The notes beneath the pieces were generated by a model, which saw only the letters and a program-made list of their open reading frames with translations, searched no databases and was not told the DNA's origin. Of a stretch of DNA of 64,000 bases, positions 1-64,000 are shown in pieces (positions within the stretch are counted from its first letter, which is position 1; the number at the start of each line of letters is the position of its first letter). The DNA is from Iphione sp. A-MEVVRFRX5. Its lineage: Eukaryota. The stretch is from NCBI GenBank assembly GCA_976226885.1, contig OZ320320.1, forward strand, positions 42,718,001-42,782,000, read 5' to 3'. Made by a program: the position numbers and the translations under genes.

Positions 1-180
1 GGATGCCCACGATTACTTACATTTTGATTTAGCACACCCAACACTCATTTTGACAATTTTGAGATTGAGAAAATAAAGAATTTGAAATTGAATCAAGGGA
101 GCAGGAAATTTGACTAAAGGTGTACTCGCACTTGTACTTGCACTCTAACCTGAGTAATAGGAAGTGGGAAGTTGATAAGG

Positions 181-360
181 AGGAGAAGGAGGATCAGGAT
201 GCAAGGAAGTTAGAATAAAACCGACACTGAAGGGAGAAGAGGAGAAGGAGGAGGAGGAGGAGAAGGAGGAGGAGGAGGGAGGGAAAAGATAGGAGAAAGA
301 GGAGGATGGCAGAGATACAAAGGGTAAGGAAAGGAGAAGGATGCTCAGGGAAAAGGAGTA
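181..360 (+). repeat. (GGA/GAA)n purine-rich microsatellite
   Basis: Direct inspection. Confidence 0.85.
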
Positions 361-2729
361 ACGTGGGAGAGAGAGTTTCCTAAAAATCTATAATCGATTA
401 TAAAAAAAATTGATCGTTATAACCATCCCTACTAAAGATAGTTGGAAAAACAAAAACATTACAGACTATGTGAAAACGCAACCTCATAAAACTGTTTCTT
501 AGATATGGATGGTAAGAGTTTTTTTTCCACAACCTTTTCGCGCCTTACCCTTTGGTTCTGTTCTGTTCCCCTAATTCATCACATGATGCATCCGTATGCT
601 TATTATTATGTGGGACGGGCCAGGGACGGGTCTAGGAATGTCAGAACAATACTGCTTGGACCTTGCTTCGATAAGGTTTTGGCAATTGGGTTTAGACAGG
701 AGTCAAATTAAGTACTCACCCAGTGGCCATTTGTCAGCTTTTTTAGGTGATGTTTTGTTCAAAGGTGTAATCATTTGAGTCATGTGGCCTTACATATTGC
801 TCGATATAAAAGAAACCTTGCAGTTAACAAAAGGTGCCATGGCCTGTACCAACTCCGACGAATCTTACCCGGGTGGTCAGTTTTTCAAAACGTGAAGTTG
901 GAAACCTAGGTTTGGGTGACATTAAAGTATTTTGTGGTAGCTGGAGGATACATCAGGAAAACGGGTGGGAAAATCCACAATGGCGGGGATTTGGACGGGG
1001 ATGTGAAGAGGGGAAGGTACAAGGAGAAGCGGTTGCGTGACAGCTGGTATTGCAAACAAGGTAATGCAGGCAACCCCCATTGGAAAGTATAGCAGAATGT
1101 TGATTAACGAATCTTCTGAGCAGAAGCTCTTTTATAGAAAAGTAGTATAATAAAGTTCTATGCAGACTGTGTGGCCTGTGGTCACATTTTATAGAGTTGT
1201 TGTAAGATAAATGAACTTGAGGGGACAAGCACAGACTCTATTTTACAGCGACAAAGTGAAATGATGGGACACATATACTTCGTTGATCGACGTACATGTA
1301 TATAGTAAGAACGTTTTAGATTCTTGCCAGGGATTTATGTTTAAAATGGTGCGTGTCTCCTATTTCTAGGTCTAAATGTATCTGTATGCGACACCTTCCG
1401 CCCGTTATGTTGCGATGGACACAGCGCACCACAAACATAAACCTACTTCCTAGGCAAAGGCTATCTTCTGTAATAATTATTCACAGCATGATTAACTGCA
1501 TACTTTGTAACTTAGATGTAACTTAGATTACTCTGCATACTTGGTTATTATACTACCTATATAAAAAGGCATCGCTCTAGAAAATCCGGCCCTTCACGGT
1601 GCATTCTGATAGGTGGGGGGCATTCTGGGAGGTAATGTTTTTCTTTTAATTTCACTTCTAGTGGTGACAATGACAATGATTGACAATTACAATGCTTTTA
1701 TTTCTCTAGGGTCCCCTTTTCACGGTATGAGAGAACAGTTACATATATGGTAAATATACAGTGGTCAGATTTTGATGAAAAATCGAAAACCGTGCGAAGC
1801 ACACTGGTGTGATTTAAATATGCAATAATCGGAATTGCAATACGTCAGAATGACAGTGTGTGTCAGATTCTTCGGGAAAACTGACCAGATAATGTTTTTG
1901 CCCTCCGAATTATTTTAATTTCCTCTATTTTAACCCTTCTAAATTTGTCTGGTTATCCTTTTCGGGACAATTTGTCTCATACTAGAAGCTGATGATTCTG
2001 CTGGTTTTTACCTGGAAGAGAACATCTTGCGCCCGAGTATGGAGGAGATCATAATCTGACGGACGCCGACCTTTGTGTGCCTTACCACAGGCGCCGAAGT
2101 AGGTCCTTCACTATGGATGGAGTCTTTTTCAGCTCAAATGGAGCGTGAAAGGATTGAAGGGATCTTGGGAAAGTGTATTGTTAGGTTTGGAATATGTCAA
2201 GTCAGTTCTAATTGTATGCTCGAGGTTCTTGGCATTTAAGTGGTACTTAATTGCAGAAGGGGGCACGGGATTCACAATCTTCCTCGTTCGTTGATGGTGT
2301 TAAACTGTAATGATGAGTGAAATAGTCACGCTTGTCGGAAGGTGATATCTTTTATTTATGTTTCTGCACCAGCTGTCAAGGTATACATGTACGTGGCTTA
2401 TATATAAGCCAAAGTATGGTGCAAATTCTACCTGTAGTTCGATGCAGAAATTAGAATTTTCTTGTTAAGGGGGTCTTTCCATGTATGTGGGTTGTACACA
2501 TACCGGGATTATGACTCCACTATATTCTATGAGACTATGTACAAGTATGCGGGTTGTACAGACCTGCATGTGGGTCCGTACCAACCTGCATACATATAAG
2601 GCCCGGTTTCCATACATGCGGCAATGTCCGGGGGTGTCCGTGTACGTCACCATGCGTTGATTTTATTCCCGCAGACTCCCGCACTCTCCCGCACAGGGGT
2701 GTCCTTTAAATGTGTGCATTTGTGTGCGT

Positions 2730-3210
2730 GAATTGACGGGAAAAAGGATGGAAAAGGATCAAAATGATGCTAAAAGCCACGGAAAAGGGGAAAAATGATG
2801 GGAAAAAGGATGGAAAATGATGCTAAAAGCCACGAAAAATGGGAAAAATGACGGGAAAAATGATGAAAAAAGACAAAAATGATGCAAAAAGCCACGAAAA
2901 ATGGCAAAAATGACGGGAAAAAGTGCAGAAAATGACTGACGTGCGTAAATGTGCAGAAATGTGCAGTATCAACATCCAATAATGACTAAAAGTGACTAAA
3001 AATGACTAAATAGCAGTGCGTTGCCATGTGGTTGCGGCGAATTTACGGTCCCTTCCCGAAAACGGGCGCCGCAGGTCACCGCACCCACAGGTCACCGCAG
3101 GTATGGAACACCCTTCACTGATAGCTTATAGATCAATAATGACATAATTCACCCCATGTCACCGCAGGTCACCACACCCACAGGTCACCGCAGGTATGGA
3201 AACCAGGCCT
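2730..3210. repeat. Composite tandem repeats
   Basis: Three ~55-60 bp units containing AATGATGC(T/A)AAAAGCCACG, and two copies of CAGGTCACC.CACCCACAGGTCACCGCAGGTATGGAA. Confidence 0.7.
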
Positions 3211-6200
3211 AAAAGGCCCTATAGGCGTTAGCCTTCAAGGGTATAATATTTCAATATGCACCTTTTGACCACTAGGCATATTGCCCTTCCATTAGAAATA
3301 CAATGTAATAAGGGAAGCTTCGTTTTTGTATTTTTTCATTGTATTTGTTTTCTAAGCCAGGAACTCAATATTCAGCTTTTTAGCTATTCTTTTTAGCTAT
3401 TCTTTCATATAATCCCAGGGTAGCACCCTACCATTCATTATTGAGAATTCAGGGTTTCCGATGTGTTTTGCACTTAGGGGACAAAAACCCACCCCAAGCA
3501 GTATTAAAAGGGAGAGAATCCATGTTGAAATGTCTATTATGTAGGAAGTCAGTTCAGCTGGCAAGAGCCATGATTAGCATTAGAATACTGTGAAAAAGGT
3601 TCCTATCATAAAGTCTGGGGACTCTTGACCACGATCCAAACATGAGCTGCTACTTCCTGAAAACCCATTAACTTTATACAAGTATTTGCAACTGCCAAAT
3701 AACTTTGGAACCTTAACACTGTTGCAGTCCAAGAGGAATTTTGATAAGATATTAGTACACTGATAACCTGAGCCCTGTGAAACTTAGTCACTAGTGACTA
3801 TCTTGAGTTAGACTTCATGAAGATAGTCATGATGACCAGAGCTGTTAGTTGCTTATGACTAATCTGCTTGTAGAACTCTCTATTGAGGAGATCAATAAAA
3901 CACGTTCCTGCTCCACCATACCTGGAAGATGACAAATCATAATCAGGATATTTAGCTATATTTCTTCTATATACCTTCATTGAACTGACAAGCAACTAGG
4001 ACAGTCTTATCAGGTAGGCTTTGAGCTTTCTCTAAAGGTTTATTGCATTCAAATGTGCTTATTACTTATGGTTGTGTGAGAAATTATATCTACTCTGCTG
4101 ACATATCTCAACTGTTTTTTTCATCTGATGTGATTTTAAATTTAAGGCATTAGTCAGTATAGACTATGTTAAGTTAGTAGAATTGACTAAGAGATTAGTA
4201 AAAAAAATATGGAAATTCTGACTAACATATTAGTTAATTTGAACATGTAAGATTAGTCATTTTGACATAATAAACTTAGTCATTTTGACTAACACAAAGT
4301 ATTATATTCCTGGAAAAAATTAAGTGACTAATACTCTTAGTCAGATATGACTAAGGTGACTAACTTGTCTTAGGTCACTTTTGGTACTGTCATTTTGACC
4401 TAAGAAAGTTAGTCACCAATGACTAAGAATTCAAAACTTCAGATTATCAGTGTAGACAGAAAGGAGGGGGACAGGCGTCGTCTGCCAAGAATGAAGACAA
4501 GTGATGACCCATAGCAATGGTACCTATGGCCAGATCAAATGGAGTCACAGGCTTCATCTGTATTCTGTGGATGTGGCAGTAAAGATTCCAGAAGCACTCA
4601 GACAGGCTACAAGTCAACAATGAGTTACATTTTGTAATGTGTGAGTGTCTAACTGAGCTCTCATTTGCGAAAAGTCAAACAGAAGACAAGAATACACTAA
4701 AATAGTTGTACATGGGGTCATTTTTCTCATGTGTGCAAGGAAAAAGAGTCTGTTTATTCAGAAAAACATGGAAGCTTATATACTACAGTGTTGCACAATA
4801 TCATAAAGATTACATAATGGTAGCTATAAACAGAGTATTGTGTAGAGTTATGTCTGGTCTGGAGGAATCTGCATAATACCTACTCCTGCTGCATCATAGA
4901 TTACACTTACGCAGGTACCCTACTATGCAATACTTATCTGCGCAATACAATCCATGCCAAAACAGACCATTTGAAATGGACGCCTGATGTGGATCACCTG
5001 AAACAGATTTCCCCAAGCCAGATCATTCATTACATACATGCACACACTACAATTTTAACAGATACATACATGTCATCTCTTACATTGTATATATCCCTAT
5101 CATTACATATCATTTGTATTATCATGTGATGGATTTACCCAGTTAATACTGGATGTAAGAACTGCAATGTATAATGCTTCAGTATAAATAAAGTAAATAA
5201 GACATGTCAATGTCGCTTCAATAATAGAGAGAAAAGGGAGATGTACAGATATTGAGAAGACAAACGAAGATACCATGGAAACAGCTGCCCATGCCACTTT
5301 CACACAAAGTTGGACAGAGAATAAATCCAAAGGATATACACTTAGCCATGTGAAAATGGGGAGGAGAATGTATGACTCAGAAAGAAAACATGTTCGGCAC
5401 TACTTACATTAGCTGTTAAGGTACTATACTTTAATGTCCTCAGCTAGGTGGAGCATACTTCATATATTTAATCGATAAATCTTTAACTTGCCGAGGGTGC
5501 TAAATTGAGAACCGGGCACGGCCTGTCCTCATCGTAAAGGTTGTAGGATGAAGGTGTCCTGCTGGTTGGTACGAGAATGAAAGTTTTTAGGTAACTTAAG
5601 AGTACATTACTGGCGCCACCTGTAGTCTCACATAGACCTCATTTCTACATAGCTCTTAATTGATAAAGTTAGATTATAACACGTATAACAAGGAAAAGAG
5701 TGCACCGAATCAGTCAGGTTCATCAAAGCTTTTTTTTGCAGATAAGTTCGTAGAATTAGTGTATCAGCAGAACAGGCGTCAAGCAGAATCCAACCAACTA
5801 TTAAATACATGTACCAATGGACAAATATGCGTACGGAAGAGAGATACAACTATTTTAGGGAGTATGGTTTATGGTTTCCAAATTATCCACAAGATTGACG
5901 TCAATACTGTTTCTATATATAGTTATTTTACGTTATAACAAACATGGAGTACTACAGGGATCAACACTTGGTCCTTTGTTATTCTCACTTTTCATTAACG
6001 ATCTAACAGTCAACTTAAGAGAATATTTTTTGCAAATAATTTTCTAAATAAGAGAAATAGGCCCTGTGTCACGCATTCAAAATGAATTGATATTCAATAT
6101 GGAGTTAGACTCTGTCTACAAGAGACAATCAAACAAAATGTATGTAATTAACAAAATAAAAATGTGCCTACACACCTCAGACCTATTTGTGTTATGCAAG

Positions 6201-6619
6201 GCCTTCATCAGACAACAAGATGATTATTTAACAGTGTTTCTGCAGTGTAATTCAAACTATGCTCTTCACAGGTAAAATAGTTGGTTGGCAATTATTAACT
6301 GTGGATCACATCAAGTTCAATAACCCAACAAGCAAAGAATAATATCTTGAATTTAACATTATCAAGTCTCTTTTCAATCTGATTCATAAAGTGATTGTTA
6401 AGGCCAAGAGCTACAGATGGCATAAAAATAAGTTCAAAGCCTGACAATTTCTGTCAAAAATTATATTTAGCCTTAAATATATATATATATATATTGTTTA
6501 AATCTTCATATCTATGATCATCAAGATAACAGCAAACAAATGTGTATTTTCAGTTCTATTATCCCTACAACATGCTTCCTAAGTAAGGACACTGACCTCT
6601 GATAAAGTTAGCTGCCAAC

Positions 6620-6956
6620 CAAATAGGACGGAGGGAGAGAGAGGGGAGGGAGCAGGAGAGGGAGGGAGACACAGAAAGAGATGTAGGGAGAGAGGGATGG
6701 AGAGAGAGGGGAAGAGAGAGGAAGGGAGCAAAAAAGAAAGGGAGAAAGAGGGAGGGAGAGAGAGAAATAGAGAGGGAGAGAGGGAGGGAGGGACGGAAAG
6801 AGAGAGGGAAGGAGAAAGAGGGAGCAAGNNNNNNNNNNNNNNNNNNNNNNNNNNNNNNNNNNNNNNNNNNNNNNNNNNNNNNNNNNNNNNNNNNNNNNNN
6901 NNNNNNNNNNNNNNNNNNNNNNNNNNNNNNNNNNNNNNNNNNNNNNNNNNNNNNNN
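6620..6956 (+). repeat. GA-rich low-complexity tract running into a 128-N assembly gap (6829-6956)
   Basis: Direct inspection. Confidence 0.9.
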
Positions 6957-7989
6957 GAAACGGAGAAAAGTAAAACACACTATAGGTCTAGTTTCAGCTT
7001 CATTCACCAAGGTGTGCATATTAGTTCATGAAGTAGCCACTTGGCACCTACTACTCCTGCCCTTAATGAAGGTTATTTTGGGTGATAAAACATAGGTTAC
7101 ATGATGTAGACTACACAATGCAAACATCTTATAACCAAAAGTGATTCTGACAAATTTATAAGAGATTTTACGATTATTATCAATATATAGATCAAATACT
7201 TACATCGAGTAAATATCAATACACATGTAAGATTCCTGTAATTTAATACTAAAATTTTAGAAAACATAGGTCACACTTCTAACCATAACTTCCTTATGCA
7301 ATGGAGACCCGTATAGGCAACTAGGCAACTAAGGTAGGGACAGGCCAATTTAGGTCTCTCGCACAGATTGGTCTCCCCTGCGGCGCATTGTCAGATGTAT
7401 AGTCTCTCCAAAAGATGTATGGTACAGGTGAGACCAAATAGGAGACCAAGCTTGGAACTGGCCAATTTCGGTCTCTGCAATGGTATTGTCTCATTAGATA
7501 TGCTATAGAGTGAAACGACTGATATGGTCATACCTATCTTGGTCTAGTTTGGTCTCTCCTGTAATTTGGTCTTAAACCGGGTATCCACTGTATGTGAAGG
7601 TATTAGCTGTTCCATCTTCTACATATTTCATAATTGTCTGGGGAAAGGTCCCTAGGTAATTGCTTCAGTGTTCCTTCTGTACATAATGAGAGCAGAGCAA
7701 TGGTTTAGGAGAGGTACCCAGGTAAATTCTTTTCTACTTACTCTGGTTGCCTCTGTAAAACAAAATCCTTCGTTTGGGACTTTAAATTTTGGTCTTTCCG
7801 CCAGCTTGGTTTCCTCTATAGGTTGGTCATTAACTGAGTATCAACTGTACATGACTTGTCCTGTATGACTTGGCCTTCCTCATGATAATATTTTTAGTGT
7901 GTCTCATAACATCTTTGTGTGATATCAGAATATCAGTGGTTAAGAGTATCCAAAATCACACTTTAAAACAATTTGATTGATACAGAAGA

Positions 7990-8270
7990 ATAAGCAGGTA
8001 TGTTAGATATAAATGATGCATGACAGTGTTTACACTGGCAGTGAGAAAACTGTCATATCATAAACTACCACATACCAGAAATTCATCCAGACTAGGAGGG
8101 ATGTTAGGTATAAATGATGTATGCGAAAGTTGAAACAGACAGCTAAAAACATTTCATATATCACAAATTTTCATGCAAGTCACCAATCCAAACAGACAGG
8201 AGGGATGTTGGCTATAAACAACCTGTGTGGTTTCGCTAGCAGTGAAAAACTGCCATGTATCACACACAAG
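7990..8270. repeat. Diverged minisatellite, about 3 x 102 bp
   Basis: G(G)AGGGATGTT(AG)GTATAAA-like blocks near 7995, 8096 and 8199; CAGTGA..AAACTG.CAT near 8038 and 8239. Confidence 0.6.
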
Positions 8271-11200
8271 TGTTTATCAGGTTTAAACATCTATTGTCAT
8301 TTAAACCTGTTAAACCGCTGTGATAACTATTTAAGCTACTTTATTTACATGCTTAAATTACTGATGTCTAGAGGGAACTCCTGTTCCACAACGTACCTGG
8401 GTTTGAATACTGATCTATGAATAACATTGCCTACAAGTAGATATCTGCTACTGAATCGGACTATACCAAGAACTGTTACTTAAACTACAAACACATAGAC
8501 GGAGACTGTCGAGAGGTTCTATTGTTTTATTTTACATTTAATAATCATCTGTGATGTTTAATATAAGTTGTGAGCAAAGTCAATTATGAATAGGAACACT
8601 AATGTACACAGTAAACAAACTTTTGATTGCTTGACTTTTTCCTATTAACTGCTGCTGCTTTGATAACAAAATCTATGCATGTCGGTGCATAGTTGCTCAT
8701 TGTAAATCCTCAATACTGCTTATCACTGCTGTTGTCTGATGTTCGGACGAAGAACTTTGTACTGCATAACAAAAGATTCCGAATAAACTTTATTCAAATT
8801 CAAAATCAAATAAGTATGTGAGTCAGTTAGCGGCAAAATCAAGTGGAATTTTGGGTATAAGGACCCGCAACAAAATCTAAATTCAGGTTACATAAATAAA
8901 TCGACTGAATAGGTCAATACTGATGAGGCACAATATAAGATCTGATCACCCTTTATGTTGCAAATACTGTGCTCTGTGTGAAATATTCCAAGTTTGTAAT
9001 ATCACTAATCTGGAGTTGCATCAACAACCACACCTACTACGTGATTGTTTCTTCTTGCACATTATATCTCCGACAGGCTCCATTTATTCATAAAAATATG
9101 GAGCACAAAAATGTTAACACAACATCTATTCAATAATGCACTATAAATATATATAGATAAAAGAAAACATCCTTTCCGTAACGAACTTTCAGTAATTCTT
9201 CTCTCTTTGCCTAATTTGAAAAATAATTTGAAAGTTTTCTGATAGGGTAACAAAACAAGTTTAAAACAGAATTTCGTGAACACTGAATCTATGATAATTT
9301 CACTGCCGGCCGCTTTCAAAATTAAATTCTGTCAATGGTTCATCGTTTAAAATGGTACATGATTACCATGTCTAATTACAAGAAGAACACAGCACACATG
9401 AACTATTAATACAAAAAATTACTACCATTAAAACAAGTGTACGTATACAAATGCATACAATTATTTCTTTTTTGCAACAGCTTGCCACATGCGAGAGTGA
9501 ATACATACATACATATATACGATATACGTTTATATATGTGTGCGTGCGTCAAAATAAGCAGAGGCAAAAAGATTGTCGTCATCGACGGGATACCCTGACT
9601 CTAACCTTTCAGTGGGTTTTAGACCTCTCGTGCATATAATCCCTCGTTCGCTAGTTACCTACCGGAAGACTTTACCACTGAGACAATCATATAACAAATC
9701 CATGCTATGTTACTGAAAAGGCTTTATTTCAAAACACTGGCTCCGCATCTCGCAGGTTTACGTTAGAACAGGACAATTCTTATTATAACCATCTCACATT
9801 ATCACCTACAAACACTATCATCACCTCACATCGCCACTTATTCAAACCATTCCTAAGTCAAGTCATCATTGAGTAACATAGGTATCAGCTGAAACCATCA
9901 TTACCTCAAAGTGCACCATGACCAACTCACACCATCACCCATTATGGGTTGGTTTCCAATTATGCGTTTTGCACTGTGTGTGTTGCATGTGTTGGATCTT
10001 CATCGACTGTACTGGTGCATGGGAAAACAGGGAGACATCTTTTTGCTTGCATTTGCCTTGCATAATTTCACTGTTTTTTCTACAAATGTCCTGAATCTGT
10101 GCCAAATGAATTGTTCTGAATTTGTTCCATAACTGTTGAAATTGTGTTTTTTTTTTGCAAATGATATGCGTCTGTGCCACACAATCTAGACTGTGCAGCT
10201 TTTAAGCCAATGATATGCAAGTAAAGCAGAGCTTTACATGCTGTTTTAGATATATTAACAGTACCATATTACAAACAAACAACAAAGTGGACACGATCAT
10301 AATAATGGTCAGTTAAGCACATTACACTGTACTCCTGGAAAATGCAGCTGTGAGCTACAACATCGAGGTTAGCCACCTTAAAGCAAGCGTTGGAACCTGA
10401 TATGGCCACTGTCTGAGATGGTGCCCCCAGCTTTTTAGAGACTGAATGCTTCCCCCCCCCCACCCCCGTCAGCACCATCCAGTACTGTAGACTGATTGAA
10501 GTCCTTACGAGAAGGATTCCAAGGCTATACACATTAGTTTGGCATCGGAAAGGGAAAATAAACTAAAGGATTGGTGGAAGTAGAAACACGTGGCTCCTAT
10601 TGGATCTCACAAAAACCCACTAGGAGCACCCAGGAGAGACATGTGGCAACTCAGAGCGGGCTCTAAAAACCTCACAGTACATAGCCACTTAAATTCCCAC
10701 TACATACCTGCCTATAATAGAGGTTAGATGACCTATACACTGTAAACATTATAAGTTGGCCTAACCGCCACTGATGAGCTAGTATAACAGAATTTCATCA
10801 TGTAGAGACAACCAGAAATCAGCAAGGCACGAGTCAGAGCGTTTGTATTATGGCACCGTCATTGTATACTAGAAATAGTGGCGTACGGTCCAAAAAATGG
10901 GGCAAATTCATCGGTAAAAAGAGGAGTTGTAATAACTTTTGGTTCAGGTGTGAGTGAGTCATGGCAGGAGTTGATCTTAATGGCGTAAATCGACATCCTT
11001 GAAATAAACTTTACATTAACCCCTCTCTAGACGGCAAGCTGAATTCTTCCAGAGTCGGAATTTCTCTGTAAAACGACCGGTTTATTAACTCAGTTGAGCA
11101 TTATTGTTATACTGACAAGCACATGCAATAGCCAAGACTAATACACATACACGTATGCAGGCAAGGTAGCCATGATCTACATTAAAGGTGGACGCATTCA

Positions 11201-12210
11201 GAATTCACATATTTTTGGGTCAGATGTGCCTTCAGGTCCTCCTTGGCCTGCACAAACATCAACTCATCCCATCTCAAAGGGAATATAGGGATCGTGCATG
11301 AATATAGATTCGCTTTCTTATAAGAAAACGTCAAACCTATCCACTTCCACGATTGTACAGTGAAGCCTGTCTACGGACACCCGGACACTACGGACAACAC
11401 TCACAACTGACGCTTTTAGTTCAGTCCCAAACTAAAACCTTACAAATCAGCGGGTTTATACTGCTGGGGGTGTTAGCATGACCACTCATCACTGAACAGA
11501 ATGTTTGAAGGGTTATTCATTGTCTAAGGTGTGGGCAGAGGTACTAGCATGACCATTAAGATGTCCTACCTCAAAGCATTGTAGGGTTTTAGGTGACAGG
11601 GGAATTAGCAAAGCAGTTGTTAGCAGCTGCAATTCAGCAGGTTTAGGATCCTTACTCATCAAATTCAGCTCTTAGGCATTAAATTCAGCACTTTTAGGAC
11701 ATGTATTTCACTGAAAGAACTTCAGTTTGTATTACATGAGGTGAACAAATGTATATTCATTTATTTACTCATTCATTCATATGTACATTTACTTGGTAGG
11801 GAGAGAGGTAGAAGGGGTAGCTTGGCTACAGCGGACACCCCCTACTGTAGACACTATAAACTAAGTCCCAATGATATCTACTGTATAGAGCTTTCAGTGT
11901 ATTTATGTGCTTATATCTGACAGGTCAGGATCGTTTTTAGGACTGAATCATGATTGAATTAGGCTTTAAAGGGGCATACTGTTTCACTATAGTCTGGATT
12001 TTTGCACATTTAGGGGTGCCAGCGATAGATCAATCGTCGAAGAGGACCCTGATACAAAGAGTTAACAATCTTTCGGTAGATGACATCAAAAGTCATGTAT
12101 TAACATCAGTCCAATTTCCAAACCTGAATGAGCATGCGTGTGCATGTGTACGCATTGACCACGACCATGCATGGCAATGGACGCCTCTCCTATCCCCCGT
12201 GTTTTTTTAT

Positions 12211-12609
12211 CTACCGTGCACGCCGAGGGAGCGAGGAATCGATGATGATGGCAGCTGGTGCAAGTGTCGGGGGATAGATGTTGGCCTTGGCTGGGAACCG
12301 CTGGCCGGCAATATCCACCTCATAGTGGGATCCCTTCAGGATGAAGTCATTGGTGATGTAGTTGGCTTCACCTGTCGACTCATCCACATCAGACACGTAG
12401 CCAAGCACAACCTGCCGGTCTAGGGTGAAACCATAGGCTGTCGATGTGGCTGTGCCTACCAACTTGCCATTACGGTAGATGGGCTCCCCGCCCCAAGGCC
12501 AGGGGTCCGTGTCCAAGTTGTGGTTTTCCAGCAGGAATTGGACGAGGCGTTTCTTGATACCTTCATTCTTCTGTTTCATCAGTGCACCATGTCCGATGAA
12601 GTTACCCAC
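12211..12609 (-). CDS. PDPR: PDPR exon 17 (last coding exon, GCV_T C-terminal barrel)
   Basis: aaattag|GTG GGT AAC TTC ... TAG at 12213-12211; FIGHGALMKQK...WPWGGEPIYRNGKLVGTATSTAYGFTL...YEVDIAGQRFPAK. Confidence 0.93.
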   Translation of the reverse strand: MGNFIGHGALMKQKNEGIKKRLVQFLLENHNLDTDPWPWGGEPIYRNGKLVGTATSTAYGFTLDRQVVLGYVSDVDESTGEANYITNDFILKGSHYEVDIAGQRFPAKANIYPPTLAPAAIIIDSSLPRRAR

Positions 12610-12750
12610 CTAATTTTGTAAGTGAAATAAAATAATCGTGATTGCAAAAAAAATCCATATGCGTATGTTATTTCACCGTTTAATGCTCATTCTATTATCA
12701 ACGGACTATCTCTGCGGCTGAACTGCTCTCCTTGAAGGAGTGGTACTTAC

Positions 12751-12930
12751 ATCAAACTTGACACGATACTCCCTTCCACACTCCATGGGTGTGCTCTGTG
12801 GGGTGAGGTCTGTGCCCCAGTAGGCAAAGAACTTCTCGGTACGCAACGCCCGAAGAGCATAGTAACCAGCATTTCTGACTCCATAATTTTTACCCGCTTC
12901 CATCAGGCTATCATATACATGCAATGCATA
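12751..12930 (-). CDS. PDPR: PDPR exon 16
   Basis: ctatccag|TAT ... GAT|gtaagt; 180 nt; YALHVYDSLMEAGKNYGVRNAGYYALRALRTEKFFAYWGTDL...RVKFD. Confidence 0.94.
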
Positions 12931-13217
12931 CTGGATAGGAAAGAAAAAATATTATAAATTAACACATATACATGCAAAAGCCTTAGTTTGGGATATGGGA
13001 TACTGTTCACAACATAGTAGCGGCAGATATTTTTATAATACTCTGAATAAATCTCCAAAGTCGTTAACCTTTCCAGCTCGTCAGCAATTTTTTCTTATAT
13101 CCCCATGGGACTAACAGTAGTATAGAGGCAAATACAAAGAAAAGGTTGTAAGAATGTATCCTTCCTGCCGCCTGCCTGAGGTGTGAAGTTTACAATATTT
13201 GGCCCAGCTACACTCAC

Positions 13218-13307
13218 CTCTGATGGAATGTAGAGGCACCATCCATCTTCACCAGAGTGGGTCAGCCTCATGGCCTTGACTCCGCTCGCTTGACCTACAT
13301 CAATCAC
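13218..13307 (-). CDS. PDPR: PDPR exon 15
   Basis: cttctag|GTG ... GAG|gtgagt; 90 nt; VIDVGQASGVKAMRLTHSGEDGWCLYIPSE. Confidence 0.93.
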
Positions 13308-13655
13308 CTAGAAGAGTACAACAGGTGGCGACGTTATCATAGAGTTGTTCCTTGCTTCCTTAGGTAGTATACAGAAGACAAATAAGATACTGACAAGATC
13401 CAGGCAATTAACAGTTCCGAAACACATTCTGGAGATTATACCGTTTTACTGTTTTTCACTTATTATCTTTCAATTTCATTCTGTTTCTCTGTCTGTCGCT
13501 CTTTGTCCTTCTCAATCTTCCTTTCTAATTGTCTCTCTTCATCAAATTCTCTGGTTTCTCTCGATACTCTTCTCACAGGTATGAAATTGTGACCCTCCTT
13601 CCCTCCCTCTCTCCCTTTCCACCACCTTCCTTCGTCTTTTACCTTCTTGCCTTAC

Positions 13656-13863
13656 CTTACAAGTCATGCTGAAGAAGTCCTGTTTAGAGAGTGGTGTGTC
13701 GGTCAATTCTCCGAGCAGCTCTTGTGCCTTGGGACCAATCACATTGATTGCCGTGTACATGGAGGTAACATCGGTGAGCTGGACTGACCCATCTTCTGGG
13801 AGGTGGTCTCTTAGCCAGGCGTACGCGCGGGTCTGCTGTGCAGTTGGACCAATCATGAAGTAC
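13656..13863 (-). CDS. PDPR: PDPR exon 14
   Basis: tatccag|G ... AAG|gtaagg; 208 nt; YFMIGPTAQQTRAYAWL...DVTSMYTAINVIGPKAQELL...MTCK. Confidence 0.93.
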
Positions 13864-14196
13864 CTGGATAATATACGGAAAAAACTCTGTCAGATAATTA
13901 TTGAACAGGTAGGAATCATAAGGAGCCAAAAATGGACCGAGCGAAGAGGAGAGGAGCTCACTAGAGCAGACAAACTTGTTCAGTCCGCCAGGGGACCACT
14001 GTGGGTTGTTATAAGGATTCACTTTCTCTTCACACAAATACAGACTTTTGAATCAAAACATATCAGATAAAATGGCAATTTCTCTGAATACCTCTGTCAT
14101 CATACCTTGCGATAACTGTATATATTTATAAGTTTTGTGTATGGATTTTGCTGCGTGTCGTAAGTACATGAGCAGGGAGGTGCACGATTTACTTAC

Positions 14197-14345
14197 TTGT
14201 TTTCTGCAAGCCGTACAATGCTACAGTCATTCTCGTAGCCGCCGTGGTCATTCTGCATGCCAGTGTGAACGACCATCCCTATCGGCCGGTCGATGTCATT
14301 CGAACACACCATCTGTAGGAATGCTGTTGCCTCCGAACCAGCAGA
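14197..14345 (-). CDS. PDPR: PDPR exon 13
   Basis: tatctaag|TCT ... AA|gtaagt; 149 nt; SAGSEATAFLQMVCSNDIDRPIGMVVHTGMQNDHGGYENDCSIVRLAEN. Confidence 0.93.
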
Positions 14346-17310
14346 CTTAGATACAAAAGGAGAGGATCAAATCAGAATCAGAGATACTGGTGAGTTTGTA
14401 ATTCACATATATCCTTCTCTCGGGCTCTATATGAAATTACCATGTTGTTCGTCGGTTAAACTCTGAATTCTGCAACAGCATTCGGCCATAAGAAAATATT
14501 TGAAAACACCTTCACATTGTGGTTTGATAGATGTACATGTACATGTACAAGAGGGCAAGAGATTACCCTAAAGTTAATGTAATACATATTAAGTGACAGT
14601 TCTTTTCTACAACTAATACTTTAACGGTTCAAAAGTATAGTTTATAGCCTCCTGTACCTTTTCATTGTTTCAATACATAGAACTATGGATGAAAATAGCA
14701 GGCCGTTTTTATATTAGAAGTGTTGACGACCTTGCTTCCGGTTAGCAGGAACTGCTATCTTTATTAGACTTGTTTTTGTTAGCGGTGTCATCTAAAAACG
14801 TTTCACACTGGAAGCCTTGCAATAAATTAGTTGCATAGTTGTAGAAATGTGATAATATGAAAATCTCTAGTTTTGCCCCAAATTAGCCAATAAAGACGTG
14901 AACAAATAGCAACCAACTTTTGGTTTAAAGTCAGCTTTTCAAAAGTCTTCCATGAATGATGCCGAGACTAAATGAATCAGGTTTACGAAAAAGGAAAGAA
15001 TTCGATGTTATGCACTAAAACTGATCTAGTTTTGAAAATATAAATTCATAATAATTCAAAGAAGTTACCCAATGAGTGGCATAAACAGTTTCAAGTCGAG
15101 CGAAACAGTTAAAACACAGATACATAAAAGAATTAATTAATATGCCTCATGAGAAGAACAAATTACCGAAAAACAATGATTGTTAAGATGAAGCTCTAAA
15201 ACTACATCATGGAAGTATTACAACCTATAAATCACATGCTGCAGCCTGAGGCTGTAAGGTGGAAGTCAGCTGCAATGCTACAAGTACAATTTTGAAATTC
15301 GGATTGAAGTTGTGATGCTATAGTAAAATATTTTCCTACACATACACGCAAGCACGTATGCACGAACACATTCCTGCACCTATGCACATGCGCACACACA
15401 CACGCGCAAACACACACACACACTGTACTGGCTTTCCTCACAAATGTACAATAATTTTTACATAATTTTTTTCTATGACTTCAGAGATGGGTGCTAATTG
15501 ACGGTTGCACTTGGATTGGCCTTGGGCAAAAAAGATGGCTTAATTTGTGAGACGTTATATAATGGATTAAAATCAATCGCGAAAGAGAAACTGATTGCCT
15601 TCCCAGAACTGCGGTGGATAGAGGTCTTTCAGTGCGAGCACACACTCATAAGACCAACAGGAAGAGCTCCATGTAAAACTGATTGCACTCAAAGAAAACT
15701 CCATGAAGCACAGACCGAAAAATATATACCACTACACCATTCCTACTTTATAAAACAGTTCATGTAAAGGAGGCCGCAACAATTTAAACTAACACAGATC
15801 ATTTGTGCTTGGATGATTTTAGCGATTATTGTAGACCAAAAGGCTTATTGTGTGAAACCTTCTAGGAAATTTTTCAACTTCCAGGATTCGTCAGTTTCAT
15901 TATTATATAAGCCTCTTCGTAAATACCAAGGTTTTCAAAATACAGACAGTGGACGTAACTATACGGGTAAATACTTGATGCTGACAAACAATGCCGTTAG
16001 GTTTATATAAGTTCACACACAACTATACGTAGGTGATAGCATAGCAGAATTCTTACATGGAAAGGAGCATTTCAGTAGTTATGACTTCAGAGGATAATGA
16101 ATGGCAATACCACTATCCCTGTTTGTCAGGGTTCAGAAAACATCAGGCTGCAAAATCCTCAGCAATCAAAGCCCAGTGAATTATGTAATGCCACAGACTT
16201 CTTACTAATGTTTTCCCAAACCTGACAAATGTAGATTATAAGGAGTGATATCATTAGCAAGAGATGTTAAGTTAACTGAGCCGGCAGTCTTTGATGTTAC
16301 TACCTTAACACGATAGGAAGTGGCCTAGAGCAGCAATGCCCCCTTAAGTGTAAGCTAGTAATGCCTGGCTGAGTCGGCATGGGCTCGCAGCCATCCCTCC
16401 CTTCCATTTGGAACGATCCCTGCGGATTAGTGCTCTTTATTGCTCTCGCTTTGCATGGACTAAAAAGGACCATTTGTCCATTGTATTTTGTTCCTAAACA
16501 GACCGCATCACCTCAACCTATTTAGCCATACCTGTCGCCTTCAGAGTCAAAGAGGCCAAAAGTAAACGTGAAGGTCTGCATCCTTTAGACTCAATATTGA
16601 GGTCTATTACTATTAGACTCATTGTGGAGTTCTACAGGATGTAGCCTCCATGTGGGAGCCTACCTCCTGTTGCCGGGGACATCCACTTCATTAGAGGAGA
16701 GAAACTGAGAGAGCAATGTGCTTTACTTCCTAGTTTTAAGAGGGCACCTATCTGCACAATTAGATACAGTGATCTCGCCATACTTAATTACCAAATAAAA
16801 ACATCACACACATTTCTGATTTCTATAAGTATATCTCTAACTTATTAATGTGGTGTTAGTTTCTTCATCCTTTAGGAAATGACCAACTTTATTGATGCTT
16901 TTATTATGGAAGCTGCAGAATCAAACCTTGTTACTCTGTAAAAAGATCAGTGGCCAACAAGTCAAAGTTATGTAGTTTAGTTTGGTACAACACTGAAATA
17001 AGCCAGGTTTCGGACCTAGGCAAGCTTTTATATTAAAATACAGTTAAATATCACTTAAAAGACGGACCATAATGAAGACTTTACCTGACATCATGAAAGT
17101 TGTGGTCTGACTATATGGCTGTCTGCATCGTGACATTCTGTTACACATATATCATCCTCCAAAATATCCTTTCATAAGCACAATGCTAAAGCAGCCAGAG
17201 TCATACCACACAATTTTAACCCACTTTGCTGCCCCTAAATTTTTAAAATTACAAATCTGTCAAAATCTTTGCTGGATCTACAGTCAAGTTTCAACAAAGC
17301 AATGGTCAGT

Positions 17311-17696
17311 GTTTCAGACTGGAGGAAATTACAAAATGATCAATTAAAACCAATAAAACATTTTCAGATAACACATGTTTTGCTAGTGAAATCGGACTGT
17401 AGATGTAAAAACATTGTCTTGGCCAATAAAATGCCAATGTTATGAATGTTGTCAATGTTGATGAAAGTGCAAGGTATGACTGAATATCAGCTGCACAAAT
17501 TATGTTTCAAACTGGAGGAAATTACAAAATGATCAATTAAAACCAATAAAACATTTTCAGATAACACGTGTTTTGCTAGTGAAATCGGACTGTAGATGTA
17601 AAAACATTGTCTTGGCCAATAAAATGCCAATGTTATGAATGTTGTCAATGTTGATGAAAGTGCAAGGTATGACTGAATATCAGCTGCATGAATTAT
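17311..17696. repeat. Near-perfect 2 x 193 bp tandem duplication
   Basis: Units begin at 17311 and 17504 (gtttcag/aactggaggaaattacaaaatg) and differ by only a few bases. Confidence 0.9.
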
Positions 17697-18204
17697 GTGC
17701 TTCGAAAACTCCCCAATGTATTTCACACTGCATGGTGTGGGCAAAAACAAAATTGAATAGAAAGCTGCACCCCATGATGTGCTACTTAGCTCCTTAGTAG
17801 AAACCAACGGTTCAAATCTTTGGTATTGTGGTAGTAATAGATATGAGAGTTTATACCCTGGTTTATAGTATGACTGTATTTCTTTCATGAGGAAATTTAA
17901 GCTTTTACTTTCAGTACGTAATGTTTATGTAATGTCATCTGTGATCATTTGTATGAAAATAAAGATCCTCTATTATTAGTAGCACAGAGCATCCGATAAA
18001 AATAAGCTAAAAACTCTCAAAACATTTTTACGTCAATTTTGTGAGGCTCCAAGTACAATTTCAAACATGCAAGTAGAACCCCAGCCATGATGAAGTCACT
18101 GCACGCATGGGTTTGGACCTTGATGTCAAAACCAAAGTCACTTAGACTGGGTCGGGGGTTTCACTTCCACTTGCATGTTATATGACACATGCTCTTATAC
18201 ATAC

Positions 18205-18347
18205 CCGTATTTCAAACTTGGTGAATGTGGACATGTCGATGAGGCAGACTCCCTCCCGGCAAGCCCAATACTCAGACTTGACTCGGTCAAACCAAAGCGG
18301 CTTTCCAAAAGAACCGTGACTTGGGATTTCCGTGTCTAGGTATGCAT
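18205..18347 (-). CDS. PDPR: PDPR exon 12
   Basis: ccttcaag|AT ... CGG|gtatgt; 143 nt; AYLDTEIPSHGSFGKPLWFDRVKSEYWACREGVCLIDMSTFTKFEIR. Confidence 0.93.
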
Positions 18348-19122
18348 CTTGAAGGGAGAAAGGATACAGAACAAACTTAACTTTCTACATATATTTTGAA
18401 GATCCTTTGAAATGTCCAACAGTTAATATGTAAAGATAAGAAAATCGAATAAATGATGTTAAGAAGCTACAGACGATTTTTTTAGTTTAAAATCAATAGC
18501 TACATATTCGATAATAAAGAAAAATATCCATAGATATAACTAATTCCCATCGCCTTTCCTCAAAAACGGAATAGACACTAATCAGCAAATGAAACTATAT
18601 ATATGTCTTGGATCTAAGAAAGTCTCTTTTTCATACTGCAAGATATCCAATTAAAGTTGACCGGGTACCATTACCTAAGGTCTACAAATTAGCATAAATC
18701 AGTGAAGATTACAAGGCACGCTGCAGTGAAATGTATACTTACAGTCTGACTTTATGTGTCAACTTTGTTGCTGATGAAACATAACTAGTTATGCACTAAC
18801 CAGCACCAGGGACATACATTGGCAAAAGCGTTGTGACCTATATCAGACAGTGCGCTCAGAACTGACAATATACATGTAGCTGCTGCTAAGGAGCTCTGGT
18901 TAATCTAATGTAGCCATATCACCACAGTCTTAAACCACTAATGCAAATGTAGGGTAGTATCCGAATTGGACGATGTTATAACGCCTGCCGATGGTGCTCC
19001 CACAGACACTTGTTAAAAAAACACAAACAAAAAAAACAGGAGTAGGGAAGTACTATTTCCTTGCGTAATAATAACAAGTTCCTTAAGCTATTGAGTACAG
19101 CCCAACGTTTGAGGCATGTTAC

Positions 19123-19323
19123 CCTGTTTCACGGGGAAGATTCCGTCAAGCTCGGCTGCCTCGACTACGGGAGGGTCAAACCAAGCTGCTCGCTCAAAGC
19201 CGTGGGGGGTCTGAACAAAGTGGCCGCCAGACGCCACCTGCTGCATGTGCAGTGGGGTCGTATGCACATTGCGTCCAGTCTTGAAGGGAAAGTCTGGACC
19301 GAATACAACTTGACTGGATATGG
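19123..19323 (-). CDS. PDPR: PDPR alternative exon 11C
   Basis: ttttttcag|CC ... CAG G|gtaaca; 201 nt, phase 1 to 1; ISSQVVFGPDFPFKTGRNVHTTPLHMQQVASGGHFVQTPHGFERAAWFDPPVVEAAELDGIFPVKQ. Confidence 0.83.
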
Positions 19324-19531
19324 CTGAAAAAAGCATGAGGGCTGGTCTTGTTGACTATGCAAGCGAGTTAGCAATCGTTACTTATTGTACCTTGGGAATC
19401 AATTTGATCCACCAGTACCAACGGTAGCATCAACTCGGGAACATCAGCATTCACGTCGGATTAGAGGCACCTATCAAGTAACTTATTTAGATTAATTCTT
19501 TCAAGGAGGGAATAAGGACTTACGAGGTTTA

Positions 19532-19695
19532 TTGCCCCCCACCTGGTGTTCAATCATGTGGACCTATTTTTTAACCCCTGGGTGAACGTATATAGCTCCA
19601 TAGTCTCCCTTATAAGTAAATACCCCCCGTAGCAGCATACTATATTAAGACAACAGCATTCCTAGGTGCGCCCTTCTCTATGAGGGAGGGGACAA
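19532..19695. mobile_element. Short MITE related to 58046-58421, between exons 11B and 11C
   Basis: Degenerate TIRs and a shared CAGCATTCCTA(A)GGT motif before the right TIR. Confidence 0.5.
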
Positions 19696-19845
19696 TAACA
19701 ACTTCAGTGAGGACGGTGGGAAGTATTGGTTCCTATGTCGTCTGACTTGGCTGCATGGAGGGACAAGCGAGGTAAGCAAAATAAAATGACACTGACAAAG
19801 CTTTGGTGAAGCATTAGTCCTATTAGCCCAATAACTGACTTTTAC

Positions 19846-20013
19846 CGATGGAGGTGCCTGAAACATCGCCAAACCAGGCGGCTCGTTCGAGTCCACGCAT
19901 ATTCTGTATAAAGTTCGCCCCGGCTTGGCTTTCTCTCAAATGCAGGGCGGAGCAGCACAACTTCCGTGCACTTCTATAGTCGGGCTGAGCGCCTCCGAGA
20001 AATGAGTGAATTG
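19846..20013 (-). CDS. PDPR: PDPR alternative exon 11B (not in the ORF track)
   Basis: ggcttctag|CA ... ATC G|gtaaaa; 168 nt, phase 1 to 1, no stop; IHSFLGGAQPDYRSARKLCCSALHLRESQAGANFIQNMRGLERAAWFGDVSGTSI. Confidence 0.8.
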
Positions 20014-21388
20014 CTAGAAGCCAAAGTTTGTCAAAAAGAGCTGAGATGAAAAACAGATAGTGGACTGATGGCTCTAGCTTGGCCGGAGCTCAGCCTACAC
20101 TCCACTCGACAAGTGCCGCTACTGGAAGTCGCGCCAAACCTCTGCAAAGACTAGCAGCTTTGTGCACGCTAGGAAGAAAGACTCCATCGCTTGCGGTGAG
20201 GCCTGATTGAAATAGTCCTCAAAAAGAGAGGGATCTGCTTGAAAAAACGACGATGGATCAAACTTAAAAATAAAAGTAAGGTGACAACCTGTAAAGATGG
20301 CGGTAGCTTAAGCAGCACTTTTAGCTGAAGCTCACAAGAAACGTTTTTTTAAAATGGATTTCATAAATTTCTAAAAGACATACAAAATATGAATGAGATA
20401 TGGTAGAACGCATATTTTCCTTATGTCGGCAGCTCTTGGCTATGACAGTGAGCTTTTCAGTGAGGGTGTATGTATGTGTGTGTGTGGGGGGGGGGGGGGT
20501 AAAGAAACTTTTCTTCCCACCCTACAGTCCCACAACCCTTCCAGCGACAATTCACAAAGTGGGGCGGGGGGAGGGGATCAGACACATCAATACATATGTC
20601 CCCACCAAATGTGAGCAATCGTACAACAAAATAATGCCTGATGGGCCTCGGTGGGCAAAATCTTCAAGACAACCTACAATACAAGTAGACTACACAAGAA
20701 ATAGTATAGATTGGGGAACATATTATTAGCCCAAAATCATATTACTACACTGTTTGCAAGTGAGCTATATTTCCAAACAAAGTGCATGTATGGAACAGGG
20801 AGTCATAATAACATAAGCAGTAGGCATGACAGCAACATTCCAGTTGTGTCATTCAAGGTAGCATTCAGCATTAGAAGGGCCCACAGCCATTTTCGAGAAG
20901 GTAGAAGGGACACTAGTAAGAGGTAGATTTTGTACATTAAGACAACAGAACTCAGGACGGACACTGGTTGCTCACATAACTGTCAACTTGAAGTCATTCC
21001 GGCCATGGAGTTTCTGGTGTCTCCTCTACCTGATGCCTCATATATACGGACTTACTACGCGGAACCAAACGACTGACATCGCTGGGAGTCACAGACACTT
21101 TTTGGCTTTCACTTTTGTATTTGAGTGCTTGAGTTTATTGATAGGAGAGTGATGTTCCTCTTTTGCCATCCTTAATTTCTTTGTGGCAGCTGCCTTTAAA
21201 ATGTGTTGTTATAGATTTTATTCACAAAATTCCGATCATGATTTGTTAGAACTACCACCATCTTGGGCAAAAAAAATATCTTCACCACACAAACTGCTTG
21301 TTAGTGCTGGCAAAGAGTCCTATGTTATTACGACACAGAACGGCACATGCACAAAGAGGACCATCCAAGACGTTAGTGCCATAGTTAC

Positions 21389-21565
21389 CATCATCAAACC
21401 CATCGTCGTTACTGGACATAAAATACAGGGGGCGCTCATAGGCCATAGTCTGGCCGAAGACCGCATCAGTCTCCATGCGCGTGTACAGTGGGGAGGTTCG
21501 TAACTTCCGGCCTGTTGCCAAGGCAACTGTCTGGGTATCCCAGAAGGGAATTTTCGCCAAATAAC
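21389..21565 (-). CDS. PDPR: PDPR alternative exon 11A
   Basis: cttctcag|GT ... GAT G|gtaact; 177 nt, phase 1 to 1; YLAKIPFWDTQTVALATGRKLRTSPLYTRMETDAVFGQTMAYERPLYFMSSNDDGFDD. Confidence 0.88.
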
Positions 21566-21739
21566 CTGAGAAGAAACATTTTACAGCGTGTTAAATAATT
21601 TACATTTAAAACTAATGTAATTATATTTCTCTGGTACAAGTCAAATATGAGGGCATTTCGTTGGAGGTAGAGCGCTTGGCCTAACGTGGATTTTTCCGAA
21701 CTTCACCAAACAATGTTCAGTGATTGCGACCAATGAGGG

Positions 21740-21945
21740 GAGGGTACAGGGAAGCAAGAGAAGAGACTGATGGGAGAGGGAAAAGGTAGCGAGTGGTGGA
21801 GGGAGACCGAGATGGAGACACAGAGAGGGAGAGAGAAAGAGAGAGTGGGAGAGGGAGAGGGAGGAGAGAGGGGGGAGACAAAGAGGGGGAGATAGAGGGA
21901 GAAAGACAGAGATAGAGAGAAACACGGGGAGGAGGAGAAAGAGTC
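21740..21945 (+). repeat. GA-rich low-complexity tract
   Basis: Direct inspection. Confidence 0.85.
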
Positions 21946-22516
21946 TCTTCTTTACCTCTATAATGTCATTATTTTCTTTGAAGGACAGCATTGGAAATGG
22001 TTATGAGGATAGAAAGGTAGAGATAAGGGACAGAGAGGGGTAATAAGAAAGGCTGGATAGTGGGACATGGCTCTTATTGTGTGTAAACAATATAAACATT
22101 TGGGAACATTACTTTAAGAGTTTGCTTTAGGATGTTCGGCGAAATGCTATTCCTCTCAACAAAGATCATTTACAGCATGTGACATGTATACATATAAAGT
22201 TCTGCCGCGTTTATATAACCAGCATGTCAATACTTGATGGCAGATAGAATACTGAACAGATTCTAAATTTACTTTTCAACAAAGGATTTTACGATTACAA
22301 AAGTTATACCACTGGAGTGACTTTTACTTGAACCGTTTCGATGTGAAGCATTTAATCTCATCTTATTAGAAGTAAACTACCGGTATCACTTGTTAAACAT
22401 GATCCCAATGTACATATAATGTACGTGTATTAATCATCCCAGGATAAATAAAAGATATTAAAAAATCTAATGGCAAAGATGGAAAATCTCTCCAGGAATA
22501 GAAAAATATTCGTTAA

Positions 22517-23565
22517 CCCTATACTGTCCATACATAGGAAAATTGTGTATTTTTGCACGATGGGAAGATTGCAGAAGCCCCATATTAACCCTTGCATTCA
22601 TTTAGTTCATATTTAGTGAAAATATATAGGAATCCTCTGGCCAACTTATGGTCATATCAAATTCTGGAATTAATATTCAGTAACCATGGAGAGGCAGTCA
22701 CATGATCTGTAAGAACATCAACTTTGATCATGTTTACATGTTTTTAGACATATTAATACAAATATGTCCTAAATCTTTAAATAACTAATGAATTATTATT
22801 GTATTATGAAAAAAATCCTTTGTAACACAAAAGGGTTTATCCCTACAGCTTGTGAGAAGTGTTCAAGGAATCATTAGAGGGAACAATAGTGACAGTATAG
22901 CATTTGGTGTGCTATAACCTTTTTTAATTAGGATATAGAATTTCATATAATTATTACATATTATTTCTGATTATAATATACAACCTTTATGTAATACAGG
23001 CTCTGTTTCACTAATTTCTGCCATCAAAATGAGAAAATTCATAGCTGGTTTTTATTAGGAACCAGTACTTTTTAACCAATTATGATTATATCTATTGTTG
23101 ATATATCCCATGATGCATCAAATCTGCATCAGTGATGTTAATGCATATGGTGATGCTCTTTTTTTGCATAAAATATGTACATTACAGGTCAGGACAGAAT
23201 GTGTTTCAGATCACATACAGAGACAAATTAGGTATCAAAAGACTGGAATTCACCTCCTGAACACTTTGTTAATTGAACATTTTCTTCTATGAGCAATATT
23301 TTTCAATGTTAATCTGCCAGTAATGTAAATTAGGGTAAATTATATGTAAATTTTCTGAATTATATTTCACTTTCAATCCTGCCATGTTGTCATGGTAACC
23401 AAATAAATTAAGTACAATTATTTTCAAAATAACCTGTAATTCAAGGGCTTTCACTTGATATACAACATTATAAAGTATCTCTTGTATTAAACCCTACAGG
23501 TAAACAAGATAAATGAAACTACAGTTCCCCATTCCAAAACATCATTTTTCATGGACGGTATAGGG
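22517..23565. mobile_element. Non-autonomous piggyBac-like element (MITE) between exons 10B and 11A
   Basis: TTAA on both flanks (22513-22516, 23566-23569); 15-bp TIR CCCTATACTGTCCAT / ATGGACGGTATAGGG (1 mismatch); AT-rich non-coding interior. Confidence 0.75.
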
Positions 23566-24217
23566 TTAAGACATGATGAACAATCAAAAGAGATGGCTTA
23601 TCATAAAACATATGCTGAAAGCTACGTATGCACGCAAAAGATGGCTTAGTATTAATGTTGTAGATTAAAGGTTAGTATAAGGCAAACAGGTCTGAACCCT
23701 ATGTATGCACAGTCAATACCACACAAAGATCAGCCCAAAGTGAGACTAACTCCCCTAATTTTGGTCTGCCCACTCTGATGGTCATTTCGTAACGGACAAA
23801 CGATCTACTTAAGTTGATTCAATAACAGTTGGTATAGACATGTTTTGTTAGTCTAAGTCTGTCTGTAGTGTGGTATTTCAATGTGCATACGGAAAAGTGG
23901 CAATATTATATGGCAAAAAGCAACCGCTGGCGTTTGATAAACAAGCATAAAATAAACATAAATCAAAGAACTTTGATCAACAAGTACTTAGTCCAGTCTT
24001 GTATTGTTTGGGATACGACAATGGTTCTTGTCAGTGTGTTTCTGGAAATGCGTGTGCATTGTACGTTAATGTGCAACAGCTAGCTAATAAATACGATAAG
24101 TATAAGTCTTTTCCTATAACTCTCTGCTAAACAACTACTCTCGACCAGTTAGTGTTGAGCAATCACGTCGACATTTAAAGAATTGTTTTATGACACATTG
24201 CTGGAAGCCATACGTAC

Positions 24218-24410
24218 CAAGTGTTTCTGTGACTCTTTCTCGCAGAAAGTTCCGGTTGTTATGCATATCGACAAACCTACGTACATCGACGGACCACAGA
24301 TTGAGGCTAGGCTCTCCCTCGACTATCCAATTGCTCAACTGCTTGCCAACTGCTGGGCCATACGTGATGCCTAAAGACGACATACCGGCCCCTACGTAAT
24401 AGTTGTCCAC
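24218..24410 (-). CDS. PDPR: PDPR alternative exon 10B
   Basis: cgaacag|GTG ... CTT G|gtacgt; 193 nt, phase 0 to 1; VDNYYVGAGMSSLGITYGPAVGKQLSNWIVEGEPSLNLWSVDVRRFVDMHNNRNFLRERVTETL. Confidence 0.9.
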
Positions 24411-25905
24411 CTGTTCGTGCGTTATCAACAGTGCAGACAGGGAGAGCAAAACAAAAAGATATTTATCAAGAACTATAGAGGACATATTAACTGTACTGGC
24501 GAGCATTCGATGAAAAACGTTGTATGCCTGGTGCGTACTGTTTTTCTGGGTACAGTGCAACCATGCACCACGCAACTGACCCATTGCTGCATAGAAATCT
24601 TGGACACTGTCCAGTTTCAGCTGTCCTTCACTACTGGTAACATTTAAACATTTCCCAGCTAGAGACCTTTGCTGTACAATGAAAAGTGATGAATAAACGT
24701 GCAGGGTTATTTGTGGCACCAGTTATCCAAGACAAGTGAAACATGAACAATGTCAAAACCTCCCAGCAATAGGTCAATTGTTTGCACGTGAAGGTTAGCT
24801 GTGTACCTTGGTGTGTTTAGCCCTGACAGATTCGGAGCTGTATTTTGTAGTCTGTGCAAAGTCTGTAGTCTGTACTAAAAATTAGAGGCTGCCGGTTAGG
24901 ATAAACATTCAAAGCGAGGAAAAATACTACTACGGTAGACTCCCTCTCATAAAACCACCGATTGATTTTTTGTGTTTTTTCTCCCTCAAAGTGGTTCTGT
25001 TTTAGGGATGGACTCATGACGGGCGGGGGTGGGGGTGGGGGTGGGGGAGTGATTCACACAAAAAAGACGTCTCTTCAGAAATGGTCTCAATGAAGGGGTG
25101 GTGTTTATCACGAGGGGTTCGCCTTAAGGCGAAAGTCTACAACACAAAGTTAAAAGTAGTCTCGATCCCTACAACAAACCTGTTATAACCGACTATCCCT
25201 GGAAGCCTGCCTTTTACTCGACAAGGCCAACAGCTCGGCTCTTATACTGTGTTTGTGGTAGAGACTGACAATTAACGAGCTCAAATCAAGCGCTCGCAAA
25301 AAGGCGGTGAAGCCGTGAAGCCTGGAATAATGCAGGCGCGGCTACAGCCAATGCCAACAACCAAGCTTGAAAAGGTAGAACCAAGGCAACAACAGTGCAG
25401 TCAATGTTGAAAACATCGTAAGGATTTTTGAAAGGTGTATTGGCAGATGCACCGATGAGTTCAAAAGGGCATATTTTTAGGCATTCTCAACATGCTCCCA
25501 GAATGGATGCTGTGGTTGGGTTTATGGTACGGTCATCCAGATAACAAGGACTTCAACACTACTGCACTGCAATGCTCTGGCATGGTGGAACTCGTTAATA
25601 AATGATACGGCTCCCTGCCGAAACACCACCATACACAGTTCCTTAGCAGGACCACCACAAAAAAACAAAACAGGAGATGATTAACAAAGCACAATACATG
25701 TAGTCCCTCGTGGAGCTGCGAAATGAATGAGGGATACCGCCAAAATACCCCGCAGTTTATGCGTTGTGGGAAGATTTACATATAAAGAGGATGCTATAAT
25801 TGTGGATGGGCGGCTGCTGTAAGCCTAGCAGTTGGCAGTGTGGCTATAATTTCTGTAAAGAGTGAAGGTCAACTTAAAGTAGGTTGAAGCCTTATCATTA
25901 CGTAC

Positions 25906-26104
25906 CAAGTGACTCAGTCACTCGCTCACACAGAAACTTCCGGTTATTATGCATGTCAACAAAGCGGCGTACATCTGCCCACAGTAGATTTGCCGACATT
26001 GTTGTTTCCCCACCCACAATCCAATCAGCAAGGCAGCGGGCCAGCCCGGGACCCTGTCCCACGCCGCTGGAACACATGCCAGCTGCCATGAAGTAGTTAG
26101 GGAC
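25906..26104 (-). CDS. PDPR: PDPR alternative exon 10A
   Basis: cctaacag|GTC ... CTT G|gtacgt; 199 nt, phase 0 to 1; VPNYFMAAGMCSSGVGQGPGLARCLADWIVGGETTMSANLLWADVRRFVDMHNNRKFLCERVTESL. Confidence 0.87.
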
Positions 26105-26799
26105 CTGTTAGGTAGAGAGCAAGACTAGGTAATCATCAATCATAACCAATCATTATGTCTTTACATAATAAAATGGGAGAATGCTCATCTTTAACCTTCT
26201 TGAATATTGCCACTACAGCATTAAATATGATATACTAGGTGAATTACTTGAATCGCTTTCAATGAGTAGGTTACATTAACTCCCCAGTGAATTATGAACT
26301 TGACTTTATGATATTAGATGGAGAAATAGGAATTCTACTGAGACAGGTTGCAGAGCAATGACCTACATTTGTATTCAATACTCGAAGCTTTTGATGTACA
26401 GAGAACTGTGCAGAGGCACACAAACGGAACAGATCAGATGAAGAGCTAGCTAAGGACAATTAACCACCACTGCTCCACATACTCAAAAGGGCAATGTCAT
26501 AGTTCATTGGTAAGTTCATACATAACCTACGACCTTTATTAATTCATACATCAACACCAGGTGGGAACCTGACACTTAAAAGCAACATGCCCATTAAAGT
26601 CAGCAGGGCATCAACTACATGCTGCCCTTCAAATTAAACAACTTGAAGGTGTAAGTATCACTCTACAAGTCCCTTTTCATAGTTTCATGAGTGGCATACC
26701 CAAGTTGGACGGTTAAGAGATAGACTAGCTGAACATAGTTAAGCTAGAAGTCCAAAATTAAGCATATACTGATGCTGTCAACCTCAATGTCACTGTATC

Positions 26800-27560
26800 C
26801 ACCACAGCTCAAATCCACGGCTGAAAACTAGCTTTCTGTGCTGATGCCGGACAGCTGTTTAAAGAAAAAAAAATGCCTTAGAGATGCATAACCTCTTTTG
26901 TCTGCCTTGCTTAGGTGGCAACAGAGACTGCAGAATGAAGATGCCTAAAGGACGAAAAAGGTGATCCTCTTGATGAGAAAGAGACTCAAGAGCCAAAGTC
27001 CAATTGATATACTCTTGAGGACCAGAAATGACATACCGGTACTGTAATGGCCACTATGTGGCTGACTCGTGCCGCCTCCGGCACGAGGTATGTTGATTCC
27101 ATAAGCCCTTCTGGACAGTTCAGTTGACACCATTACCTCGTATTGCATGTTTCAGTAATAAACCTAGTTCATCTTCTTGAGTTTTGTCTCTTTTACGAAG
27201 CGGGCGCTACTATACAATTGGGCTTCTGAGGGAAAGGTAGTAGTTTAACTTGGAATGCTTAAGGGTTTTCATGAAGACAACCTGAATAGAACCATATCCT
27301 CAAGATCATGGATGTTGGAGATCTCTATATTATGGGTAGTCTGAATCCAACTACTGGTGGCCAACATAGAAACAATATACTTGAACATCAGTTTCTTGAG
27401 GGTTAAAGCCTGTAAACAATGTCAAGGCCCTGAGAATGTCCGCACTAGAGAGAAATCCTAAATACGGTAAACTCTGCCTGAGAAGCCTGAAAGTGTGAGG
27501 ATGCTTCCTAAAGGCTGAACCTTCATAACAGGACAGTTGGCAGATGAGGAGATTACAGCT
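26800..27560 (-). mobile_element. Third DIRS relic (tyrosine recombinase fragment) in intron 9
   Basis: Minus-strand frames give FRKHPHTFRLL, LTLKKL...NIEISNIHDL, VSVAT*ARQTKEVM and LSGISTE, collinear with the recombinase at 40430-41340. Confidence 0.65.
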
Positions 27561-28995
27561 TCTGTTGAATTTTTATAGAATATTCATAGAAAAAAAGCAA
27601 ACACCATGTGTCAACAAAGCCCCAGGGCCCCTCTGCAATGCCGAAAGCCATAACAAAGTGAATAGATACAGTAGAGGAAAGTACGAAAATACATGAGAGA
27701 AATGAATGTGGTGTGAGCTGTCAAGACATCATCGGACAACTGAAAGTAGGTGTGGGCCATAACTGTGTGCTGCGGGCTGCCCAAGGCTGCCACCTGGTGC
27801 TCAAGGTATGAATTACAGTCTGATTTTTTCTCATCTATGGACCTGAACCCTGTAAGGGCGGCTAATGGCTGAAATCATTCCTAGGCTAGTGGGGAGGGGG
27901 GGCCGTGATTGCTGAAAGCATTCCCAGGCTAAGGCGGTTAATACTTCAAGATGTATCTCAAAGACTGATCTGACATGTCATTTCAACTGGAAAGATCCAC
28001 AATATATGAGCGATTATTGTTTTAATAACTCCATATCATTAATATTTTACACAAAAATATCCTGAAACGCAAGTCCTACGTTTACCTTGCCACAGCTATG
28101 GGTTACACTTCTGACAGATTCAACGTAATTACACACTTCTATGCTACGAATCCAACCTAAATATGCACATCAATTCCATGTATGATGCAAAGAGTAATAT
28201 TTGAAAGGTCTCTGAAAATTAAACTCCTCATTAAGTACTTTTTTGAAGACAGTAGAAAAGTTTTATGAAACCAAGCTAGGAATTCACCAATCTTTGGTCT
28301 TTCCGCTATTGAGTCGCACGAAGCATGGTACATGAAGGTACATTGCTGGTTACTGAAGAACTTGGCCTTAATCAAGGGTTGGTTCCACTGTCCCCTAAGT
28401 GGGTTGGCTTCAATGTATTAAAGATTATGTTTTAAAAATTGTCCTATTTTTTAATATTTTTAAAAATCAAAACTTTGTTGCCAAAGTGAAGCATAGAATT
28501 GGCAGTCTGAAGTGATTTCAGCTGCTTCAATGAAGCTGTGATTTTTTTTAATTCATTCTTTTTATTCAGTTGAACAGATACACAACATCAGCCAAGTAGG
28601 CTAGCTTTTAGTTGATTACCAGTGACTTTGTTACATAGAGCAGCAATATTAATCAGATGACATAAGATATTATGAGAGTTTATCATGACTACTACGAAAG
28701 ATATCAATCCAACCTGCTAGGGATGGGTGCATACAGATATAGTAACACTCCTTAATTGGACCACTGGACTCAGATCCATACTGTGTGTCAAATTAATGCA
28801 TGTCTTTGGCTATTTAAAAATTAATAGATTACACAAACCTACTCCTGAAATATTATCTTGACTTTGTAAGGCTGTTGCAGACAGGTGTCTAGCTGAGATA
28901 TAGGTGTAGGTGGTTTCACTGCAGATAGTCCATTCAGTAATTATTTTCCAAAGCAGAGTAGAGTAGATCCATAGAATGTGAAGAAAAAGATTCAG

Positions 28996-29079
28996 TGACA
29001 GTTTGCTTGGGGAATATGCGTGGTAAACTGCGTGGTAAACAGAACAGTTTACCACGCATACTCCCCAAGCAAACTGTCA
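28996..29079. repeat. 35-bp inverted repeat (1 mismatch) with a 14-nt loop
   Basis: Arms at 28996-29030 and 29045-29079. Confidence 0.9.
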
Positions 29080-29188
29080 GAAATGTGAAGTTCCATATCA
29101 AAACAGCCCAGGTAATATTGAGCTGCACATATTACGTTTGAGTTATATTTAGGAGTCACTGATGTATGGAAACAAAACCAAGACCCAC

Positions 29189-29313
29189 CTCAGGTGCCTC
29201 ACCAACGATGCACTTGCCATCAGGAGTAAAACTTTCAGGGCCATTCAGCAACTGTCGCACTTCAGCATGCTCTAGTGCTGGCACACGGTGCAGCAGTTGA
29301 TCAAGTAAGATGT
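29189..29313 (-). CDS. PDPR: PDPR exon 9
   Basis: ctttcag|AC ... GAG|gtgggt; 125 nt; ILLDQLLHRVPALEHAEVRQLLNGPESFTPDGKCIVGEAPE. Confidence 0.93.
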
Positions 29314-29901
29314 CTGAAAGCGAGAGGACAGGCTGGCTGTGATTCGTAACAACTCACAATATTCTAGACAATATTATTAGACTTTGAACCACAATAAACA
29401 CAGCCAAAAACACTATGTGTAAGGTTAGTTATTACCGATGTGATCACACTTAAAGGATCTTTAACACTGCCTGATGCCAACACGAAAATCGAAAATTTCC
29501 CCAGTCACCATTATTGCTATGCATTGTAGTGTTCATTACATATGGACACACTACTCCATGAAGATGAACACGCTGTGACTTTTCTTCTAATGTAACTCTT
29601 CGAAATCTATAATATTTCAGATATAGCTGCTGTTTCATCTTCAGATATAGCTGCTGTTTCATCAGCACTAGCAATCAGCAAATATTTCTTGATTAAGAGC
29701 GAGAAATCCTAGTCTTTACCTTTAACTGTTGTAAGTATAGGAATTTTTCTTTTCAATTCTCGCAGAACAAATTGAATTTGACTTTGTTGCGATGGTGGTG
29801 AAGCCAAGCTAAGCTTCTTCTTACATACGTTTTTCATGACCCCATTCCTGCCATGGCCCCAAGTTTACTGTAATGGCTGTATTCGGTGGAAACCACCTTA
29901 C

Positions 29902-30054
29902 GGAAATGATCCCAGTCTTCAGGTAATAGTTGGAACTCGAACTTGTCTGGAATCCCATTATGGAAGACAGGCTTGCCCTTGGGTTCAAACCCGCCACCAA
30001 GGAGTCCACCACTCCATTCGCGCATGTAGATGTAACCGTCATAGTCACGAACCA
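29902..30054 (-). CDS. PDPR: PDPR exon 8
   Basis: tgacag|TG ... TTC C|gtaagg; 153 nt; VVRDYDGYIYMREWSGGLLGGGFEPKGKPVF...LPEDWDHF. Confidence 0.93.
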
Positions 30055-30226
30055 CTGTCAGTATCGAAAATGCAGAGGTTAAGTGTATTATGGACAACGA
30101 ACTATCTTGACAAAGTCATTGTCAAAATTAGAAATACGTATATTAGTACCGGATAGGAAAATTCAACAGTTTACAGCATTCCCTTTTTCGCACAAGAGAC
30201 TAGAGTAACTACTAATCCTGACATGC

Positions 30227-30341
30227 CTGGGAACATGGGGTCCATATTATCCATGGGTTTGGTGACAATGTAGAAATGTTCGCATGGATGGAGAGGCACT
30301 CGCACCTTCGGCTCGCTCAGCTGGCCTAGCTCTCGAGCCCA
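30227..30341 (-). CDS. PDPR: PDPR exon 7 (GC donor)
   Basis: gttccag|TGG ... CCA G|gcatgt; 115 nt; WARELGQLSEPKVRVPLHPCEHFYIVTKPMDNMDPMFP. Confidence 0.88.
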
Positions 30342-30417
30342 CTGGAACAGAATAGACTACACATCACTCTCTGATAAGATTTCATATTACTGTAGGATGT
30401 ATCATGAGATACACTTG

Positions 30418-30464
30418 ATGAAACTTGCCACTCTTCGTCAGTACCTGCATGACTTTCATCTTCT
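30418..30464 (-). pseudogene. Decayed partial duplicate of PDPR exon 6 inside intron 6
   Basis: 39/47 nt identical to 30566-30612; translates to KMKVMQVLTKSGKFH versus KTKVMRVLTKNGKVH. Confidence 0.8.
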
Positions 30465-30505
30465 TATAGATAGGTACCTTTACATTAGAATGGAGGTCCC
30501 CTTAC

Positions 30506-30627
30506 CATGCCTGCGCAGTTGATGAAATACTTGCACTCTATTAGGCCCCGGTCAGTCTCCACTCCATGAACCTTGCCATTCTTTGTCAGCACCCGCATGA
30601 CCTTAGTCTTCTCGTGAAATCTGACTC
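30506..30627 (-). CDS. PDPR: PDPR exon 6
   Basis: ctaccag|GA ... ATG|gtaagg; 122 nt; GVRFHEKTKVMRVLTKNGKVHGVETDRGLIECKYFINCAGM. Confidence 0.93.
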
Positions 30628-31424
30628 CTGGTAGACGAGGAAAACAAAGATTTAAGATTTACCACTTAATATAATCACAATCGATTAGGTTTATTGCAGT
30701 GGTGTTCGATTTTCCTTATTACACTAGGCTTACCACAATTTCAGACCTGGGTTATTTCGGACCAGGTAATTTTGGACCAGGCATGGTGATTTCGGACCAG
30801 AACAAAGTGCAAGTATTGGCGACTGTAGCACAAAAATTGGTGAATACAGGGTAAAAAGAATATGGAATCTTGAATCCTCTTTTCCAAAATAAAGCTTAAT
30901 TTGGTTTTCTTTGAAGATTGTCACTGAATGCAATCTGAATCGGGCAGTGAAATATTCAAATGATAAAGTACAAGCATTGCAATCAATTAGTAAAAATAAG
31001 TGAAAGACAAATCCTTGGCAGCACCGTTGAGTTCAATAAAAAAAATCGTAAAAAAAAAGTTTTTTCCACATCTGTTTACATGTTGATAAGACATATCTCT
31101 ATATATGGCTCTGTTAGAAAAATATCAAACGAAGCTTATTATAGCAACTAAGAATCTGCGAACTGAGATAGGGATACTCATGTACAGGATTTTCAGCTTT
31201 CACTGACTCGCCACTTTGGCACCTAACTCGTTTAAAGTCTGTGGGTATGAAAAAGACACTTAATGGAATACCGAGGCTCTGTCAGTATATTATGCATCGT
31301 ACGTTTCCTGGGATTTTGTAGTGGAGAGGGAACAAACTATACGGGATTGACTGTATTCTAAACAATTAGATTTGAGAGCCTCAATTAGAGTTTTTTAGCA
31401 AATTGTGTTAGGTTCTTTGGGTAC

Positions 31425-31506
31425 CTTTCTCCTTGGCCCTCTGAGAGATTGCCATTGTTGCATCTGTTGGATTAACAACTCCATCTGTGGGTACGAATAT
31501 TCCTCC
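31425..31506 (-). CDS. PDPR: PDPR exon 5
   Basis: acttttag|GGA ... AAA G|gtaccc; 82 nt; GGIFVPTDGVVNPTDATMAISQRAKEK. Confidence 0.9.
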
Positions 31507-31780
31507 CTAAAAGTAAGAACACATCAGCAAATAAGGAAAACTACTAAAACTTATGAAGGACTCTACTACACTCTCACTACTAACTCCATGCCTGCTAGTG
31601 GCTCCAGATATCGAGGATCTAGGCCAACAGTATTGTAAATCTGGGATGATTTTTTTCATTCCCAAAGACTATATACTGAGGACTGAAAGTTTCTTTTTAT
31701 TTGAGTTCCATATGGATTCTGCTATGCCCACATTTAGGCAGGTTGCCTGGATTCTGGGTACGCGAAAAAATAATAAATAC

Positions 31781-31862
31781 CTCTATGTCTTCCGTGTTTA
31801 ATAGAGGGTACCGGTCGGCAATCTGCCTAGGACTAAGGATTTCTGCTTCCACTCCAAATCGC
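31781..31862 (-). CDS. PDPR: PDPR exon 4
   Basis: actttaaag|G ... GAG|gtattt; 82 nt; RFGVEAEILSPRQIADRYPLLNTEDIE. Confidence 0.9.
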
Positions 31863-32029
31863 CTTTAAAGTAAAAAAAATGAATTCTTTCAATGTGTACA
31901 TCTTAACACTTCATGCGATGTAAGAAAGCTGAAAATTTTTAAATTTTTAGAATTATATAAACTATTTGATAAGTTGAGGGAGGCTATTTAATTGCATAGT
32001 TATCCTAGCTTCCAGCAACAGGTGACTAC

Positions 32030-35000
32030 AACTATGACTCTGGTGAGTCTGCTTCAACGTCCAAGGGGAGCAGGTGATATAGGAGCTCTCATGAGAGTTC
32101 AACAAATCATGATGTTAGTTCTGGTTTCTCCGAGAGCAGCACTACACATAGGTAAACCCAACTGCTATGTGCTGTGAATTTAGTTCTGCTGATTCCCACT
32201 CTGAACATGACATCCTTGACCCACCTAGCTAAAGGAAAGGTACTGACAGATTTGTCAGGTGGGACATATCTGATGAAAAGGTGCATTATCGTGCCCCCTT
32301 ATATTCTTTGTGCAGTCCAGATAAGCTCTGATGTGAGTGACGACACAGAGCATGGGATCCTGGTCTAAGGAGATCAGGATGACTCTGCTTGGTTGTTTGT
32401 TTGCCCTGTTATGTTTGATTGGAGTTGTGAAATTGATTGGCAGTCTGTTTGTTTCTATTCCATGTATGTTATGAAGGTCGATGTTGCAGATCATTTGAGT
32501 CATCCACAAGATGTCAGCAGTAGGAGCTAAATTGTTTTAAGTGTCAGAAGTTTCAGTGATAAGGTGTCGATTGGCAACCAATTGCATAGGAAGTCAAGGA
32601 TAAGTTCCATATCCCAAGTGTACTCTAATCATGCCTGTGGTGATCAAAGATTAAACGTCCCTGCCATGACCCTGGTGGTGAGCTAGTGTTGGCCGAAATG
32701 TATCTTGTGGAACTTTTTGAGGATGTCTGACAAAACACTTCTGGCAGTGTTAAGTGCACTATAGCTCAGTCCCCGATTTAAAAAGGTTGTAAAGGAACAT
32801 GAGTGCCTGTTCAAGTTGTGGTTTTAATAGATTGATGTTATCTTATATGCAATAGGTGAGCCATCTGTTTTGATATAAGACATGCTGTAGCCTTATTGAC
32901 TTCTGACGTGATTGCATCATATATTTTCTAAGAGGGTTCTTTGACAACGATTTGTGTAAGTGACATTTCAGAAGTATGCTGCCAACAGTGGTACTGAGCC
33001 GATGTCTTGCACGTTGGTTTCCTTATAGACATTAACTGGGTTCTGCTGCCCAGTCAGGAATTGTATGGTTGCTTATGGAAGGCTCTGGGCAAGTCGTCCA
33101 TACCACCGTTGTGTTTGCCAGTGATGGAATACCATGATTGCCCTAGTCGGTTAATGCTTGAGCTTCTGGAGTACCCTACAGATAAGAGAGAAGGATGGAA
33201 ATAATTTAAGTTGAATTTGCTCCAGTCAATAGTGAATGCATTGTTGAAAGAGGCATTCAGGTCAGGTCTTCAGCCAGCATAAGTTGGCACTTGTGCTGTC
33301 ACCTTTGATGCAAAGAGCTCAACGTCTGGAAGTCTCCAGGTATCAGGTACGTTTTTTTTAATAGGATAGGGTTTAGCTGCCACTCTGTGTCTGCACTGAA
33401 ATGTCTGGAGAGGAAATCGGCCTCTGTGTTGTCAACACCCGGTATGTAGGATGTGACTAGGGGCTTTTTCGTTGCATAAATGTGGATGGGTGTGAACAGA
33501 TTGTAGGCATTGGCAAGCCACCAGCGCAGGTCTGTGCGGCTGTCTAGAGAGTGTCATAGGCACCTCAGGGTCTTTGCCATGATGGATCAAGACTCAGATC
33601 TTGTCTTTATCCAATGCGTTGTAGTGTCCTAGTCCATACTGGGAGGCTTTGGTCAAGTCAACTAGAGTTTCTGTAAGGGACGCATTGTGCCTAATAGAAA
33701 AGGTGAAGCCCATGAGTATTCCTTCAAGGCTTGGGATGTCATTATCGATTTTTGGTTGAGTGGGAGTGATTGTCATGTTGATTGAGTTCAGTTGGTATCC
33801 AGTGGGATTGGAAAAGATTTCTTCCATTTGATAGCGATTCCTAGTTCTAAGAGGAGTTTTATGGTTCTGTCAATGGAAGCAGAACAAGCTACATGTGAGC
33901 AAACCACCATTAGGAAATTGTCTAGGTATGCCAGCATGTCATGGCATTCTTCCTGTAGAGATGCTAAGACTGGTTTAAGGAGCTTAGTGAAAAGGTGTGG
34001 GGCTGATGTTAGGCCAAAAATGACTAAATAGCAATAGGAACAGGACCGGCATGTGAATGCCAAATACTGTTGAAGTCAGGGTGTACTGTGACCACATGGG
34101 AGGCACTCTGAAGATCTATGGAGGCCATCGAACAGTTTCTATAAAGAGTTAAGGTAACTGATTCAAATGTGTCCATTTTTAAGTGAATAAATGGCATGGA
34201 TAGGTTGAGGATGGACAGGTTTAAACTGATGCAGACAGAGCCGTCAGGTTTGGCATGGGGGAAAATGCATGATTGGTGTGGTAAAGGTGGTTTGTCTGGG
34301 ATGGTGACTTCTTTCTGTTCCTCCACTGTGGCATTAATTTTGGACTGTCCATGTGGGCTAAATTTAAGTGGTCGACGAAAAGGTCTGGTAGGTGGCTGTG
34401 AATTGAAGTCTAAAGTCCAGGACAGTTCGTACACTATCATTGTGCCCTTAATTAAGGCAGACTTTCCAATAAAAAAGATGCTCTTTACCTTTGGAAAGTC
34501 TTTCTCTTAAAGGGCTTTAACAGTTCGGGCCAGATAGGCCCATTCACTGTTGTTAATTGGTGGCTCTCATAGTTCCCAGGTAGTGGGGTAGTGAGTTCTC
34601 TTGTTGTTGACTGCTTTGTCTTTCAATACTCGCAGTTGGTGGTCATTGATGAATTGTATGATATGATCCTGCATAATCTGCACAGAATCCCACCATGGTT
34701 TTGTTCAGTGCTATCATGGCATCGAGTTTGGCCAGCACTTCGTGGTTCACCAAAGTAGTTCTTGGTTTCGCTTGATTGCCTTTGTTGGTATTAGTTTTCG
34801 ACATTCCCTTCTTCTTCAGTGGATGTTCTTCAGGGTGTTCCTGCTTGGGAAGCGGTGACAAAATGATAGAATGAAAATGTTTTGGCAGCCACCAGACTAA
34901 CCATCTCTTGACTTGTAGCAAAGACTATAGGTCATGCAGTTCTTTTCTGCTAGCACACACAACTGTGTAGTATGTCGGAGTCATATGTGAACTAAAAATG

Positions 35001-36060
35001 CACTTTAGGAGTGTTTCCTCTGAAGGGGTTTCGGAGGATAATCTTCAAAAAAAAAAGGCCACCGGTGGCGTGGGGTGGGTAGAACATTCCAGAAATTCCT
35101 CCAAATTGGAGGAAGTGTGCATCAAAGCATACTTAAGAATTTTCTAGAAGCATGGAGGGTGTTATGATGCTATTTTTAAGACTTACTATTGCTAACTTTA
35201 GAGCCAGTCTCTGTATGAAAGGGCCCAGATTTTCTGAATAAAGTTAGTTCTCATCTGGACTTGGAATTGAGCACAACCAATGCATATATTCTGTGTGGAC
35301 ATTCATTATTTTGCGAAAGCCATCTGTTCCGAAGACAAGAGACACGTTACAACTGTTTTATAACAGGGGTGCTCTAGGTCGGGTTCTTACCCATGGCAGG
35401 GTCTGGGAACACTGAGTGGGTTATTAAGCACTCCACCACACACAAGTGCCTATCATGACCATGTATGTGCATCAGTGACAAAAGCACTATTGTGCTCACC
35501 TAAGAATAAGGCTCTCAGCACAAAGGCACAATCTTAGCACAAAGGCCCAATATAGAGCCCACTATGAAAAAAAGTCTGAAAGTGGCTCTGTAGTCACTGA
35601 ATGAGGGGAGAAATTACTGAAGATGCGGGGAAGATGGCTGAATATCAAAATAAGGAAAAAAAACACCTGAAAGTGGCTCCCTCGTCACATAATGAGGTGA
35701 TGATTGTTACCAAGGATGAGGGTCACGAGGAGGAAATATGCTAGATGTGAGCTGTTCATCGAACATGCGGTCAAGCTTTCAGGTAGACGGGAATCATCTG
35801 AATTTAGGTTATGTACAGCATTATAGATAGCATATGTAATAGTGTTTGGGAATTACTCGAGAATTGTTTGAATTTCTGTATGATAGTGTACGCAATAGCA
35901 TATGTAAGAGCATGTTTTGAAAAATATGACAAGGATCACTTAGCTACGTGTTGTGTTGCACTCGGAGAAACCAGAACTGACTGCTCGTGTGGTGCTCTCG
36001 CAAGAGCTCCTATATCACCTGCTGACACCTGGTGGAGAAGCAGCAAGGTGGAGTCATCCT
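32030..36060 (-). mobile_element. Older decayed DIRS element in intron 3, with inverted terminal repeats
   Basis: RT remnants (MASIDLQSA, FGLTSAPHLFTKL, YLDN), RNase H and MT remnants, recombinase (LCVVTHIRAYL, ARWVKDVM, FTAHS). Inverted blocks 35961-35978 / 32117-32134 (18 bp) and 36004-36023 / 32069-32088 (20 bp). Confidence 0.82.
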
Positions 36061-36278
36061 TTTCACCAGAAGAAACATATATTGCGCATATTGGCGACAA
36101 AACCATGGAGGCAATGCAATAGTGAGTAGCACATATGTGTATATATTTATACATATGTGGGGGGGGGGTTTGCAGGGTGTGTGTGTGTTTGTGGACATGT
36201 ACAGACTTTAGCCATGCACATTTACGTATTATATACATCCTGAGACGTGACATAGGTTTTTAAAGCCGCATTACTTAC

Positions 36279-36360
36279 TGTGCTGTGATGAGTTGTCGCT
36301 TGTAAAGGACCAACCGGTCTAGGCTTCGTGCCAGGAACAGTGAGCCACACTGCTTCCACC
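36279..36360 (-). CDS. PDPR: PDPR exon 3
   Basis: gcacag|GG ... CA|gtaagt; 82 nt; GWKQCGSLFLARSLDRLVLYKRQLITA. Confidence 0.92.
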
Positions 36361-37627
36361 CTGTGCAACAAAGATGCAACATGGGTAAGGGAAAACTTGA
36401 GGCAAACACCAAATGCTGCTAGACAAGATTGTTTGACAAATCTGATTAACCTTGACGAGAAATAACTCCATTTCATGCTGTGGTGATTTTATTGGAGCCC
36501 CGTGTTGGCATGGGGGCCAATAGTAATTACAGTATATGGTATAAACTTCAATCTGTTAGAGCGAAAAGAATAGTTAAATGAGGAATTAGAATATCTGCAA
36601 GTTGGTAACTTACTACTATTCATCTACTGTACAAAGATACCGGAAATTGACCAATTACTCAGAAATTGTCAGCAGTTGTGATGGTTGTCGCATGACTCCT
36701 AAAACGTAAGACCTATCAGGCCCTATTAGTCTCATGCTGTAAGACCCACATATATTGTCCAAATCACCTCAGTATAATATGGCTGCTCCATATAATGGCT
36801 GGCTATTGATGGATTAAAGTAAGAATATGGCACAGAATGGCAAGCACTGGAGTAAACCCCAATATCTAAAGAGCGCATCGATACGTGTATTTATCTCTGT
36901 GCTCTCATACTATGGAAGTCTCTTGTCAGAATCTGTACCCAGAGATAATATCTATCGATATGCTTTCGTGTCATACTTTGACTAATAACATTCAGAACAC
37001 AGGAAACTTCATGTTACAGTATACTGACTGGGTCTATCAGCATTACTTAGAAGAAACCATAGATAACCTGAATTATGGTAAATATATCCTGCTCATTCGT
37101 CTTTTCAGCTGCAATCAGTTTATACATTTTTTCTCACAGTATTTCTGCGGCAGTGAAAGTCACAACAGATTATGTTAGTGATCGTAAACCAATGCCATGC
37201 AATCTATGTGTTAACCCAATAAGGCTTTAGGTCAAGAAGGAAGAATGCAATCAAACTCCCTTCACATCAAAATGTAGCCAATGTTGCCAAAAGTTCAGTA
37301 GAGGGAATAACTGGTATTTCACTTAACCATTCTTATCACAGGGATGGATTTTCATTCTAGATGTTTCTACTAAGTTTTTAATTTAGTTATTGTCAGCACC
37401 AAAAATGCAAATTATGTAATCAAAGAGGATTATTTGATGAATTCCAATGCGAATCAACCGGGTCAGGATATGGCAAAGCAGTTCAGAGCCAAAAGGGGGA
37501 ACTGAGATGAATGGAGGTACTGTGCATGCATCAGGGATAGACCTGTAAATGAAAAAACAGATGGTGATACAAGAGAAACAGCAGCCCAGGCAACATGATC
37601 GGTGCGTGAAATCATGCTTGTCTTCAC

Positions 37628-37761
37628 CTGGCCGGTATCCCTCAGTCTCTAGCTGCTTGTATAAATCTTGAGATACACAAACCATCTGGATCTCTTCAGG
37701 TGTCGATCCATCCAGGGAGGACACCGTCCCTACTGAACTCCATGTGCTGCCACTTCCCAAG
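37628..37761 (-). CDS. PDPR: PDPR alternative exon 2B
   Basis: ttttctag|C ... CCA G|gtgaag; 134 nt, phase 2 to 1; (S)LGSGSTWSSVGTVSSLDGSTPEEIQMVCVSQDLYKQLETEGYRP(G); about 19/45 identical to 2A. Confidence 0.82.
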
Positions 37762-40429
37762 CTAGAAAATTAGAAGGATCTCCGTACATACTATAGACAA
37801 CCGTGGGCAGACACAGTCAAACCTCAACAGAGCAATATTCTCAAGCATCAAAAATAGAGATACATGTAGATATGTATTACTGGAGTTAAAAACCTGAATC
37901 TCCGGAGAATTTCAGTAAATATGAGTAAATATCACTTGAGTGTCTACTGCTCAGCTAAGGAGGCTGTACCGCGTATACTTGTACATGCGATGCTTTGTTG
38001 CCTCAGATCAAGATGTTTTAGGTTCCCACAAATCAGTTTCCACAGAGGCAAGGCAAGAATGTTTTCTATTTGAATACATCTACTTTCCAGATCCAAATTC
38101 CGAACATTATATATACCAGTATCTGATTATATGTGATTTCCAAAGAAATATGACAGAATTAATATCAAACATTCTTCGATAAGCAAACAGAAATATATGA
38201 AAAGCATATCGATCATATATTGCTTCCTGACTTTCTTCTGTATATCTTGTAATTCCTGTATGCCTCTCACTGCCGGAGGCAACCACTCGCCTTGGGTAAC
38301 CACTCACCTTAGGCTACCACCATTTTAGGAACAAAAAGGGCACGTTTCACCACCAGGGGCAATCACATGACCTGAAGGAGGCGTGATTCTCACCTCTTTG
38401 CAGGATATCCATGCCCTGGAGAAGTGTGACCCCACCCCTGATACCTCGAACATGCATTATTCTGACCCCTTTGAAGAGTTTCAAAACCCTGGAGAGGCAC
38501 AACCTCACTCCTGGCACCCTGGAGGAAGGGGTTTAACATCCTGGTGAGGCACGACCTCGCTCCTGATATCAGGAGGGGGTCCTGCCCCCCACGAGGATTG
38601 CACTTTTACTCATCAAATTCATCACTTTTTAGACTTTAATTCATCCAATTCAGCACAGTTTGGACGCTTACATGTTAAATTCAGCACTTTTTTAACTTCT
38701 ACTTGGATGGGAGAGAGGAAGAGAGGAAGGTCAGTGCCAGGTTTGACCCCCTGGGGTGACCACTCACTGGAGGCAGCCACTTTCATCCAGTCCACCAAGG
38801 GGTTGCCTACACAGTTGTCAATTGTAAAGAGCATCAGCATGATAGTGTTCCCCTAGGGGCTACCCTAACCTGAACCCATAGTGGACTTAATTCTCACACT
38901 GAGCTGAAAGCTAGCATCGCACACATGTTACAACACTAAGGCTATACACTAGCAGGTAAAACAATAACAAAATAGCACTTTGGTTCCATCTGACCCACCA
39001 TGGGGTCATCAGGACCGTCCTATTTCAACTGTCGTACATTTCTTTCCCACAAAAAAGAAGATCAGTAACTGCCATGTGCAAGTCGATCAGTATCAAAGAC
39101 CAGTGCAACAACATTTGTTCGTGGCACTCTCCACCAAATAAAATTATAATGTAAATTATGGACCTCTGTGGACATTTTCATGCTGTCTGGTGGTGTAGAA
39201 CTCTCTACTAATCTAATAACATAAATGGTAGGCAGCACTAAACATATTATCTATGGTGAAAGAGGTGTAATCCATTCTGAATGGACAAAACCCATACTTA
39301 TGAGCTGGCCTGTCTACATGTGTAAACTCGAAAGACCCATCTCTTTAGAATTATGACTGGTTACAGTGGTGATTAAGTGATGCATCAACATATAACACGT
39401 TAGTTGTTTTCTCCCTCCTCAATTACCTACTTGTATTCATAAAAAAAACTACCCACACACGCATATGGGTAATTAATTTCCAACATCTGAAAATCAAGAC
39501 AAATTTGAACAAATTATTAATGATGTCCTGCAAAAAATAAAAACGTTTGCCCAAAGGCATAAATATTCAGCTCCTCATGTCGACAAGACTGTACAGTGGG
39601 TTTCACACACACATTTTAGAGGAACACATCCATTAGTGTTCACTGAGCTCAACTAGCTCTTTCACATGATCACATGGTACACATTCAGGTATCCGAATGC
39701 ATTTCTCTGATTGGTTCTGGACAGGATATCACAAACGAATGCATAATACCATAGAAAAGCACTGTAGAGGGCATCTAGTATCCATGTGTTAATACATCAT
39801 CATGCACCTCTACGGGGATTTTACGCACAACGGTGCATTATACATGAAAGTTTCAAAGGATACATGGCCTAACCACACTATAATGTATGTTGTATAGCAA
39901 TACATATTTAATGTACCACACTGTATTGTATATTCCACATTCAATAGTACAAACCAACTTTTAAAAAATCTGTGGAGAAGAAAAGTCCGAAAAAGTAAAG
40001 ATTTTCATTTTGAGGTTGTTGCTTAAATTTGTAAAGCTGAATTATCAATATGTTGTCCCACAAATTCCAGGTTTCTTTACTATATTTAGTAGATTATATG
40101 AGCTTACCAGTGAAATATTATCTTGACTTTAGGACATTAGGATGATATCATGTAACCTTGTACCCAACCACAGCCAGTCATTCAAAGGAGCCTTCAGCAA
40201 TAAGATCCAAACAGAAGAAACAGAGCAGAATGGAACACCAACAACCAGTATGTCACACCCACCAAGGAGGAGAGGTGGGCAGATGTACACCTGTGTGGAG
40301 TAATGTCCTAAAGTCAAGATCATATTTCACTGGTAAGCTTATATAATCTAACTTTAGTTCCATTACTCCACACCAGGTGTCCCTCTGAGACTTCAAAGCC
40401 ATGAAGCTCTGAAGCAAACATGAGGATCT

Positions 40430-41340
40430 TATTGCTTGATATCTTTAAGATAAAACAACTTGAACATATTGGCATGACTCCACATGCCCCTCCTCATAAT
40501 CTCAGACAAAGGCATGGCCATCTTAGACAGTTTGGAAGCAGAGGCAGACCGAGTCCAGTGAGCAGAAAACTTACTGGTTGGTATCAATACCAGACAAAAC
40601 CATCACCTCCTTAGTCCACTTAGCCAATGTGGCAGTGGAAACAGGCTTGTGAGGAACAACAAAAGAAAGAAACAAAGCATCATGCTTAGCCCTAAAAGGC
40701 TTTGTAGCTGCAATACATGCCCTTAGATACTGACCCACACACAAGGCAGGATCAGAAAAGGACTGCAACTTCAACTTAGAAGCTGACCTCCCTTTCCTAG
40801 ACTGCTTCAAGGATTTTGTGAAACAAATCTGAAGAACCATCCCCCAGATCATGAATGTTGGACAACTGAATATTGCATATGGTCTGCATGCTACCAGAAA
40901 TTGCCAACAGCAGCAACATGTTACATTTCAGAGTCAACTGCCTGAAAGACAGGGCAGCAACCGGATGCCAAGACTTAAGGAAAGTCAACACCGATTCCAC
41001 ATCCCAAGTGTAGTCTACCCTAGCCACTGGAGGTTTGAGGTTGAAAATCCCCATGAGTAACCTAACTACATCAGGATGCCTCCCAAAATGATAACGTTCA
41101 AACTGGGGAAGAATCACAGACAAAGCACTCCTGGCAGTGTTCAGAGCACTATATCTAACCCCAGATTTATATAGCTGCATTAGGAAAGCCATCCCTGCTT
41201 CACAGTTGGGTTGAGAGGATCCCAATCCCTTCTAGAACACAACCCATACCACCTCCTTAGGTAGGAATCATACAGCGTTCTTATCTTGGACCTCCATGAA
41301 CAAAACATAATAGCCTTCATGGACCTTGACAGATCTTTCT
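40430..41340 (-). pseudogene. DIRS tyrosine recombinase (disrupted)
   Basis: YSALNTARSALS, HPDVVRLLMGIFNLKP, WDVESVL, LCVGQYLR, LFLSFVVPHKPVS, WTKEVMVLSGIDT, followed by a frameshifted HS-x-R-S-A segment. Confidence 0.88.
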
Positions 41341-41539
41341 CATCCAACACCACCTTCAGCAGAGAAGAGCCATAAGCTTTATAGCCCCCAGACGAGATGG
41401 GACCCCCTTGTGATCCAAAGTGTTGAACTTGCTCTTCCTGAAGACCAGATGAGATCTGCTTGACAAGTGGAGCACCCTGCTGTACCGGGCCCTGTGAGAC
41501 CACATAGGCACCACCAGAAGCACCCGTGGTCTCTTCACC

Positions 41540-43073
41540 ATCAACTTGGAGACACCTAGGGATAAGAGAAAAAGGAGGACACAAGTAAGGCAGGGTAAAA
41601 GAACTCCAACTCACAGAGAAAGCATCAACAAAGGATGCTGAAGGGTCTGGGTACCAACTGACATAGACAGGGACCTTATGATTAAGCCTTGAAGCAAAGA
41701 GATCGACATCAGGGAAACCCCATTTACTAACAACTGCCTGAAAAATTGCTGGGCTAACAGACCACTCAAAGTTATCCTGAAAATGCCTGCCTGAAAGCAT
41801 AGTCTGCTGAAACATTCAGTACACCAGGCACATGAAAAGCTATCAAAAAAGCAGCCCTGTGCTCCAAAAACAACCAAACCTTATGGGCCACCTGTCTAGC
41901 CACTGGGGACTTAGATCCTCCCATCATATTAAGGTAGGATATTGCAGTAGTGTTATCTGTAAACACCTTAACATGAAAATGTTTCTTATCTCTATAAAAA
42001 CTCTTAAGAGCTAGAAACACAGCCTTAATTTCTAGACCATTGATGTGCATACCAAGCTCCTGCAGCAACTATCTACCTCCAATCCTGAACTCATCCATAT
42101 GAGCTCCCCAGCCAAATTCTGAAGCATCAGTATACAAAATGTGGGTAAACCCAGACGGTAGGAATGACCTAGAAACCGAAGGCAAATTCTCCTGCCACCA
42201 CAAGAGATCTGACCTGGCAGCCTCAGTCAAAGACATAGTACCCTGATAATTCTGAGGACAATTAAATGGACCAGCCTGAAGCAGAGACCACTGCTTATTG
42301 GCCTCCAACCACTTAAAATGGTTCTTCCCATAAGAAGAACAAGAAAGGTCCACAATCTTACCCAGGACAGAAGACACATTACGAATAGTATACACCTCAG
42401 CAGCCAACGCCGACTGAATGTGACCCAACACTTTGGTAATTCTTGACTGAGTAGGGTAAACAGTCATGGAAACTGAATCCACTATATACCCCAAAAACAC
42501 AACTTTTTGGGCAGGCTCCAAAGAAGACTTCTCTTAATTAATGAAAAATCCTACAGACTTGAGCAGGGAAATAGGTTTACCAACAGAGAGAGAACACTCT
42601 TCTCTAGTCCAGCCAATAACCAATACATCATCAATATAGGAAGCAATAACAACTCCCTCCTCTCTGAGGTGAGCTAGTGGAGGACCCATGATCTTAGTAA
42701 ATAACCTGGGTGCTGATGACAATCCAAAAGGCAAAACATCATACCGGAAAACCTGGCCCTGCCACTGAAAGCCAAGATATTTCCCATGCTGGTCCCAAAT
42801 AGGCATTGTGTGATAAGCATTCTGTAGATCAATGGACGCCATAAAACACCCAGGAGACACCAAAGGCAAAACTGACTCCAGTGTCTCCATCTTAAAATGC
42901 TTATACTCAATAACCTTATTGAGCTTGGATAGATCCAGGATCATCCTGAAAGAGCTGTTAGGGTTTAGGCCTAAGGAAAATATTAGAGAAAAAAGCCCCC
43001 TGAGGGACAGAATCCAAAGGAGAAATTCATTTAACAGCAAGGAGATTAGACAACTCTTGATCCACAAATGCAA
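41540..43073 (-). pseudogene. DIRS RT / RNase H / methyltransferase (split by stops and frameshifts)
   Basis: RMILDLSKLN, FKME, IDLQNAYH, LPFGLSSAPRLFTK, YIDD; LYTDASEFGWGA; HINGLEIKAV, TDNTTA; DLFASRLN. Confidence 0.9.
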
Positions 43074-43358
43074 CCTCCTCCTGAGAGAAATTAATTGGCC
43101 TAGGTATGAAAACTTGAAAAGACTCTTCCATTAAATCCAGACAATAACCAGAAACTGCCTGTAAAATCTCGTTAGAGGTGAGAGGTGCCTATTGCTTCCT
43201 AAAGTGCACCAAATGCCCAGCCACAAAACTTACTTCCTCACCTGAGGAACCTGCTGCTGCTGTTGTTGTTGCTTCTGGCTGGACTGTTGCATCTGAGGCT
43301 GAAGCTGAGGCTTATAACCAATCGGCACCAACTGCTGAGCAGGGTACTGAACCTGAAA

Positions 43359-44811
43359 TTACTGCCTCTGGAAACTCAGGCACCTGCCTCTGTTCCTGCC
43401 ATGCCCCCTGCCCCTGCCTCTGCCAAAAATCTTCCGAGACTGAGGCTGAGACTGAGACCCTGACTGCTTCTTTTTATCCTCCATCCTGGCAAGCAACCAG
43501 GTATTCTGCTCCACAACTTTAGCAGTGTCCATAAAACTATCTCCGAACAGCCACTTGGCTGATGGAGGACAATCATCAGAGACAAGTTTCCTGAAGTCAA
43601 GAGAAAGGGCAGGCCTAACCTCCTCCCTCCTAACTTTAATCAATGACTGAATAGCCACACCAGAGAGCATAACTGTGTCTGATAGAACTATAGACAAACC
43701 AGACAACCAAGAGGCTTCCTTAGCCTCTGCCCTAGGATTGACCATCTCAATTGCCCTAAGACAAGCCACCGTGGAAGAAAGTAAATCCAACTGGACCTTT
43801 TGGAGAGACTTCTCCGTCCTTTTCCTCCATGGACAGAGCATTCCAAAGCACCTCATTAAGGTGACACAGACCGAGCCACTAGTTGTAACAAGGTCTGAGA
43901 TGTTTCTTCCTTACTGTGGCCACCAACTCTGGTTGCATTGGTTTTATGGAAAGAGTAGTAAAATCAGGAATCAAATCATCTAGAGGAACCCCAAACTTCT
44001 CCTCTGTACTCATCTGCACCATCCTTCCTCGCAACGAGTCCAGATCTTGATCTGGCTGTGGGCAAGGTTCAGGCTGAGGAAGACCCTCTCCACCTGAAGC
44101 CTCCTCTGGACCAACAGACTTAGAATCCTCCTCAGAGTCTGCCTCCTGGGCATCCATCAACATATTGAACCCTGCTGCCAGGTTCTCTCCCAGGGACATA
44201 AACCATTCCCTGACAGCATCCAGATTCTTTTTAATATCCCTGAAAGCTACTGTCAACCTCTGGCCCATCATGGCCTGAGTTGAGGTAAATCCACTAGACA
44301 TTTCTTTCAGGATTGACAACAGTGTAGCACTATCAGTGTCCCCACTCTCTGAAGGGGCCTTGCCTACTGCAGCAGCCAGCTGAGTGCAGTGCACAGTAGG
44401 TAGATTTCTGAGAAGCACCAGAACACAGACCCTATCTGTTCCAACAACAGGAGGAGGAAGAGGAGTGAGCTGGTAATCAGCAAATAAGGCATCTCCAACT
44501 GAAGCGACAACCGCCCCACTGCCTGGTGTCCACACGACTGAGCATGCCGAATCAGCAGGTGGAGCAGACTCACCAGCATATCGATGCTTGGCTGCCTCTG
44601 CAGGACAGAGAGAACTGCTCTTGGGTCGACATAATGGGCAAACAACAGAACGACAAGTGTACAACACACTTTGCACAGCAGCAACGGCAAATGCGACCAG
44701 GAACTTGCCTATGAAAAACATTCTCAAATTACCTTGAAACAGCTTGAAGTAAGAGAACCTTGTTCTGCACAAGTCAAACACAAGCCAACCACTGTGGCTG
44801 GTCGACAACAC
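43359..44811 (-). pseudogene. DIRS gag-like region (frameshifted)
   Basis: ORFs 43879-44811 and 43359-43856 upstream of RT; the second ends in the ...WLFGD...GRGRGRG segment usual at the end of DIRS gag. Confidence 0.65.
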
Positions 44812-46072
44812 TTTAACGTTGGTGAATCCAATACCACAAACTCAAGCCAACGCAAATCGTTCTAAATTTACTTTCAAACCCTCGAAAAAAAGAGAACAAA
44901 AGTGGATTCTAGACTGCCACATACAACAAATCAACTGCTACCAGCAGTGCGTTGACAATAATGGCGACATTGCAACGTACGCCTTATGAAACTGAAATCA
45001 CTGCCTCTTTGCCTAAACAGCGTTCTCAGTAAATCTCTGGGAGAAAGACCACGCTGTTTAAGTATGTAAACCACAAAACAAATAAAAAAATTACTAACAA
45101 CGGACGAAATACACCAAAAACCACGGCTAAGAATGCTGCATGTAGCCGGGTCAATGATTTTGAAACAACTGGCTGTGGTTGGGTATGAGGTCCCGTGATA
45201 CTATCTCAGAGGGACACCTGGTGTAGAGTAATGAACTAAAGTTGGTTTTTTTTTTCATTATCAACAACTTTTAAGATGCGAATGTGCCAAATATGATTTA
45301 TATCATCTTGAATATAAATATGCAGTTGGTTGGAACTGAAGATATGAAACCAACAAAATATACAGGCAAAAGCAGCATACAAAGTCTATAAAACTATCAC
45401 ATGAAGTATGTAACTTCTGTTCTTTTACCTGACAATTTGTGTCTAATATAGCAAGATAAGCAATGCACATTTTAAATAATTTCATTTGTATACATATTCA
45501 TGAGTTAAAATATTTTAAGGTACCATACACAAGTTCTTTTCTTGGGTTTACTTGCATGTGTATGACTGCGACTGAGTAAGAAAATAAATCACTTTCTTAA
45601 GAGTACCAGTGTAGTCCTGTACTTCTCTTTTTAGTAACAGAGATAAATTTTGGAGAAAATCAAAACAGGTATTAGAGTAAAAGTGAACAGATCTGGAGAA
45701 ATTCCGAGTCAAACTTATTATGAAGACAACCTACACGTTCCAGGAGAAACTAACTATAGCTGAGTCTTTTACAAATACAGTGGAGATACAGTTAAGGTCC
45801 ACATTACAGGGAAGAAGACTCTGAGGTAGAGGTCAAGATTTATAAAAACAAAATATTTACAAACTTTATATAAAGTATGTCTAATGAAACCAAACCACAG
45901 GAGAGACCAACATGGGCCAGTCTGAAGCTTGGTCTCCTATACGGGTCTCAAATGTACAACTATAAGTAAGTCCTGAAAGAAATTCACAAACTGAAAAGAC
46001 AATAAACCAACCAAAGTGCAATAGAAATCTGCTGTTGCTAGAGACCATACAAAATGAGGAGTTGTCTATAAC

Positions 46073-46203
46073 CTGTGTGTGACCCTTCTGCTTCCAACTG
46101 GCGGTAGAAGCGCTGCCCATAGAGCGCCATTTGAGTTTCTGCACCACTCGACTTGAGGCTTCCAAGCAAACCAGCTGCATGCCAAGTTGTGCCACACGAC
46201 AGA
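46073..46203 (-). CDS. PDPR: PDPR alternative exon 2A
   Basis: cttgcag|T ... ACA G|gttata; 131 nt, phase 2 to 1; (S)LSCGTTWHAAGLLGSLKSSGAETQMALYGQRFYRQLEAEGSHT(G). Confidence 0.9.
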
Positions 46204-48125
46204 CTGCAAGATTGTCAAGCTATTCATTACAGGGATACCTAAAGGAAATCTTGACGAAATAAAACCTCCATATACCTGAACAGATCACAAGATTACTTTA
46301 ACAGAAAAAGTACTCTTTACTGAGCTGAGATTTTAAGAACAAGAAATAAGCTGAAGTCGACTAGCCAGCTTAACTTTTACTACAAATTATGTTCATATCA
46401 GTATTACTGATCTGTTTGGGGAATTTGTTTGGGTAAAAAACATTGCGGTGAGGCTAGAACCAAGAAACGACATTATTTTTATGAAAGCACACAAATCATG
46501 GTAAAAAGTGAGATCTTTTTTACTGAGTCTGCAGCAAAACTTAAGAGGGCCACAGAATCTTTTATAATGGTCCTCGAGAGACATGCTATGACATTTTCTT
46601 CAATAGAACCTTAACTTTTATATGCACTTTGTTGCACTAAATCGGACAAGTAGAAGTTTTTGGCATGAAAAGACATTGTCTACCTTGATTTTTTTCACAT
46701 GTGACAACCAGCAGAATGTAAACACTGTCACAGGCTGACCTATGTCATTTCATTGTTTCCAGCCTCGCATTGACGTAAAAAGGTCAGTAAACTACTACAG
46801 TGAAGCCAGTCAATAATTGACTGATCGCTTTTTTTGAGTGACAGTTCAGCTGGGCCAATCAGAGGGCATTCCTCAGATAGCATGGGAATTATCACCATAG
46901 ACAAACAAAGCTGTTCAGCATAGGAGTCTATGGGAAGGTTAAATTCCTGTGCTCATATTGCATTATTACAATTATTTGCTTTTGTATGCATAAAGAAGAC
47001 ATATTAACAATGGTTCACAGCAACTTTTCTGTTTTTCCATAAAATAGATTCTAAGTTTTAAGCAGATACGAAGCAAAGTTGAGTATTTTAGCATTGAAAA
47101 GGCCTAGAGAGACTGCAGCTTGTCTATGCTGGAAGCACATGTCAGCGACCCTTCTTGGTAGGAGGAGCTATCTGGGCAAAGGCGATCAGTGAATTTTTCT
47201 AGATGAAATGTCCCACCATGAAAAAGTCCTGTCATAGCTAATCTGTGAACCAAAGGACCAAGTAAAACACAGTCGAGAGCATACTCCTGGTGCCAATACT
47301 TTCCTTCAATAAGAAAAAAATCAAAAGGGACAGGAGGACACAGGTCAAATTTTTTATGCATGTCTATGAATGCTTGCATATGTTCTGTGCATGTACAGTG
47401 AAACCTCACAATGCGGTCAGCCCAGCAAGTTGATTTTGCTTGGAACCAAACGTTTCTCTATATACTATGATATATATATATATATATAAACAAAAAAAAC
47501 TAGAAACTTGGACAGAGCAGAACTCCGGTTACCTCAGCCTCTGGTCCCGCCATTTTTAGTACAAAAGTGAATGTTTGCATAACATGGTCACCATAAAACC
47601 ATCGATGTATGCTCTGATTTCATGTTTTCTGTCAATGATTTAGCATGGTTTCAGAGAGAAATCCCTAAACACACATTATACACTATGTCGGGTGGCAGCA
47701 TCTCAACGACTTCAGTCCCCCTCATGTCCATAAAGCTGCGAAATTTAAGTGGTAGAGAATGATGGATGGCATTTGAATATTATCAGAATTGTGATCGATG
47801 GGCAAACGGGGTCGATTGGCCCAGAAAGGAAGGTGACCATATTGTTGAGACTCCACTGTACATATGCAGTTATGTTTTTCCATCAAGAAGTGCAACTGCA
47901 TACTACCATGTTTTCCATTTCTCTTGCTCACACACATTATACAACCACATATCTTCCCTCATTCTCACATACACTCAGGCAAATAAGCACACCAAGACCT
48001 CTCCCTTTCCCTCTCCCTCTTTTCTCTCCCTTTCACATTCCTCCTCACACCCACAAATATATATACATATACAAACACATACAGCCATCCTGACTATATA
48101 TACAGACATCCTGTATGTCTCTCAC

Positions 48126-48376
48126 CTTCCCTGTTCCAGTACCACTACATCGTTCCAGCCGTGCTCAGTTAAGTGGTAGGCTACTGAGGTGCCCACTATT
48201 CCACCACCGCACACCACTACCTGCGCCCCTGACGGCAGCCCTTGCGCTGCCTCCGAGCTTAGCTGCCTCCGGTGCCAAAAGGTAGAGCAAGGCACCGCCG
48301 CCGTCATCGGCCGCCAGGGGGCCCTCGCTTTTGGAGCTGCCGCCAAGCGTCTCACACATCGCAACAGGAGCGTCAT
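48126..48376 (-). CDS. PDPR: PDPR exon 1 (mitochondrial presequence plus GxGxxG dinucleotide-binding motif)
   Basis: ATG at 48376; MTLLLRCVRRLAAAPKARAPWRP...RRQLSS (Arg-rich, no acidic residues) then QVVVCGGGIVGTSVAYHLTEHGWNDVVVLEQG; donor AG|gtgag, phase 2; 251 nt. Confidence 0.93.
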
Positions 48377-48435
48377 GCTGGCAGGCGATGAGCACTGCTT
48401 CAGCCGTGGAAGAAAAACTGGAAGGAAGAACATAA

Positions 48436-49010
48436 CATTCCCTCTATAAAGGCAAAGGCAGCAGATACGAAGCAAATTCTTACCGCCCTATTAGTATCCT
48501 ATCTGCATGCAGTGAAATATTAGAGAGAATAATAGTTAATCAATGCATCGAGTTTATCAAAACAAATAACCAACTCTCACCAAATCAATGTGGATTCAGG
48601 AGGAACAAATCCACTATTGATGCTATTAATAATGTTCTACACTTTATTCACAATATACTAAATGAAGGTGATCTGGTGGGTGCCAACTTCTTAGATTACC
48701 AGAAAGCCTTCGACAGCATTCAGCACTCCATATTAAGAAATTTGACAGGATGGGCTTTAGACCTGCAATATCATTCTTTAAATTATACCTGAGTAACAGG
48801 GCTATCACGACCAAAATAGGACCAGTTTGGTCCTCCCCACTACCAATGACGACAGGTGTTCCTCCAGGGAGCGTTCTCGTTCTGATGCTTTTTAGTGTAT
48901 TTATCAATGCCAGCATAAAGATACTAAGACACAGTCATAGTGTCATGTACACAGACGACACCATTATTCTAGTCTCTAGCAAAGATATCAATGAAATCCA
49001 ATAAATTATG
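48436..49010 (+). mobile_element. Decayed non-LTR (LINE) reverse transcriptase fragment
   Basis: LYKGKGSRYEANSYRPISIL...NQCGFRRNKST...FLDYQKAFDSI...GVPPGSVL...YTDDT. Confidence 0.88.
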
Positions 49011-49479
49011 GGTAAAGTTCTCATGTGTATGAGACTCTTCCTAAACCTCATGATTTCTTTTCTCTCAAAGGTTAAGTTAATATTTTTGGAATAATTGAAA
49101 CTGCCACAAGTTTTATGGTAAAAATACAATATAAAATAAGGTACACCAAAACTCTGGCACTACTTTTTCAGTTGGGGTAGTAATACACAAACAATCTTGA
49201 CCTTCAACTGCTCACTATCAGGTCCGTGCTCCTGTCATGTCACTTTTTTTAAACATTTTATTTCCTGGGGTGAAAAATACATAAAGTATGTAGGTCTAGG
49301 TTTCTGCATCAAAACTCAATAATGATAATGATAATGTACTTATGATAATGTGATAATTTTTGCTACGTCTGTTTGCAACCTTTACATTACACAGTACTTT
49401 TCATTATTTCCATTTCGACAATATCCACATATTATAGCATAAATCAACAGATGACAGCATCTCAGTAAGATACCATGTA

Positions 49480-50500
49480 GTTGATACCCACATGCACATA
49501 AATATTAATGACAGGTTGGCATTCCACCTGGTGCCAGCCTCCAGGGTGGTCGGGCGCCTACGGCAGGCCGTAGCAAGTATGGAAATATGCAGAGCTGTCA
49601 CTGACTACTTCACAGAGAGATTACAGTTTGTGAGATGCAATGGTCAGGATTCAAGTGTAAGGCACGTAAAGCACCTTCTGCATCATAATAGATGAGGTCG
49701 TCTGATGTCTGCCAGAAGAAAGCAGTGTGGTACTCTACGCGGATTATCTGAGCATACTGATAGTGGCGAGGGACCTGCTGAGACTGAGGGGCTCTACGCA
49801 GCACACAGTGAATGTGGTCTCAAGGTGGTACAGTAGTGTAGGCCTGATGCTGAGCAAGCAAAAATGTAGCTACATGCCGGTGGGCAAGGCTGCCAATACC
49901 CAGTTGAAAATCAAGCTGAACGGAATGGATCTGGCTATGATGACGAGCCTGAAGTTGCTAGGCTATGCTATTGATGCACACCTCAAGTTCAAAGGGGCAC
50001 TGAAGGAAGTAAAGGCCAAAATGTGGTTGGCTGCGTTAAAGATCGGGAGCACCAAATTGATCCTATCATTTAGCACAAGACTTCAACTCTTTAAGGCATC
50101 AGTCATACCTCACTTAAAGTACACTGCAGTTTTACTCTATGGAGCTTCAAGTGCTGCAATGCTCAATCTCCAGATACACCTACACTGGTGGGCAAGGGTA
50201 AGTCTGCAGACCAAGGACTTCCTGAGTGCAAGAGCATGGACGAGTCGCCTGGGAATTGAACATTTACATGGGTTGATCTCGCACAGGACATTAGCAGCAA
50301 TCCATCAACAAAGGCTGCTAGAATTGTTGCCAAAGGCCAAGAAGACCCAAATAAGGGGAGGTAACAACCTGCGTGTCAAGGTGGATTGACCCAGAAGAGA
50401 GTTTTGCATGTAGCATTCACTACAAGTCTGTGACGACATGGAACAACCTGCCGGGAAAGCATAAAGGGGGCTGTGAAACCCAGCTTCAAGCAGTGGCTAC
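49480..50500 (+). mobile_element. Second decayed LINE fragment (RT C-terminal half)
   Basis: DYFTERLQFV, LYADY, LKLLGYAID, LFKASVIPHLKY in ORF 49727-50389. Confidence 0.75.
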
Positions 50501-51699
50501 GGAATAACATGCGATGAGAGGGTTGTCAACCTACAATGCATTAGGATCTTTGTTGTGAAGATGGGATCATGAGCAGAAGGGGCTATAGCCACTAGAGTGA
50601 TCTGATATCGAACGCACAGACCCTGTTGTGTGCCTACAGCCTAGATTACTACTGGAGTAGGTTTGGCCGGCAGACATTATAGCATTCCAGAGTTCTAAAA
50701 CAATGGGCAGGAGGGGTAGGAGCTATAATCAAAGTAAGGGTAGTCAGCATGACTATCATACTGGGGTACCTGGCATAACAAACATGTAATACTGTAAGCG
50801 GCTCAGGATAGCAACTTAGGTACTAGGATCAGGGCATGACCACATAACCAAAAATTGAAGAGGACTTTTATTTAACAAGGCATGCCCTGATCTAGTAGTG
50901 CATCATTTCAGCTATTTAATTATAGGTTAGATTTGTACAACTCACAACTTATTCCACTCAATAAGTAAACACATATTATTAGCTTTAACCCTATCCCGAC
51001 CGCCAATGGACGGATCGATCGCTAGAGAACGATAGTTTTGTCTCCAGAGGTTAGATTATGGATAGTTGATAGATTTCTATTATTTTTGGCACAAAAGAAG
51101 ATTATATTGTAAACCATCCAATGTCACTTGAGATTTTGTGAAAAGACACTGGGTTTCCATGGAGAAGCAGTCACATGACCAGTCAAAATAGCACAAATGT
51201 ACCTTAGTTGTATATATTTCCATACATATTCATAGATATATGCCTTACAAATGATCTAAAATGTTTAATTATAGAAATATGATTACAATTCATAATAATG
51301 TGTTGGAGACTTTATGTTGGGAGTAAATCTAAAGTACTATATGATTCTTCACCGAGGAAAATAGGGCAAATGAGAGTCACAATTACATACATTATGGTCT
51401 ATTTTCCAATATAAATAATATGTATTATTACATAATAATTAAATTTAATTAGAATATGATAATTACTTGTCTCTGTTACTTTCCTCCATAACAATTGTTC
51501 CATCCTCTCCTGAATACTCTTTTTGTGTGTAATTTCAATTTTTATATCAGTGTTTTAGTTTTTCCATGATCTGAAATATTGTCTTGTTTGGGATTTAAAC
51601 CTATGTCCTCTGCATCACTGGTGGTGTCAACACTCTTATCCATTTGGCCACTGAGTCTGCCTGTTCTAAGCTGAGCAAATATATTGCCATCACTCCTGA

Positions 51700-52190
51700 C
51701 CTTCTTTTCAAGATCTTTTAAAAAGGTTAATAAAATGTTTTTAAAATGTTATTTCACAACATTATCTGCAGCCTTTTTGAGATCTTTTAATAACATTGTA
51801 AAAAAACATTATTAAAACATTATTTCATAACATAATTTGCAACTTTTTTGAGATCTTTTTTATTGATAACATTTTAGGAAACTCAAAAATGTTGTGAAAA
51901 AGTTGTAAAAACATTATTTCGTAACATTATTAGCAGCCTTTTTGAGATCTTTTAAAAAGGTTGTGAAAATGTTGTAAAAACATTATTTTATAACATTATC
52001 TGCAGCCTTTTTGAGATTTTTAAAAACATTGTGAAAACATTGTAAAAACATTATTGCATTACATTATCTGCAGCCTTTATGAGATCCTTTAAAAACATGA
52101 AAGCGTTAGAACATCGCTTCATAACATTATGTGCAGCCTTTTTAAGATCTTTTAAAAACGTTGTGAAAACATTATGTGTTTGCTGGGTTG
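51700..52190. repeat. Array of diverged ~60-70 bp units (AACATTATCTGCAGCCTTTTTGAGATCTTT), probably part of a non-autonomous transposon
   Basis: About 6 visible units, ending in GTGTTTGCTGGG. Confidence 0.75.
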
Positions 52191-52249
52191 GTGAGTTCCC
52201 CTGAGGTTTCAGCAGTGAAGTCCACCTTTATGTACTCCTGGGCTGACAT

Positions 52250-53400
52250 CAAGACCTGAGAATCCTCAGATGGCAGTGACTGGAGAAGGGTAAGCAGTTC
52301 GGATAGAGGCATGTCCTCCTCCTCGTCCTCCCCATCCCAACAGGTCTGGGTGTTTCTGAGAGGGTGTCAGCATGCCTATAACAATTCTGGATTGTGGTGG
52401 AGCTGACTGACTGCCGAGCCTCATGCACCACAAGGATGGCCTTCCTAAGGTCAGCAGTCATGGGTGCCCTTCCTGCACACACCTAAGAAAATGCCTAACG
52501 AGTTCCGCCTATACTGGGCCTTGAAGAAGGCTATGATCCTGGCAGCCAGAGGCTGGATGAGGGAGTGCTGTTGGGAGGCAGGTACTTCAGGGTGATGTTT
52601 CTGTACTGGACAGATGACTTGTGGTTCCCAGCACTGTCACACAGGACGATGTAGTGTCTTCCCTACACCTTGACTTGTAGTTCCCAGCACTGTCACACAG
52701 GACGATGTAGTGTCTTCCCTAAACCTTGGTTCTGCTATCATCTGAAGGAACTCTTCAGGAGGGAAGTTATCCAGGCCTTATGATTGTTTCTGTAATGGAC
52801 ATACATTCCATGACCAAAGTTGTTTCCAAAGCACCTGGGTCTTGCTGCCTTTCCTATCAGGATAGGAAAGGCATCAGCTTATCACTCCCAGTTTCATTAC
52901 AACAGCAGGCAACTGTGATACTGTCTTTTGATTTCTTCTTCCCCTTCACATGTCCAGTGGATAGGGTAGCCGTAGGCTTGAGCTTGTTAAAAAAGTTGTG
53001 TTTTGTCTATGTTATATGCATTCTTGGGGTCATATCCCTCAAGTTCCTGATACAGCTTGACTCGGCCATCACAGACTACACAGGCCGAGATGCTTGTGAT
53101 CTTCAAATCTTGTCTGTATGATTTGATGTTATTTCACTCTTTGATTTGTCATATCCATCCCCAACTGTAGGAAAATGACTCAATATTGAGCTCCTCACCA
53201 AGCTGCTTGACTTTCTCAATGAGCATGTCATAGCTAATGGTTGCCCCTCTTCTGACATCCTGGAACCAGATAATCAGCACGTGCTCCAGCTTGGATAGGT
53301 TAGAAACCCTGGAACAACATAGATTGCCATCTTCTGTTCCTATGGATAACCAAAGCTCTGATCTGTTTAGGATGTCTGACATGGTCAATCTGGATAGAGC
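52250..53400 (-). mobile_element. pogo/Tigger-like DNA transposase relic
   Basis: CENP-B type HTH (LEHVLIIWF...MLIEK...FSYSWGW) and DDE_1 segment ITLKYLPPNST..IQPL..IIAFFKAQYRR. It contains a ~57-bp tandem duplication at about 52622-52725. Confidence 0.8.
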
Positions 53401-55298
53401 AAAAACCCCACTTTGATGAAAATGCATTGGGGCAATATGTGAGCATGTCAGATTGACCACTTTACATTCACATAACTCTTTCTTCTGCACATTGGTTATA
53501 TAAATCCTATATCTTTTCAGACTCACCTGAGACATCTTGACAACTGCAGAGTGAACAGTACAAATCAGTAGCCTGGTCCAGCTGATATCATCTCTTGGAT
53601 GTTCCAATGACCCCACATGCTCACCAGACAACACAATAATGCAGGAAGGATTTCTCTGGCATCCCCTTCTCATGTGTTGGCTAAAACATTATCCTCTTGT
53701 CAACAACACAAACTGCATTCCTCTGTATCCCCTGTGTTGACCCAACTATAATCCCATTATGGCATGGAGGGACGCGCTCTTCCACCAGCAGGCCACCTCT
53801 GTTGTGCTAGTGGTCTGTCAGTCAGACTCTAACACCCAGGTATCAGAGAGAACCCTCGTCATCAGCTTGATGCTGTAACACAACAACTCGGGATGACACA
53901 GATTTCCTGGTGGGTTGATGGTTTTATTAGTGGCAGAGTCAACATGTACAGGTAGCAGATAGGAGCTCTCCAAAAAGTCAAGAGGAATCACGGACACTAC
54001 ATACCAATAGTCCACGACCCTTATGCCCAAGTTCACAATCCCCTGGTCATAGTTTGTAACCCTTGGTACATAGTTCACAACCTAAGGCACAAAGTTTGTA
54101 ACATACCATAACTTTAGTTTATAGTTCACATGACCTCCAACCTGGGTGCATGCCCTGGGTCATGACCGGTCAAGAATCAAATTAACCCTTAGTCCCATCC
54201 TAGCATCCTTTGTATTGTATGGTATGAGCGTTCAACACCTATCCTGGAAGTGCCTCGAAATCCACATTCCAATGTTGCATTTGTTATGTCCAACCTGTCA
54301 CTTTACATGGTTTATGAGTATCTACTCCACCAGAGACTGTCGGTGTCCAGACTATCAGTGGTGCCACTTAGTAGCATGGCACAGCTGTTGTCTCCACACA
54401 GACAGTGCTTGTAGACTTATATTTATACACTGTACAAGGATCTCTCTCTCTAGTTTAACCTATTACAAATAGCAACAGATCATATTATACTTGCTTTACT
54501 GTAATTAATTAAAAATGTCTAAAAAATGGTTTCACTCTATTGTTTGAACATCTTATCATCCACATACACATAGAATGTCCCTATGTCCATTATGACCGGA
54601 TGTCCACTATTTTCACACATCCAAACATGTGCCATACTATAACCATTTCTAACACGAATGTGTTACAATGCCCTTGTATGTCACACCTCTGTGATAAGCT
54701 GTTTTGACAGCTGTATCCAGACTTTTTCTTTATAAATTTGCTGTTAACGATGTCTGATTAATTAGCACAAAATATAGTGAAAATGCCTTAGTCCTTCTAT
54801 TCAGATACGGTTAATGCAGTTGTCCAGTTGTCCAGTCTCTGGATAGCATGTCACAATTGTATACCCATCAATTACTTCTTTTCGTCTAATGCTAAGGGTT
54901 TCATGGTAGGGAAAGTTTTAAGTTCCAAGCCCTAACATATATCACCATGCTTGACATTCATAACTATTTACAAAATTGCTTTTTTAGCAACAACCTGTGG
55001 ATCTCCACCACTGTTGACACCTCGGTTTGTTGGTACACCTTAGGTTACTTGCACGTGTTTGAATAACTGTCGTGAATTATATTTCATAACACATCGATTA
55101 TGTTTTTGAAGCCCATATAGTGTATTTTTTGTTATTCCTGGGATGAATGGAGCTATATGTTCTCTGTGTCGTTTGATTAATGAGGTAAACAGCTGTTTCC
55201 TAGTTTTCGTTTAACTCTGCACAAATTATGTCAAACCAGGCCTTTTTTCTTTTTACTGCGGCTACTGATACACAGCTAACTAAAACGTATTCAATGTG

Positions 55299-55451
55299 CA
55301 GGCCTGTATCCAAGTTTTCTGGGGGTATCGGACGATACCCCTATACTGCAGGGGTGGAACTAATTTTTTCTTATCCCTTTCAAAGCCTACAGTCATAAAT
55401 GACTGAGGGGTATCGGGCGATACCCCCGATACCCCCTTGGCTACGGGCCTG
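55299..55451. mobile_element. Small MITE
   Basis: Ends CAGGCCTGTATCCAAG / CTTGGCTACGGGCCTG; two internal GGGGTATCG...CGATACCCC hairpins. Confidence 0.5.
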
Positions 55452-56755
55452 AATGTGTCACATATGTTGGTAAACTTGTGCATATTCTTGTAATAATTGC
55501 TGGCACACAACAGCAATAATGGAACTAGCTATGTATATACTAGACAATATTACTGCCAGAAAATAACCCCACCGTTAAGGAGTGGTAATGACCTAGATAC
55601 GTGCATTTCATATACATGTACATGTATTGGAGAAACTCTTTTGAATAATGTTATCACAGCAACCGCCATTCTCCTATCTCAGAACATTGTCAGCTGCGAT
55701 ACATGCGACTATTTTTGCCAGTAGTTCATCTCAGTTCCAATCCAACTAATATAGGAACGGACTTAACACTGAAAAACGTTTATGGTAGCAGTAACGGCAG
55801 AGAACGGATCTACGTGCCCTCGTAGAATGTACTATTACCAGGCACTGATAACTCGTATCGCAGATACGTCTATATCGTCCAATCTATAGGCTTTTAAATG
55901 GTCAACTGCTGATTATATAGTCTTACAAAATAATTGCCAAACAGCCAGACTAGATAATACTGAAACAGATGAGAAAATGTTTAAATGGTCCTCCATAACT
56001 AGGGCAATATGATGTTTTTCACTTGGATGAGATAAGTATTTTAGTGGAGACCTTTGCTCATGTGGTCTTAGTGGAGTTCGTTCGCTAAGTGATACAGACG
56101 AATGGCTCCACAAGATCATGAAAAACGTCATCCTTGATCGTATCTCCTGTGCTTTCTGATGAATGCCAAATCTAATACACTATAATCTGACCAATTCTTC
56201 TGTTGAATACAATTTCTATTGTCTACCTGTAAAGGCTACCTGATTCTACTTGATGACTCATCTAGCCTCTGTTTTGTCATTCCAGTCGTGTACAATCTAG
56301 CCAGTTGCCAGTTTGCACATCCTGTGCTGTCCTTTTTTAAACATATACGAAGTGCAGCTGGAACCCACTTATACCACATAGGTTACCAACTCCATATATA
56401 CATCAAGATCTTCACGTAGACTTACTTCACATTACAAAGTCTAGACTACGCTTGACCTCCTCAGGTTAGGCCATCTCTTGACCTGTTTCTAAACATTACA
56501 TCCATTAAGCTGTAACCCTCCTGTCTCTACCATATTTTGCGTTTCAGGTCTATCCTATGAAGGTTGTCAGGTGATCTGTACACTCGGTTAAAATACCAAC
56601 TCTAAATAAACTTTTAAACGTTTTTGTCATGTTTTCCCCAGTTTTTTTTCTAAATAAATTCTATACTTCTTGCATATGTTACCTGCTGCAGTCACCCTTC
56701 CTCCACCCTCTATTAGCCAGCAGACCTCCTATAAAACGTCACTGATTAGACTCAC

Positions 56756-56905
56756 CTTCACTTGAGAATGTACCTACGGGGCTGCACGATTCTGCACGTC
56801 CAGCCAGCAGGTGACAACTAGCATATCAGCATATACACTTAAACAAGGACAGTATGCCGTCCTGGGGCCTCACTTTGAGGCCACGTGATGTCTCCGTCAC
56901 GTGCA
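56756..56905 (-). promoter_or_regulatory. Candidate PDPR promoter and non-coding first exon
   Basis: Strong minus-strand donor GAAG|GTGAGT at 56756/56755, and two CACGTG E-boxes at 56882-56887 and 56898-56903. No transcript evidence. Confidence 0.3.
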
Positions 56906-58045
56906 TCATCTACCTGACCCCAGTAAGCAGGGCAGATAGGAGCAATGTTAGCCGGAGAGCCTGCACCTCACAACATAAATCAAGACAGAGAAGAGAGGCA
57001 TATTCATTTTTTTCATATGTCATGGAAGGTTTGTGCATTCAAACTCCAAACAGTTCACGTTCGCATCACATACAGAAGGGCTGTTGCAACGTTTCACAAC
57101 AGAGGCTTATTCAGGCCAGACGTCAACTTGAGGTAGCTCCTCCCTTTGAAGTGATACATTACTATTAGAATGAAGCGGGTTGCTGAACTGTTGTGTCTGA
57201 ATGTCTTTGTCAGTTGACTAATAGTCGAACCGCGTTTTTCTAGCACTCACTACACAAATTCACATCATATCTCAATACATTCTACACGGGCCGTATGAGG
57301 TTTATTCACACACTATTTAGCAATCCGGATGTGTTCGTCTTTTTCTTTGTCAGCACTTTTAAAAAATAATGTGTGGAAAAAGTGGCCTGATGCCACAAAA
57401 CCTGTACATGTGAACAACTTCGATTAAAGATACTTTGTTACCGGCGGATTCGTGCACAGAAATATACCTGTAGAGGTTATACCAAATATTGACATACATG
57501 TGCCATGATAATATTTGTCTGAACTCGTCACAGCCTTTGAGATGACAAAATCAACCCTTAGGGTATTATAGTATAGGTTGCAAACTTCCGAGTTCCAAAC
57601 AATCTTCATAACCAAGCAGAAGCGTTTGAAATGTAAAACGTACAATGCATCTTTCGTTATCGAAAAAGCCTACGTCCACCTCTCTCAAGGAGAGGTACAA
57701 TCCGATTCTGGCACAGTAGGTCAGGTTATTTCGCCTGATGAGGTCGTGCTAGCGTAACGAAAAGTTGCATCCACAAGCCACACTGAGCAAAATAAGGTCC
57801 CACAATATAGAACTTCACAAAGTTCATGTTGTTTTTTTCCCCAGTATTGTGTATACAATAATAGTGCAGCGAAGGTGAATAGAACACATACTATTAAATG
57901 AAGGCAGCTCCTAATGCATTAAGATAGCACACAACAGCTGAAGGTAGCATTTATATTCGAAGACAGTACATAATATATAAAGAAAATGAACAGGAGATGA
58001 AAATAGCGTAATTTAAATGACAACTGTGTGGACCTGCAGGTTCTA

Positions 58046-58421
58046 TTGTCCCCCACCTAGGTGACCATTTCATGCTTGATTTCACCTCCCTTGGTCAACT
58101 GCAAATTGCTACAAAGTGGTGCTGGAAGAAGGGTGATATGGGTGAGTGTGTGTGCATGTGCTTGAATGCATTGTCAGACCTAGAAATCTCCAAACAAGTT
58201 AAGTATGTGTGTAGGTGTGGTAGCAAAAGGGTAAATTAACATAAATTCATCTTTGGAATACTTGAATTACTACGAAAATTGCTGAGTGCCATGGGTCCAC
58301 ATATAAAAATCAGCTGAAGCATTTTAGTGTTATCAAACCCACAGGATTGTGACCACCAAAGATCAGACAGTCAAACAGCAGCATTCCTAAGGTCCCCCAT
58401 CCTTGATGAGGTGGGGGACAA
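58046..58421. mobile_element. MITE with 13-bp TIR TTGTCCCCCACCT
   Basis: Perfect TIRs at 58046-58058 and 58409-58421; a related shorter copy lies at 19532-19695. Confidence 0.6.
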
Positions 58422-59097
58422 AAGGAACACATAATGAAAGAAGATAGTACACACTAGATGAAGTTATATTATGAATGAAGACTGCACATAGTACATGAAG
58501 ATAGCATACAGTAGATGATAGGAAAACTTTTATGTTCTCTGTACTCTGTAAAGGGAAAACATTTTAATGATCAATCAAGACAAGAATCATACTGCATGAC
58601 TTTTGGGGAAATACACATTAAATAACCCCTATAGAACATGACATATTCTAATATTTCAAGCCATCATCACTTTCTAGCATTTTTTCAAAATTTATAACTT
58701 TTGCATGACCGATGACAAAATCCATGATTTTTTGGCACTTTCAAATTCCATGACTTTTCCATGACAATTTTCATTTTCCTGGTTTTCCAGATTTTCGAGA
58801 CTCTGTGAGACCCAGCTTAAGTATAAATGGAATCGCCACAGAAGAGAGGTCTTATAAGCAGTGTTGGCATGAAGGTTCTCTGTTGCTAGAGGCTCAATGC
58901 CAAGAGGTGTAGGAGGGGTGGATCATCATACGCTGGAATTACACACACCCAATCTTGCACACCTACATACACATATAGTGTCCCTTCACTAATATTTATT
59001 GAGGAGGACAGATGAGTATCCAAATATAAATCCCACTATAGCCATCAGGGGGACCCTTCATCTTGAGAAGACACCACAGGGGAACAGCACTGTCTAT

Positions 59098-59309
59098 TGT
59101 TGGGCTCCGCCCGGGTTTGTGTCATGTTCCGCCCTGCGGAGTGTTTTCGTACCGGATTTATTCTGATCTCGTGGGGACTCCGCCCGGAGTTGCATGCATG
59201 TATAAATAGGAGCCGGGCGGAGTGCCATTGGTCATTCACTTCTTGCATGTTGAGGAATAAACCTTTAAAAGTATACCAATTTGTCATGTCTCTTCGATCG
59301 GGGCGAACA
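59098..59309 (+). repeat. 5' LTR of the Gypsy element (212 bp)
   Basis: TG...CA ends; TATAAATA at 59201; AATAAA at 59256; followed 2 nt later by the PBS. Confidence 0.8.
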
Positions 59310-59311
59310 AT

Positions 59312-59329
59312 TGGTGGCAGCGGTGGGAT
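59312..59329 (+). promoter_or_regulatory. Primer binding site, tRNA-Leu
   Basis: TGGTGGCAGCGGTGGGAT is the complement of the ...AUCCCACCGCUGCCACCA 3' end of eukaryotic tRNA-Leu (recalled sequence). Confidence 0.8.
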
Positions 59330-60500
59330 CTTCCCTCCGGGGAGCTCGATGGAGTCGATGAAACTCCGGGCGGAGGTAGCTGAACCGGGGGAGTCCGGTG
59401 AAGGAGCAGAGTTCGCCGTGGGTTGGCCGGACTCCGCCCAGTTCCGCCCGGAGTCCGCTCTGACTCGTGAACCGCCAAAAGAAAGAAGCAGTTGTTCCCC
59501 GGAGAGCGAGGATACCCCACATGGAAGGGGAGTCGAACCAGAAGAGGAGGAAGAAGGGCCAACGCCGGCCCTGGGCTCTGCTGCCCGCGCCCCGGCCGAC
59601 GGTGACGTAGGAAGTAATGACCCACACCTCGAAGGAGGTGCCGAAGAGGAGGAGGCGGAGGCGGCCACTCTGCCCCCCTTGTGGACAGGATTCGTGGAAG
59701 GGCTACGCTCTGCGCTCCGGCCTGAGAGCAGTCGGAAGGGTCAGGTGAAACCGGACACCTACGATAGCAGCACCCGCTCCGGGATTTTCTTCAGCACTTC
59801 GAGCTAGTGGCGCTCGCCAATCACTGGACGGAGGCAGATAAGGCCCTACAGCTGGGGATCATGCTCCGGAAGTCAGCACGAGCGGTCCTGCGAAGTACCG
59901 GAGTGGATGTGGAGCAGGCGGGGGCGTACCAACAGCTAGTGAGTGCCCTCATGGAAAACGCTTCCAATCCAAGCACCAGACGGATGCCTACATCCAACAG
60001 TTAAAGGGGCGGCAGCAGGAGAAGTCTGAAGCGCTGGCGGACCTGGCTGATGAGATAGAGCGTCTGGTCCAACTAGCTTACCCGGAGGCAAGGGGCACGT
60101 GGAAGGATCGGATGTGCCGGGAGTACTATGTGGGAGCCCTCGCCAACGAGAAGGTCCGGAAGTGGGTAACCCAGGCCCGGGTGTCCACCTTCCGTGAGGC
60201 CCTTTCGGCCTCGCAGGTTGCGGAGTCCTATTACCAGAACAAGACGGATCAGGGAGGTCCCAAGAAGGTGCATAAGCTGGAAGCGGTGGGGCAAGTTCCC
60301 ACCCCCCCTGCTACAGCGCCGAAGAAGGAAGCTCCACCCGGCGGATGGGAGCGCTTGGAACAGCTGTTGCAGCAGTTGTTGGCAGGACAGCCAGAGGGTA
60401 ATAAGGAGAACCGGCGACCGGCAAGTAAGAAATGCTTCAACTGCAGCAAGTTGGGGCACTTCAAGCGGAATTGTCCCCATCCCCCCAAGGAGCAACCGTT

Positions 60501-60545
60501 GGGAAACAGGGGAATGGCCGCCCCCCAACAGTAAGGGTGGCGGCC
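60501..60545 (+). promoter_or_regulatory. -1 programmed ribosomal frameshift signal (gag-pol)
   Basis: G GGA AAC in the gag frame, 8-nt spacer, stem GGCCGCC-C-CCC / GGG-T-GGCGGCC with an 8-nt loop; the -1 frame runs into the protease. Confidence 0.8.
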
Positions 60546-63500
60546 GAGGAGAAGCATGGTGGTGAAGAGGGCGCACTGGATGAACATCTACGGAAGTTGC
60601 GCCTGGAGGCGGGTGAAGAGGTGGTTCTGGAGGGAGAACAGAATCGAGGGATGAACATCGTGCTCCCTAGCGAGGTGGCCGGGCTCCGGATGCCATGGCT
60701 GGTAGACACGGGAGCCTCCCTCACGTTGCTTTCGGAAGAAGTAGCCGACAACTTGGCTCTGGACGAGCTAGAGCCTGCCGCGGGGCGGATTCTGTGTGCG
60801 GATGGGCAGCCCCTCCGAGTGAGGGGTCGGACCCGAGTGCAAGTGCAATTTGCCGGTGTGGAGTTGGAGGTCAAGGCCTGAGTGGCCCGGATCGATTGTC
60901 CTGCGATACTGGGATTGGACATGTTACGCCGCTGGAGGGCGCAGGTGGACAAGGAGGGGACCGCACTTCGGGTGCGGGTCCCCGAGGACGACAGAACGGA
61001 AGGATGTTGGGCCGTACTGGTTGAAGATTATCAGCTGAATGGGCGGAGCGCGGTGCAAGCTCGCGTCCACTGGGAAGAGCTCGATAATGAAGATCAGCCA
61101 GTGTTGGTGGAGGCCTCCCCCGAGTAGGAGGGCCGCTCTGGTATGGTGCTGGCACGCACGGTGTGTCCGGCGGGCAGTCGGGATGGAGCGGTGGAGATCG
61201 CCAATGTGAGCACCTGGGGGCATCGCTTGCGACAAGGGACGGTCGTCGCGAGAGTCCAACTGGTTGACGGGGCGAGCGGATTGGAGCAGGGGGGGAGCGT
61301 CCAGGCTAGCGAAGAGCCCGGACTTGGGCCCGTGCTGCGAGGTCTGCTGGAGCAGTTGCCCGAGGAGCTGGACAAGTCGCAGAAGAGAGAAGTGGAGCGG
61401 ATGCTACGGAGGAACGCTGACTGTTTCCAGGAGGAAGGAGGGGCACTGGGTAGGACCGAGGTGGTTCAACATCGGATCGATACGCAGGGACACGGACCGA
61501 TTCGACAGAGGGTCCGACGCCTACCGCCGGCCAAGAAGGTCCTGGTGCAACAGGAGGTGGACAAGATGTTACGGCAAGGGGTGTTGGAACCCTCGACGAG
61601 CCCCTGGGCCTCCCCAGTGGTGTTAGTGCACAAGAAGGATCAGAGCTGGAGGTTCTGCATAGACTATCGGGCACTGAATGGAGTGACCAAGAAGGACGCC
61701 TATCCCCTACCCCGTATTGACGAGACGCTGGATGCCCTTCAAGGGGGGCGTTACTTCTCAGCAATTGACCTGGCTAGCGGTTACTGGCAGGTGGGGGTAC
61801 GGCCTGAAGACAAGGAAAAGATGGCGGTGTGCACACCTGGGGGGCTCTATCAATTCCGCATCAGGCCCTTCGGGTTGTGTAACGCGCCGTCTACCTTCGA
61901 GCGTCTCATGGAAGCCATTTTACAAGGACTGGTGGGCCATTCCTGCTTGGTTTACCTGGACGACGTGATCGTGATTGGCAGAACAGTGGAGGAGATGACC
62001 CGACGCCTGGAGGAGGTGTTTAGCAGGCTACGAGCGGCCGGCCTCAAGGTAAAACCTCAGAAGTGCCAGTTGTTTCAGAAGAAAGTGGCATATTTGGGAC
62101 ATCAAGTGTCTGCCGACGGGGTGGAACCGGATCCTGAGAAGATCGCGTCCGTGCAAGCTTGGCCAGTACCCCGTTGTATCACAGGGCTTCGGAGTTTCGT
62201 CGGCCTCTGCTCCTACTATCGTAGCTTCGTCGAGGGGTTCGCCGCGGTAGCCGCCCCCTTACATGAGCTGTTGGAGAAGGGCAAGGAGTACCGTTGGACC
62301 CCGGACTGTCAGCAGGCCTTTGTTACCTTGAAGGCAAGGCTGGTCTCCTCCCCAGAGTTAGCCTACCCCCGGCCGGAAGGACAGATGACATTGGACACAG
62401 ACGCCTCTGCCGCCGGCCTAGGGGCGGTACTCTCGCAGGAGCAAGACGGGAGGGAACGTGTGTTGGCCTACGCGAGTCGGAGTCTTTCTCGCCCGGAGCG
62501 AAATTATTGTGTGACCCGAAAGGAGCTATTGGCAGTGGTGTTCGGTCTACGTAAGTTCCGCTCATACGTGGGGGGCCAAAGGCTGGTGATCCGTACAGAC
62601 CATAGTTCGTTGTGCTGGCTATGCCACTAGAAGGCTCCAGAAGGCCAGCTCGCACGCTGGTTGGAAGAGGTACACTGCTACGATCTGGAGATCATCCACC
62701 AACCGGGCAAGAAACATGGTAATGCGGATGGCCTCTCGAGGCAGAAATGCCTACAGTGTGGGAGAGAGCCTATGAAGACGGAAGAACTGGGGCAGGTGGC
62801 GGCTGTGTCCATGGAGCCGGCCGAAGAGGACACTCTGAGCCATGCCCAGAAACAGGATGGCAGGGCGGGGCCCGTACTGCGGGCTCTCGAGTCAGGGGAA
62901 ACGATTCCCCCACTAGGCAGGGGAGATGAACGAGAGGAACGTTGGTTGAAAGGAGAGACACCTCGGTTGGAGATAAAGGGGGGCCTCTTGTGTCATCGAT
63001 GGGAGACCGAGGACGGAGCCACCTGGTATCAGGCCTATGTACCCGAGGGATATCGATTCCCCGTCTGGCGGGAGGTCCACGCCGGCGCCCTGGGGGGGCA
63101 CCTTGGCCCCGAGAAGACCGAAGGGGCCCTACGATGCAAGTACTGTTGGCCTGGGTTGGCCCGTGATGTCCAGCGGTGGGGGCGGGCGTGCTTCCCTTGC
63201 CAGAGGAGACAAGACCCCGCCCGGCGGCATCGGGCCCCATTGCAGCTTCGGGTAGCCCCCGCTCCCTGGGAGTTCGTCGCAATGGACGTGTGTGGCCCAT
63301 TTCCCAAGACGGTGAGGGGAAACAAGTATATCCTTGTGGTGGCGGACCATTTCACCAAGTGGACCGAGGCTTTCCCCGCGAAGGAAGTAACAGCGACGGC
63401 CACAGCTCAGATTTTGCTACGAGAAGTCATCTGCCGGTTCGGCCCCCCGCGGGTTCTTCACTCGGATCAAGGAAGAAACTTCGAGGCAGCAGTTGTGCAG

Positions 63501-64000
63501 GAACTGCTATAGCTTTTCGGGATTCAGCGGTCTCGAACTACCCCCTACCACCCCCAGAGCGACGGAGTGGTGGAGAGGTTTAATAGCACCCTCCTTGGCA
63601 TGTTGGCCAAAGTGGTACGCGAAGACCAGTCTGACTGGGACGAGAAAATTCCGTATGTCCTCGCTGCCTACCGAGCCACACCCCACCGTACGACAGGGTT
63701 CTCTCCAAACTGGCTTACCCTGCAACGAGAGACAACCCTACCTATTGAGTTGATGGTAGGGTCCCAGGAAGAAGAACGGCGGTCGGTGACTGAATACGTG
63801 GAAGAGGTCCACCACCGTTTTGTAGAAGCACATCGGACGGTACGGCGGCATCTACAGAAGGCCGCTGAGCGTTAGAAGGACTGGTACGATAGGAAGGTCA
63901 GGCCCCAGGAGTTTGACGTCCGGGACCGGGTGTGGCTCTACAGTCCAATCAAGAAGAAAGGACGCTCCCTTAAACTGCAAAGTCGTTGGCAAGGGTCTTG

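What the first reader, a model, noticed from the sequence alone, without database searches (positions are those of the whole stretch)
24218..26104. Exon 10A/10B: an old duplicate pair with a purifying-selection pattern and a divergent FAD-proximal loop
Seen: in the last 23 codons, 20 residues are identical, 10 codons differ synonymously and only 3 differ non-synonymously. The N-terminal halves diverge (AAGMCSSGVGQGPGLARCL versus GAGMSSLGITYGPAVGKQL, plus a 2-aa insertion in 10A). Both share the donor CTT G|gtacgta and TTGCTCTC in the pyrimidine tract. Including both exons shifts the frame. Inference: both copies are translated and differ mainly around the flavin and substrate pocket.
Basis: partly seen in the sequence, partly recalled or inferred. 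Interest (0 to 1): 0.76.

Follow-up and report, generated by a model that had tools for sequence, protein, structure and literature searches.

The report
Two interchangeable copies of exon 10
A worm gene for a PDPR-like mitochondrial flavoprotein carries two old, intact, mutually exclusive copies of one exon (three in some relatives), so it can probably make protein variants that differ beside the flavin site; I could not check their use in mRNA.

Summary
On the minus strand, exon 10A (26104-25906, 199 nt) and exon 10B (24410-24218, 193 nt) are homologous: 58% amino-acid identity, BLASTP E 2e-26. Both have AG/GT borders and a length of 1 mod 3.

Including both exons gives a stop 34 codons into 10B. 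The same A and B exons, with the same lengths and phase, lie in tandem in three related contigs; two of these carry a third copy. Five more distant relatives have one copy.

Synonymous sites are saturated, and dN/dS is about 0.01-0.12 for both exons between species. A tree with separate duplications in each species is rejected (AU p 0.0002). So this is an old mutually exclusive exon pair, and both copies are kept as coding sequence. 10B resembles the single-copy exon of the more distant relatives; 10A is the derived form.

The exon covers the last strand-loop-helix of the FAD domain and the start of FAO_M. It includes the position that aligns with active-site Lys348 of sarcosine oxidase.

Earlier notes of this scan describe similar clusters at exons 2 and 11 of this gene. 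This is a new member of a known kind.

The parts
29189..29313 (-). Exon 9 (constitutive, upstream neighbour). It ends on a full codon (..GCA CCT GAG) before GTGGGT.
   Evidence: Sequence read. tblastn finds orthologous exon 9 in L002-L009.
25906..26104 (-). Exon 10A, 199 nt (66 codons + 1 nt). Derived 'A-type' version: Cys at position 11, GPG motif, 2-aa insert.
   Evidence: A-type orthologues: L001 400-598, L002 8164-8356, L003 8836-9028.
24218..24410 (-). Exon 10B, 193 nt (64 codons + 1 nt). 'B-type' version, closer to the single exon of other animals. Its acceptor has few pyrimidines.
   Evidence: B-type orthologues: L001 1547-1739, L002 10061-10253, L003 9986-10178.
24411..25905 (-). Intron between 10A and 10B (1495 nt). 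Too long for steric exclusion. GT..AG borders, not of the U12 type.
21389..21565 (-). Exon 11A, first of the downstream exon-11 versions. It starts in phase 1 and completes the codon opened by the last G of exon 10A or 10B.
25899..25911 (-). Donor 13-mer CACTTG|GTACGTA of exon 10A, identical to that of 10B at 24211-24223.
   Evidence: only these 2 matches in the window, 0.06 expected.
24211..24223 (-). Donor 13-mer CACTTG|GTACGTA of exon 10B.
26115..26122 (-). TTGCTCTC, 10 nt upstream of the 10A acceptor. The same octamer lies 31 nt upstream of the 10B acceptor (24442-24449).
   Evidence: 4 matches in the window, two of them here. Not present upstream of the orthologous exons.
24570..24785 (-). 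Long hairpin in the 10A-10B intron that folds better on the transcript strand, about 160 nt upstream of the 10B acceptor. A role in exon choice is possible but not shown.
   Evidence: MFE -81.9 kcal/mol, z -6.55 on the transcript strand; -58.0, z -2.47 on the other strand. 65 Watson-Crick and 13 G-U pairs. No counterpart in L001.

Best explanation
Exons 10A and 10B are a mutually exclusive pair made by an old tandem duplication of one exon of a PDPR-like mitochondrial flavoprotein gene (DAO + FAO_M + GCV_T architecture).

Each mature mRNA should carry exactly one of them. Either one keeps the frame from exon 9 to exon 11. Both together, or neither, shift the frame; both together gives a stop inside the second copy. 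Such transcripts would be unproductive and probably removed by nonsense-mediated decay.

The two products differ in the last strand-loop-helix of the FAD-binding domain and in the linker to the FAO_M domain. They are nearly the same in the first FAO_M helix. 10B keeps the form found in relatives that have a single exon 10. 10A is a lineage-specific derived form: Cys instead of Asn/Ser after the Gly-Met, Gly-Pro-Gly, and loss or displacement of a conserved Trp in the linker.

Shown: the anatomy, the frame rule, conservation and selection in other species. Inferred: actual one-of-two splicing, decay of double-inclusion transcripts, and an effect on the flavin environment.
For: - Homology of the two exons: E 2e-26. 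Pfam FAO_M: 5e-06 for 10A and 7e-12 for 10B. Both match the end of DAO, profile positions 327-353 of 353.
- Borders and lengths: AG/GT at every copy, lengths of 193, 196 or 199 nt, all 1 mod 3, in the window and in L001, L002 and L003.
- Every downstream variant read one base out of frame has a stop inside it, at codon 1 to 34.
- The related loci are true orthologues. They show the order exon 9, the exon 10 copies, then exon 11; L002 and L003 also hold exon 12. Flanking exons are 82-92% identical at the protein level.
- Selection: pS is 0.71-0.89 (saturated) and pN 0.20-0.25 for A-A and B-B orthologue pairs. ML dN/dS is 0.007-0.12. In 20000 random placements of the same number of base changes, none kept an open frame with the observed amino-acid identity.
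- Age: the A copies group together in the free ML tree. The tree with four within-species duplications is 37.9 lnL units worse, AU p 0.0002.
- Five more distant relatives have one copy upstream of exon 10; four of these loci also reach exon 11.
- 10B is 62-66% identical to those single exons; 10A is 52-57%.
- The closest full-length relatives carry the source name 'pyruvate dehydrogenase phosphatase regulatory subunit'.
Against:
- The taxa of the related contigs are unknown.
- Single-pair clade tests on 64 columns are weak (AU p 0.035-0.12). Only the joint test is decisive.
- No conserved intronic pairing element that could enforce the choice was found.
- The functional reading rests on homology to DMGDH and MSOX, not on a structure of this protein.
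Confidence: 0.78

Rival explanations
1. One of the two copies is a dead relic of the duplication (a pseudo-exon) that is never spliced into productive mRNA. On this reading 10B would be the relic because its acceptor has few pyrimidines, or 10A because it is the more divergent copy.
For: The 10B acceptor has a purine-rich stretch between TTGCTCTC and the AG. 10A departs more from the consensus of other animals. No RNA data could be obtained.
Against: Both copies stay open, keep AG/GT and keep their exact length class in three other lineages. This holds although synonymous sites are saturated. dN/dS is 0.007-0.12 for each type, and 0 of 20000 neutral placements reach the observed identity.
Confidence: 0.05
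2. Both exons code for protein, but the choice is not a regulated switch. One form is the default in all tissues. The other is a rare minor isoform, or serves mainly to lower expression through double-inclusion transcripts that are degraded.
For: Double inclusion creates a premature stop in every species examined. The two acceptors differ in strength. No conserved selector or docking element was found.
Against: Amino-acid-level selection on both copies over a long time argues that both proteins matter. A purely regulatory exon would not need conserved residues such as Cys11 in all four A copies.
Confidence: 0.12
3. The copies arose separately in each species, or are homogenised by gene conversion, so the pair is young rather than old.
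For: In the window the donor 13-mer and an intronic octamer are identical between A and B. That could reflect local conversion at the exon edges.
Against: A-B synonymous divergence is saturated (pS 0.83). The A copies of four loci group together, and the tree with separate duplications in each species is rejected (delta lnL 37.9, AU p 0.0002). A 2-aa insert is shared by the A copies of the window and L001.
Confidence: 0.03

Closest known systems
COQ-2 exons 6a/6e in nematodes, flatworms, annelids and molluscs (PMC7434440)
   Same: [quoted passage not shown] One copy resembles the sequence found across eukaryotes and the other is lineage-specific. The swap remodels the core of the protein near the cofactor or substrate site.
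   Different: The COQ-2 switch is backed by RNA-seq, exon deletions and a known output (ubiquinone versus rhodoquinone). Here there is no RNA evidence and no known biochemical output. This gene also carries further exon clusters (exons 2 and 11).
Mutually exclusive exon clusters controlled by competing RNA pairings (Dscam exon 6, 14-3-3 xi, MRP1 type; from my own knowledge, with mrp-1 mentioned in PMC7434440)
   Same: Tandem homologous exons of like length between two constitutive exons. Relatives have a cluster of three copies.
   Different: I found no conserved docking or selector sequence. The one strong strand-specific hairpin (24570-24785) is not shared with L001. Here the reading frame alone forbids double inclusion.
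PDPR / DMGDH / SARDH family (DAO + FAO_M + GCV_T flavoproteins)
   Same: The exon matches the end of Pfam DAO and the start of FAO_M. It aligns to DMGDH residues 361-405 of 5l46. The nearest full-length relatives are named PDPR by their sources.
   Different: I found no paper that links mutually exclusive exons with PDPR. The loop motif here is Gly-Pro-Gly/Ala, not the usual Ala-Gly-Gly.
Monomeric sarcosine oxidase active-site loop (Gly344-Lys348)
   Same: The gapless profile alignment puts MSOX 335-377 on exon positions 3-45. Lys348 is one of seven residues around the isoalloxazine ring and binds the substrate carboxylate (PMC12582975). It falls on exon position 16, inside the stretch where 10A and 10B differ.
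   Different: Neither version has Lys there (Gly in 10A, Thr in 10B). The match to MSOX is weak (E 0.024).

Membership tests
Mutually exclusive exons from tandem exon duplication | Adjacent exons in the same orientation that are homologous to each other | tested here: met
   58% amino-acid identity, E 2e-26. 1495 nt apart on the same strand.
Mutually exclusive exons from tandem exon duplication | Same splice phase and like length, so either copy alone keeps the frame | tested here: met
   199 and 193 nt. Both start in phase 0 and end with 1 extra base. They fit exon 9 (full codon) and exon 11A (phase 1).
Mutually exclusive exons from tandem exon duplication | Including both copies or neither breaks the frame | tested here: met
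   Both lengths are 1 mod 3. There is a stop at codon 34 of 10B when it is read after 10A. The same holds in L001-L003.
Mutually exclusive exons from tandem exon duplication | Each copy conserved as coding sequence in other species | tested here: met
   Orthologous A and B exons in L001, L002 and L003. dN/dS 0.007-0.12 with saturated dS. Old duplication.
Mutually exclusive exons from tandem exon duplication | Transcripts contain exactly one of the copies | not testable with these tools
No spliced protein of this lineage was among the hits.
PDPR-like flavoprotein (DAO + FAO_M + GCV_T) | Domain architecture DAO, FAO_M, GCV_T, GCV_T_C | tested here: met
   FAO_M and the end of DAO lie on the exon. 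tblastn of full-length relatives of 807-909 aa covers exons from 46.2 kb to 12.2 kb. DAO, GCV_T and GCV_T_C hits lie on neighbouring called genes of related loci.
PDPR-like flavoprotein (DAO + FAO_M + GCV_T) | Orthology to PDPR rather than to DMGDH or SARDH | tested here: inconclusive
   The best full-length relatives (44-52% identity) are named PDPR in spider, centipede and coral records. In the PDB only DMGDH is available for comparison. No family-wide tree was built.
PDPR-like flavoprotein (DAO + FAO_M + GCV_T) | Binds FAD and regulates the PDP catalytic subunit | not testable with these tools
   This is a biochemical property. Nothing in the sequence decides it.
RNA-pairing-controlled exon cluster (docking site and selector) | A conserved intronic element complementary to elements next to each variant | tested here: not met
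   Introns of the four loci share only short matches at chance level. Inverted repeats of 14-16 nt occur at about the number I estimate from chance. Strong hairpins differ in place between loci.

The most novel reading that the evidence does not exclude
Exon 10A/10B is one of three independent exon-choice modules (exon 2 with or without the flavin-anchoring histidine, exon 10, exon 11 in three versions) in one gene. Together they could give up to 12 isoforms here and more in relatives with three exon-10 copies. This would be a splice-coded set of flavoproteins in which the exon-10 choice retunes the flavin pocket. It might switch between a PDPR-type regulator and a catalytically competent amine dehydrogenase-like form, perhaps in response to oxygen supply as with COQ-2 in the same phyla.
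Probability: 0.12. Interest if true: 0.75.

Novelty: new member of a known kind. Interest (0 to 1): 0.45.

Why it matters
Mutually exclusive exons that swap part of a cofactor pocket are rare, and they are informative because they mark the parts of a protein that evolution found worth keeping in two versions. PDPR is a poorly understood flavoprotein. To my knowledge the role of its FAD is not established.

A lineage that keeps two or three versions of the segment beside the flavin, under strong selection, points to that segment as functionally important. It also offers natural variants for testing what the flavin does. Together with the clusters at exons 2 and 11, this gene is an unusually rich case of combinatorial splicing in a metabolic regulator. 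It is a clean test case for how exon choice is enforced when no competing RNA structure is evident.

Tried and rejected
- Word search with single exons: one hit for 10A and none for 10B. A profile of four exon copies was needed.
- Third copy in the window: tblastn with the extra copies of L002 and L003, then hmmsearch and nhmmer profiles over 21600-29200, found only 10A and 10B.
- Taxon of the related contigs: sample accessions are in no paper. There is no rRNA or other Rfam family in the window.
- Docking/selector search.
  - An 18-mer shared with L001 led to a large hairpin in the window, but L001 has none there. I therefore rejected it as a conserved element.
- Single-pair clade tests were underpowered. 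I replaced them with a joint constraint test.
Exons were searched one by one by reference.
- Structure prediction was not run. A single exon would fold poorly, and no model would contain FAD.
- An idea that Cys11 of 10A could be a covalent flavin attachment site was set aside. By homology this loop lies at the pyrimidine/ribityl side of the flavin, not at the 8-alpha methyl. That placement is from my own knowledge and was not tested.

Full report
**What is there**

The gene lies on the minus strand and runs from about 48.4 kb to 12.2 kb of the window (stop-free segments; tblastn with full-length relatives).
- Exon 9 is 29313..29189 and ends on a full codon.
- Exon 10A is 26104..25906 (199 nt) and exon 10B is 24410..24218 (193 nt).
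- Both exon-10 copies follow an AG, start on a full codon, and end with one extra G before GTACGTA.
- Exon 11A starts at 21565 in phase 1 and completes that codon.
- The introns are 3084 nt (exon 9 to 10A), 1495 nt (10A to 10B) and 2652 nt (10B to 11A).

**Check of the observation**

- The two translations are 37/64 identical, E 2e-26.
pS is 0.70 and pN 0.075 there. In the first 41 aligned codons pN is 0.40.
- 10A is 2 aa longer.
- The donor 13-mer CACTTGGTACGTA occurs only at these two places in 64 kb (0.06 expected).
- TTGCTCTC occurs four times in the window. Two of those sites lie 10 and 31 nt upstream of the two acceptors. That placement is unlikely by chance, but the octamer is absent from the orthologous introns.
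- Read after 10A, 10B meets TAG at codon 34.
- One note on tool output: tools using table 11 print M for a GTG or TTG first codon. That is an artefact, not a start codon.

**What the exon encodes**

- Pfam places residues 2-28 on the last 27 positions of DAO (PF01266). It places residues 31/37-65 on the first 34 positions of FAO_M (PF16350).
- A profile of 15 exon copies aligns to DMGDH 361-405 (5l46) and, without gaps, to monomeric sarcosine oxidase 335-377.
- That alignment puts MSOX Lys348 on exon position 16, which is Gly in 10A and Thr in 10B. Lys348 is one of the seven residues around the isoalloxazine ring and the partner of the substrate carboxylate (PMC12582975).
- The nearest full-length proteins (44-52% identity over the exons) are named pyruvate dehydrogenase phosphatase regulatory subunit in spider, centipede and coral records.
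- I therefore call the gene PDPR-like. Strict orthology was not tested.

**Relatives**

A profile search with four exon copies found 22 short ORFs on genomic contigs. I fetched ten of those contigs.
- L001 holds an A-type exon (400-598, 199 nt), a B-type exon (1547-1739, 193 nt) and exon 11A.
- L002 and L003 hold exon 9, three tandem exon-10 copies, exon 11 versions and exon 12. The middle exon-10 copy is A-type and the last is B-type.
- L009 holds exon 9 followed by a copy like the first one of L002.
- All ten copies in L001-L003 and the window are open, have AG/GT borders, and measure 193, 196 or 199 nt, all 1 mod 3.
- In each locus a second variant read one base out of frame has an internal stop.
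- L004-L007 have one copy between exons 9 and 11 and carry the usual Ala-Gly-Gly-Val-Gly-Lys motif. L008 has one copy after exon 9, but the contig ends before exon 11.
- The window itself has no third copy, by tblastn, hmmsearch and nhmmer.
- The organisms behind these contigs could not be named. Earlier notes of this scan take the window's genome for an annelid. I did not test that.

**Selection and age**

- For A-A and B-B pairs between loci, pS is 0.71-0.89 (saturated) and pN is 0.20-0.25.
- ML dN/dS is 0.007-0.12.
- I placed the observed number of base changes at random 20000 times per pair. No placement gave an open frame with the observed amino-acid identity.
- An unconstrained ML tree of 13 copies groups the four A-type copies together.
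- Forcing A and B to be sisters within each of the four loci costs 37.9 lnL units, and the AU test rejects it (p 0.0002).
- Tests of one pair at a time on 64 columns are weak (p 0.035-0.12).
- 10B is 62-66% identical to the single exons of the outgroup loci. 10A is 52-57% identical.
- So B keeps the ancestral form and A is derived.

Differences that hold across all four loci:
- Cys at position 11 in A, against Asn, Ser or Gly in B.
- Gly at position 20 in A, against mostly Ala in B.
- Ala at position 26 in A, against mostly Ser in B.
- The conserved Leu/Met-Trp of the linker is lost in three A copies and displaced by one residue in the window's 10A.
- Positions 13-17 vary in every copy, so they do not separate the two types.

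**How it most likely works**

One of the two exons is joined between exons 9 and 11. The frame rule makes every other outcome unproductive. That part is shown from sequence. Removal of such transcripts by nonsense-mediated decay is inferred from general knowledge.

What chooses between A and B is unknown.
- The intron is far too long for steric exclusion.
- The splice sites are ordinary GT-AG.
- I found no conserved complementary elements.
- The 10B acceptor has few pyrimidines next to the AG, while 10A has a good tract. This suggests that 10A is the default and 10B needs help. That is inference only.
- A 216-nt hairpin at 24570-24785 folds much better on the transcript strand (-81.9 kcal/mol, z -6.55) than on the other strand (-58.0, z -2.47). 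It could take part in the choice. L001 has no counterpart.

**Comparison with known systems**

- The closest analogue is the COQ-2 6a/6e pair of nematodes, flatworms, annelids and molluscs. There too, one copy is like the sequence found across eukaryotes and the other is lineage-specific and reshapes the enzyme core (PMC7434440).
- No paper in the library links mutually exclusive exons with PDPR.
- Earlier notes of this scan report similar clusters at exon 2 and exon 11 of this same gene.
- I saw both clusters in passing. The exon-2 versions appear with and without the histidine. Three exon-11 versions appear in the window, and two or three in L002, L003, L006 and L007.
- L006 and L007 have a single exon 10. 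The exon-11 cluster is therefore more widespread than the exon-10 cluster.

**Limits**

- The N run near 6.6-7.0 kb was left alone.
- No contig looked human.

**Verdict**

This is a real, old exon pair that fits every sequence-level criterion of mutual exclusion; both copies are kept under selection. It is a new member of a known kind. It is of moderate interest on its own and of more interest as one of three such clusters in one flavoprotein gene.

Noticed in passing
L002 6718-6910 and L003 7813-8008; L009 3371-3563: Related contigs carry a third, more divergent but intact copy of exon 10 between exon 9 and the A-type copy. The window has none, so the cluster size differs between lineages.
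   Followed up: partly
window 24570-24785 (minus strand): A 216-nt hairpin in the 10A-10B intron. MFE -81.9 kcal/mol, z -6.55 on the transcript strand; -58.0, z -2.47 on the other strand. 13 G-U pairs. Single copy in the window and absent from L001.
   Followed up: partly
window 28996-29079: A 35-nt inverted repeat, 97% complementary with a 14-nt loop, about 110 nt downstream of the exon 9 donor. It folds on both strands, so it is probably a foldback or MITE-like insertion. L002 has a strong two-strand hairpin in its intron 9 (about 6441-6660) as well.
   Followed up: partly
window 24411-24722 (minus strand): The reading frame of exon 10B stays open for 104 codons upstream of its acceptor, inside the intron. 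I found no homology for that stretch.
   Followed up: no
window about 44840-40430 and 34500-32110 (minus strand): Long ORF runs with reverse-transcriptase-like motifs (YIDD, YLDN) in the same orientation as the gene. They are retroelement insertions inside its large 5' introns and separate the two exon-2 versions.
   Followed up: no
L006 12043-12210 and 14614-14745; L007 10725-10898, 12491-12589, 13595-13708: Relatives with a single exon 10 still have two or three versions of exon 11. The exon-11 cluster is therefore more widespread than the exon-10 cluster.
   Followed up: partly
L010 2681-5418: A second contig from the same sample as L003, at different coverage, holds a compact related gene. 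It has one exon 10 of the B type (Gly-Pro-Ala-Val-Gly) and one exon 11 of the 11C type. It is either a paralogue with fixed exon choices or another organism.
   Followed up: no
window 25017-25048: A run of GGGGGT repeats on the plus strand inside the 10A-10B intron. It is G-quadruplex-prone on the DNA plus strand and C-rich in the transcript.
   Followed up: no
window 60001-64000: G+C rises to about 0.6, against about 0.4 elsewhere. This may be a CpG-rich promoter or another gene. There are no Rfam hits in the window.
   Followed up: no
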